Below are positions 1 through 64,000 of a stretch of 64,000 nt of DNA, piece by piece. Made by a program: the position numbers and the translations under genes. How positions within the stretch are numbered: position 1 is the first letter of the stretch; every line of letters begins with the position of its first letter. The notes under the pieces are model-generated. The model ran no database searches. It was not told the origin of the DNA and saw only the letters and a list, made by a program, of their open reading frames with translations. Location of the stretch: assembly GCF_056712565.1 (NCBI RefSeq), contig NZ_CM160072.1; one strand, written 5' to 3'.

Positions 1-304
1 TATATTGCGCGCCCCGTAAGAAGTCAGATGTCGTTTAATGGGTAAATATTGCCCTTAAATTCTCTTTTACTTTTGATTTACAGAGTAAAGCGTTGTGATT
101 ATCTATCTTCCAAGTAGATTATTGTATTTGGGATCAAGATCACTGATAGATACATAACTTGTGTGTATCTTTCCGCCCTCAAATTATTACGGTGGAAAAT
201 GATTAAGCCATCGCCGATAGACAGATTTCATTTTTACGGTCAGGCACCTTCCCGGGCTGAACTGGCTAAAAGCTGAATTATTTGCATTCCTCCAGGAGAA
301 ATAG

Positions 305-1594
305 ATGGAAACGACTCAAACCAGCACGATTGCGTCGAAAGACTCTCGTAGTGCCTGGCGCAAGACAGACACCATGTGGATGCTGGGCCTTTACGGCACG
401 GCAATCGGCGCGGGCGTGCTGTTCCTGCCAATCAACGCTGGTGTTGGCGGTATGATCCCGCTGATCATCATGGCTATCCTTGCGTTCCCGATGACGTTTT
501 TTGCTCACCGCGGCCTGACTCGCTTCGTACTGTCTGGTAAAAACCCGGGCGAAGACATCACCGAGGTTGTAGAAGAACACTTTGGTATTGGCGCAGGTAA
601 ACTGATTACTCTGCTCTACTTCTTCGCTATCTACCCGATCCTGCTGGTTTATAGCGTGGCAATCACCAATACAGTTGAAAGCTTCATGTCTCACCAGCTG
701 GGTATGACGCCACCGCCGCGTGCGATTCTGTCGCTGATCCTGATCGTGGGTATGATGACCATCGTTCGCTTCGGTGAGCAGATGATCGTTAAAGCGATGA
801 GTATTCTGGTATTCCCGTTTGTTGGCGTACTGATGCTGCTGGCTCTGTACCTGATCCCGCAGTGGAACGGCGCAGCACTGGAAACGCTGTCTCTGGACAC
901 TGCATCTGCAACCGGAAACGGTCTGTGGATGACACTGTGGCTGGCAATTCCGGTAATGGTGTTCTCGTTCAACCACTCTCCGATCATCTCTTCTTTCGCC
1001 GTTGCGAAGCGTGAAGAGTACGGCGATATGGCAGAACAGAAATGCTCGAAGATCCTGGCATTCGCACACATCATGATGGTGCTGACCGTAATGTTCTTCG
1101 TCTTCAGCTGCGTACTGAGCCTGACTCCGGCAGACCTGGCTGCGGCTAAAGAGCAGAACATCTCGATTCTGTCTTACCTGGCTAACCACTTTAACGCGCC
1201 GATCATCGCGTGGATGGCTCCGATTATCGCGATTATCGCTATCACCAAATCCTTCCTCGGCCACTACCTGGGCGCACGTGAAGGCTTCAACGGTATGGTG
1301 ATTAAATCTCTGCGTGGTAAAGGTAAGTCTATCGAAATCAACAAGCTGAACCGTATCACTGCGCTGTTCATGCTGGTAACGACCTGGATTGTTGCCACCC
1401 TGAACCCGAGCATCCTGGGTATGATTGAAACCCTGGGCGGCCCAATCATCGCGATGATCCTGTTCCTGATGCCGATGTACGCAATTCAGAAAGTACCGGC
1501 AATGCGTAAATACAGCGGTCACATCAGCAACGTATTCGTTGTCGTGATGGGTCTGATTGCAATCTCCGCAATCTTCTACTCTCTGTTCAGCTAA
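305..1594 (+). CDS. sdaC: serine:H+ symporter SdaC
   Basis: 429-aa multi-TM ORF, N-terminus [20 protein letters not shown], immediately upstream of sdaB as in E. coli. Confidence 0.95.
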
Positions 1595-1651
1595 GTCCTT
1601 TCGCGCCGCTTTCGGGCGGCGCTTCCTCCGTTTTAACGCGATGTATTTCCT

Positions 1652-3019
1652 ATGATTAGCGTATTCGATATTTTCAAAATCGGCATTGGCCCTTCCAGTT
1701 CTCATACCGTTGGACCAATGAAAGCGGGTAAACAATTTACCGACGATCTGATTGCCCGTAACCTGCTTAAAGACGTGACCCGCGTGGTGGTTGACGTGTA
1801 CGGCTCGCTCTCTCTGACCGGTAAAGGCCACCACACAGATATCGCCATAATTATGGGTCTGGCGGGTAACCTGCCGGATACCGTGGATATCGATTCCATC
1901 CCTGGTTTTATTCAGGATGTGAATACTCATGGTCGCCTGATGCTGGCAAACGGTCAGCATGAAGTGGAGTTCCCGGTTGATCAGTGCATGAACTTCCATG
2001 CCGACAACCTTTCTCTGCATGAAAACGGTATGCGCATTACCGCGCTGGCGGGCGATAAAGTCGTTTACAGCCAGACTTATTACTCTATCGGCGGTGGCTT
2101 TATTGTTGATGAAGAACATTTTGGTCAGCAGGATAGCGCACCGGTTGAAGTTCCTTATCCGTACAGTTCAGCAGCCGATCTGCAAAAACATTGTCAGGAA
2201 ACCGGGCTGTCACTCTCTGGCCTGATGATGAAAAACGAGCTGGCGCTGCACAGCAAAGAAGAGCTGGAACAGCACCTGGCGAACGTCTGGGAAGTCATGC
2301 GTGGCGGTATTGAGCGCGGTATTTCTACCGAAGGCGTGTTACCTGGCAAACTGCGCGTTCCACGCCGTGCTGCGGCACTACGCCGGATGCTGGTCAGCCA
2401 GGATAAAACCACCACTGACCCGATGGCGGTTGTTGACTGGATCAACATGTTTGCACTGGCAGTGAACGAAGAGAATGCTGCTGGCGGTCGCGTGGTGACT
2501 GCGCCGACTAACGGTGCGTGCGGGATTATTCCGGCCGTGCTGGCGTACTACGACAAGTTTATCCGCGAAGTGAACGCTAACTCACTGGCTCGTTACCTGC
2601 TGGTAGCCAGCGCCATTGGTTCTCTTTATAAGATGAACGCCTCGATTTCTGGTGCCGAAGTCGGCTGCCAGGGTGAAGTCGGCGTGGCGTGCTCAATGGC
2701 GGCAGCTGGTCTGGCAGAACTGTTAGGCGCAAGCCCAGCGCAGGTATGCATCGCGGCGGAAATCGCCATGGAGCACAACCTCGGTCTGACGTGTGACCCG
2801 GTCGCCGGGCAGGTACAGGTGCCGTGCATCGAGCGTAACGCCATTGCGGCAGTGAAAGCAGTAAACGCTGCACGTATGGCGCTGCGCCGTACCAGCGAGC
2901 CACGCGTCTGCCTCGACAAAGTTATCGAAACCATGTACGAAACAGGTAAAGATATGAACGCCAAGTACCGTGAAACGTCTCGCGGCGGCCTGGCAATGAA
3001 AATCGTTGCCTGCGATTAA
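1652..3019 (+). CDS. sdaB: L-serine dehydratase 2 (Fe-S)
   Basis: 455-aa [26 protein letters not shown], length and position match SdaB. Confidence 0.95.
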
Positions 3020-3886
<867 letters not shown>

Positions 3887-3888
3887 CG

Positions 3889-3975
3889 GCGTGCCGGATG
3901 CAAACGATTATCAACACATTGAATTTCATGCACTTATATGCCGGATAAGACGCGGCTAGCGTCGCATCCGGCATT
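3889..3975. repeat. REP-like palindromic element between convergent xni and fucO
   Basis: inverted repeat tgccggataagacgcg...cgtcgcatccggca. Confidence 0.5.
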
Positions 3976-3990
3976 ATCACATCAGCGTAT

Positions 3991-5142
3991 TTACCAGGCG
4001 GTATGGTAAAGCTCTACAATATCCTCAAGCGTTGCTTCACGCGGGTTGCCACCGGTACAAACATCATCCAGTGCCGCCTGCGCCAGTGCCGGAATGTCTT
4101 CCTTGCGTACACCAACATCACGTAAATGTGGCGGAATACCGACATCACGGTTGAGAGCAAACACCGCTTCAACAGCGGCATTACGCGCCTCTTCCAGGCT
4201 CATACCTTCCACTTTCACGCCCATAACGCGCGCGATATCGCGGTACTTCTCACCGGTAAAGTCAGCGTTATAGCGCATGACATGCGGTAACAGGATGGCA
4301 TTTGCAACACCGTGTGGCGTGTTGTAAAACGCGCCCAGTGGATGCGCCATACCATGCACCAACCCTAACCCAACATTCGAGAATCCCATACCCGCAACAT
4401 ACTGCCCGAGCGCCATTTCTTCTCCGGCATCCTTATCACCAGCAACCGTTCCTCGCAGCGCCCCAGCAATGATTTCAATCGCTTTAATGTGCAGCGCATC
4501 GGTTAGCGCCCACGCGCCACGGGTAATATACCCCTCAATAGCATGAGTGAGCGCATCGACACCCGTCGCGGCTTTCAGCGCTGGAGGCATACCATCCATC
4601 ATGTCAGCGTCAATAAACGCCACCTGCGGGATATCATGCGGATCAACGCAAACAAACTTGCGCCGTTTCTCTTCGTCAGTGATCACGTAGTTAATGGTCA
4701 CTTCTGCCGCAGTGCCTGCTGTGGTGGGGATTGCCAGAATCGGTACACTGGGTTTATTGGTCGGGGAAAGCCCTTCCAGGCTACGCACATCGGCAAACTC
4801 CGGGTTGTTGCTGATAATGCCAATCGCTTTACACGTATCCTGTGGAGAACCACCACCAATAGCGATCAGGTAATCCGCGCCGCTATTCTGGAATACATCG
4901 AGCCCTTCTTTGACGACAGTAATTGTTGGGTTAGGTACTACGCCGTCGTAAATCGCCCATGCCAGTCCTGCCGCATCCATCTTATCGATCACTTTCGCCA
5001 CCACGCCGCATTGCACCAGCGTTTTATCGGTGACGATCAGCGCCTTCTGATAACCACGGCGTTTCACTTCATCGGTTAAAGCTCCAACAGCACCTCGACC
5101 AAACCATGCCGTTTCGTTCAGAATCATTCTGTTAGCCATCAT
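3991..5142 (-). CDS. fucO: L-1,2-propanediol oxidoreductase (lactaldehyde reductase)
   Basis: 383-aa ORF (M)MANRMILNETAWFGRGAVGAL, iron-containing alcohol dehydrogenase family. Confidence 0.95.
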   Translation of the reverse strand: MMANRMILNETAWFGRGAVGALTDEVKRRGYQKALIVTDKTLVQCGVVAKVIDKMDAAGLAWAIYDGVVPNPTITVVKEGLDVFQNSGADYLIAIGGGSPQDTCKAIGIISNNPEFADVRSLEGLSPTNKPSVPILAIPTTAGTAAEVTINYVITDEEKRRKFVCVDPHDIPQVAFIDADMMDGMPPALKAATGVDALTHAIEGYITRGAWALTDALHIKAIEIIAGALRGTVAGDKDAGEEMALGQYVAGMGFSNVGLGLVHGMAHPLGAFYNTPHGVANAILLPHVMRYNADFTGEKYRDIARVMGVKVEGMSLEEARNAAVEAVFALNRDVGIPPHLRDVGVRKEDIPALAQAALDDVCTGGNPREATLEDIVELYHTAW

Positions 5143-5166
5143 CCTTCTCCTTGTTGCTTTACGAAA

Positions 5167-5814
5167 TTACTCTTCAATCCGTAACCCGTAGGTTTTGAAT
5201 TTCTCCAGCACTACGGCAATCTCTTCATCGCTCAGCACTGGCACCGGGTCCGTAATCGCCAGGGTCGTCAGGTAAAGTTGTGCCAGCACTTCAACTTCAT
5301 GCGCCAGCCATAACGCTTTCTCCAGATTCGCCTCACAAGCGATAAGCCCATGATGTTGTAACAAAGTTGCCTTACGATTTTTGAGAGCCAGCGCAACATG
5401 TTCAGAAAGTTCGCGTGTTCCAAAGGTCGCATAAGGCGCGCAAGGAATAGAATTACCGCCAGCCGCCGCAATCATGTAGTGAATCGCGGGGATCGGTCGG
5501 TTAAGAATGGAAACTGCCGTACAATGAACGGCATGATTGTGAACAACCGCGTTGGCATCCGGTCTGCTTTGATAGGCCGCCATATGGAAACGCCACTCGC
5601 TTGAGGGGAGCTTTCCTTCCTCATGTTTGCCGTTGCCATCAATAAAGACAATATGCGACTCCGTCAGTTTTTCATATGGAATACCTGTAGGCGTAATCAG
5701 CATCCCATCCTGATAACGTACACTGACGTTACCCGCTGTCCCCTGGTTCAGCCCCAGGCGAGTCATTTCCAGGCAAGTGTCAATAATCTGACGAGCAAGT
5801 TTATTTCGTTCCAT
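5167..5814 (-). CDS. fucA: L-fuculose-phosphate aldolase
   Basis: 215-aa ORF MERNKLARQIIDTCLEMTRLGLNQGTAGNVS. Confidence 0.95.
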   Translation of the reverse strand: MERNKLARQIIDTCLEMTRLGLNQGTAGNVSVRYQDGMLITPTGIPYEKLTESHIVFIDGNGKHEEGKLPSSEWRFHMAAYQSRPDANAVVHNHAVHCTAVSILNRPIPAIHYMIAAAGGNSIPCAPYATFGTRELSEHVALALKNRKATLLQHHGLIACEANLEKALWLAHEVEVLAQLYLTTLAITDPVPVLSDEEIAVVLEKFKTYGLRIEE

Positions 5815-6360
5815 TAGCTACCTCTCTCTGATTCAAAACAGGGCAATAATGTTGTTCCTTTCACACTATTGAATTAGCCGTTTAATTACTCACCATATTC
5901 TTCCTGATTAACCAGAAAGAAATTCACAAGCTTATATTTTGTGACCTGGTTCAACTAATCACAGTAAATAACTGCAATTTCTCTTTTTATAACCACATTA
6001 AAAATGACCGCTCTTAAGAATATTTATCAAAACGGTCATTTTTCTACTCCTCCCTGCCAGGAATGCCCGTTTTCGGCACAAACAATTAATACGGTCATCT
6101 GGTTTGTGTTTTTTATGATTTATTTTCTGAAACGGGCATGAAATTTCGATTATTAAAGTGATGGTAGTCACATAAAGTCACCTTCCAGCTAATAAGTGTG
6201 ACCGCCGTCATATTACAGACCGTTTTTTATTTGAAAATGAATCCATGAGTTCATTTCAGACAGGCAAATATTCACTGATATGAAGCCCGAACTCGCTGGT
6301 TTTGCACTTTTGAAAACATAACCGATTACGTGCTTAAGCTTCTGAACCTAAGAGGATGCT
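5815..6360. promoter_or_regulatory. divergent fucAO / fucPIKUR control region
   Basis: 546-bp AT-rich non-coding gap between divergent fucA and fucP; individual promoter and activator sites not mapped here. Confidence 0.5.
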
Positions 6361-7676
6361 ATGGGAAACACATCAATACAAACGCAGAGTTACCGTGCGG
6401 TAGATAAAGATGCAGGGCAAAGCAGAAGTTACATTATTCCATTCGCGCTGCTGTGCTCACTGTTTTTTCTTTGGGCGGTAGCCAATAACCTTAACGACAT
6501 TTTATTGCCTCAATTCCAGCAGGCTTTTACGCTGACAAATTTCCAGGCTGGCCTGATCCAATCGGCCTTTTACTTTGGTTATTTCATTATCCCAATCCCT
6601 GCCGGGATATTGATGAAAAAACTCAGTTATAAAGCAGGGATTATTACCGGATTGTTTTTATATGCCTTCGGCGCTGCATTATTCTGGCCCGCCGCAGAAA
6701 TAATGAACTACACCTTGTTTTTAGTTGGCCTATTTATTATTGCAGCCGGATTAGGTTGTCTGGAAACTGCCGCAAACCCTTTTGTTACGGTATTAGGGCC
6801 GGAAAGCAGTGGTCACTTCCGCTTAAATCTTGCGCAAACATTTAACTCATTTGGCGCAATTATCGCGGTTGTCTTTGGGCAAAGTCTTATTTTGTCTAAC
6901 GTGCCACATCAATCGCAAGACGTTCTCGATAAAATGTCTCCAGAGCAATTGAGTGCGTATAAACACAGCCTGGTATTATCGGTACAGACACCTTATATGA
7001 TCATCGTGGCTATCGTGTTACTGGTCGCCCTGCTGATCATGCTGACGAAATTCCCGGCATTGCAGAGTGATAATCACAGTGACGCCAAACAAGGATCGTT
7101 CTCCGCATCGCTTTCTCGCCTGGCGCGTATTCGCCACTGGCGCTGGGCAGTATTAGCGCAATTCTGCTACGTCGGCGCACAAACAGCCTGCTGGAGCTAT
7201 TTGATTCGCTACGCTGTAGAAGAAATTCCAGGTATGACAGCAGGTTTTGCCGCTAACTATTTAACCGGAACCATGGTGTGCTTCTTTATTGGTCGTTTCA
7301 CCGGTACCTGGCTCATCAGTCGCTTCGCACCACACAAAGTCCTGGCAGCCTACGCATTAATCGCTATGGCACTGTGCCTGATCTCAGCCTTCGCTGGCGG
7401 TCATGTGGGTTTAATAGCCCTGACTTTATGCAGTGCCTTTATGTCGATTCAGTACCCAACAATCTTCTCGCTGGGCATTAAGAATCTCGCCAGGACACCA
7501 AATACGGTTCGTCCTTCATCGTTATGACCATTATTGGCGGCGGTATTGTCACTCCGGTCATGGGGTTTGTCAGTGACGCAGCGGGCAACATCCCCACTGC
7601 CGAACTGCTCCCGGCACTCTGCTTCGCAGTCATCTTTATCTTTGCCCGTTTCCGTTCTCAAACGGCAACTAACTGA
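6361..7676 (+). pseudogene. fucP: L-fucose:H+ symporter FucP, disrupted by a 1-bp frameshift near 7488
   Basis: ORF 6361-7527 ends ...SLGIKNLARTPNTVRPSSL*; the expected C-terminus FIVMTIIGGGIVTPVMGFVSDAAGNIPTAEL...RFRSQTATN continues in the +1 frame to a stop at 7674-7676; the whole span is 1316 nt, one short of 3 x 439. Confidence 0.8.
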
Positions 7677-7708
7677 ACATATTTTCCGAATAAAGTGAGG
7701 AATCAGTA

Positions 7709-9484
7709 ATGAAAAAAATCAGCTTACCGAAAATTGGTATCCGCCCGGTTATTGACGGTCGTCGCATGGGTGTTCGTGAGTCGCTTGAAGAACAAACAAT
7801 GAATATGGCGAAAGCCACGGCTGCACTGCTGACCGAGAAACTGCGCCATGCCTGCGGAGCTGCCGTCGAGTGTGTCATTTCCGATACCTGTATCGCGGGT
7901 ATGGCTGAAGCCGCTGCTTGCGAAGAAAAATTCAGCAGTCAGAATGTAGGCCTCACCATTACGGTAACCCCTTGCTGGTGCTATGGCAGTGAAACCATCG
8001 ACATGGATCCAACCCGCCCGAAAGCCATTTGGGGCTTTAACGGCACTGAACGTCCCGGCGCTGTTTACCTGGCAGCGGCTCTGGCAGCTCACAGCCAGAA
8101 AGGCATCCCGGCATTCTCCATTTACGGTCATGACGTTCAGGATGCCGATGACACATCGATTCCTGCCGATGTTGAAGAAAAACTGCTGCGCTTTGCCCGC
8201 GCCGGTTTAGCAGTCGCCAGCATGAAAGGTAAAAGCTATCTGTCGCTGGGCGGCGTTTCGATGGGTATCGCCGGTTCCATCGTTGATCATAACTTCTTTG
8301 AATCCTGGCTGGGAATGAAAGTCCAGGCGGTGGATATGACCGAACTGCGTCGCCGTATCGATCAGAAGATTTACGACGAAGCCGAACTGGAAATGGCGCT
8401 GGCCTGGGCTGATAAAAACTTCCGCTATGGCGAAGATGAAAATAACAAACAGTATCAACGCAATGCCGAGCAAAGCCGCGCAGTTCTGCGCGAAAGTTTA
8501 CTGATGGCGATGTGTATCCGCGACATGATGCAAGGCAACAGCAAACTGGCCGATATTGGTCGCGTGGAAGAATCACTTGGCTACAACGCCATCGCTGCAG
8601 GCTTCCAGGGGCAACGTCACTGGACCGATCAATATCCCAATGGCGATACCGCTGAAGCGATCCTCAACAGTTCATTTGACTGGAATGGCGTGCGCAAACC
8701 GTTTGTCGTGGCGACCGAAAACGACAGTCTTAACGGCGTGGCAATGTTAATGGGCCACCAGCTCACCGGCACCGCTCAGGTATTTGCCGATGTCCGTACC
8801 TACTGGTCACCAGAAGCAATTGAGCGTGTAACGGGGCATAAACTGGACGGGCTGGCAGAACACGGCATCATCCATTTGATCAACTCCGGTTCTGCTGCGC
8901 TGGACGGTTCCTGTAAACAACGCGACAGCGAAGGTAAACCGACGATGAAGCCGCACTGGGAAATCTCTCAGCAAGAGGCTGACGCTTGCCTCGCCGCTAC
9001 CGAATGGTGCCCGGCGATCCACGAATACTTCCGTGGCGGCGGTTACTCTTCCCGCTTTCTTACCGAAGGCGGCGTCCCGTTCACCATGACTCGTGTCAAC
9101 ATCATCAAAGGCCTGGGACCGGTACTGCAAATCGCGGAAGGCTGGAGCGTGGAATTGCCGAAGGATGTGCATGACATCCTCAACAAACGCACCAACTCAA
9201 CCTGGCCAACCACCTGGTTTGCACCGCGCCTCACCGGTAAAGGGCCGTTTACGGATGTGTACTCGGTAATGGCGAACTGGGGCGCTAACCACGGGGTTCT
9301 GACCATCGGCCACGTTGGCGCAGACTTTATCACTCTTGCCTCCATGCTGCGTATCCCGGTATGTATGCACAACGTTGAAGAGACCAAAGTGTATCGTCCT
9401 TCTGCCTGGGCCGCGCACGGCATGGATATTGAAGGCCAGGATTACCGCGCTTGCCAGAACTACGGCCCGTTGTACAAGCGTTAA
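7709..9484 (+). CDS. fucI: L-fucose isomerase
   Basis: 591-aa [33 protein letters not shown]. Confidence 0.95.
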
Positions 9485-9550
9485 TACATTACTCCCTGAT
9501 GTGATGCCCGGTCGCTCCGGCTACCGGGCCTGAACAAGCAAGAGTGGTTA

Positions 9551-9578
9551 GCCGGATAAGCAATGTTATCCGGCTATA
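9551..9578. repeat. short palindrome (REP-like) in fucI-fucK spacer
   Basis: tagccggataagcaatgttatccggcta. Confidence 0.3.
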
Positions 9579-9592
9579 TTGCAGGAGCGATT

Positions 9593-11011
9593 ATGAAACA
9601 AGAAGTTATCCTGGTACTCGACTGTGGCGCGACCAATGTCAGGGCCATCGCGGTTAATCGGCAGGGAAAAATTGTTGCCCGCGCCTCAACGCCTAATGCC
9701 AGCGATATCGCGATGGAAAACAACACCTGGCACCAGTGGTCTTTAGACGCCATTTTGCAACGCTTTGCTGATTGCTGTCGGCAAATCAATAGTGAACTGA
9801 CTGATTGCCACATCCGCGGTATCGCCGTCACCACCTTTGGTGTGGATGGCGCTCTGGTAGATAAGCAAGGCAATCTGCTCTATCCGATCATTAGCTGGAA
9901 ATGTCCGCGAACAGCCGCGGTAATGGACCATATTGAACGGTTGATCTCCGCACAGCAGTTGCAGGCTATTTCTGGAGTCGGAGCCTTTAGTTTCAATACG
10001 TTATATAAGTTGGTGTGGTTGAAAGAAAATCATCCACAACTGCTGGAACGCGCGCACGCCTGGCTCTTTATTTCGTCGCTGATTAACCACCGTTTAACCG
10101 GCGAATTCACTACTGATATTACGATGGCCGGAACCAGCCAGATGCTGGATATCCAGCAACGCGATTTCAGTCCGCAAATTTTACAAGCCACCGGTATTCC
10201 ACGCCGACTCTTCCCTCGTCTGGTGGAAGCGGGTGAACAGATTGGTACGCTACAGAACAGCGCCGCAGCAATGCTCGGCTTACCCGTTGGCATACCGGTG
10301 ATTTCCGCAGGTCACGATACCCAGTTCGCCCTTTTTGGCGCTGGTGCCGAACAAAATGAACCCGTGCTCTCTTCCGGTACATGGGAAATTTTAATGGTCC
10401 GCAGCGCCCAGGTTGATACTTCGCTGTTAAGTCAGTACGCCGGTTCTACCTGCGAACTGGATAGCCAGGCAGGGTTGTATAACCCAGGTATGCAATGGCT
10501 GGCATCCGGCGTGCTGGAATGGGTGAGAAAACTGTTCTGGACGGCTGAAACTCCCTGGCAAATATTGATTGAAGAAGCTCGCCTGATCGCGCCTGGCGCA
10601 GATGGAGTGAAAATGCAGTGTGATTTATTGTCGTGCCAGAACGCTGGCTGGCAAGGCGTAACGCTTAATACCACGCGGGGGCATTTCTATCGCGCGGCGC
10701 TGGAAGGGTTAACCACGCAATTACAGCGCAATCTACAGATGCTGGAAAAAATCGGGCACTTTAAAGCCTCTGAATTATTGTTAGTCGGCGGAGGAAGTCG
10801 CAACACATTGTGGAATCAGATTAAAGCCAATATGCTTGATATTCCGGTAAAAGTTCTCGACGATGCCGAAACGACCGTCGCAGGAGCTGCGCTGTTTGGT
10901 TGGTATGGCGTAGGGGAATTTAACAGCCCGGAAGAAGCCCGTGCACAGATTCATTATCAGTACCGTTATTTCTACCCGCAAACTGAACCTGAATTTATAG
11001 AGGAGGTGTGA
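9593..11011 (+). CDS. fucK: L-fuculokinase
   Basis: ORF 9563-11011; conserved start [21 protein letters not shown] at ATG 9593 with upstream gcaggag RBS; FGGY kinase family. Confidence 0.9.
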
Positions 11012-11012
11012 A

Positions 11013-11435
11013 ATGCTGAAAACAATTTCGCCGTTAATTTCTCCCGAACTATTGAAAGTGCTGGCAGAGATGGGGCATGGAGATGAAATTATTTTTTCCG
11101 ATGCTCACTTTCCCGCCCATTCGATGGGACCGCAGGTGATCCGCGCTGATGGCCTGTTGGTGAGCGACTTGCTCCAGGCGATTATCCCGTTATTTGAGCT
11201 GGACAGTTATGCACCACCGCTGGTGATGATGGCGGCGGTAGAAGGTGACACTCTCGATCCTGAAGTAGAACGACGTTATCGTAATGCGCTTTCACTACAA
11301 GCCCCCTGTCCTGACATCATCCGCATCAATCGTTTTGCGTTTTATGAACGGGCGCAAAAAGCCTTTGCGATCGTTATCACAGGCGAACGAGCGAAGTACG
11401 GGAATATTCTTTTAAAAAAAGGGGTAACACCGTAA
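11013..11435 (+). CDS. fucU: L-fucose mutarotase
   Basis: 140-aa [37 protein letters not shown] (RbsD/FucU family). Confidence 0.95.
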
Positions 11436-11492
11436 TCTCATACCGGTACGCCCGCATGACGCGGGCGGTTATCGAATGATGGGGTGAAAAAT

Positions 11493-12224
11493 ATGAAAGC
11501 GGCACGCCAGCAAGCGATAGTCGACCTGCTGCTGAACCATACCAGCCTGACCACGGAAGCTCTCTCTGAACAGCTAAAGGTCAGTAAAGAAACCATTCGT
11601 CGCGATCTCAATGAATTACAGACGCAGGGTAAAATTCTGCGCAATCATGGGCGCGCTAAATATATCCACCGTCAAAATCAAGACAGTGGCGATCCCTTTC
11701 ACATCCGGCTGAAAAGCCATTATGCGCATAAAGCAGATATCGCGCGCGAGGCGCTCGCGTGGATTGAAGAAGGGATGGTGATAGCCTTAGACGCCAGTTC
11801 AACCTGCTGGTATCTGGCACGCCAGTTGCCTGACATCAACATCCAGGTCTTCACCAATAGCCATCCGATTTGCCATGAACTCGGTAAACGCGAACGCATT
11901 AAACTGATCAGTTCCGGCGGCACACTTGAGCGCAAATATGGCTGTTACGTCAATCCCTCGCTGATTTCCCAACTTAAATCGCTGGAAATCGATCTGTTTA
12001 TTTTTTCTTGTGAAGGGATCGATAGCAGCGGCGCACTGTGGGACTCCAATGCCATCAACGCTGATTACAAATCAATGTTATTAAAACGTGCCGCGCAATC
12101 GTTGTTATTGATTGATAAAAGTAAATTTAATCGTTCAGGGGAAGCCCGCATCGGGCATCTGGATGAGGTAACGCACATTATTTCTGATGAGCGCCAGGTT
12201 ACAACTTCTTTGGTAACAGCCTGA
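11493..12224 (+). CDS. fucR: DeoR-family activator of the fuc regulon
   Basis: ORF 11484-12224; ATG at 11493 gives 243 aa MKAARQQAIVDLL with an HTH region. Confidence 0.9.
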   Translation: MKAARQQAIVDLLLNHTSLTTEALSEQLKVSKETIRRDLNELQTQGKILRNHGRAKYIHRQNQDSGDPFHIRLKSHYAHKADIAREALAWIEEGMVIALDASSTCWYLARQLPDINIQVFTNSHPICHELGKRERIKLISSGGTLERKYGCYVNPSLISQLKSLEIDLFIFSCEGIDSSGALWDSNAINADYKSMLLKRAAQSLLLIDKSKFNRSGEARIGHLDEVTHIISDERQVTTSLVTA

Positions 12225-12267
12225 CGGAAAGGGTAGCAGGCCGGAGACGACGCCCCGGCCTTACCTG

Positions 12268-13368
12268 TTATCGCTCGTCGCGACGACCACCCACCGCAGC
12301 CCAGATACGGCGGACGTGCACCGTCACTTCTTCGCGATCGTGATACAACTGCCGCGCCTGAATCTGAGCATTTATGCCATGTTCATCAAGCTGTGCCTGA
12401 ATATACGCCAGATTGTGTGACACTTCTTCGTAGCGTTTTTTCATCGGCAGTTTGAGATTGAAGATAGTTTCACGGCACCAGCCATTAACCAGCCACTGCG
12501 CCATTAATGCCGCAACTTTCGCCGGTTTTTCAACCATATCGCATACCATCCAGGAGATATTGCTGCATGTCGGACGGAATTTGAAACCGTCTTCCCGCAG
12601 CCACGTCACCTGCCCGGTATCCATCAGACTTTGCGCCATCGGGCCGTTGTCGACGGAATAAACCCACATGTTGCGCTTCACCAGTTGGTAGGTCCAGCCG
12701 CCTGGGCAAGCACCTAAATCCACCGCCCACATCCCGTTCGCCAGGCGTTCATCCCACTCATCCGCGGGAATAAACACATGAAATGCCTCTTCCAGTTTGA
12801 GCGTGGAACGACTCGGCGCATCTGCCGGAAATTTCAGGCGCGGAATGCCCATATAGAACGGCGAATTATTGCTGCTGTATGAGTAACCAGTATAGCAACA
12901 GCCTGGTGCAATAAAGAATACATGCACAACCGGACGCTTCGGCGTTTCATAGTTCGCCAGCACCCCCGCATCACGCAAGGCAGCGCGTAGCGGCACGGTG
13001 AATTTACGGCAGAATTTCAGCAACTCTTTGCTTTCGTTGGTATCGGCAACTTCAACACGCAGTTCACCGCCCTTCTCTACTACACCCTGTAACATGCCGA
13101 CAATGGGGGTAATACGATCTTCTGGCGGCAAATGCTGCAGGAGTTCCCCCACCACAAACCACTGGCGGGCAAAAATTAATGAACTGAACGGCAGCTCACG
13201 GATTAACTTATCGCCATCATCAGGTTGATAACATTCATAAATGACATAACCCGCATTCTCTTTCACGCGGGCAAAACCGAAAATTTCCCGCTGACCGGCT
13301 TTATCGGTAATTTCTGCGGCGCACTCTTTTTCAAAGCCCGGACGGCACAGCAATACAACCTTATTCAT
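12268..13368 (-). CDS. rlmM: 23S rRNA 2'-O-ribose methyltransferase RlmM
   Basis: 366-aa [27 protein letters not shown]. Confidence 0.9.
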
Positions 13369-13756
13369 GACTTACGCCCTTGCGCTTTAAACGGATAGCA
13401 CCAATTAACATTAACGCCCAGCCCGCAAGGAAGCTCACGCCGCCAACCGGTGTGACAAATGCCCACAAACGCAGATGGGACAGCGCCAGGCAATAAAGGC
13501 TGCCGCTGAACAGCACCGTGCCTAACGCGAGGAAAACGCTACTCCAGTAAAACCAGATACTGATGCGACGCTGCATTGCCACCGCCAGACCTAAGATCGC
13601 CAGCGTATGAAACGCCTGGTATTCGAGGCCGGTCTGGATCCAGCCCATCTCAACGGCTCCCATGGTTTTACTTAACACATGCGCGCCAAAAGCGCCCAGA
13701 GCTACAAAAATGAAGCCGCTAATGGCGGCGAAAATCAGCATAAAACGGCTGGTCAT
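13361..13756 (-). CDS. ygdD: DUF423 inner-membrane protein YgdD
   Basis: 131-aa hydrophobic ORF overlapping the rlmM start by 8 nt. Confidence 0.85.
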
Positions 13757-13774
13757 GGTCGTACCCTACGTAAA

Positions 13775-14692
13775 TTATTGTTCATAACGAAAGCGGAATT
13801 TTTCTTGTTCAGCAGCGGCTTTCGCCAGGATCCATTGGCGAAAGGCGGCTATTTTACCCAGTTCTGCCTGGCTGTCATGACAAACCAGATAAAAAGCGTT
13901 TTTACTGACCAGAACATCATTAAACGGGCAAACAAGACGTCCGGCCTCGATTTCAGATTGCGCCATCACGTTATTTGCCAGCGCCACTCCCTGCCCGTGG
14001 ATAGCCGCTTGCAGCACCATGGCGCTATGGCTAAAAATTGGCCCTTGCTGAACGTTGATATGATTTAACCCCAACTGTCGGGTATATGTCTGCCAGTCAC
14101 GGCGTGATGCATCATGTAATAACGTATGTTTAGCCAGATCTTCCGGGGTCTTCAAGGGTTTTTCGCCAGTCAGCAGTAGCGGCGAGCACACCGGCAATAA
14201 ATATTCGGCGTACAGTTTTTCCACCCGTAGCCCCGGCCAGTTGCCCCGACCATAAAATATCGCCACATCAACATCATCCGCCAGCTTATCTTCCTGACGA
14301 TCAACCGCCTGGATTCGAACGTCAATTCCCGGATAAGCTGAATTAAAGCTGGAAAGTCGCGGAACCAACCAATGAATCGCGAAACTGGGGAGTAAACTGA
14401 CCGTCAACGCCCCCTTAGCGCTACGGGCCTGGAGTTTACGCGTCGCTTCGGTTAATTGCGAAAATATCTCTTTGATATCGAGGAAATAGCTTTGCCCTTC
14501 CTCGGTCAGCAGGAGTGAACGATTACGGCGGCGGAACAGTTTTAGCCCCAGAAAATCCTCAAGAGACTTGATTTGATGACTTACTGCGGCCTGGGTCACA
14601 AAAAGCTCTTCTGCTGCGCGAGTGAAACTTAAATGGCGTGCTGCGGCATCAAAAACTCGTAAGGCATTTAGCGGTGGTAATCGTTTAGACAT
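13775..14692 (-). CDS. gcvA: LysR-family regulator of the glycine cleavage system
   Basis: 305-aa ORF MSKRLPPLNALRVFDAAARHLSFTRAAEEL, LysR HTH. Confidence 0.95.
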   Translation of the reverse strand: MSKRLPPLNALRVFDAAARHLSFTRAAEELFVTQAAVSHQIKSLEDFLGLKLFRRRNRSLLLTEEGQSYFLDIKEIFSQLTEATRKLQARSAKGALTVSLLPSFAIHWLVPRLSSFNSAYPGIDVRIQAVDRQEDKLADDVDVAIFYGRGNWPGLRVEKLYAEYLLPVCSPLLLTGEKPLKTPEDLAKHTLLHDASRRDWQTYTRQLGLNHINVQQGPIFSHSAMVLQAAIHGQGVALANNVMAQSEIEAGRLVCPFNDVLVSKNAFYLVCHDSQAELGKIAAFRQWILAKAAAEQEKFRFRYEQ

Positions 14693-14820
14693 GGCTTTTA
14701 AACTTTGATGTTAAATGAATTTAACAATTAGATCACACTGTGTAACCTATTAGTTTTTTTAATCTGAGCCATTATAAATTGTCCGTTGAGCTTCTACCAG
14801 CAAATACCTATAGTGGCGGC

Positions 14821-15026
14821 ACTTCCTGAGCCGGAACGAAAAGTTTTATCGGAATGCGTGTTCTGGTGAACTTTTGGCTTACGGTTGTGATGTTGTGTTG
14901 TTGTGTTTGCAATTGGTCTGCGATTCAGACCATGGTAGCAAAGCTACCTTTTTTCACTTCCTGTACATTTACCCTGTCTGTCCATAGTGATTAATGTAGC
15001 ACCGCCTAATTGCGGTGCTTTTTTTT
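14821..15026 (+). ncRNA. gcvB: GcvB small regulatory RNA
   Basis: sequence ACTTCCTGAGCCGGAACGAAAAG...GTTGTGATGTTGTGTTGTTGTGTTTGC...CACCGCCTAATTGCGGTGCTTTTTTT matches the known GcvB RNA, including the GU-rich region and terminal Rho-independent hairpin, divergent from gcvA. Confidence 0.9.
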
Positions 15027-15042
15027 ACCTTGCGATCGCGAA

Positions 15043-15270
15043 TTACTGATCCAGTTCGACCATCTCTTTCACGTCAGTACGGTTGATCTGCTGTTTGTTG
15101 CCATTAGCGTCTTTATACGAAATCATACCGGTATCGTTATCAGTCTGTGGTTTGCCGTCAGAGACGATGGTACGTCCGTCATTGGTGTGCATCACATAGT
15201 TCGAACCGGAACAGGCGCTCAGGGCAAAAGTCAGCATACAGGCAGAAATAATTGCGGCAGTCTTTTTCAT
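15043..15270 (-). CDS. ygdI: DUF903 lipoprotein YgdI
   Basis: 75-aa [25 protein letters not shown] with lipobox LSAC. Confidence 0.85.
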
Positions 15271-15461
15271 CATCTTCTCCTTAAAGCGATTAATAAATCT
15301 TAATAGTATTGATTAACAGGCTAAAATTAACGCCTAACACTATTCAGCATATGTTACTGACGCGGCTTCGCCAGGATATCCAGATAATTCTGATGGTTAG
15401 CACTCTCCTTGTATCAAAGTGAATTTTGCGTCACGATCGGTGCATCAAGCCGAGGAGTACC

Positions 15462-16667
15462 ATGAACGTTTTTAATCCCGCGCAGTTTCGCGCCCAGTTT
15501 CCCGCGCTACAGGATGCGGGCGTCTATCTCGACAGCGCCGCGACCGCGCTTAAACCTGAAGCCGTGGTTGAAGCTACCCGACAGTTTTATAGCCTGAGCG
15601 CCGGAAACGTCCATCGCAGCCAGTTTGCCGAAGCCCAACGCCTGACCGCGCGTTACGAAGCTGCGCGGGAAAAAGTGGCACAATTACTGAATGCATCGGA
15701 TGACAAAAATATCGTCTGGACGCGCGGCACCACTGAATCCATCAACATGGTGGCGCAATGCTATGCCCGTCCGCGTCTGCAACCGGGCGATGAAATTATT
15801 GTCAGTGTGGCAGAACACCACGCCAACCTCGTCCCCTGGCTGATGGTCGCCCAACAAACGGGGGCCAAAGTGGTGAAATTGCCGCTTAATGCGCAGCGAC
15901 TGCCGGATGTCGATTTGTTGCCAGAACTGATTACTCCCCGTAGTCGGATTCTGGCGTTGGGCCAGATGTCGAACGTCACTGGCGGTTGCCCGGATCTGGC
16001 GAGAGCGATTACTTTTGCTCATTCAGCCGGGATAGTGGTGATGGTTGATGGTGCTCAGGGGGCGGTGCATTTCCCCGCGGATGTTCAGCAACTGGATATT
16101 GATTTCTATGCTTTTTCAGGTCACAAACTGTATGGTCCGACAGGCATCGGCGTGCTGTATGGCAAACCAGAACTGCTGGAAGCGATGTCGCCCTGGCTGG
16201 GCGGCGGCAAAATGGTTCACGAAGTGAGTTTTGACGACTTCACGACTCAATCTGCGCCGTGGAAACTGGAAGCAGGAACGCCAAATGTCGCTGGCGTCAT
16301 AGGATTAAGCGCGGCGCTGGAATGGCTGACAGATTACGATATCAACCAGGCCGAAAGCTGGAGCCGTAGCTTAGCAACGCTTGCAGAAGAAGCGCTGGCG
16401 AAACGTCCAGGCTTTCGTTCATTCCGCTGCCAGGATTCCAGCCTGCTGGCCTTTGATTTTGCGGGTGTTCATCACAGCGATATGGTGACACTGCTGGCGG
16501 AGTACGGTATTGCCCTGCGCGCCGGGCAGCATTGCGCTCAGCCGCTACTGGCAGAATTAGGCGTAACCGGCACACTGCGCGCCTCATTTGCGCCATATAA
16601 TACAAAGAGTGATGTGGATGCGCTGGTGAATGCCGTTGACCGCGCGCTGGAATTATTGGTGGATTAA
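15462..16667 (+). CDS. csdA: cysteine desulfurase / sulfinate desulfinase CsdA
   Basis: ORF 15426-16667; conserved start [16 protein letters not shown] at ATG 15462 gives 401 aa; class V aminotransferase. Confidence 0.9.
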
Positions 16668-17110
16668 TGACAAACCCGCAATTCGCCGGACATCCGTTCG
16701 GCACAACCGTAACCGCAGAAACGTTACGCAATACCTTCGCACCGTTGACGCAATGGGAAGATAAATATCGCCAGTTGATCATGCTGGGAAAACAGCTTCC
16801 GGCTTTGCCAGAGGAGTTAAAAGCGCAGGCTAAAGAGATTGCCGGATGCGAAAACCGCGTCTGGCTGGGATATACCGTGGCTGAAAACGGCAAGATGCAT
16901 TTCTTTGGCGACAGCGAAGGGCGCATTGTGCGCGGCCTGTTGGCGGTGTTGTTGACTGCCGTTGAGGGGAAAACCGCCGCCGAATTGCAGGCACAGTCGC
17001 CGCTGGCATTGTTTGATGAGCTGGGATTACGTGCGCAACTTAGCGCCTCACGCAGCCAGGGGTTGAATGCGTTAAGCGAGGCGATTATCGCTGCGGCGAA
17101 GCAGGTTTAA
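16667..17110 (+). CDS. csdE: sulfur acceptor protein CsdE
   Basis: 147-aa SufE-like ORF; its start overlaps the csdA stop (ATGA). Confidence 0.9.
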
Positions 17111-17120
17111 GCACAGAACC

Positions 17121-17154
17121 AGGTCGGATAAGACGTTCGCGTCGCATCCGACCT
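17121..17154. repeat. REP-like palindrome between convergent csdE and tcdA
   Basis: aggtcggataagacgttcgcgtcgcatccgacct. Confidence 0.5.
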
Positions 17155-17160
17155 GATTGT

Positions 17161-17967
17161 TTACCCCTGACGCGCCGCTTTCGCCATCATCTTCTTCAGC
17201 GCATGAGAAACCGCAACAAAGCCAAAAGTGGCGGTCACCATCGTCGCCGCGCCAAATCCTGAGGCACAATCCATCCGCTTTGGCCCTTCCGCCGTGGCTT
17301 TCATCGCACAGACGGTGCCGTCTGACTGCGGGTACACCAGCGCTTCGGTAGAGAACACGCAATCCACGCCGAGCTTACCTTTACTGTTTTTCACTACGCC
17401 AAAATCGCTTTTCAGGCGCTCGCGCAACTTCGCCGCCAACGGGTCCTGAATCGTTTTCGCCAGATCGGTAACCTGAATCTGCGTCGGGTCAATCTGCCCA
17501 CCCGCGCCACCGGTCGTGACCAGCGGGATTTTATTGCGCCGACAATAAGCAATCAGCGCCGCTTTGGGCCGTACACTATCAATAGCATCAATCACGTACG
17601 AATAACCGGCATTCATATATTGCGCTACGTTATCCGGCGTCACGAAGTCATCCACCACCGTTACACGGCACTCCGGGTTAATCTGGCGAATACGCTCCGC
17701 CATGACTTCCGCTTTTGCCAGCCCGACGTTATCGCGCAGAGCGTGAATTTGCCGATTGGTATTGGTGACGCACACATCATCCATATCGATAAGCGTGATT
17801 GCGCCAATCCCCGTGCGCGCTAGCGCTTCCGCCGCCCAGGAACCGACACCACCGATACCAACCACACAAATATGCGCGTCAGCAAACAGTTGCAATGCTT
17901 TTTCACCATACAGTCGCGCTGTGCCACCAAAACGCTGACGCCATGCATCACTAATTACCACAGACAT
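17161..17967 (-). CDS. tcdA: tRNA threonylcarbamoyladenosine dehydratase (CsdL/TcdA)
   Basis: 268-aa ORF with ThiF/MoeB-like fold GIGGVGSWAAEALARTG. Confidence 0.9.
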   Translation of the reverse strand: MSVVISDAWRQRFGGTARLYGEKALQLFADAHICVVGIGGVGSWAAEALARTGIGAITLIDMDDVCVTNTNRQIHALRDNVGLAKAEVMAERIRQINPECRVTVVDDFVTPDNVAQYMNAGYSYVIDAIDSVRPKAALIAYCRRNKIPLVTTGGAGGQIDPTQIQVTDLAKTIQDPLAAKLRERLKSDFGVVKNSKGKLGVDCVFSTEALVYPQSDGTVCAMKATAEGPKRMDCASGFGAATMVTATFGFVAVSHALKKMMAKAARQG

Positions 17968-18043
17968 AGCACCTCAGAATTAAAAAGGGTGAGGTTACCC
18001 CTCACCCTGTCATATCCGTAAAAACGGCATACAGAATATCACA

Positions 18044-19141
18044 TCAGCCGCTAAAGACGTTACCTGCGCCCGGGGCGGTTTTCAGCACCCAGACACGTCC
18101 ATAGTGGTTGTACCAACCTGCGCGGTGTCCGGCTTCCGGCCCGATCCCTTGATAGATATCGAAGTGTTGGCCTTTGATTGCGCCACCGACATCCAGCGCC
18201 ACCATCAGACGCAATTCGTACTGACCGTTAAATTTGCCGTTATTATCCAGCAGCGGCACTTCTGCCAGCAAGGTAGTACCTGGCGGAATAATTGAACGAT
18301 CGGAGGCAACAGAAGCACGGCCAACCAGCGGCACCGCACTTGCCCCTTTCACCGGTGCAAAAGATTGCGGTTTAAAGAAGACGAAAGACGGGTTCTGTTC
18401 CAGCAGCTCGCGAACCTCAGCTTCACTGTGTGTTTCGCCCCAGTGACGAATCGCCTGCATCGACATATCTTCTTTTTTCACTTCGCCACGGTCGATCAAC
18501 ACCTTACCAATGCTGCGATAGGCATGACCGTTTTTCCCTGCATAGCTGAAAAAGTTAAGCGGACTGCCATCACCAAAGTCGATATACCCGCTACCCTGCA
18601 CATCCATAATGAAGTTATCCATCAGGGAGTTACTGTAAGCGAGAATATATTTATCACTCAGCGCTCCTGCGTAGATCTCCGCACGAGACGGCAGACGACC
18701 ACGTTTTGGCGGCATACGGTAAATCGGATACTGGAACTCGCCCTGACGGGTATGGCGCGCCTGAATTACCGGCGTGTAATAGCCTGTAAACTGCACGTTA
18801 CCATAGTTGTCGACACCTTCCATCTGCCAGGCATCAATGCCGAACTGGCGCATATTGCGGGTATCACCGCCTGCGCGCAGCCACTCTTGCACCGCGTTAT
18901 AAACATTACTCTGGTTGCCATACAGACGCGGTGACGAATTACGGATATGGTTAATTTGCTCGGCAAAATCACCGGCATTAATCGGCGCGCCAACGGCATC
19001 TGGCTGGTTCACCAGAGAGAAAGGCTGGGTAAATTTCCCGTCTTTATATTGCTGTCCGCGATCGGTTGGTTTGGAAGAGCAGGCGGCAAGCATTGCCACA
19101 ACCGTGCCCATAAGAAGGTACTTTACCCAACGTCCTTTCAT
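18044..19141 (-). CDS. mltA: membrane-bound lytic murein transglycosylase A
   Basis: ORF 18044-19423 runs artefactually through the tRNA genes; the true start MKGRWVKYLLMGTVVAMLAACSS (lipobox) is at 19141, giving 365 aa. Confidence 0.9.
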   Translation of the reverse strand: MKGRWVKYLLMGTVVAMLAACSSKPTDRGQQYKDGKFTQPFSLVNQPDAVGAPINAGDFAEQINHIRNSSPRLYGNQSNVYNAVQEWLRAGGDTRNMRQFGIDAWQMEGVDNYGNVQFTGYYTPVIQARHTRQGEFQYPIYRMPPKRGRLPSRAEIYAGALSDKYILAYSNSLMDNFIMDVQGSGYIDFGDGSPLNFFSYAGKNGHAYRSIGKVLIDRGEVKKEDMSMQAIRHWGETHSEAEVRELLEQNPSFVFFKPQSFAPVKGASAVPLVGRASVASDRSIIPPGTTLLAEVPLLDNNGKFNGQYELRLMVALDVGGAIKGQHFDIYQGIGPEAGHRAGWYNHYGRVWVLKTAPGAGNVFSG

Positions 19142-19349
19142 TGTTCTCTTCTTCAGGTTAAAAAATAAGGCGCAACGAAGATAACAAACCACCGCGTTTA
19201 ATGAAATGAGCAGCCTCTCCCTGACGCAAATTTTGCACAAAAAATAGGCTTTAGTGATTTGTTTTTGTTCAAAATCATGCCGAATCCGTGATCGGGGTAA
19301 AAAAAAGGTTGCATGAAAACGCGAGCAGAGTATAGTGCGCATCCACGGA

Positions 19350-19426
<77 letters not shown>

Positions 19427-19459
19427 ATTAAAATTTGATGAAGTAAAGCAGTACGGTGA

Positions 19460-19536
<77 letters not shown>

Positions 19537-19569
19537 ATCAAAATTTGATGAAATAAAGCAGTACGGTGA

Positions 19570-19632
<63 letters not shown>

Positions 19633-19646
<14 letters not shown>

Positions 19647-19673
19647 ATTTATTAGAATGCTGACAAACCGCAA
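19633..19673 (+). repeat. left 41-bp direct repeat (tRNA 3' end plus downstream), att-like
   Basis: ggcccccgcaaccaatttattagaatgctgacaaaccgcaa, repeated at 50235-50275. Confidence 0.85.
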
Positions 19674-19697
19674 AGCTGCTATTGGCTTGCGGTTTTT
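19661..19697 (+). terminator. Rho-independent terminator after the tRNA operon
   Basis: aaaccgcaaagctgctattggcttgcggtttttt hairpin plus T-run. Confidence 0.6.
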
Positions 19698-20281
19698 TCG
19701 TTTTTACGCTTCCTTACCCGTTTCAGTGAAGCCTGAGACAATGAGTAAACCGTTAATATCCCTCCATCAAAGCCATCCATCTTATTTATATATTAAACAT
19801 ATACCCCATTAATGAATTTCATTTATATATTCTATAAATCAATTTATTTTGGTTATGTTAACATTTCAATATCACAACAGGGCGCTACGCTTATATAATC
19901 ATTGTACAAAAAGCACACAACTTTTTAATTAGTAGAAAAATTAATAATTTTTTGTGAAAGCCCGGACAATAAGTTTAATGAATATCTTAATAGACTCTCA
20001 TACTACCCAATTTCTTAAAAGTGCAAATTTGTGAAGCTTATCCTGTTATTATTTTAAGTTTCATGCCAAATTCTCTCACCAGATAATGCCGCCCTCTTCC
20101 GAAAAATAATCAAGAGGCCAAACAATATCTAAAATGATACAACTGTATCTATTCCCCTGAAAAATACATTATTCATTTGTATATTTTCCTCATCATTGCT
20201 TTTTATTTAAATCATCCGATAATCCCCTGAATATAATTATGTCAATAACCATCAGAAAAAGTGGATGATGAGGAAAAGGAT

Positions 20282-20782
20282 ATGGCTGACAGTTTCCAGA
20301 ATGAAGTTCCCACCGCTCGTGTAAATATCAAGCTTGATCTGCATACAGGCAATGCTAAAAAGAAAGTTGAACTCCCCCTCAAGCTTCTTGCCGTAGGCGA
20401 TTACAGTAACGGAAAAGAGCAACGTCCGCTGTCCGAACGGGACAAGGTTGATATCAATAAAAACAACTTCAACAGCGTCATGGCTGAGTTTTCGCCTGCG
20501 GTTAATTTAACAGTAGAAGATACGCTAAACGGAAACGGTAATGAACAAAATATCGCGCTTGAATTTAAAAGCCTGAAGGATTTTGAACCCGAACAGGTAG
20601 CAAAAAATATTCCGCAACTTCGTGTATTACTCGCTATGCGCAATTTACTACGTGACCTGAAATCCAATCTGCTGGATAACGCAACGTTTCGCCGTGAACT
20701 GGAAAATATTCTGAAAGACCCGACGCTCAGTTCAGAACTGCGTGATGAACTGGCGAAAATTGCGCCGCAGGAGAACGTTTAA
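20282..20782 (+). CDS. tssB: T6SS contractile sheath small subunit TssB
   Basis: MADSFQNEVPTARVNIKLDLHTGNAKKKVELPLKLLAVGDYS, typical TssB/VipA; ATG 20282 after a gaggaaaagga RBS. Confidence 0.9.
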   Translation: MADSFQNEVPTARVNIKLDLHTGNAKKKVELPLKLLAVGDYSNGKEQRPLSERDKVDINKNNFNSVMAEFSPAVNLTVEDTLNGNGNEQNIALEFKSLKDFEPEQVAKNIPQLRVLLAMRNLLRDLKSNLLDNATFRRELENILKDPTLSSELRDELAKIAPQENV

Positions 20783-20840
20783 CCCGAACACGTATTCAGG
20801 TTAAACCGGAGAAGAAAGGATCACTGAAAAGGAAATGCTG

Positions 20841-22379
20841 ATGTCTGTACAACAAGAACATTCCACCTCTGAAACTGCAACACTCACCACCACTGAGTCC
20901 GGCGGCGTTTATCAGTCCCTGTTCGATAAAATTAATTTAACCCCGGTCTCTTCCATTCAGGAAATAGATTTATGGCAAAACAGCGAAACGCTGGCTGATG
21001 CCTCACCCGATGAGCGCGTGACAGCAGCGATTCACGTTCTGCTTTCCTGTCTGGCGAAATCAGGCGAGGACGTGGTTAAGCTCGACAAGAGCCTGCTGGA
21101 TTTTCATATCGACGATCTGGATCAGAAAATCAGTAAACAGCTTGATGCGGTCATGCACCACCCTGAATTCCAGAAAGTCGAGTCGCTGTGGCGTGGTACA
21201 TGGTTCGTCGTACAGCGCACTGATTTTCGCAAAAATGTCAGAATTGAATTGCTGGATATCAGCAAAGAGCATCTGCGTCAGGATTTCGACGACTCCCCGG
21301 AAATCATTCAGAGCGGTTTATATCGTCATACATACATTCAGGAGTACGATACGCCGGGTGGCGAACCTGTTGCCTCATTAATTTCCAGCTATGAATTTGA
21401 TAACAGCCCGCAGGATATTGCCCTGCTGCGCAATATTTCCAGAGTGTCTGCCGCTTCCCATATGCCTTTTATCGGTTCCGTCGGACCGAAATTCTTCCTT
21501 AAAAATTCGATGGAAGAAGTCGCCGCGATTAAAGATATCGGCAACTACTTTGACCGCGCAGAATATATTAAATGGAAGTCGTTCCGCGATACGGATGACA
21601 GCCGCTATGTGGGATTAGTGATGCCGCGAGTGCTGGGCCGTCTGCCCTATGGGCCGGACACGGTGCCGGTACGCAGCTTTAACTATGTGGAAGAAGTCAA
21701 AGGCCCGGATCACGAAAAGTACCTGTGGACAAACGCCTCGTTCGCCTTTGCCGCCAATATGGTGAAGAGCTTTGTGAATAATGGCTGGTGTGTGCAGATC
21801 CGTGGTCCACAGGCAGGTGGCGCAGTAGCCGATCTGCCCATCCATCTTTACGATCTCGGCACCGGCAATCAGGTCAAAATTCCGTCCGAAGTGATGATCC
21901 CGGAAACCCGCGAATTTGAATTTGCCAACCTTGGCTTTATTCCGCTCTCTTATTATAAGAATCGCGATTACGCCTGCTTCTTCTCGGCAAACTCCGCCCA
22001 GAAACCGGCGTTGTATGATACCGCTGACGCCACCGCCAACAGCCGTATTAACGCCCGTCTGCCTTACATCTTCCTGCTGTCCCGCATTGCGCATTACCTG
22101 AAAATCATTCAGCGCGAGAATATCGGTACCACCAAAGACCGCCGCGTACTGGAACTGGAACTGAACACCTGGATCCGCACACTGGTGACGGAGATGACCG
22201 ATCCGGGTGATGAACTGCAGGCGTCTCACCCGCTGCGCGACGGCAAGGTTATCGTGGAAGATATTGAGGACAATCCGGGCTTCTTCCGCGTCAGACTCTT
22301 TGCCGTGCCGCATTTCCAGATTGAAGGGATGGATATCAACCTTTCTCTGGTTTCCCAGATGCCGAAAGCGAAAGCCTGA
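20841..22379 (+). CDS. tssC: T6SS contractile sheath large subunit TssC
   Basis: about 512 aa directly after tssB; start 20835 or 20841. Confidence 0.9.
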   Translation: MSVQQEHSTSETATLTTTESGGVYQSLFDKINLTPVSSIQEIDLWQNSETLADASPDERVTAAIHVLLSCLAKSGEDVVKLDKSLLDFHIDDLDQKISKQLDAVMHHPEFQKVESLWRGTWFVVQRTDFRKNVRIELLDISKEHLRQDFDDSPEIIQSGLYRHTYIQEYDTPGGEPVASLISSYEFDNSPQDIALLRNISRVSAASHMPFIGSVGPKFFLKNSMEEVAAIKDIGNYFDRAEYIKWKSFRDTDDSRYVGLVMPRVLGRLPYGPDTVPVRSFNYVEEVKGPDHEKYLWTNASFAFAANMVKSFVNNGWCVQIRGPQAGGAVADLPIHLYDLGTGNQVKIPSEVMIPETREFEFANLGFIPLSYYKNRDYACFFSANSAQKPALYDTADATANSRINARLPYIFLLSRIAHYLKIIQRENIGTTKDRRVLELELNTWIRTLVTEMTDPGDELQASHPLRDGKVIVEDIEDNPGFFRVRLFAVPHFQIEGMDINLSLVSQMPKAKA

Positions 22380-22396
22380 CCGGGCCGTGGTGTGAT

Positions 22397-23734
22397 ATGA
22401 AAATTCATCGACCACTGTGGGCTGAGGGGACATTCCTGTCCTCTCAGCAGTTTCAGCAGCAGGCCCGCTGGGAAGCGTTCAGCAATGACTGTATTGCGCA
22501 GCTTTGTATTCGCCATCCGTGGGGGATCGCAAACGTGCTCTTTGACCGGGATGCCCTGACGCCCGGAAAGCTGAAAACGCAGGCAGTACGCCTGCGTTTT
22601 GCTGATGGCACGCTGATCGATTCAGACGTGAGTGACGTTCTGCCGCTCGCCTGCGATCTGCGCGCGCTGAAGAACGACAGCGCGATTGTTTTGCTGGCGC
22701 TGCCGCTTGCACATGGTAACGGCGGTAATCTCGGTCAGGGTGAGCAGACTGAAAGACCGCTGCGCTATCGTCAGGAATGGCAAAAGGTGCAGGATATCTA
22801 CGGCAGTGACAGTGAAGATATGGCCGTTGAGCGTCATGCGCTGTCCCTGCGCTTTGCTCATGATAACAATCAGGATTACATCACCTGCCCACTGGCGCGT
22901 CTGGTGCGGGATGTTCAGGGCAACTGGACACAGGATGAGAGCTATATTCCGCCGTTACTGGCGTTTAACGCCCATGACGGGCTGGTACAGCGTCTGGACA
23001 CATTGCTGTTGCAGCTACGGGCGAAGTGCCAGCGTCTGATGGCGATGCGCCGGGAAAGCAACCAGCGTATGGCGGACTTTGCCGTCGCCGATGTCTCCCT
23101 GTTCTGGCTGCTTAACGCGCTGAATTCCGCCGAGCCGGTGCTGAGCGATTTCCTGCGCTACCCGGCTGTCCACCCCGAACTGGTCTGGCGGGAGCTGGCG
23201 AGGCTTGCCGGTGCGCTGCTGACGTTTTCCCTTGAGCATAACGTCAGCGCCGTTCCGCCCTATGTCCACGAATCGCCGTCCACCGTCTTTCCGCCCCTGT
23301 TCTCCCTGCTCAGCGAGCTGCTGGAAGCCAGCCTGCCGTCGCGGGTGATCGCGCTGGATCTGGCGTCCCTGCCGGGCAACCGCTGGAAAGCCGACCTGCA
23401 CGATCCGCGACTGCGGGAAGAGGCCGATTTTTATCTGTCCGTTCGTTCCTCACTGCCTGCGCATCAGGTACTGCATCAGCTACCGCTGGTCTGCAAAATC
23501 GGTGCGCCCGATGATGTCACGCTGCTTATCAACGTGGCGCTGAACGGTGTTCAACTGGTGCCGCTTACCTCGGTTCCGGCGGCGCTGCCGCTGCGGCTGG
23601 AGAACCAGTATTTTGCGCTGGATATGCACAGTGACGCGGCTAAATCGATGCTGGAGTCCGGGAGCTGCATGATTTATGCGCCGGGAACCATGGGCGACCT
23701 GAAACCTGAACTGTTTGCGGTGCTGCGCACATGA
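22397..23734 (+). CDS. tssK: T6SS baseplate protein TssK
   Basis: 445-aa ORF MKIHRPLWAEGTFLSSQQFQQQARWE, the characteristic TssK N-terminus. Confidence 0.85.
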   Translation: MKIHRPLWAEGTFLSSQQFQQQARWEAFSNDCIAQLCIRHPWGIANVLFDRDALTPGKLKTQAVRLRFADGTLIDSDVSDVLPLACDLRALKNDSAIVLLALPLAHGNGGNLGQGEQTERPLRYRQEWQKVQDIYGSDSEDMAVERHALSLRFAHDNNQDYITCPLARLVRDVQGNWTQDESYIPPLLAFNAHDGLVQRLDTLLLQLRAKCQRLMAMRRESNQRMADFAVADVSLFWLLNALNSAEPVLSDFLRYPAVHPELVWRELARLAGALLTFSLEHNVSAVPPYVHESPSTVFPPLFSLLSELLEASLPSRVIALDLASLPGNRWKADLHDPRLREEADFYLSVRSSLPAHQVLHQLPLVCKIGAPDDVTLLINVALNGVQLVPLTSVPAALPLRLENQYFALDMHSDAAKSMLESGSCMIYAPGTMGDLKPELFAVLRT

Positions 23735-24396
23735 AAAAAGATATGGATATCAATATCGATGCGCTGCTGCGCGACACGTTTCTGACGGTGGTGGAACTGC
23801 GTCAGGGAACCACCGTGCGTCACGGTATCGAGCTGTATCGCCACTGTCAGCGGCAGGTGGAACTGGTCCGCGAACGTCTGAAAGATGCCGGATTCAGTCG
23901 GGAGAACGTGGAGCACATAACTTACGCGCAGTGCGCCCTGCTGGACGAAACGGTGCTCAGCCGTAGTGGCATGGACGACGGTCAGGCCATCTGGATGAAA
24001 AACCCACTCCAGTCGCATTTCTTCAACACCCTGCAGGCCGGTGAGCTGCTGTACGAGCGGATGAAGCAGGTGCTACAGGAACCCGCCCCCGCGCAGGCCG
24101 TGCTGACCTGCTTTCACCGTGTCCTGCTGCTGGGATTTCGCGGGCGTTATCAGGATCCGGCAGCCCCGGAGCGCGACCAGCTTATTTCGACGCTCAACGG
24201 GCAGGTCGCGCCATTTGGTGTGCTGCCGGAAACGGCGGTACTGAACGTGCCGTTATCCACCCGTCAGCACCCTTTGCTGCATTCGCCATTTTTCTGGCTG
24301 GTAACACTGGCGCTGCTACTGGCGGGCGTCTGGTGGGGGCTACACCACTGGCTGAATGTACTGGTGGATGAACTGCTGCCGCAAAGCCTGCGTTAA
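23731..24396 (+). CDS. tssL: T6SS membrane-complex protein TssL (DotU family)
   Basis: 221 aa with a single C-terminal TM (FFWLVTLALLLAGVWWGL); overlaps the tssK stop. Confidence 0.85.
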   Translation: MKKDMDINIDALLRDTFLTVVELRQGTTVRHGIELYRHCQRQVELVRERLKDAGFSRENVEHITYAQCALLDETVLSRSGMDDGQAIWMKNPLQSHFFNTLQAGELLYERMKQVLQEPAPAQAVLTCFHRVLLLGFRGRYQDPAAPERDQLISTLNGQVAPFGVLPETAVLNVPLSTRQHPLLHSPFFWLVTLALLLAGVWWGLHHWLNVLVDELLPQSLR

Positions 24397-24408
24397 AGGG
24401 AGTCGTGA

Positions 24409-44084: not shown

Positions 44085-44528
44085 ATGAATATTCAGGCAA
44101 TAAAAGAAATGGTAAATTTAATTTGTAGTTTTTTATTTATATTCTTTCTGTCCTCGGCTTTTGTTTCTTTTGGGTGTTATGCTATTTATGAATTGTTTTT
44201 ATGGAATGATATTATTGTATATAGCTGGGGATATATATTAATTGTCTTTTTACCTTTCACATTATATGTAATGTCGTTTGAGATTTTGTTTTTTGCTATT
44301 AGTGGGCGACGATTGTCTAAAGTAACAATGGTGCGCCTTTGGTTGATAATTAAAATTATTATTGCTTTCTCTATTTGCGCAGTGTTGATTTTTTCTTCAA
44401 TTTACAAAAAAGAATTATTATCTAGAAATTATATTGCTTGTAGTGGTATCCCGTCTGGGTGGATGCCGGGTCTGGCAACGAAATACGTTAAAGAAAAATC
44501 ATTATGCGAAAAAAATGGCAATAATTAA
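44085..44528 (+). CDS. small hypothetical multi-TM protein
   Basis: about 147 aa, four predicted TM helices, extremely AT-rich; possible GTG start at 44067. Confidence 0.4.
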   Translation: MNIQAIKEMVNLICSFLFIFFLSSAFVSFGCYAIYELFLWNDIIVYSWGYILIVFLPFTLYVMSFEILFFAISGRRLSKVTMVRLWLIIKIIIAFSICAVLIFSSIYKKELLSRNYIACSGIPSGWMPGLATKYVKEKSLCEKNGNN

Positions 44529-44897
44529 ATCAATGATGAGGTTATGATGTTTTATCTAAAAAACAATAGAGTAGCGATGTATCAGTAACAGTTAATTTTA
44601 TTTTCAGTGTGAGATTGCTTAATCTTACATGGCAAATAAATCAATGTCATGTAAAACGAAATGTAAATATCACACACTATATTAAAGATGTAATACCCAG
44701 GAAGATGAAGTAACTGACCGGCAATACTATAAGCAAAGTAGTCATTGTTTATTTTTAACAGATGATTGTAATGGTTTTTTAATTGCGCTCATCTTTATGG
44801 GTTATTGTTGTTTTTTACTGGTGTTTTATGAACTGTAAAATATATTTTCTTTTTACTGTTATCTAACTTTTTAGTTAAATGGGAAATAACTCTCTGA

Positions 44898-46658
44898 ATG
44901 GACGACCTGACCCAACGCTACTATGAAGCCGAAATGCGCTACCTGCGTGAAGCGGGTAAAGAATTCGCACAGGCGTATCCCGACCGTGCTGCGATGCTTA
45001 ATCTTGATAAACCCGGCGCACGCGATCCCTATGTGGAGCGCCTGTTCGAGGGCTTCGCTTTTTTAATGGGCCGCCTGCGCGAAAAGCTGGACGACGATCT
45101 GCCGGAACTGACTGAAGGGCTGGTCAGCCTGCTGTGGCCCCACTACCTGCGAACCATCCCGTCACTTTCCGTGGTTGAACTGTCGACAGATCACCGGCAG
45201 ATGAAGCAGAGCGAAACGCTGAGCGATTTTCAGGTATTGTCGCGCCCTGTTGGCGAGCGCAGAACCCGCTGCGTCTACAGTGCCACGCGTGATATCACGC
45301 TGCATCCGCTGGCGTTGCCGGACGTGTCATTGCAATATGAACCGGACGGACGCTCGGTTATCCGTCTGCGCTTTGCGTGCGGCCCGCTGGTTGGTGACTG
45401 GTCGCAGATCGATTTATCCCGCCTGCCGCTCTATCTCAATGCCGACAGCCCGGTAGCCTGTGCGTTGCACCGGGCTTTAACGCTTGGCACGCAGCAGTTC
45501 TGGCTGCGTCTGCCGGGGCAGGATCGCCGGATGCTTGGCGCACACTTTTCCCCGATGGGCTTTGAGGATGATGACAGGCTCTGGCCAAAAGGTGAGTCAG
45601 CCTTCAGCGGTTACCAGTTGCTGCTGGAGTATTTCACCTTCCGCGAGAAGTTTATGTTCGTGGCGCTGAACGGGCTGGAGCAGGTTGCATGGCCGGAGGG
45701 GATAACCGGCTTTGAGATTGACGTGGTGCTGAACGAGAACTGGCCTCACGACCTGCCGTTTGACAGCGATAATATCCGTCTGCACTGCGTGCCGGTCATC
45801 AACCTGTTCCCGCTCGAAGCCGATCCGTTACACCTTTCGCCACTGGAAAACGAATTTCTGCTACGCCCGATGCGCATTCAGGACGGGCATACCGAGATTT
45901 ATTCCGTCGACAACATTATTTCTTCGCGCCATACCGGCAGTCAGGCATATGTCCCCTTTTCCAGCTTTCGTCACCGGGGCGGGATGCTGCGCCACGATGC
46001 GCCGGAACGCTATTACCACACGCGGGTAAAGCGCGGCCCTTCCGGCTTGCACGACACATGGCTGATTCTGGGCGGCGATGCGTTTGATTCCGACCGGATG
46101 CTGGAGGATGAAACCCTGTCCTTAAGTCTGACCGGCACCAACGGGCAGCTTCCCCGTAAAGCCTTACAGAGCACCCTGCTCGATACGCCAGTTCATGCCT
46201 CACAGAACGTCCTGCGGGTGCGCAACCTGTGCGCCCCGACGCAGCCCTGCTATCCCCCGGCGCGTGACCGCTTCCACTGGCGGGTGCTCAGCCACCTCGG
46301 TTCTAACTTTTTATCGATGATGGATAACGCCGAAATTCTGCGCGGCACGCTGGCGCTGTACGACTGGACCGAAAGCGAGATGAACCGCCGTCGTCTGGAG
46401 GCGATTGTCGACGTTCAGCACAGCCTGATACAGCGTTTTGAAAGAGGCTTTCTGCTGCGTGGCGTGGATATTCAGGTGACGCTGGACAGTAACGGCTTTG
46501 CCGGAGAAGGTGATATCACGCTGTTTGGTGAACTGCTGCACCGCTTCTTCGCACTGTATGCCGATATCCACTTATTCACTCAACTGACCTTAATTCTGCA
46601 ACCCACAGGAAAGTGCCTGCAATGGACAGAGCATCACAGCCAGCGCGTACCGGGCTGA
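44898..46658 (+). CDS. tssF: T6SS baseplate protein TssF
   Basis: 586 aa MDDLTQRYYEAEMRYLREAGKEFAQAYPDRAAMLNLDKPGARDPYVERLFEGFAFL. Confidence 0.9.
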   Translation: MDDLTQRYYEAEMRYLREAGKEFAQAYPDRAAMLNLDKPGARDPYVERLFEGFAFLMGRLREKLDDDLPELTEGLVSLLWPHYLRTIPSLSVVELSTDHRQMKQSETLSDFQVLSRPVGERRTRCVYSATRDITLHPLALPDVSLQYEPDGRSVIRLRFACGPLVGDWSQIDLSRLPLYLNADSPVACALHRALTLGTQQFWLRLPGQDRRMLGAHFSPMGFEDDDRLWPKGESAFSGYQLLLEYFTFREKFMFVALNGLEQVAWPEGITGFEIDVVLNENWPHDLPFDSDNIRLHCVPVINLFPLEADPLHLSPLENEFLLRPMRIQDGHTEIYSVDNIISSRHTGSQAYVPFSSFRHRGGMLRHDAPERYYHTRVKRGPSGLHDTWLILGGDAFDSDRMLEDETLSLSLTGTNGQLPRKALQSTLLDTPVHASQNVLRVRNLCAPTQPCYPPARDRFHWRVLSHLGSNFLSMMDNAEILRGTLALYDWTESEMNRRRLEAIVDVQHSLIQRFERGFLLRGVDIQVTLDSNGFAGEGDITLFGELLHRFFALYADIHLFTQLTLILQPTGKCLQWTEHHSQRVPG

Positions 46659-47701
46659 CCGACCGGCTGGCCCCGGATATTGCGCGGATCAATTTTTACC
46701 GTTTTTGCCAGTTGCTGGAACAGAGCCAGCAGAAAGCGCCGCTGGGCAGTACCGACAACCCCGCCGCCGATGCGGTGCGTTTTCGCCCCCATCCCGGAAT
46801 GGGCTTTCCGGTCAGCGAGTTAAAGAACGTTGAACGTGACGTGGACAATCCCGACGCGCCACCCACGGTGCGCACCACCTTTCTCGGCCTGTACGGCGTG
46901 GATTCACCGCTGCCCACCGCCTATCTGGACTACATTACCCAGCGTCATGACGGACATGACGCAGTGATGGCGTTTCTCGATATTTTTAACCATCGCTTTA
47001 TCACCCAGTATTACCGCATCTGGCGCAAATATAACTACCCGGCGTCGTTTGAAGCAGGTGCCGTGGATGACATTTCCCGTTGTCTGCTGGGGTTAATCGG
47101 GCTGGGTATTCCCGGCAGCGAGAACCATATCGCCACGCCTGTATCCCGTTTTCTGGCCCTGCTCAGCGTGATGCGCCTGCCCACCCGCACGGCTGAAGGC
47201 GTCACGGCACTGGTGGGGCTGCTTGCCCCGCTGACGAAAGCCACGGTGGTGCCTCACGATCCGCAGCCTGTAATTCTCCCGGCCCCTGCGGGTCTGTCAA
47301 AAAATTCACGCATCAGCCTGAAAACGCGAACGCTGCTGGGGCGTACCGGTACCGACGTCAACAGCCAGTTGCTGCTGAAACTGTATACCGAAGATGCCGC
47401 AGAAGCACGTGGCTGGCTGCCCGGCGGGCAACTGCACAGCGATTTGCTGGTGCTGCTGCGCGTTTATCTGGGCTGGCGCTGTCAGGCCCGTCTGCAACTG
47501 ACGCTGCCCGTCAGCCTGTTGCCTGCTGCCCGGCTGGGAAAACAGCGTGTACAGATTAGCCGTACCGGCATCCTTCGCGCCTCCTTTGCCGCGCCCGCGA
47601 CCGGAACAGTGACGGTCAGTCTGGGGCGTTATCAGGGATTAATACCCGCTTTTTCCATTCGTAACAGGGAGAGTATGACTCATGTTTCCTATTCGTTTTA
47701 A
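46613..47701 (+). CDS. tssG: T6SS baseplate protein TssG
   Basis: about 360 aa following and overlapping tssF; start GTG 46613 or ATG 46622. Confidence 0.85.
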   Translation: MPAMDRASQPARTGLTDRLAPDIARINFYRFCQLLEQSQQKAPLGSTDNPAADAVRFRPHPGMGFPVSELKNVERDVDNPDAPPTVRTTFLGLYGVDSPLPTAYLDYITQRHDGHDAVMAFLDIFNHRFITQYYRIWRKYNYPASFEAGAVDDISRCLLGLIGLGIPGSENHIATPVSRFLALLSVMRLPTRTAEGVTALVGLLAPLTKATVVPHDPQPVILPAPAGLSKNSRISLKTRTLLGRTGTDVNSQLLLKLYTEDAAEARGWLPGGQLHSDLLVLLRVYLGWRCQARLQLTLPVSLLPAARLGKQRVQISRTGILRASFAAPATGTVTVSLGRYQGLIPAFSIRNRESMTHVSYSF

Positions 47702-48218
47702 ACGTCCGGCGTTGCTCTGTATGGCGATGCTGACGGTTGTTCTGAGTGGCTGCGGGCTGATTCAGAAAGTGGTGGATGAATCGAAAAGCGTGGCCTCAGC
47801 CGTTTTCTACAAACAAATCAAAATACTGCATCTCGATTTCTTCTCCCGCAGCGCCCTGAATACGGATGCGGAAGATACGCCGCTTTCCACGATGGTGCAT
47901 GTCTGGCAACTGAAAACCCGCGAAGATTTTGACAAGGCGGATTACGACACCCTGTTTATGCAGGAAGAGAAGACGCTGGAGAAGGACGTACTGGCAAAAC
48001 ACACCGTCTGGGTAAAACCGGAAGGCACGGCATCCCTGAATGTGCCGCTGGATAAAGAGACGCAGTTTGTCGCCATTATTGGGCAGTTTTATCACCCTGA
48101 TGAAAAAAGCGACAGCTGGCGTCTGGTGATCAAAAGGGACGAACTGGAGGCCGACAAGCCGCGCTCGATTGAACTGATGAGAAGCGACCTGCGACTGCTG
48201 CCTCTCAAGGATAAATAA
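47682..48218 (+). CDS. tssJ: T6SS outer-membrane lipoprotein TssJ
   Basis: 178 aa with signal peptide and lipobox LSGC. Confidence 0.85.
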   Translation: MFPIRFKRPALLCMAMLTVVLSGCGLIQKVVDESKSVASAVFYKQIKILHLDFFSRSALNTDAEDTPLSTMVHVWQLKTREDFDKADYDTLFMQEEKTLEKDVLAKHTVWVKPEGTASLNVPLDKETQFVAIIGQFYHPDEKSDSWRLVIKRDELEADKPRSIELMRSDLRLLPLKDK

Positions 48219-48221
48219 CCG

Positions 48222-48650
48222 ATGTCGACACCTTCCTTATATGAAATGCTGACGTTCAGTTTCAGCGGCGAGTTACCGCTGGAACAGATCAGCGAGCGGG
48301 ATCAGCTTATCCTTTCCGTGATGGACAATATGCAACGCATTATCAACTGCCGGGCAGGCACGCTGGCGCATTTGCCGGATTACGGTCTGCCGGATCTCAG
48401 TCTGATCCATCAGGGGATGGCTGCGGGTATTCATGGCCTGATGCGTCAGATTGAAGAAACACTGCTGCGTTATGAACCACGCCTGAGTCAGATACAGGTG
48501 GAATTACTCCCCCAGCCCCGTCCGGGGCATCTTAATTACCTGATCCACGCGCAGCTTCCCGATACCGGCTGGATACGCTTTGATGGCGTATTTTCTCCGG
48601 AAGGACGAATTGTTCTGCGTCATCTCAAACAGCAGGAGCGGGCGTACTGA
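48222..48650 (+). CDS. tssE: T6SS baseplate protein TssE (gp25-like)
   Basis: 142 aa MSTPSLYEMLTFSFSGELPLEQISERDQLILSVMDNMQRIINCRAGTLAHLPDYGLPDLS. Confidence 0.85.
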   Translation: MSTPSLYEMLTFSFSGELPLEQISERDQLILSVMDNMQRIINCRAGTLAHLPDYGLPDLSLIHQGMAAGIHGLMRQIEETLLRYEPRLSQIQVELLPQPRPGHLNYLIHAQLPDTGWIRFDGVFSPEGRIVLRHLKQQERAY

Positions 48651-50026
48651 TGGCAAGTAACGCGAATTTTATCAGCCAGTTCGTCATGGGCGGCGATCCC
48701 TGTACGTATAAGGAATCCGGTGAACTGCAGGCTGAAATGAGTAAACTGACTCACCCGGCCCGGCCAGACGTGGACTGGCGCCAAGTGGAAAAACTCAGCC
48801 TCGCGCTGTTCCGGCAAAATGGCGTGGAACTACAGACGCTGGTCTGTTACGTACTGGCGATAACCAGACGGCAGGGGCTGGCAGGGATGGCAGACGGACT
48901 CGGTTCACTGGATATACTGCTCCAGCGCTGGGCTGACTTCTGGCCGGTACAGGTACATTCCAGAATATCACTGCTCAGCTGGGTCACAGAAAAAATGCAG
49001 CAGGCACTGAGAACGCTGGATATTCAGTATCAGGATCTGCCGCAGATCTACCGTTGTGTACAGCATCTTTCTACCATAGAAACCACGCTGCAACAGTGTG
49101 AACTGTGGCATATGACGAAGCTGGACGTATTGTCCGGGCAGTTTCGCAATACCGCATTGCGTCTGGAACGGCTGGCGCCTCAGGGAGCGGAAACCACTAT
49201 CACTCCCCCTGAATTACCCCGCCGGGAAATGAATCAACCGAAAAAGTCAGAGGAAAGTCCACAGCCGGTTTTTGCAACCAGATCCGTTCAGCAAAACGAT
49301 AAGGATGCCAGTCCACCCGTTCCATCCCCTGAAATCTCCCGGCAGCGGACATGGCCGATATTTATGGCCGGAATGGTTGTGATGGCCGGTCTCGGCGGAA
49401 CAGGATTATGGGGCTGGTCGCAGCTTAATCAGCCGGACGCGCTAATCCAGCGAATACAACTGTCTGTCATGCCGTTGCCGCAGTCGCTGGAGAGCGGCGA
49501 ACTGGCAAAGCTGGATGTAAAGGATAAGGCGCTGCTGGCTCAGGACAGAACAATTGCGGCAAGTCAGATGCAACTGGAGCAGTTAAACAAATTGCCTGCC
49601 CGCTGGCCACTGGAGCAAGGATATCGCCAGCTACGCCAGCTTGATGCCCTGTGGCCGGATAATCCTCAGGTCAGGGCGCTGAACGCGCAGTGGCGCAAAC
49701 AGCGGGAGCTGAGCGCCCTGTCTGCTGAGGCACTGAATGGCTATGCTCAGGCGCAGAGCCAGCTACAGCGCCTGTCGGCGCAGCTGGATGCACTGGATGA
49801 ACGTAAGGGGAGATATCTGACCGGTTCGGAACTAAAAACGGCGGTGTACGGCATCCGGCAGTCGTTAAAGGAGCCGCCGCTGGAAGAACTGCTTCGGCAA
49901 CTGGAAGAGCAAAAACAGACCGGAGAGGTTTCGCCAACGCTGTTGACGCAAATTGATACCCGGTTAAATCAGTTGTTGAATCGCTATGTCATTTTACTGG
50001 ATACGAAGGTGGAACAAAGTCAGTAA
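48650..50026 (+). CDS. ImpA_N-domain membrane protein (VasL/TagA-like T6SS accessory)
   Basis: 458 aa; N-terminal ImpA_N-like region, central TM (IFMAGMVVMAGLGGTGLWGW), C-terminal coiled-coil-like Q/L-rich region; overlaps the tssE stop. Confidence 0.65.
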   Translation: MASNANFISQFVMGGDPCTYKESGELQAEMSKLTHPARPDVDWRQVEKLSLALFRQNGVELQTLVCYVLAITRRQGLAGMADGLGSLDILLQRWADFWPVQVHSRISLLSWVTEKMQQALRTLDIQYQDLPQIYRCVQHLSTIETTLQQCELWHMTKLDVLSGQFRNTALRLERLAPQGAETTITPPELPRREMNQPKKSEESPQPVFATRSVQQNDKDASPPVPSPEISRQRTWPIFMAGMVVMAGLGGTGLWGWSQLNQPDALIQRIQLSVMPLPQSLESGELAKLDVKDKALLAQDRTIAASQMQLEQLNKLPARWPLEQGYRQLRQLDALWPDNPQVRALNAQWRKQRELSALSAEALNGYAQAQSQLQRLSAQLDALDERKGRYLTGSELKTAVYGIRQSLKEPPLEELLRQLEEQKQTGEVSPTLLTQIDTRLNQLLNRYVILLDTKVEQSQ

Positions 50027-50234
50027 ACATCGGGGGATTTATGTACCAATAAGGGATATGTGACCTTGCCATTTTTTAAAATGGAGTCTCTGTGTACAAA
50101 AAAAGAGAGGAACAGGCCATTCGATCTACTCGTTGATTCACATCAGATAATGAGTGTATATTTCGGTAGATAGCTTGGGTTCGGGAACAGTGAATACCTT
50201 AAGTTTCAAAAGATTGGATTAACCTCTTGACTGT

Positions 50235-50275
50235 GGCCCCCGCAACCAATTTATTAGAATGCTGACAAACCGCAA
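50235..50275 (+). repeat. right 41-bp direct repeat, followed by a terminator-like hairpin
   Basis: identical to 19633-19673; followed by aaaccgcaatgtgttctacaaattgcggttttttt. Confidence 0.85.
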
Positions 50276-50327
50276 TGTGTTCTACAAATTGCGGTTTTTT
50301 TGTATTTAAAATCTTTGTTCGCTGAAC

Positions 50328-51284
50328 TCACAACACGTTTTTTATCTCCCTTCCTGCGAAGTAATCAATTATCGACTGGGCAACGTGTATCCCGGTTTGC
50401 TGGTATGACTCAACGGTGGCGGCCGCGATATGCGGCGTTGTAATGATATTTTTGGCATGTAGCAGTGGGCTAAATTGCGCCAACGGTTCAGAGCTAAACA
50501 CATCCAGCGCCGCAAACACATTTCGTTCTTCAATCACCTGAAGTAAAGCGCCCTCATCCAGCAACTTTCCCCTTGCGGCATTGATGATCAGAGCACCATT
50601 GCGCATCATCGACAAATATTTATGACTAATGAAGTTCTCCAGCTCAGAAGAAAAAGGCAAAAGAACAATGATGACATGCGACTGCATAAAGATATCTTCA
50701 ATTGATACAAACTGAACTCCAGCTTTGTCAGCAACCTGATAGTCGGGTTGTTTGTCAAAAGCTAAAAGCTCAACATCAAAACCGGATAACCTTTTCGCCA
50801 GAGTTTTACCTATATTACCGTAGCCAACCAGGCCAATCCGTTTCCCTTGTAATTCACAGCCATGCGACTCACCCCAGTAGCCATTTTGCATCGCATGATA
50901 GCTGCCAGGGATATTTCTCATGCTCGCGAAGATAAGTCCAATGATAAATTCCGCAACCGCATTTGAATTAATCCCAACCGCATTATTGACAACAATACCG
51001 GATTGCTGTGCCGCACGAAGATCAATATTGTCTATCCCCGTCCCGAATCTCGATATTATTCTCACACCAGGCAGCAATGATAGCGTGTCCGCCTGATAAC
51101 CATCTTTTCCGGCGATGACCGCGCAAATAGATTCTCGTAATGCAGTGGATTCTGATTTAAGCAGATGCTCCACATTATTCTTAATAATAAGATTAAAATT
51201 ATTCTCTCTTAGCAACTTGCTGGCGGAAACACAGCGTGCTGAAAAGCTGGGGAAGGTGACCAGAACATTTTTCATAGCGGACAC
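50328..51284 (-). CDS. D-isomer-specific 2-hydroxyacid dehydrogenase family protein
   Basis: 318 aa with NAD-binding GLVGYGNIGKTLAKR motif; AT-rich. Confidence 0.75.
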   Translation of the reverse strand: MSAMKNVLVTFPSFSARCVSASKLLRENNFNLIIKNNVEHLLKSESTALRESICAVIAGKDGYQADTLSLLPGVRIISRFGTGIDNIDLRAAQQSGIVVNNAVGINSNAVAEFIIGLIFASMRNIPGSYHAMQNGYWGESHGCELQGKRIGLVGYGNIGKTLAKRLSGFDVELLAFDKQPDYQVADKAGVQFVSIEDIFMQSHVIIVLLPFSSELENFISHKYLSMMRNGALIINAARGKLLDEGALLQVIEERNVFAALDVFSSEPLAQFSPLLHAKNIITTPHIAAATVESYQQTGIHVAQSIIDYFAGREIKNVL

Positions 51285-51346
51285 TCACTTCAAAGAACGC
51301 CACCCCAAAAGATGGCGTGACCGGTTACTGTATTTATATTTTGAAA

Positions 51347-51943
51347 TTATGAATTTGCTTTAATGCCGAGTGCACCTCCTGGATGATATAAGCCGAAATC
51401 AGCACGAGTAAATTTTTTCAATTCAGAGAGTGCAAGCGCCACCGCATCACCAACAACCAGAACAACAGTCGACGAGCATGACGGTGCTAAACCTAAATTA
51501 TCCGCCTCACTTTTGACGGGGATTTCAACAGATAAATCACAACTTATCGCAAGCGATGAGTGATGACTGCGGGTAAAAGAGATCAAATAATTACCCATTT
51601 TTTTCAAACTAGGCAGTGTCGCCAGGATTTCCGCCGTCTCACCACTGTTTGAAATAAGAATAACAACATCGTCTTTCGCCACCATTCCAAGGTCGCCGTG
51701 TACCGCTTCCGTACCGTGAACAAAAAACGAGGGAGTTCCGGTACTGGCAAAAGTTGCTGCGAGTTTTCTGGCAATAATACCGGACTTACCAACACCAATA
51801 AAAACAACTTTTCCCTGACAAGATTGTAATACTTTAATTAAATTAGCGAATTCAGAAAGTGGGGAATAAATAACCTCTTCTACTGCTTTAAGTTCGTTAT
51901 GCATAAAATGTTTAATGAGATAGATAAGATCCGTGTTATTCAT
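51347..51943 (-). CDS. SIS-domain sugar-phosphate isomerase-type protein
   Basis: 198 aa VVFIGVGKSGIIARKLAATFASTGTPSFFVHGTEAVHGDLGMV. Confidence 0.7.
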   Translation of the reverse strand: MNNTDLIYLIKHFMHNELKAVEEVIYSPLSEFANLIKVLQSCQGKVVFIGVGKSGIIARKLAATFASTGTPSFFVHGTEAVHGDLGMVAKDDVVILISNSGETAEILATLPSLKKMGNYLISFTRSHHSSLAISCDLSVEIPVKSEADNLGLAPSCSSTVVLVVGDAVALALSELKKFTRADFGLYHPGGALGIKANS

Positions 51944-51945
51944 TT

Positions 51946-53121
51946 TTATTCTCCCTGATTAATATTTTTAATTACACTCACAAGACGCGTAAGCCCCATA
52001 TATAATTTTTCTCGACCGCAGGCCAGGTTCAGACGAAGGTAGCCCTCCCCCTCCGTTCCATAGACATGCCCCGCCATAATGCCCACTTTGCCTTCATGAA
52101 TTAATCGACTGTAGAATTCATCAAAAGGATAACCAATAGCAGAACAATCTATCCAGGAAAAATAGCAACCATCAGCTGGCCTTACGATCAATTCTGGAAT
52201 ATTTTCATTCAGATACTGCTGGGTGAATTGAATGTTAGAGGCAATATGTGCCTTTAATGACTTTAACCATCCCTCACATTCGTTATAGGCAATAATAGTT
52301 GCAATTATATTCAGTACTGATGGGGAGTTTACAAAATCGCGATACCTCGATATCGTTCTGAACTTATGATTAAAATTATCGTCAGTTGAAATCATATACG
52401 ATCCTGTTAGTGCAGGAACATTAAATGTTTTCGATATCGAGTTAAATACTACTACTTTTTCTTTTTTTATTTTAAGCGCGGATGTAAAGCTACGATTAAA
52501 AACAAAATCACTATGGATTTCATCTGAACATAACCAGACATTATGCCTTGTACAGCTTGCAGCGATTTTATGCAGTTCTTCTTCCGACCAGACTGTTCCT
52601 GTCGGGTTATGAGGATTACATAATAACACCATCTTTGCGCTTTTAATCTTAAGATCAAAATCTTGCCAGTTGATAGCGTAGCCCCCCTCATTTTTTATAA
52701 TCAAAGAGGCTGTCAGAATATTTCGCTCGCTATGTTTAATTACATCAAAAAATGCATTATAGACAGGTGTAAAAACGAGAATATTATCACCATGCGATGT
52801 CAATAACTCTATTGCTTTTGCAATAGAGTACATCACACTGGGGCTATAGGTTATCCATTCAGGTTTAATATCTGTTTGATATTGTTGATAATACCAGTTT
52901 ACTATCGCATTCAGATATTCACCATGTTGCCAACGACTGTACCCTAAAATCGGGTGTTCCAGGCGTTTTTTTAATGCTCTGGTGATAGCGTCTGGTATCG
53001 GAAGATCCATATCTGAAATAGAGAATGGTAGTACATCTTTTACACCAAATCTGTCCTCGCAAAAGTCCCATTGGGTACAATATGTTCCTTTGCGGGAAAC
53101 AGGAGTATTAAAAACATCCAT
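51946..53121 (-). CDS. PLP-dependent class I/II aminotransferase (MalY/PatB-like C-S lyase)
   Basis: 391 aa; SISKTFN PLP-lysine motif. Confidence 0.7.
   Translation of the reverse strand: MDVFNTPVSRKGTYCTQWDFCEDRFGVKDVLPFSISDMDLPIPDAITRALKKRLEHPILGYSRWQHGEYLNAIVNWYYQQYQTDIKPEWITYSPSVMYSIAKAIELLTSHGDNILVFTPVYNAFFDVIKHSERNILTASLIIKNEGGYAINWQDFDLKIKSAKMVLLCNPHNPTGTVWSEEELHKIAASCTRHNVWLCSDEIHSDFVFNRSFTSALKIKKEKVVVFNSISKTFNVPALTGSYMISTDDNFNHKFRTISRYRDFVNSPSVLNIIATIIAYNECEGWLKSLKAHIASNIQFTQQYLNENIPELIVRPADGCYFSWIDCSAIGYPFDEFYSRLIHEGKVGIMAGHVYGTEGEGYLRLNLACGREKLYMGLTRLVSVIKNINQGE

Positions 53122-64000: not shown

What the first reader, a model, noticed from the sequence alone, without database searches (positions are those of the whole stretch)
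7480..7530. Single-base deletion frameshift truncating the fucose permease gene fucP
The window reads aatctcgccaggacacc where an intact fucP is expected to read aatctcggccaggacacc (NLGQDTKYGSS). The frame then terminates after 388 residues, and the remaining 50 or so residues, including the last TM helices, are encoded in the +1 frame up to 7676. fucI, fucK, fucU and fucR are intact. This is either a sequencing error or a genuine defect in fucose uptake.
Basis: partly seen in the sequence, partly recalled or inferred. Interest (0 to 1): 0.55.

Follow-up and report, generated by a model that had tools for sequence, protein, structure and literature searches.

The report
One-base deletion truncating fucose permease
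One missing G breaks the fucose-uptake gene fucP in this poultry E. coli strain; this is an ordinary gene-inactivating change (or possibly an assembly error), notable only because unrelated E. coli lineages have lost a base at the same few positions.

Summary
Window fucP (6361-7527) differs from intact fucP of close relatives by loss of one G of a GG pair (remaining G at 7489). The product keeps native residues 1-376, adds 12 aberrant residues and stops, losing the last two transmembrane helices. The last 50 codons survive as a separate ORF (7524-7676). All other fuc genes are identical to strain S88.

The deletion is the only indel in 64 kb against S88. None of 5,023 complete E. coli genomes has it. 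The window belongs to a B2 avian-pathogenic clone whose known megabase-scale assemblies are short-read-polished hybrids (PMC10190287).

The missing G lies next to a Dcm site (CCAGG). Raw nanopore assemblies do err there, but at nearly every Dcm site, in a different form, and together with homopolymer errors. The window has none of these. The same G loss occurs in clean read-level assemblies of two other lineages. Single-base losses cluster within 5 nt (P about 0.003).

However, no read-level assembly of the window's own clone shows the deletion. Best estimate: genuine isolate-specific loss of function at a recurrently hit site, about 0.55; consensus or polishing artefact, about 0.35. Only the source reads can settle it. 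Interest is low.

The parts
6361..7527 (+). Truncated fucP reading frame: 388 codons plus stop; native FucP residues 1-376 (6361-7488), then 12 aberrant codons (7489-7524), then TGA at 7525-7527
   Evidence: NCBIfam NF007524 840 bits, profile positions 1-378 of 438.
7489..7489 (+). Deletion site: a single G where all relatives have GG (fucP nt 1129-1130, codon Gly377)
   Evidence: the only indel against S88 in 64 kb; 0 of 5,023 complete genomes carry this or the two neighbouring deletion forms.
7490..7494 (.). Dcm methylation motif CCAGG immediately 3' of the deletion
   Evidence: Read from the sequence. Nanopore-type assemblies lose bases in this motif and in most other CCWGG motifs.
7524..7676 (+). 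3' remnant of fucP: ATG (native Met389) overlapping the new stop as ATGA; encodes native residues 389-438 (part of TM11, plus TM12)
   Evidence: (profile positions 389-438).
7709..9484 (+). fucI, intact; now 182 nt rather than 33 nt downstream of the last translated fucP codon
   Evidence: identical to S88.
9593..12224 (+). fucK (9593-11011), fucU (11013-11435) and fucR (11493-12224), all intact
   Evidence: Coordinates transferred from the S88 annotation. The sequence is identical to S88.
3991..5814 (-). Divergent fucAO operon: fucO (3991-5139) and fucA (5167-5814), intact

Best explanation
The sequenced isolate most likely carries a genuine, very recent one-base deletion in fucP. Loss of one G from the GG of codon 377 shifts the frame. 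Translation then adds 12 wrong residues and stops, so the permease lacks transmembrane helices 11 and 12 and should not transport fucose. Because uptake is needed to form the inducer fuculose-1-phosphate, the otherwise intact fuc regulon would stay largely silent, and the strain should grow poorly or not at all on L-fucose. The mutation arose at a short G/C-rich stretch (CTCGGCCAGG) where unrelated E. coli lineages have independently lost single bases. It is therefore a locally mutable site and not a shared ancestral lesion. Shown here: the lesion, its uniqueness, its effect on the reading frame, the recurrence elsewhere, and the cleanliness of the rest of the window. Inferred: loss of transport, the phenotype, and that the deletion is in the DNA and not only in the consensus.
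For: (1) The deletion is the only indel against S88 in 64 kb, although the window holds 120 CCWGG sites, 88 homopolymers of 6 or more, and 12 other GGCCWGG contexts, all intact. (2) The window's three substitutions absent from the best complete genome are real clone markers, found as exact proteins on 30, 70 and 15+ other contigs, so the consensus is reliable. (3) The window is 100% identical over 11-20 kb to members of a B2 avian clone whose large contigs are Unicycler hybrids with 370-1,250x Illumina depth, polished with Pilon and Snippy. A nanopore error in a single-copy gene should not survive that treatment. (4) The same G loss is the only indel in 21 kb of two unrelated read-level assemblies, L034 (XJ34-like) and L035 (SE11-like). 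These differ from each other by 41 substitutions in 6 kb, and each is otherwise identical or nearly identical to its nearest genome. (5) On one common FucP background, the product of this deletion class is on 3 contigs, the nanopore-typical forms on 0, and controls including 3-nt runs on 0-1. (6) ERR13964322 has lost the adjacent C1128 on a fourth background. (7) Clean events cluster: 3 of 7 within 5 of 103 nt, P = 0.0035. (8) A nanopore run from the same project (SRR22784819) errs at this site in a different form, keeping GG and losing a G of CCAGG.
Against: No read-level assembly of the window's own clone encodes the 388-aa or the B2-type 50-aa product with this deletion, although several Illumina runs of the clone are indexed. 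If the source isolate's short reads are among them, they do not carry the deletion. The site abuts a Dcm motif, a documented source of nanopore signal disturbance (PMC8495745). The source assembly was not identified exactly and its technology is inferred. The read technology of the runs behind L034 and L035 is inferred from their error profile and is not documented (one search found no paper). A GG pair is a weak slippage substrate, so a real hotspot there lacks an established mechanism.
Confidence: 0.55

Rival explanations
1. Consensus or polishing artefact: the strain has intact fucP, and the missing G was introduced during hybrid assembly or post-assembly editing, for example from a long-read-derived stretch or from applying variant calls to the draft.
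For: The deletion lies 1 nt from CCAGG. Nanopore-type assemblies lose bases at this motif in 5 of 5 cases. The clone's large contigs come from a pipeline that used Guppy v2.1.1 reads, Flye assemblies fed into Unicycler, and then Pilon plus a Snippy/VCFtools edit. No read-level assembly of the clone shows the deletion. The deletion is private to one sequence.
Against: Those noisy assemblies err at nearly every Dcm site and at long homopolymers, so their hits here are not site-specific. The window has none of those errors in 64 kb. Their deletion forms (nt 1133/1134, or 1131 in one contig) differ from the window's (1129/1130), including in a nanopore run from the same project. Two rounds of short-read polishing at several hundred-fold depth should remove such an error. 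R10.4.1 SUP models reach about 99% accuracy in CCWGG (PMC11610603). None of 5,023 complete genomes, many presumably long-read based (my assumption; the collection carries no technology labels), shows any deletion form here. The same G loss occurs in clean assemblies of other lineages.
Confidence: 0.35
2. The deletion is real in the sequenced DNA but arose during laboratory culture or storage of the isolate, or was a subpopulation in the DNA preparation. It would then say nothing about the strain in the bird. This is a sub-case of the best explanation.
For: It is private to one sequence within a clone whose other members are identical in the regions compared. A mixed population would also explain why a k-mer assembler might not yield a complete frameshifted gene (inference).
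Against: There is no direct evidence of heterogeneity. No selective reason is known for fucP loss on standard media.
Confidence: 0.1
3. Split but functional permease: reinitiation at the ATGA overlap (7524-7527) yields a 50-residue C-terminal fragment that assembles with the 388-residue fragment, as co-expressed halves of LacY can. Transport would then be partly retained.
For: The stop of the shifted frame overlaps an in-frame ATG (native Met389).
Against: Native residues 377-388 are encoded by neither fragment, and the break falls inside the predicted TM11 (383-405), not in a loop. No Shine-Dalgarno-like sequence precedes the ATG (read). None of 5,023 genomes keeps such an arrangement.
Confidence: 0.03
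4. Programmed recoding or phase variation: the frame is restored by ribosomal or transcriptional slippage, or the site is a contingency switch.
For: Single-base losses recur at this site in several lineages.
Against: There is no slippery heptamer and no long homopolymer or tandem repeat, only GG and CC. The frameshifted state is absent from all 5,023 complete genomes, so it is not a maintained state. No significant local structure was found.
Confidence: 0.01

Closest known systems
E. coli K-12 FucP, L-fucose:H+ symporter (PDB 3O7Q/3O7P; NCBIfam NF007524, TIGR00885; MFS fucose-H+ symporter family)
   Same: The repaired window protein is 438 aa and differs from the crystallised protein at 2 residues (F103 for L, L417 for I). 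It has the same position as first gene of fucPIKUR, divergent from fucAO.
   Different: The window allele encodes only residues 1-376 plus 12 aberrant residues. The last two hydrophobic segments (383-405, 408-434) are missing from the main product.
Other natural fucP-disrupted alleles: IS1 insertions in Shigella flexneri, the 5' truncation in S. flexneri serotype 6, and E. coli lineages lacking fucP such as B/BL21
   Same: The permease is lost while much of the pathway is retained. About 5-7% of E. coli lack fucP (5,038 of 5,426 genomes have it; PMC10221146). IS1 sits in fucP in L018 and L019. Serotype 6 lacks the first 342 nt (PMC11708030).
   Different: Those lesions are lineage-wide and old, made by insertion or large deletion and often accompanied by decay of other fuc genes. 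This one is a single-base loss private to one sequence, with every other fuc gene intact.
Nanopore consensus errors at Dcm (CCWGG) sites
   Same: The deletion is next to CCAGG. Raw nanopore assemblies of this locus lose a base in that motif. SRR22784819 is confirmed as an ONT run by PMC10190287.
   Different: Such assemblies show errors at most CCWGG sites and at long homopolymers, and here lose nt 1133/1134 (1131 in one contig). The window has one indel in 64 kb, and it is at 1129/1130.

Membership tests
FucP, L-fucose:H+ symporter (NCBIfam NF007524 / TIGR00885) | Sequence match above the curated whole-protein cut-off | tested here: met
   NF007524 840.2 bits (cut-off 427); TIGR00885 593 bits (cut-off 280.4) for the 388-aa product.
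FucP, L-fucose:H+ symporter (NCBIfam NF007524 / TIGR00885) | Full-length 12-helix MFS architecture | tested here: not met
   The match covers profile positions 1-378 of 438. Hydrophobic segments 383-405 and 408-434 are absent from the main product. The 50-aa ORF matches profile positions 389-438 separately.
FucP, L-fucose:H+ symporter (NCBIfam NF007524 / TIGR00885) | Genomic context: first gene of fucPIKUR, divergent from fucAO | tested here: met
   The window is identical to the annotated S88 locus apart from the deletion.
FucP, L-fucose:H+ symporter (NCBIfam NF007524 / TIGR00885) | Fucose/proton symport activity | not testable with these tools
   Needs uptake or growth assays.
Frameshift pseudogene | Both parts align to one intact orthologue in two different frames, with a single indel at the junction | tested here: met
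   One 1-nt gap and no mismatches against S88 fucP over 1317 nt.
Frameshift pseudogene | The lesion is present in the organism's DNA and not only in the consensus | not testable with these tools
   No reads are available. Indirect evidence is mixed: the window is clean and the event recurs elsewhere, but no read-level assembly of the clone carries it.
Nanopore Dcm-motif consensus error | Located in or next to CCWGG | tested here: met
   The deleted G is 1 nt 5' of CCAGG at 7490-7494.
Nanopore Dcm-motif consensus error | Accompanied by similar errors at other CCWGG sites and at long homopolymers in the same assembly | tested here: not met
   No other indel against S88, with 119 further CCWGG sites and 88 homopolymers of 6 or more. 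Compare 19-24 indel events per 6 kb in L016 and L017.
Nanopore Dcm-motif consensus error | Same error form as raw nanopore data at this site | tested here: not met
   Noisy contigs lose nt 1133 or 1134 (1131 in one alignment of L010) and keep GG. The window loses 1129/1130.
Phase-variable contingency locus | Long homopolymer or tandem repeat within the reading frame | tested here: not met
   Only GG and CC at the site. The frameshifted state is absent from 5,023 genomes.

The most novel reading that the evidence does not exclude
CTCGGCCAGG in fucP may be a genuine sequence-specific hotspot for one-base deletions, unrelated to homopolymer length, that recurrently inactivates fucose uptake in unrelated E. 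coli lineages. One speculative mechanism is error-prone resynthesis during very-short-patch (Vsr) repair at the adjacent Dcm site. The patch started on the bottom strand would cover exactly nt 1134 down to about 1125, where all the clean deletions lie (1128, 1129/30, 1131/32). If that were general, Dcm-adjacent positions would be an unrecognised class of frameshift hotspots.
Probability: 0.2. Interest if true: 0.45.

Novelty: new member of a known kind. Interest (0 to 1): 0.2.

Why it matters
If real, this avian-pathogenic B2 isolate cannot take up L-fucose, a mucus-derived gut sugar, while clone-mates can. That would be a small example of within-clone metabolic loss, testable with one growth assay. 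It has no wider consequence by itself. The modest added value is methodological. A frameshift next to a Dcm site should not be dismissed as a nanopore error without checking whether the rest of the assembly shows that error signature. Equally, recurrence of a lesion in public data needs the noisy long-read assemblies separated from the clean ones. The apparent clustering of independent single-base losses within 5 nt is a minor curiosity that a systematic survey could confirm or dissolve.

Tried and rejected
(1) A generally error-prone assembly: rejected, because there are only six substitutions and one indel against S88 in 64 kb, and the three substitutions absent from the best complete genome are shared clone markers.

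(2) A shared lineage pseudogene: rejected, because 0 of 5,023 complete genomes have this or the neighbouring deletion forms. There were also no hits in JGI metagenomes or the species-representative genomes. The two gapped-pattern hits were unrelated sequences.

(3) Using the nanopore-type contigs as evidence that this site is specially error-prone: rejected, because they lose bases at nearly every CCWGG and long homopolymer.

(4) N-gaps at the site in metagenome scaffolds: L045 shows a join between E. coli and another species' fucP, so I treated all four scaffolds as assembly artefacts and irrelevant.

(5) L002 as G-run slippage in a CTGGGCC variant: rejected, because its lineage reads CTCGGCC and it has truly lost C1128.

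(6) Hairpin or quasi-palindrome mechanism: DNA folding of both strands gave z-scores of -0.35 to -1.5, not significant. The upstream quasi-repeat TCTCGC could template the change, but this is unsupported.

(7) Programmed frameshifting: no slippery sequence is present.

(8) Tracing the runs that carry the same deletion (ERR9438557, SRR29342803, ERR13964322 and others) to papers: no hits.

(9) Fetching the fucP region of the clone's NCBI assemblies: not possible, because no clone-specific protein lies within 10 kb of fucP.

Full report
**Observation.** The window reads AAGAATCTCGCCAGGACACC at 7480-7499. Intact fucP of S88 and UTI89 reads AAGAATCTCGGCCAGGACACC. Over the whole 1317-nt gene the window differs from S88 by one gap and no mismatches, namely loss of one G of the GG at fucP nt 1129/1130. 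The resulting ORF (6361-7527) encodes 388 residues: native 1-376, then ARTPNTVRPSSL. Its TGA stop overlaps an ATG that opens a 50-codon ORF (7524-7676) encoding native residues 389-438.

**Identity and consequence.** The 388-aa product scores 840 bits on NCBIfam NF007524 (L-fucose:H+ symporter permease, cut-off 427) but covers only profile positions 1-378 of 438. The 50-aa ORF matches positions 389-438. The repaired protein is 2 residues different from the crystallised K-12 FucP, PDB 3O7Q. The two C-terminal hydrophobic segments (383-405 and 408-434) are lost from the main product, and residues 377-388 are encoded by neither fragment. By inference from the 12-helix MFS fold, the protein should be inactive. 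fucO, fucA, fucI, fucK, fucU and fucR are identical to the annotated intact genes of S88. From established knowledge of the fuc regulon, uptake is needed to make the inducer fuculose-1-phosphate. The expected phenotype is therefore poor or no growth on fucose, as reported for a K-12 fucP deletion mutant (PMC10221146).

**How unusual the allele is.** Of 5,426 complete E. coli genomes, 5,023 contain this segment. None has the window's 65-mer, and none has the two neighbouring deletion forms, loss of C1131/32 or of G1134/35. JGI metagenome contigs and the species-representative genomes have no single-base deletion in the 9-nt core. The two pattern hits there were unrelated sequences.

**Quality of the window.** Against S88 the 64-kb window shows six substitutions and exactly one indel, the fucP one. 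It contains 120 CCWGG sites, 88 homopolymers of 6 or more, and 12 other GGCCWGG contexts, all intact. Three substitutions are absent from the best complete genome, SF-468: Hcp T81P, a PAAR protein G217R, and a hypothetical protein D19V. They are genuine clone markers, because the exact variant proteins occur on 30, 70 and 15 or more other contigs.

**Source.** Contigs carrying the D19V protein include GCA_027274065.1 (a single 5,120,130-bp contig), SRR22784687, SRR22784710 and GCA_021417825.1. All are 100% identical to the window over 11-20 kb. A resource announcement lists these accessions (PMC10190287). It describes hybrid assemblies of 245 avian and barn E. coli from Saskatchewan broiler farms. 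The clone comprises phylogroup B2 strains 0038_1S2, 0038_2L3, 0038_3S2 and 4957_2L3. These were assembled with Unicycler v0.5.0 from nanopore reads (Guppy v2.1.1, Flye) and 370-1,250x Illumina reads, then polished with Pilon and Snippy. The authors did not determine circularity. I infer that this is why the assemblies are missing from the complete-genome collection. I could not determine which assembly the window comes from, nor fetch the fucP region of those records.

**The artefact hypothesis.** The missing G lies 1 nt 5' of a Dcm site (CCAGG, 7490-7494), and Dcm methylation disturbs the nanopore signal (PMC8495745). Five public contigs of this locus (L009, L010, L011, L016, L017) lose a base in this motif. 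They also lose bases at nearly every other CCWGG and at A6, A7 and T6 runs, with 19-24 indel events per 6 kb in L016 and L017. The paper confirms that L011's run, SRR22784819, is a nanopore run, and that the clean run SRR22784687 is Illumina. These noisy contigs therefore say nothing specific about this site. Their error form differs from the window's: they lose nt 1133/1134 (1131 in one alignment of L010) and keep GG, including the run from the same project. The window has no other such error. With R10.4.1 SUP models, accuracy within CCWGG is about 99% (PMC11610603).

**Recurrence in clean assemblies.** Any one-base deletion between nt 1063 and 1165 produces the same 388 + 50 split, because the shifted frame is open only there. 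Looking up contigs on which the 50-aa fragment is called as a gene therefore samples such events without regard to position.

- Among clean E. coli contigs from that sample, deletions lie at 1067, 1070, 1093, 1117, 1130 (L014), 1130 (L021) and 1131 (L007/L008, counted once).
- L014 and L021 differ from each other by 41 substitutions in 6 kb. Each is identical to its own nearest complete genomes (XJ34-like, SE11-like) except for this gap.
- Over 21 kb, with 81-84 CCWGG sites and about 20 long homopolymers, that gap remains their only indel.
- ERR13964322 (L002) is PAR-like B2 and has lost the adjacent C1128. This is its only difference from strain PAR in 2.5 kb.
- An exact-product census on the common K-12-type FucP background found the C1128/G1129-30 class on 3 contigs. 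It found the C1131 and G1134 classes on none, and seven control classes (including CCC, GGG, AAA and TTT runs) on 0-1 each.
- Three of seven unbiased events fall within 5 of 103 nt (P = 0.0035). Across all clean events excluding the window, the figure is four of ten (P = 0.0009).
- In other enterobacterial species, where the site reads CTGGGACAAGAC, deletions fall elsewhere, at 1062, 1086 and 1104.

No significant DNA secondary structure explains the clustering. The read technology of the runs behind L014, L021 and L002 is inferred from their clean error profile. I could not document it.

**Evidence against a real mutation.** The exact 388-aa product on the B2 background exists in only one other place, L002, which is a different lineage and a different deletion. 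The B2-type 50-aa fragment is not called on any clean contig of the clone, although several Illumina runs of the clone are indexed. If the source isolate's short reads are among them, they do not carry the deletion. This is indirect, because the index may be incomplete, or a mixed population could break the contig. It is still the main reason I do not go above 0.55.

**Verdict.** The most likely reading (0.55) is a genuine, isolate-specific, very recent loss-of-function deletion in fucP, at a short G/C stretch that other lineages have also hit. This includes a sub-case (about 0.1) in which it arose in culture. A consensus or polishing artefact remains a serious rival (0.35). Split-permease function (0.03) and recoding or phase variation (0.01) are very unlikely.

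In kind this is an ordinary frameshift pseudogene, a new allele of a known phenomenon, so interest is low. The only mildly unusual element is the apparent deletion hotspot beside a Dcm site. A Vsr short-patch-repair origin is a speculative idea that my data neither support nor exclude. Read mapping for the source isolate would settle the main question in minutes.

Noticed in passing
L052 (SRR22784710) against window 33274-45371: PMC10190287 lists SRR22784710 as the Illumina run of strain E11FP_1, phylogroup 'Cryptic'. Yet its 12,098-nt contig is 100% identical to the B2 clone's type VI secretion region. This could be contamination, a sample mix-up or recent transfer.
   Followed up: no
L016 (GCA_910593955.1, 5.5-Mb contig) and L017 (ERZ1759872): These public assemblies carry one-base deletions at almost every CCWGG site and long homopolymer across the fuc operon, which fragments fucA, fucP, fucI and fucK into pieces. 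They look like unpolished nanopore assemblies and would inflate any pseudogene count.
   Followed up: partly
L004, L005, L044, L045 (ENA metagenome scaffolds): These scaffolds have 10-N gaps inside fucP. In L045 the gap joins E. coli sequence to another enterobacterial species' fucP, so it is a chimeric scaffold; the other three look similar but their flanks were not compared in the same way.
   Followed up: partly
window 19350-19646: Three tandem tRNA-Met (CAT) genes with a 110-nt period. At least one short-k read-level contig (ERR9438557, L021) ends in this repeat, so fucP cannot be linked to the clone-specific markers downstream in such contigs.
   Followed up: partly
window 26359, 42270, 43329 (type VI secretion cluster, about 20-44 kb): The three substitutions that mark this clone are all nonsynonymous: Hcp T81P, PAAR-domain protein G217R, and hypothetical protein D19V. 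They all lie in the type VI secretion cluster. A Thr-to-Pro change in the Hcp tube protein could affect function.
   Followed up: partly
L018 (GCA_900450075.1) and L019 (Shigella flexneri K-315): IS1 transposase genes lie inside fucP, with further frameshifts in fucA and fucI in L018. This is independent decay of the fucose pathway in Shigella-type genomes, consistent with PMC11708030.
   Followed up: no
PMC10190287, Table 1 (strains 0038_1S2, 0038_2L3, 0038_3S2): Three presumably clonal isolates from one farm have largest-contig lengths of 5,121,182, 5,121,630 and 5,121,674 bp. Differences of 44-492 bp suggest residual assembly differences or small real indels between clone-mates.
   Followed up: no

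What the first reader, a model, noticed from the sequence alone, without database searches (positions are those of the whole stretch)
19647..50275. Complete T6SS island inserted at the 3' end of the third initiator tRNA-Met, flanked by 41-bp direct repeats and lacking an integrase
K-12-type synteny (mltA-metZWV / amiC-argA-recD-recB) is interrupted. The 41-bp repeat ggcccccgcaaccaatttattagaatgctgacaaaccgcaa occurs at 19633-19673 and 50235-50275, each followed by a terminator-like hairpin of different loop sequence. Between them lie all 13 T6SS core genes plus PAAR and a TagL-like OmpA-domain anchor. No integrase, transposase or phage gene is present, so the island looks immobilised. The gene order resembles the hcp-clpV-vgrG-centred clusters of Enterobacteriaceae.
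Basis: partly seen in the sequence, partly recalled or inferred. Interest (0 to 1): 0.7.

Follow-up and report, generated by a model that had tools for sequence, protein, structure and literature searches.

The report
Known E. coli metV T6SS island
This is the well-described type VI secretion ("T6SS-1", PAI-metV) island that about a quarter of E. coli strains carry next to the third initiator-tRNA gene; it is an ordinary, already known feature, here shown to be the integrase-less relic of a mobile element.

Summary
An exact 41-bp direct repeat (19633-19673 and 50235-50275) brackets a 30.6-kb cluster with all 13 T6SS core genes, TagL, TagA and two PAAR genes, and no integrase or transposase. 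The window is 100% identical to E. coli ATCC 11775.

The feature is already known. It is the T6SS-1 module of PAI-CFT073-metV (GI-7 of IMT5155), present at metV in about 1,310 of 5,426 complete E. coli genomes.

- The break in K-12 synteny is 36.2 kb and composite. A 5-gene PTS/antiterminator (paf) module at 50328-55557 lies outside the repeats.
- The primary repeat is only the 14-17 nt tRNA 3' end. The other 27 nt are identical only in some lineages.
- Both hairpins are copies of a terminator that belongs to the attL arm of a family of tRNA-fMet-specific P4-type integrase elements.

Entomohabitans teleogrylli carries the same T6SS (95-97% DNA identity; flanking genes about 75%) at the same site, with that integrase intact.

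Decay in this strain: the integrase and mucR are deleted, and the Tle4-like lipase and its Tli4 immunity gene are frameshifted.

Interest is low.

The parts
19350..19646 (+). metZ-metW-metV, three identical initiator tRNA-Met(CAT) genes; metV (19570-19646) is the integration target
   Evidence: ARAGORN; Rfam; K-12 annotation
19633..19673 (+). Direct repeat copy 1: last 14 nt of metV plus 27 nt of the element's attL arm
   Evidence: Exact match; junction table
19647..19750 (+). Remnant of the attL arm of a tRNA-fMet-specific integrative element. It includes the terminator hairpin 19665-19698 (stem AAACCGCAA/TTGCGGTTT, 13-nt loop, T-run). Homology to integrase-bearing elements stops at ...GAGACAATGAGTAAAC
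   Evidence: Alignment A1; fold
19751..20257 (+). AT-rich (28.7% GC) spacer upstream of tssB. It occupies the place of the ~4.5-kb integrase segment of the Entomohabitans island and is conserved in E. coli state C and D islands. Presumed promoter region, not tested
   Evidence: sigma-70-like sites only slightly above shuffles
20282..24396 (+). tssB (20282-20782), tssC (20841-22379), tssK (22397-23734), tssL short form (23731-24396)
   Evidence: NCBIfam equivalogs above cut-off; TssK full-length match to EAEC TssK 5M30
24409..26061 (+). tagL-like accessory protein, 550 aa, with a C-terminal OmpA-type peptidoglycan-binding domain
   Evidence: residues 425-547 match solved T6SS OmpA-family domains 7RJJ/5M38/7BBA
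26119..31939 (+). hcp/tssD (26119-26610), clpV/tssH (26802-29447), vgrG/tssI with DUF2345 C-terminus (29459-31939)
   Evidence: VgrG residues 1-478 match 2P5Z (CFT073 c3393 per PMC6730261) at 1051 bits
31959..34788 (+). Variable cargo 1, decayed. The Tle4-like lipase is split into 31959-33125 and 33107-33718 by a 10-bp deletion after ~33100. The Tli4-family immunity gene is split into 33693-34526 and 34495-34788 by a 1-bp insertion at ~34480
   Evidence: Pfam alpha/beta-hydrolase hit; intact E9 homologue matches PDB 4R1D
35252..36650 (+). Small PAAR protein (35252-35512) and a conserved 378-aa protein of unknown function (35514-36650)
   Evidence: annotation
36660..41616 (+). tssM (36660-40013) and tssA (40006-41616)
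   Evidence: EAEC TssM 6IXH/6HS7 at 943 bits; TssA matches 6RJU/4YO3/4YO5
41622..44528 (+). Variable cargo 2 (low GC). PAAR-domain protein of 525 aa with an uncharacterised C-terminal region (41622-43199), plus two small ORFs (43274-43828, 44085-44528) that are candidate immunity genes
   Evidence: Pfam PAAR motif only; no NCBIfam hit; no meaningful PDB hit; GC 0.32-0.40
44898..50026 (+). tssF (44898-46658), tssG (46622-47701), tssJ (47682-48218), tssE (48222-48650), VasL-domain tagA-like gene (48650-50026)
   Evidence: annotation
50091..50123 (+). 5' stub of a Ros/MucR-family regulator gene. About 660 bp were deleted between TTCGA microhomologies. The gene is intact in state-D E. coli islands and in Entomohabitans
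50235..50275 (+). Direct repeat copy 2: displaced 14-nt metV 3' fragment (50235-50248, the attR core) plus 27 nt of the paf module's own attL-arm-like leader
50267..50301 (+). Second terminator hairpin (same stem, different 13-nt loop). In T6SS-free strains it is the terminator directly after metV
   Evidence: Fold
50328..55557 (-). paf/sugar module outside the repeats (CFT073 c3405-c3410). 2-hydroxyacid/phosphoglycerate dehydrogenase (50328-51275), KpsF/GutQ-type SIS isomerase (51347-51943), MalY/PatB C-S lyase (51946-53121), MalX-like PTS EIICB (53121-54701), BglG/LicT-type antiterminator (54733-55557)
   Evidence: Annotation; NCBIfam; literature PMC2831201, PMC8882828
55815..57068 (-). amiC; K-12 homology resumes at 55814

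Best explanation
WHAT IT IS
The region 19647-50248 is the T6SS-1 module of the known ExPEC island PAI-metV.

HOW THE MACHINE WORKS (by homology to the EAEC Sci-1 system, not tested here)
- It encodes a contractile antibacterial injection machine.
- The TssJ-L-M envelope complex is anchored to peptidoglycan by TagL.
- TssE-F-G-K, VgrG and PAAR form the baseplate and spike.
- TssA primes polymerisation of the Hcp tube and TssB/C sheath.
- The VasL-domain TagA holds the distal end.
- ClpV recycles the contracted sheath.
- Toxins ride on VgrG (a Tle4-type lipase, broken in this strain) and on PAAR (a 525-aa PAAR protein of unknown activity).

HOW IT GOT THERE (inferred)
- It is the relic of an integrative element whose P4-type tyrosine integrase recombines with the last ~14-17 nt of tRNA-fMet genes.
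- Integration rebuilt metV and supplied an element-borne terminator hairpin behind it.
- The original 14-nt tRNA end was displaced to the far boundary (50235-50248).
- In this strain the recipient site already held an older integrase-less module (paf) whose leader carries a homologous hairpin.
- The repeat therefore looks 41 bp long. The extra 27 nt are homologous arm sequence that is identical only in some lineages.
- The E. coli version later lost the integrase segment. The ATCC 11775 lineage also lost mucR and the Tle4/Tli4 reading frames.
- Without an integrase the module cannot excise by itself. It is gained or lost by recombination.
For: IDENTITY
- The window is 100% identical to ATCC 11775.
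- All 13 core genes are present.
- TssK, TssM, TssA and TagL match solved EAEC-type parts. The VgrG N-terminus is near-identical to 2P5Z/c3393.
- The literature places this cluster downstream of metV: PAI-CFT073-metV, ETSS2 of strain W, and T6SS1/GI-7 between mltA and 'serA-1'.

POPULATION
- metV-amiC in 3,500 genomes, metV-paf in 597, metV-T6SS in 1,312, out of 5,426.
- This T6SS DNA family is in 1,306 genomes, about one copy each.

ATT STRUCTURE
- All 8 T6SS-positive loci examined end in CCTCTTGACTGT|GGCCCCCGCAACCA, followed by the recipient's native post-metV sequence.
- The repeat is 17 bp in state D, about 15 bp in GPEC657, and 41 bp in the window, 536, S13 and MS1266.

INTEGRASE ORIGIN
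- Entomohabitans teleogrylli has mltA, then tRNA-fMet, then the same arm, then a 405-aa integrase, then the same T6SS.
- The integrase scores 486 bits on NF007246 (cut-off 434) and has Arm-DNA-bind_3, Phage_int_M and Phage_integrase domains.
- T6SS DNA identity is 95-97.5%, against 73-78% for the flanking genes.
- Integrase relatives at 92%, 88% and 70% identity all sit directly after a tRNA-fMet 3' end. All have the same hairpin and AATGAGTAGA motifs but carry other cargo.
Against: - No secretion or killing was tested.
- The right junction of the Entomohabitans island is off the contig, so its repeat is unseen.
- Between the shared arm and tssB the two islands share nothing. T6SS homology starts only 24 bp before tssB. 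The Entomohabitans integrase could therefore belong to a backbone that acquired the T6SS separately.
- No E. coli complete genome retains this integrase, so its former presence in E. coli is inferred.
- The same integrase-less module sits in both K-12-type and paf-type sites with the same left breakpoint. A single simple integration followed by decay does not explain that.
- Which of the locus states are ancestral was not resolved.
Confidence: 0.8

Rival explanations
1. One reading: one integrase-mediated insertion created a 41-bp target duplication, so the 41-mer is the att site and bounds everything foreign between mltA-metZWV and amiC.
For: The 41-mer is exact and occurs only twice. It starts inside the tRNA 3' end, as att cores do.
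Against: The repeat is only 17 bp where the T6SS sits in a K-12-type site, and about 15 bp in GPEC657. A further 5.5 kb of non-K-12 DNA lies beyond the right copy. The 27 extra nt belong to two homologous element arms.
Confidence: 0.07
2. The T6SS at metV is ancestral to E. coli and was never 'inserted' within the species. The T6SS-free states, including K-12, are deletions between the repeats.
For: About 18 T6SS-free genomes, including E2348/69 and Q5, carry exactly the hybrid sequence expected from recombination between the two copies. Q5 flanks are 99.1-99.7% identical to the window. Many islands are visibly decaying.
Against: 3,500 genomes have a different, K-12-type terminator directly after metV and no scar. 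Core GC is 0.58-0.63 against about 0.51-0.55 in the flanks. The island is 95-97% identical to one in another genus whose flanking genes are about 75% identical.
Confidence: 0.12
3. The T6SS cluster never had its own integrase. It spread only by homologous recombination of flanking DNA. The integrase in Entomohabitans belongs to an unrelated element that landed at the same tRNA.
For: Nothing is shared between the arm and tssB in the two genera. The DNA after the integrase gene resembles generic tRNA-Asn island backbones in E. coli. The same integrase family carries unrelated cargo elsewhere.
Against: The E. coli island begins with ~105 nt of that family's attL arm and ends with the displaced tRNA fragment. 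Those are the two footprints of site-specific integration. L020 has no second tRNA fragment between the integrase and tssB, which argues against tandem insertion there.
Confidence: 0.2

Closest known systems
PAI-CFT073-metV of uropathogenic E. coli CFT073 (c3385-c3410; Lloyd et al. 2007, as cited in PMC2660368, PMC2907695, PMC6315130)
   Same: Same chromosomal site (downstream of metV, between mltA and amiC). Same two-part content: T6SS plus the c3405-c3410 PTS module. The VgrG N-terminus is near-identical to c3393 (2P5Z). No integrase or transposase.
   Different: The cargo differs. PMC6730261 reports a Tle3-family lipase for CFT073. Here the lipase is Tle4-like and frameshifted. That cargo variant is in only 185 genomes.
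E. coli T6SS1 of APEC/ExPEC (GI-7 of IMT5155; APEC TW-XM; 'ETSS2' of E. coli W)
   Same: Same cluster type next to tRNA-Met between mltA and the dehydrogenase gene called 'serA-1' (PMC4232414; PMC3032704). The Tle4-type cargo is reported for TW-XM/UTI89 (PMC6730261).
   Different: Strain-level decay. W has an IS insertion. ATCC 11775 has intact core genes but broken tle4/tli4 and a deleted mucR.
EAEC Sci-1 T6SS (the structural and mechanistic model system; located in the pheU island of EAEC)
   Same: Same gene order and accessory genes (TagL, TagA). Full-length matches to solved TssK, TssM, TssA and VgrG1 structures and to the solved peptidoglycan-binding domain.
   Different: A distinct lineage. 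It is too divergent for megablast, and TssK shows many substitutions. It sits at a different tRNA locus and carries Tle1 cargo (PMC6730261).
P4-type tyrosine-integrase genomic islands inserted in tRNA 3' ends, and their integrase-less relics
   Same: Insertion at the tRNA 3' end, displaced tRNA fragment as distal repeat, atypical GC, element-borne arm next to the tRNA.
   Different: The integrase is gone from every E. coli copy. It survives in the Entomohabitans copy.

Membership tests
Canonical type VI secretion system (T6SSi) | All 13 core components TssA-TssM are encoded | tested here: met
   NCBIfam equivalog/subfamily hits above cut-off for TssA, B, C, D (Hcp), E, F, G, H, I (VgrG), J, K and L. 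TssM scores 263 bits, below the cut-off of 388, but aligns over residues 88-1105 to solved EAEC TssM at 943 bits.
Canonical type VI secretion system (T6SSi) | Hcp/VgrG secretion and contact-dependent activity | not testable with these tools
   Needs an Hcp secretion assay and competition assays.
E. coli T6SS-1 / Sci-1-like clusters (Bingle group C; 'i1' from memory) | Gene order tssB-C-K-L-tagL-hcp-clpV-vgrG ... tssM-tssA ... tssF-G-J-E-tagA, with a TagL peptidoglycan anchor and short-form TssL | tested here: met
   Annotation; TssL 'short form' model at 285 bits; TagL C-terminal domain matches solved T6SS OmpA-family domains; group C assignment of the PAI-metV T6SS in PMC2907695 and PMC6730261. 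No TssB/C tree was built here.
E. coli T6SS-1 / Sci-1-like clusters | vgrG-linked phospholipase (Tle) plus immunity cargo, followed by PAAR | tested here: met
   Lipase and Tli4-family genes directly follow vgrG, then a PAAR gene. Both cargo genes are frameshifted in this strain.
PAI-CFT073-metV | Located immediately downstream of metV, between mltA and amiC, and absent from K-12 | tested here: met
PAI-CFT073-metV | Contains both the T6SS genes and the c3405-c3410 PTS/antiterminator genes | tested here: met
   PMC2831201. CFT073 itself was not fetched; 536 and other ExPEC loci were.
tRNA-targeting integrative genomic island | Insertion at the tRNA 3' end, with the displaced 3' end as a direct repeat at the distal boundary | tested here: met
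   The 14-nt fragment is invariant at the right end of 8 of 8 T6SS-positive loci.
tRNA-targeting integrative genomic island | Integrase gene adjacent to the tRNA | tested here: not met
   None in the window or in any complete E. coli genome at this site. Present in the homologous Entomohabitans island. The window is therefore a relic, not a functional member.
tRNA-targeting integrative genomic island | Base composition different from the backbone | tested here: met
   Core blocks GC 0.58-0.63, cargo 0.32-0.44, flanks about 0.51-0.55.

The most novel reading that the evidence does not exclude
The metV locus of this strain is a tandem array of two integrase-less relics (T6SS-1 and paf) of one family of tRNA-fMet-specific integrative elements. 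Such relics would still be moved in trans by an incoming or resident integrase of that family (accretion-mobilisation). This would explain three things: how one integrase-less T6SS module with a single left breakpoint occupies both K-12-type and paf-type sites; why it is 95-97% identical in an insect-gut genus; and why precise 'scar' alleles exist.
Probability: 0.3. Interest if true: 0.4.

Novelty: already known. Interest (0 to 1): 0.15.

Why it matters
The island is a textbook accessory locus of extraintestinal pathogenic E. coli, so finding it adds nothing new. The modest added value is evolutionary:
- The boundaries are now defined to the base.
- The '41-bp att site' is shown to be a 14-17-nt core plus homologous element arms.
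- An integrase-bearing sister island in another genus gives a concrete, testable origin for a widespread integrase-less T6SS island.
- For users of the E. coli type strain, the VgrG-linked lipase effector and its immunity gene are frameshifted.

Tried and rejected
- The primary PAI-metV papers (Lloyd 2007 and 2009) could not be read by PubMed or PMC id. Statements about them come from citing papers.
- The simple terminator scan found none at 19300-20300, because its loop limit is 8 nt. ViennaRNA folding was used instead.
- Pfam and NCBIfam gave nothing for the 378-aa ORF, for the C-terminal part of the 525-aa PAAR protein, or for the two small downstream ORFs. PDB hits to TRPV3 for the PAAR protein (E about 0.006) were judged spurious matches to hydrophobic helices.
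- TagA/VasL has no solved relative by sequence.
- A search for the Entomohabitans integrase segment in E. coli hit only generic tRNA-Asn island backbones. The idea that some E. coli retain the integrase at metV was rejected.
- Walking the Entomohabitans contig did not reach the right junction.
- Of the first 60 TssB-related loci from other species scanned for tRNAs, only L020 has tRNA-Met upstream. L080-L099 were not scanned.
- Rfam found only GcvB and the three tRNAs.
- No TssB/C tree, Fur-box analysis or phylogroup mapping was done.
Full report
1. OBSERVATION

The 41-mer occurs exactly twice in the window, at 19633-19673 and 50235-50275. None is expected by chance.

ARAGORN and Rfam find three identical tRNA-Met(CAT) genes at 19350-19646. 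They are the metZ-metW-metV initiator tRNA operon of K-12.

The repeat consists of the last 14 nt of metV plus 27 nt downstream. After a 13-nt divergent stretch, identity resumes (TTGCGGTTTTTT). So a whole hairpin is duplicated, with the same stem and a different loop. Both copies fold as terminator-like stems followed by U-runs.

2. IDENTITY OF THE WINDOW AND GENE CONTENT

The window is 100% identical to E. coli ATCC 11775 = DSM 30083, the species type strain.

The RefSeq annotation and my NCBIfam scans give the following between the repeats:
- tssB, tssC, tssK, tssL (short form)
- an OmpA-domain TagL-like gene
- hcp, clpV/tssH, vgrG
- a lipase and Tli4 cargo
- a small PAAR gene and a 378-aa unknown
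- tssM, tssA
- a 525-aa PAAR-domain protein with two small ORFs
- tssF, tssG, tssJ, tssE
- a VasL-domain (TagA-like) gene

Twelve core families score above the curated cut-offs. TssM falls below its cut-off but aligns almost end to end with the solved EAEC TssM (943 bits). No integrase, transposase or phage gene is annotated.

K-12 homology does not resume at the right repeat. It resumes at 55814, the amiC stop codon. Between 50328 and 55557, on the minus strand, lie five non-K-12 genes:
- a 2-hydroxyacid/phosphoglycerate dehydrogenase
- a KpsF/GutQ-type isomerase
- a MalY/PatB C-S lyase
- a MalX-like PTS EIICB
- a BglG/LicT-type antiterminator

This is the c3405-c3410 block of CFT073 (PMC2831201). 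Its regulator and permease have been named pafR/pafP (Baum 2014, cited in PMC8882828).

4. IT IS A KNOWN ISLAND

The T6SS downstream of metV has been described several times:
- as PAI-CFT073-metV (cited in PMC2660368 and PMC2907695)
- as 'ETSS2' of E. coli W (PMC3032704)
- as T6SS1/GI-7 of IMT5155, between mltA and 'serA-1' next to tRNA-Met (PMC4232414)

PMC6315130 tabulates PAI-CFT073-metV as c3385-c3410, 25 CDS, 0 transposases and 0 integrases. PMC2907695 and PMC6730261 place it in T6SS phylogenetic group C, which is E. coli 'T6SS1'.

Sequence comparison with solved structures agrees:
- VgrG residues 1-478 match 2P5Z (CFT073 c3393) at 1051 bits, and EAEC VgrG1 at 680 bits.
- TssA, TssK and TssM match EAEC Sci-1 structures over their full lengths.
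- The TagL C-terminus matches solved T6SS peptidoglycan-binding domains.

5. POPULATION PICTURE

Junction-specific searches of 5,426 complete E. coli genomes give:
- metV directly next to amiC (K-12 type, state A): 3,500 genomes
- metV directly next to the paf module (state B): 597 genomes
- metV next to tssB-tssC: 1,312 genomes

Of the T6SS-positive genomes, at least 942 continue into the paf module as in the window (state C). Others join a K-12-type amiC flank (state D; examples ECL27977 and TK3889).

The T6SS DNA family itself is in 1,306 genomes, essentially one copy each. So in E. coli it lives only at metV.

Many copies are decaying:
- large internal deletions
- tssM split by ISEc12 in S13
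- tssM-tssA missing in TK3889
- clpV frameshifted in GPEC657

6. WHAT THE REPEAT REALLY IS

In all eight T6SS-positive loci examined, the module ends with ...CCTCTTGACTGT|GGCCCCCGCAACCA. This is a 14-nt copy of the metV 3' end. What follows is whatever natively follows metV in that background:
- In state D it is the K-12 terminator, so the repeat is 17 bp.
- In GPEC657 (state C) it is the paf leader ACACCTATGATG..., so the repeat is about 15 bp.
- Only in the window, 536, S13 and MS1266 do both copies share the next 27 nt. TUM13770 has the same right-hand copy, but its left end was not fetched.

T6SS-free state-B strains carry several leader alleles (ACACTTATGATG..., ATACTTAGAATG...). About 18 genomes, including Q5 and EPEC E2348/69, carry ATTTATTAGAATGCTGACAAACCGCAA joined to the paf-type loop. 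That is exactly the product of recombination between the window's two repeats. Q5 is also the closest state-B strain to the window on both flanks, at 99.7% and 99.1%.

7. ORIGIN

A TssB-based scan of one genome per species found a single close relative outside E. coli: Entomohabitans teleogrylli, at 98% amino-acid identity. All others are 79% or lower.

Its locus reads as follows:
- csdA-csdE-tcdA-mltA
- two tRNA-fMet genes
- a hairpin and arm
- a 405-aa P4-type tyrosine integrase (NF007246 at 486 bits, cut-off 434; Arm-DNA-bind_3, Phage_int_M and Phage_integrase domains)
- an Integrase_1-domain ORF
- the same T6SS, through VasL and a Ros/MucR gene

T6SS core blocks are 95-97.5% identical to E. 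coli islands. That is within the E. coli-to-E. coli range of 95.5-99.6%, and the closest match is state D. The flanking housekeeping genes are only 73-78% identical. This is a clear horizontal-transfer signature.

The closest relatives of the integrase (92%, 88% and 70% identity) all lie directly after a tRNA-fMet 3' end. One is at the argG-side tRNA-fMet locus of Salmonella. All are preceded by the same hairpin (AAACCGCAA-N13-TTGCGGTTTTTTTT) and AATGAGTAGA motifs, and they carry unrelated cargo.

Alignment A1 shows three things:
- The left end of the E. coli T6SS module (19647-19750) is the first ~105 nt of this attL arm, with homology ending at ...GAGACAATGAGTAAAC.
- The paf leader has the same hairpin.
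- K-12 has a different terminator.

The window has no integrase remnant, and no complete E. coli genome has this integrase. The 508-bp AT-rich spacer that replaces it is shared by state C and state D islands at 91.7% identity. The integrase segment was therefore lost, or swapped out, once.

8. INTERPRETATION

Shown directly:
- the identity and completeness of the T6SS core
- the site
- the modular composition of the insert
- the 14-nt invariant distal fragment
- the homology of the arm
- the integrase-bearing sister island

Inferred:
- The E. coli module descends from an integrase-bearing element.
- The paf module is an older relic of the same family.
- The extra 27 nt of identity arose by recombination or gene conversion between homologous arms.
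- The Q5/E2348-69 alleles are deletion scars.

The order of states A-D, and how one integrase-less module reached two kinds of recipient site, remain open. Helper-integrase mobilisation is the most interesting option that is not excluded.

9. STRAIN-SPECIFIC DECAY

Relative to strains E9 and ST95-32, the window has a 10-bp deletion after ~33100. This splits a 589-aa Tle4-like lipase into 388-aa and 203-aa ORFs. The intact homologue matches PDB 4R1D, which I recall as the P. aeruginosa Tle4-Tli4 complex.

Relative to E9, the window also has a 1-bp insertion at ~34480. This splits the 364-aa Tli4 immunity gene.

About 660 bp containing mucR are deleted between TTCGA microhomologies at ~50119-50123.

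The two low-GC cargo regions (31.1-37.0 kb and 41.9-44.9 kb) are the parts that differ between islands.

10. VERDICT

Interest is low.

Noticed in passing
window 50328-55557 (minus strand): A five-gene PTS/antiterminator/C-S-lyase/dehydrogenase module (paf; CFT073 c3405-c3410) lies outside the repeats. It is absent from K-12 and present without the T6SS in about 600 genomes. It has no distal tRNA fragment, and it replaces the whole 73-bp K-12 metV-amiC spacer.
   Followed up: partly
window 31959-34788: The VgrG-linked Tle4-like lipase and its Tli4 immunity gene are both frameshifted in the type strain (10-bp deletion after ~33100; +1 T at ~34480). RefSeq annotates the pieces as separate intact genes.
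   Followed up: yes
window 50091-50123: A stub of a Ros/MucR-family regulator gene remains. The rest (~660 bp) is deleted between TTCGA microhomologies. The gene is intact in state-D E. coli islands and in Entomohabitans.
   Followed up: yes
window 41622-44528: A 525-aa PAAR-domain protein has an uncharacterised, apparently hydrophobic C-terminal region. Two small downstream ORFs sit with it in a 32-40% GC block. This is a candidate new effector/immunity set with no family or structure match.
   Followed up: partly
window 19751-20257: A 508-bp, 28.7% GC non-coding spacer lies upstream of tssB. It is conserved in E. coli islands but wholly replaced by the integrase segment in Entomohabitans. 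Likely regulatory, not analysed further.
   Followed up: partly
L020/L102/L103 (Entomohabitans teleogrylli NZ_LLXO01000037.1): An insect-gut enterobacterium carries the E. coli-type T6SS-1 at the same mltA/tRNA-fMet site with an intact P4-type integrase. T6SS DNA is 95-97.5% identical to E. coli, against about 75% for flanking genes. It has different cargo (TseH-like; PAAR with a CdiI_5-type immunity gene).
   Followed up: yes
L104, L107 (metagenome contigs), L106 (Salmonella enterica): Relatives of that integrase always follow a tRNA-fMet 3' end with the same hairpin arm, but carry TraI_2 relaxase or defence-like cargo. In Salmonella the site is the argG-side tRNA-fMet gene, not the metZWV operon.
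   Followed up: partly
L009 3071-3147 (E. coli Q5): The metV copy of strain Q5 has a C-to-T change in the D-loop region (AGCAGCCTGG becomes AGCAGCTTGG), while its metZ and metW appear standard.
   Followed up: no
L015 (S13), L016 (TK3889), L018 (GPEC657), L006 (ECL27977), L005 (TUM13770): Many E. coli T6SS-1 islands are inactivated in different ways: ISEc12/ISEc52 in tssM, loss of tssM-tssA, a clpV frameshift, a large internal deletion, and an IS21-family insertion at the right end.
   Followed up: partly
window 14821-15026: GcvB small RNA (Rfam RF00022, 199 bits) lies between gcvA and ygdI. This is ordinary K-12-type content.
   Followed up: no

What the first reader, a model, noticed from the sequence alone, without database searches (positions are those of the whole stretch)
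19698..20281. AT-rich 580-bp leader upstream of tssB
This long non-coding stretch between the tRNA terminator and tssB is strongly AT-rich with many A/T tracts and no ORF. Such leaders in horizontally acquired T6SS loci often hold the main promoter and are frequently silenced by nucleoid proteins.
Basis: inference. Interest (0 to 1): 0.35.

Follow-up and report, generated by a model that had tools for sequence, protein, structure and literature searches.

The report
Known AT-rich T6SS control region
This AT-rich, gene-free stretch is the already-studied control region in front of the type VI secretion genes that about a quarter of E. coli strains carry next to the metV tRNA gene, so it is real but ordinary.

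Summary
Window 19698-20281 is 30.3% G+C against 50.9% for the window. It has no conserved ORF, no Rfam match and no RefSeq feature in any listed hit row of 1,337 matching E. coli genomes. It runs from the terminator after metZ-metW-metV to the tssB ATG at 20282.

The window is identical over this stretch to E. coli ATCC 11775. The leader is the 5' edge of a ~36-kb island, absent from K-12, that carries the ExPEC "T6SS1" cluster.

The region has already been studied. The Fur EMSA primers of Ma et al. 2018 map exactly to 20022-20281. H-NS/StpA ChIP-seq in CFT073, whose leader is 633/635 identical, lists the flanking tRNA-Met and tssB as bound, but not tssC to vgrG.

Caveats:
- No transcription start site is mapped.
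- An hns single deletion did not activate the cluster in APEC.
- No Fur peak near these genes was found in the held text of the CFT073 genome-wide tables.
- Fur-box similarity is at chance level.

New here:
- The leader is E. coli-specific. A ~95% identical T6SS in Entomohabitans has a different leader from 25 nt upstream of the ATG.
- A 13-nt perfect anti-Shine-Dalgarno repeat lies 68 nt upstream of its partner. Its function is unproven.

Verdict: already known, low interest.

The parts
19350..19646 (+). metZ-metW-metV, three tRNA-fMet genes. This is core-genome context, and the island begins immediately 3' of metV.
   Evidence: ARAGORN, Rfam RF00005, RefSeq annotation. The K-12 alignment diverges within a few bases after the tRNA 3' end.
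19665..19699 (+). Island-borne intrinsic terminator, the 3' external spacer of the tRNA operon. It shields the T6SS genes from tRNA-operon read-through.
   Evidence: Hairpin plus U-run, -16.6 kcal/mol, z = -2.3. K-12 has a different sequence here. The stem is kept in all 11 alleles, while the loop and bulge vary.
19698..20281 (.). The finding: a 584-bp AT-rich non-coding stretch (30.3% G+C) between the terminator and tssB.
   Evidence: No annotated feature in any listed hit row. No Rfam hit.
19701..20021 (.). Distal half. It lies outside the published Fur probe and is the more variable part. It is probably part of the H-NS/StpA-coated patch. One genome has an IS1 inserted after 19840.
   Evidence: 6-22% variable columns per 50 bp here, against 0-8% in the proximal 185 bp. 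CFT073 ChIP rows c5568 and tssB flank it. IS1 variant in L005.
19871..19899 (+). Best sigma-70 consensus match in the leader (ATCACA-17-TATAAT, 10/12). It would give a 5' UTR of about 375 nt. It is a candidate only.
   Evidence: The count of promoter-like sites is not above shuffles (6 against 4.1 +/- 2.0). The hexamers are kept in ten of eleven alleles and the O4:H5 allele has TATAAC. Most variation is in the spacer.
20022..20281 (+). Proximal half, which is the published 'T6SS1' promoter fragment bound by Fur in EMSA.
   Evidence: Primers T6SS1-F and T6SS1-R of PMC5874247 Table S2 map with 0 mismatches to 20022-20042 (+) and 20261-20281 (-). Their negative-control primer maps inside tssB at 20387.
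20157..20185 (+). Second sigma-70-like match (CTGAAA-17-TATATT, 9/12). The start site would fall near 20192.
20223..20253 (+). Consensus TATAAT (20232-20237) overlapped by weak Fur-box-like matches, three of the four in 6-bp register (11-12 of 19). From 20228 on it lies in the block invariant in all 11 alleles (20228-20281). This is the most likely core promoter and operator.
   Evidence: The similarity is no better than chance for this composition, so the assignment is inference.
20184..20204 (+). Anti-Shine-Dalgarno arm. TTTTCCTCATCAT (20184-20196) is perfectly complementary to the tssB ribosome-binding region.
   Evidence: Inverted repeat I3, 13 nt, 100% complementary. RNAfold extends it to about 21 bp. 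P about 0.0013 for a complement this long to the SD region in Markov-shuffled leaders.
20256..20281 (+). Shine-Dalgarno region of tssB (GAGGAAAAGGA, 20270-20280) and second arm of the inverted repeat (20265-20277). The last 24 nt are the only part of the leader shared with Entomohabitans.
20282..20782 (+). tssB (vipA), first gene of the T6SS1 cluster. It is listed as H-NS- and StpA-bound in CFT073.
   Evidence: RefSeq annotation. PMC9765446 Data set S1E.

Best explanation
The stretch is the cis-regulatory region of the E. coli metV-island type VI secretion cluster, called 'T6SS1' in ExPEC and APEC.

Shown:
- It is the 5' edge of a horizontally acquired island.
- It starts with its own terminator, which ends the strong tRNA operon.
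- The rest is AT-rich and non-coding.

Shown by others on 99.7-100% identical DNA:
- Fur binds the proximal 260 bp in vitro, and destroying the predicted Fur boxes or deleting fur raises tssB expression.
- In CFT073 grown in rich medium, an H-NS/StpA patch covers the tRNA-leader-tssB interval and does not reach tssC, and the cluster is not transcribed.

Inferred mechanism:
- A sigma-70 promoter lies in the invariant block around TATAAT 20232-20237.
- It is kept off in iron-replete rich medium by Fur bound over the core promoter, and by an H-NS/StpA filament nucleated on the whole AT-rich leader.
- Iron limitation, as in serum or minimal medium, relieves Fur.
- Loss of H-NS alone is not enough, because StpA and Fur remain.
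- The distal 320 bp probably serves only as H-NS loading surface and insulator.
For: Identity of the locus:
- The leader (19647-20281) is 100% identical to ATCC 11775, and RefSeq annotates mltA, 3 tRNA-Met, tssB, tssC, tssK, tssL....
- K-12 has amiC directly after metV and diverges right after the tRNA.
- The leader is single-copy in 1,336 of 5,426 complete genomes. 1,340 genomes hold tssB at >=95% identity, which nearly matches the 1,336 with the leader.

Fur:
- The EMSA primers map exactly to 20022-20281.
- Fur shifts the fragment. Fur-box mutation, fur deletion or iron limitation raise expression (PMC5874247).

H-NS:
- The CFT073 leader differs at 2 of 635 positions.
- Data set S1E lists consecutive H-NS-bound genes c5568 (77 nt), tssB (501 nt, occupancy 0.32), then c3394. 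So tssC to vgrG are unbound.
- tssH is in class I, with RNAP at background.
- RfaH-marked transcription of tssH to c3398 appears only in the hns stpA double mutant.

Sequence:
- G+C is 30%, and TpA steps are twice the window average.
- The proximal 185 bp is the least variable part and 20228-20281 is invariant in 11 alleles.
- A long AT-rich ORF-free stretch upstream of tssB is general in this T6SS family: median 625 bp and a G+C drop of 18 points across 79 loci.
Against: - No transcription start site has been mapped in any paper I could find. Sigma-70-like matches are no more frequent than in shuffles.
- Fur-box similarity is weak. The best match is 13/19 in the distal half and 12/19 in the EMSA fragment, with p = 0.35-0.44 against Markov shuffles.
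- c3385-c3392 and coordinates 32228xx-32230xx are absent from the held supplementary text of the CFT073 Fur ChIP-seq study, whose peak table does list neighbours c3364, c3366 and c3437. The same gene names, c3385-c3392 and tssB, are absent from the nine-strain Fur ChIP-exo study, which includes CFT073 and W.
- The hns single deletion had no effect on hcp1-clpV1-vgrG1 in APEC TW-XM.
- Overall leader divergence between the B2 and W alleles (8.3%) is close to four-fold-site divergence in tssBC (9.5%), so most of the leader is not visibly constrained.
Confidence: 0.75

Rival explanations
1. Minimal promoter plus neutral spacer. Only the last 60-150 bp is functional, and the distal 320-430 bp is decaying island-edge DNA with no sequence-specific role. 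Any H-NS binding there would be a passive result of AT-richness.
For: - The distal half has 6-22% variable columns per 50 bp, with indels and a length-variable C-tract. This is at or above the four-fold-site divergence of tssBC, 9.5%.
- About 250 bp of upstream DNA sufficed for Fur-responsive expression in the published construct.
- The whole leader is replaced by unrelated AT-rich DNA in Entomohabitans, although the T6SS genes are about 95% identical.
- No regulator motif stands out.
Against: - Long AT-rich leaders are kept across the family whatever their sequence, which suggests that length and composition are themselves selected.
- The best sigma-70 match lies in the distal half.
- This rival is largely compatible with the best explanation rather than opposed to it.
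Confidence: 0.35
2. Post-transcriptional control. Transcripts that start upstream of 20184 carry an anti-Shine-Dalgarno sequence. It forms a stem of about 21 bp with the tssB ribosome-binding site and blocks translation until the stem is opened or cleaved, for example by RNase III, an sRNA or a protein. Shorter transcripts would escape this block.
For: - A perfect 13-nt complement links 20184-20196 and 20265-20277. P is about 0.0013 for so long a complement to the SD region.
- The minimum-free-energy fold pairs the SD. 20180-20300 folds at -26.5 kcal/mol, z = -2.4.
- Predicted SD accessibility is 0.14, the lowest of 80 loci, at the 4th percentile of shuffled upstream sequence.
- Both arms are identical in 7 of 11 alleles.
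Against: - It needs a start site upstream of 20184, which is unknown. Two of the three candidate promoters (20157-20185 and TATAAT 20232-20237) would leave out arm 1 wholly or partly.
- A 13-nt inverted repeat somewhere in the leader occurs in 13% of shuffles.
- Four of the five W-clade alleles sampled carry an uncompensated C-to-A change at 20191, and no covariation exists to test.
- SD occlusion is not a shared feature of orthologous leaders, whose median percentile is 0.5.
- The finding is post hoc.
Confidence: 0.15
3. The stretch hides an unannotated gene, either a small protein or a small RNA.
For: - ORFs of 15-51 aa exist on both strands.
- A minus-strand 15-aa ORF (20176-20129) is preceded by a copy of the tssB SD sequence.
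Against: - The 51-aa ORF is frameshifted by 1-2 bp C-tract length changes in the W-clade alleles.
- The 28-aa ORF is broken by a 4-bp deletion in two alleles.
- The 15-aa ORF loses its start codon in two alleles.
- No Rfam match at E <= 1.
- No terminator-like site inside the leader.
- No RefSeq feature in any listed hit row.
Confidence: 0.04
4. The cluster is driven by a sigma-54 promoter with an enhancer-binding protein, or by the Fur/Dam epigenetic switch described for EAEC sci-1.
For: Both mechanisms are documented for other T6SS clusters. The EAEC sci-1 case is cited, and Vibrio RpoN papers appear.
Against: - No TGGCAC-N5-TTGC match within 2 mismatches.
- No GATC site anywhere in the leader.
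- No DNA similarity to any other E. coli T6SS leader, even with word-11 blastn. The APEC authors also report no identity to the sci-1 promoter.
Confidence: 0.03

Closest known systems
APEC/ExPEC 'T6SS1' promoter region (Ma et al. 2018, Emerg Microbes Infect 7:49, PMC5874247)
   Same: It is the same DNA. Their EMSA primers and negative-control primer match the window with 0 mismatches at 20022-20042, 20261-20281 and 20387-20407. The gene order also matches, with tssB(vipA)...hcp1-clpV1-vgrG1-Tle4/Tli4.
   Different: Their work covers only the proximal 260 bp. The -10, -35 and Fur boxes were predicted, not mapped. The distal 320 bp, the terminator and the anti-SD repeat are not discussed.
H-NS/StpA-bound loci of UPEC CFT073 (Hustmyer et al. 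2022, mBio 13:e02662-22, PMC9765446)
   Same: The CFT073 leader is 633/635 identical. tssB and the adjacent tRNA gene are on the list of H-NS- and StpA-bound genes. The ops site they report for tssH is at the orthologous position, CFT073 3229485, which is window 26742.
   Different: They did not analyse the tssB leader. They treated tssH as a separate cryptic RfaH-regulated unit, and noted H-NS 'bound internally and upstream' of it.
EAEC 042 sci-1 (T6SS-1) promoter: Fur boxes overlapping Dam GATC sites (Brunet et al. 2011, cited)
   Same: It fronts the same T6SS subtype and gene order and is reported to be Fur-repressed and induced by iron limitation.
   Different: There is no sequence similarity and no GATC site in this leader, so the methylation switch cannot operate here. 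The EAEC-type tssB is only 60-80% identical.
H-NS-silenced SPI-6 T6SS of Salmonella and the EHEC T6SS (cited)
   Same: All are AT-rich upstream regions of horizontally acquired T6SS clusters occupied by H-NS.
   Different: In those systems deleting hns alone derepresses the cluster. Here the single deletion had no effect in APEC.

Membership tests
Xenogeneic, H-NS/StpA-coated promoter region | AT-rich relative to the host genome over several hundred bp | tested here: met
   30.3% against 50.9% G+C over 584 bp. TpA density is 10.6 against 4.7 per 100 bp.
Xenogeneic, H-NS/StpA-coated promoter region | Lies in horizontally acquired DNA | tested here: met
   Absent from K-12, with the junction right after metV. 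Present in 1,336 of 5,426 complete genomes. No att repeat of the tRNA 3' end within the 64-kb window, which spans the island. No integrase is annotated in the island.
Xenogeneic, H-NS/StpA-coated promoter region | H-NS occupancy in vivo | not testable with these tools
   Published ChIP-seq in CFT073 lists the flanking genes c5568 (tRNA, 77 nt) and tssB as bound by H-NS and StpA, with occupancy 0.32. I confirmed that the leader is 633/635 identical.
Xenogeneic, H-NS/StpA-coated promoter region | Derepression when the silencer is removed | not testable with these tools
   The literature is mixed. There was no activation of hcp1-clpV1-vgrG1 in APEC delta-hns. [quoted passage not shown]
Fur-repressed promoter | Recognisable Fur box (19-bp GATAATGATAATCATTATC) overlapping the core promoter | tested here: inconclusive
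   The best match in the EMSA fragment is 12/19 at 20235-20253, with three of the four overlapping 11-12/19 matches at 20223-20253 in 6-bp register. The best overall is 13/19 at 19968-19992. Neither is better than Markov shuffles, p = 0.33-0.44.
Fur-repressed promoter | Fur binding in vitro and derepression in a fur mutant or on iron limitation | not testable with these tools
   Published for this exact fragment in APEC TW-XM.
Fur-repressed promoter | Fur occupancy in vivo | not testable with these tools
   No entry for c3385-c3392, or for coordinates near 3.2229 Mb, in the held CFT073 Fur ChIP-seq tables. No entry for those gene names in the held Fur pan-regulon supplements. This is absence from held text and does not prove absence.
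EAEC sci-1 Fur/Dam switch | GATC sites overlapping Fur boxes, and homology to the sci-1 promoter | tested here: not met
   Zero GATC sites in 19698-20281. No distant blastn hit to any other T6SS leader in 5,426 genomes.
Sigma-54-dependent T6SS promoter | -24/-12 element TGGCAC-N5-TTGCW | tested here: not met
   The best match has 3 mismatches of 11 and lies on the minus strand.
5'-UTR anti-SD translational repressor or RNA thermometer | Sequence complementary to the SD within the same transcript | tested here: inconclusive
   The complementarity is present and unlikely by chance. Whether arm 1 is transcribed is unknown. There is no covariation, and four of the five W-clade alleles sampled carry an uncompensated mismatch. 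It is not recurrent in orthologs. A stem of about 21 bp at -26 kcal/mol is too stable for a thermometer (inference).
Any curated RNA family (Rfam 15) | Covariance-model match | tested here: not met
   Only the three tRNAs match at E <= 1 in 19000-21000.

The most novel reading that the evidence does not exclude
The E. coli-specific leader has acquired an anti-Shine-Dalgarno element (20184-20204). With a distal promoter near 19871-19899 it would give a long 5' UTR of about 375 nt in which tssB translation is blocked by a stem of about 21 bp. T6SS sheath synthesis would then be gated after transcription as well as by Fur and H-NS. The sharp homology break 25 nt upstream of the ATG, relative to Entomohabitans, would mark swapping of whole regulatory modules between hosts.
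Probability: 0.12. Interest if true: 0.45.

Novelty: already known. Interest (0 to 1): 0.17.

Why it matters
The leader controls the T6SS that ExPEC, APEC, ST131, Nissle 1917 and E. coli W use for interbacterial killing and that has been linked to virulence. Knowing when it fires therefore bears on gut colonisation and on the behaviour of probiotic strains.

The main actors, Fur and H-NS/StpA, have already been reported. What is still missing is modest but concrete:
- a mapped start site;
- in-vivo confirmation of Fur binding, where the in-vitro and genome-wide data appear to disagree;
- a test of whether the distal half and the anti-SD repeat do anything.

The comparison with Entomohabitans shows that regulatory leaders of near-identical T6SS clusters can be exchanged wholesale. 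That is a small but clean example of regulatory-module replacement after horizontal transfer.

Tried and rejected
- Rfam search of 19000-21000 at E <= 1 found only the tRNAs.
- Sigma-70 and terminator scan: promoter-like sites are not enriched, and the tool missed the bulged tRNA terminator, which I confirmed by folding.
- Fur consensus scan of the leader, the whole window and 79 orthologous leaders showed no enrichment. Sequence alone therefore cannot place the Fur boxes.
- Motif scans for CRP, sigma-54, IHF, CpxR, FNR, ArcA, RcsB, PhoP and the Lang H-NS motif gave nothing convincing. The 8/10 CRP-like site at 19953-19968 is not conserved in the W alleles.
- A-tract phasing is absent, p = 0.53.
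- Word-11 blastn of the leader against 5,426 E. coli genomes found no paralogous or diverged copies.
- The TssB-guided scan of GTDB representative genomes gave 80 loci. blastn of the leader against them found only the last 24 nt, in Entomohabitans. MAFFT of the two leaders shows no real homology. Phylogenetic footprinting beyond E. coli is therefore impossible.
- Within-species footprinting with 11 alleles gives a gradient but too little variation for motif-level resolution or covariation.
- The small-ORF hypothesis was rejected because of frameshifts or start-codon loss in other alleles.
- A search for an att direct repeat of the tRNA 3' end found none.
- Literature searches for a mapped start site in UPEC or Nissle found none.
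- A search for further regulators of APEC T6SS1 found only the one paper. The CpxR paper concerns hcp2B of the other cluster, T6SS2, and does not apply here.

Full report
WHAT IS THERE

The window matches E. coli ATCC 11775 at 100% identity over the leader (19647-20281). RefSeq annotation of that genome gives the order csdA-csdE, tcdA, mltA (-), three tRNA-Met genes, then tssB, tssC, tssK, tssL, an OmpA-family gene, hcp, tssH, vgrG, a lipase/esterase effector with Tli4-family immunity, PAAR, tssM, tssA and so on.

ARAGORN and Rfam place the tRNA-fMet genes at 19350-19646. The tssB ATG is at 20282. In K-12 the gene after metV is amiC, and the two genomes diverge within a few bases of the tRNA 3' end. 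The finding therefore sits at the very 5' edge of a roughly 36-kb island that holds the T6SS plus a PTS/sugar operon and ends at amiC. The 64-kb window, which spans the island, holds no direct repeat of the tRNA 3' end. No integrase is annotated in the island.

CHECK OF THE OBSERVATION

- Composition. 19698-20281 is 584 bp at 30.3% G+C, against 50.9% for the window. Only 1.2% of equal-sized windows are below 32%, and these lie in other AT-rich patches of the island.
- Left boundary. It is a real intrinsic terminator at about 19665-19699 (-16.6 kcal/mol, z = -2.3). It belongs to the island, not to the core genome.
- Coding. The region has no conserved ORF. The 51-aa, 28-aa and 15-aa ORFs are frameshifted or lose their start codon in other alleles.
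- Annotation. There is no Rfam match. No RefSeq feature lies under the match in any hit row listed, out of 1,337 matching genomes.
- A/T tracts. Their number (15) is what the composition predicts (11.1 +/- 2.9), and they are not helically phased.

The word 'leader' presumes transcription, which has not been shown.

DISTRIBUTION AND EVOLUTION

The leader is single-copy in 1,336 of 5,426 complete E. coli genomes. These include CFT073, ABU 83972, Nissle 1917, ATCC 25922, ST131 strains and E. coli W. 1,340 genomes hold tssB at 95% identity or more, nearly matching the 1,336 with the leader. The 193 genomes whose best tssB match is 60-80% identical (EAEC type) have unrelated leaders.

Among 11 alleles, variable columns run at 6-22% per 50 bp in the distal part and 0-8% in the proximal 185 bp. 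20228-20281 is invariant. Overall divergence between the B2 and W alleles (8.3%) is close to four-fold-site divergence in tssBC (9.5%). Most of the leader therefore looks nearly neutral, and only the promoter-proximal part looks constrained.

Outside E. coli, a TssB-guided scan of GTDB representative genomes returned 80 loci. The closest is Entomohabitans teleogrylli. Its T6SS genes are about 94-99% identical in DNA, but identity stops abruptly 25 nt upstream of the ATG. Upstream lies a different AT-rich leader of about 590 bp, and an integrase gene lies about 1.3 kb further up. Across 79 loci the ORF-free stretch upstream of tssB has a median length of 625 bp and a G+C content 18 points below the coding DNA. 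A long AT-rich leader is thus a family trait, while its sequence is not conserved.

WHAT IS ALREADY PUBLISHED ABOUT THIS EXACT DNA

(a) Ma et al. 2018 (PMC5874247), APEC TW-XM 'T6SS1'.
- Their EMSA primers T6SS1-F and T6SS1-R map with no mismatch to 20022-20042 and 20261-20281. Their negative-control primer maps inside tssB.
- They report that Fur shifts this fragment.
- Point mutations in two predicted Fur boxes abolish the shift and raise vipA expression from a plasmid carrying about 250 bp of upstream DNA.
- fur deletion, iron limitation and 50% duck serum induce hcp1 and clpV1.
- hns deletion does not activate hcp1-clpV1-vgrG1.
- The region has no similarity to the EAEC sci-1 promoter.

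(b) Hustmyer et al. 2022 (PMC9765446), CFT073.
- The CFT073 leader differs from the window at 2 of 635 positions.
[quoted passage not shown].
- The rows are consecutive, so tssC through vgrG are not bound. The H-NS/StpA patch is confined to the tRNA-leader-tssB interval.
- hdeA, a classical H-NS target, has the same scaled occupancy of 0.32.
- tssH had RNAP at background in rich medium. RfaH-marked transcription of tssH to c3398 appeared only in the double mutant.

POINTS THAT DO NOT FIT NEATLY

- No start site is mapped.
- Sigma-70-like matches (19871-19899, 10/12; 20157-20185, 9/12) are no more numerous than in shuffles.
- The consensus TATAAT at 20232-20237 has a poor -35 (sequence).
- Fur-consensus similarity is at chance level: at most 13/19, p = 0.35-0.44.
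- The CFT073 Fur ChIP-seq peak table lists neighbours such as c3364, c3366 and c3437. The held text has no c3385-c3392 entry and no coordinate near 3.2229 Mb. The held supplements of the nine-strain Fur ChIP-exo study, which includes CFT073, W and KO11FL, also lack those gene names. This is absence from the text held, and the files may be incomplete. Even so, in-vivo Fur occupancy remains unconfirmed.

MOST LIKELY MECHANISM

The island brings its own terminator, which stops the strong tRNA operon from reading into the T6SS (shown by sequence; the insulating function is inferred). Downstream, the AT-rich DNA loads an H-NS/StpA filament that reaches into tssB (published ChIP).

The core promoter is most probably in the invariant block around TATAAT 20232-20237. 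That block is overlapped by weak Fur-like matches, three of the four in 6-bp register, at 20223-20253 (inference and the published fragment). Fur plus iron, together with H-NS/StpA, keep it off in rich medium, and iron limitation relieves Fur. The lack of effect of a single hns deletion is explained by StpA and Fur remaining in place (inference).

I also infer that the 'indirect' H-NS effect on tssH reported in CFT073 could simply be RNAP that starts at the de-silenced tssB promoter, reads through the hcp terminator (26618-26644, -19.9 kcal/mol, z = -4.4) and picks up RfaH at the ops site at 26742-26753. This is untested.

A NEW BUT UNPROVEN FEATURE

TTTTCCTCATCAT (20184-20196) is perfectly complementary to ATGATGAGGAAAA (20265-20277), which contains the tssB Shine-Dalgarno sequence.

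In its favour:
- RNAfold extends the pairing to about 21 bp. 20180-20300 folds at -26.5 kcal/mol, z = -2.4.
- A complement of 13 nt or more to the SD region arises in about 0.13% of Markov-shuffled leaders.
- Predicted SD accessibility (0.14) is the lowest among 80 loci.

Against it:
- It matters only if transcription starts upstream of 20184.
- A 13-nt inverted repeat somewhere in the leader occurs in 13% of shuffles.
- Four of the five W-clade alleles sampled have an uncompensated mismatch.
- SD occlusion is not shared by orthologous leaders.

Arm 2 lies in the 24 nt shared with Entomohabitans, and arm 1 lies in the E. coli-specific part. I rate a functional role at about 0.12-0.15.

COMPARISON WITH KNOWN SYSTEMS AND VERDICT

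- This is the known T6SS1 promoter region of ExPEC and APEC. It behaves like other xenogeneic T6SS promoters that are coated by H-NS and repressed by Fur.
- It is not homologous to the EAEC sci-1 promoter. With no GATC site it cannot work as a Fur/Dam switch.
- It has no sigma-54 element.
- The finding is real, correctly interpreted in outline and already described. Interest is low.

Noticed in passing
window 26742-26753 (+), in the hcp-tssH spacer 26611-26801: A perfect RfaH-recruiting ops element, GGCGGTAGCGTG. It is orthologous to the tssH ops site reported in CFT073 at 3229485. The T6SS cluster therefore has an internal untranslated spacer where RfaH can load.
   Followed up: partly
window 26618-26644 (+): A strong intrinsic terminator immediately after hcp (9-bp GC-rich stem plus U5, -19.9 kcal/mol, z = -4.4). 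It suggests that tssB-hcp is a separately attenuated unit upstream of tssH.
   Followed up: partly
L007 (Entomohabitans teleogrylli NZ_LLXO01000037.1) 857-1651 and 2400-3000: A T6SS cluster about 95% identical in DNA to the E. coli one sits behind a completely different AT-rich leader. An integrase gene (Pfam Integrase_1, E = 5e-60) lies about 1.3 kb upstream. Homology to E. coli ends exactly 25 nt before the tssB ATG.
   Followed up: partly
L005 (NZ_OZ040950.1), junction after window position 19840: One genome keeps only the first 194 nt after metV. An IS1 follows, and the 5' part of the T6SS cluster is deleted down to vgrG. This is an IS insertion into the AT-rich leader.
   Followed up: no
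window about 19758-19765: A C-rich run (CCCTCC in this strain) is a homopolymeric C-tract of variable length, 6-8 C, in the W-clade alleles. The T-run at 19948-19953 is T6 or T7. These are possible slippage sites of unknown consequence.
   Followed up: no
window 19647-19700: The 3' external transcribed spacer of the metZWV operon is supplied by the island and differs entirely from K-12. It has an AU-rich stretch followed by a terminator hairpin and U-tail, the general shape of Hfq-binding 3'ETS-derived RNAs. It was not tested.
   Followed up: no
window about 32840-34300, 41960-44500 and 52080-55240: There are further patches below 36% G+C inside the island. By gene length, the first and last correspond to c3394 and c3405-c3409, which are H-NS-bound in the CFT073 ChIP-seq list.
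   Followed up: partly
window 20282-22379, compared with L004 (ST131): The ST131 allele differs from this strain by 13% at four-fold sites in tssBC but by only 2.2% in the leader. This suggests recombination with a breakpoint near the start of tssB.
   Followed up: no
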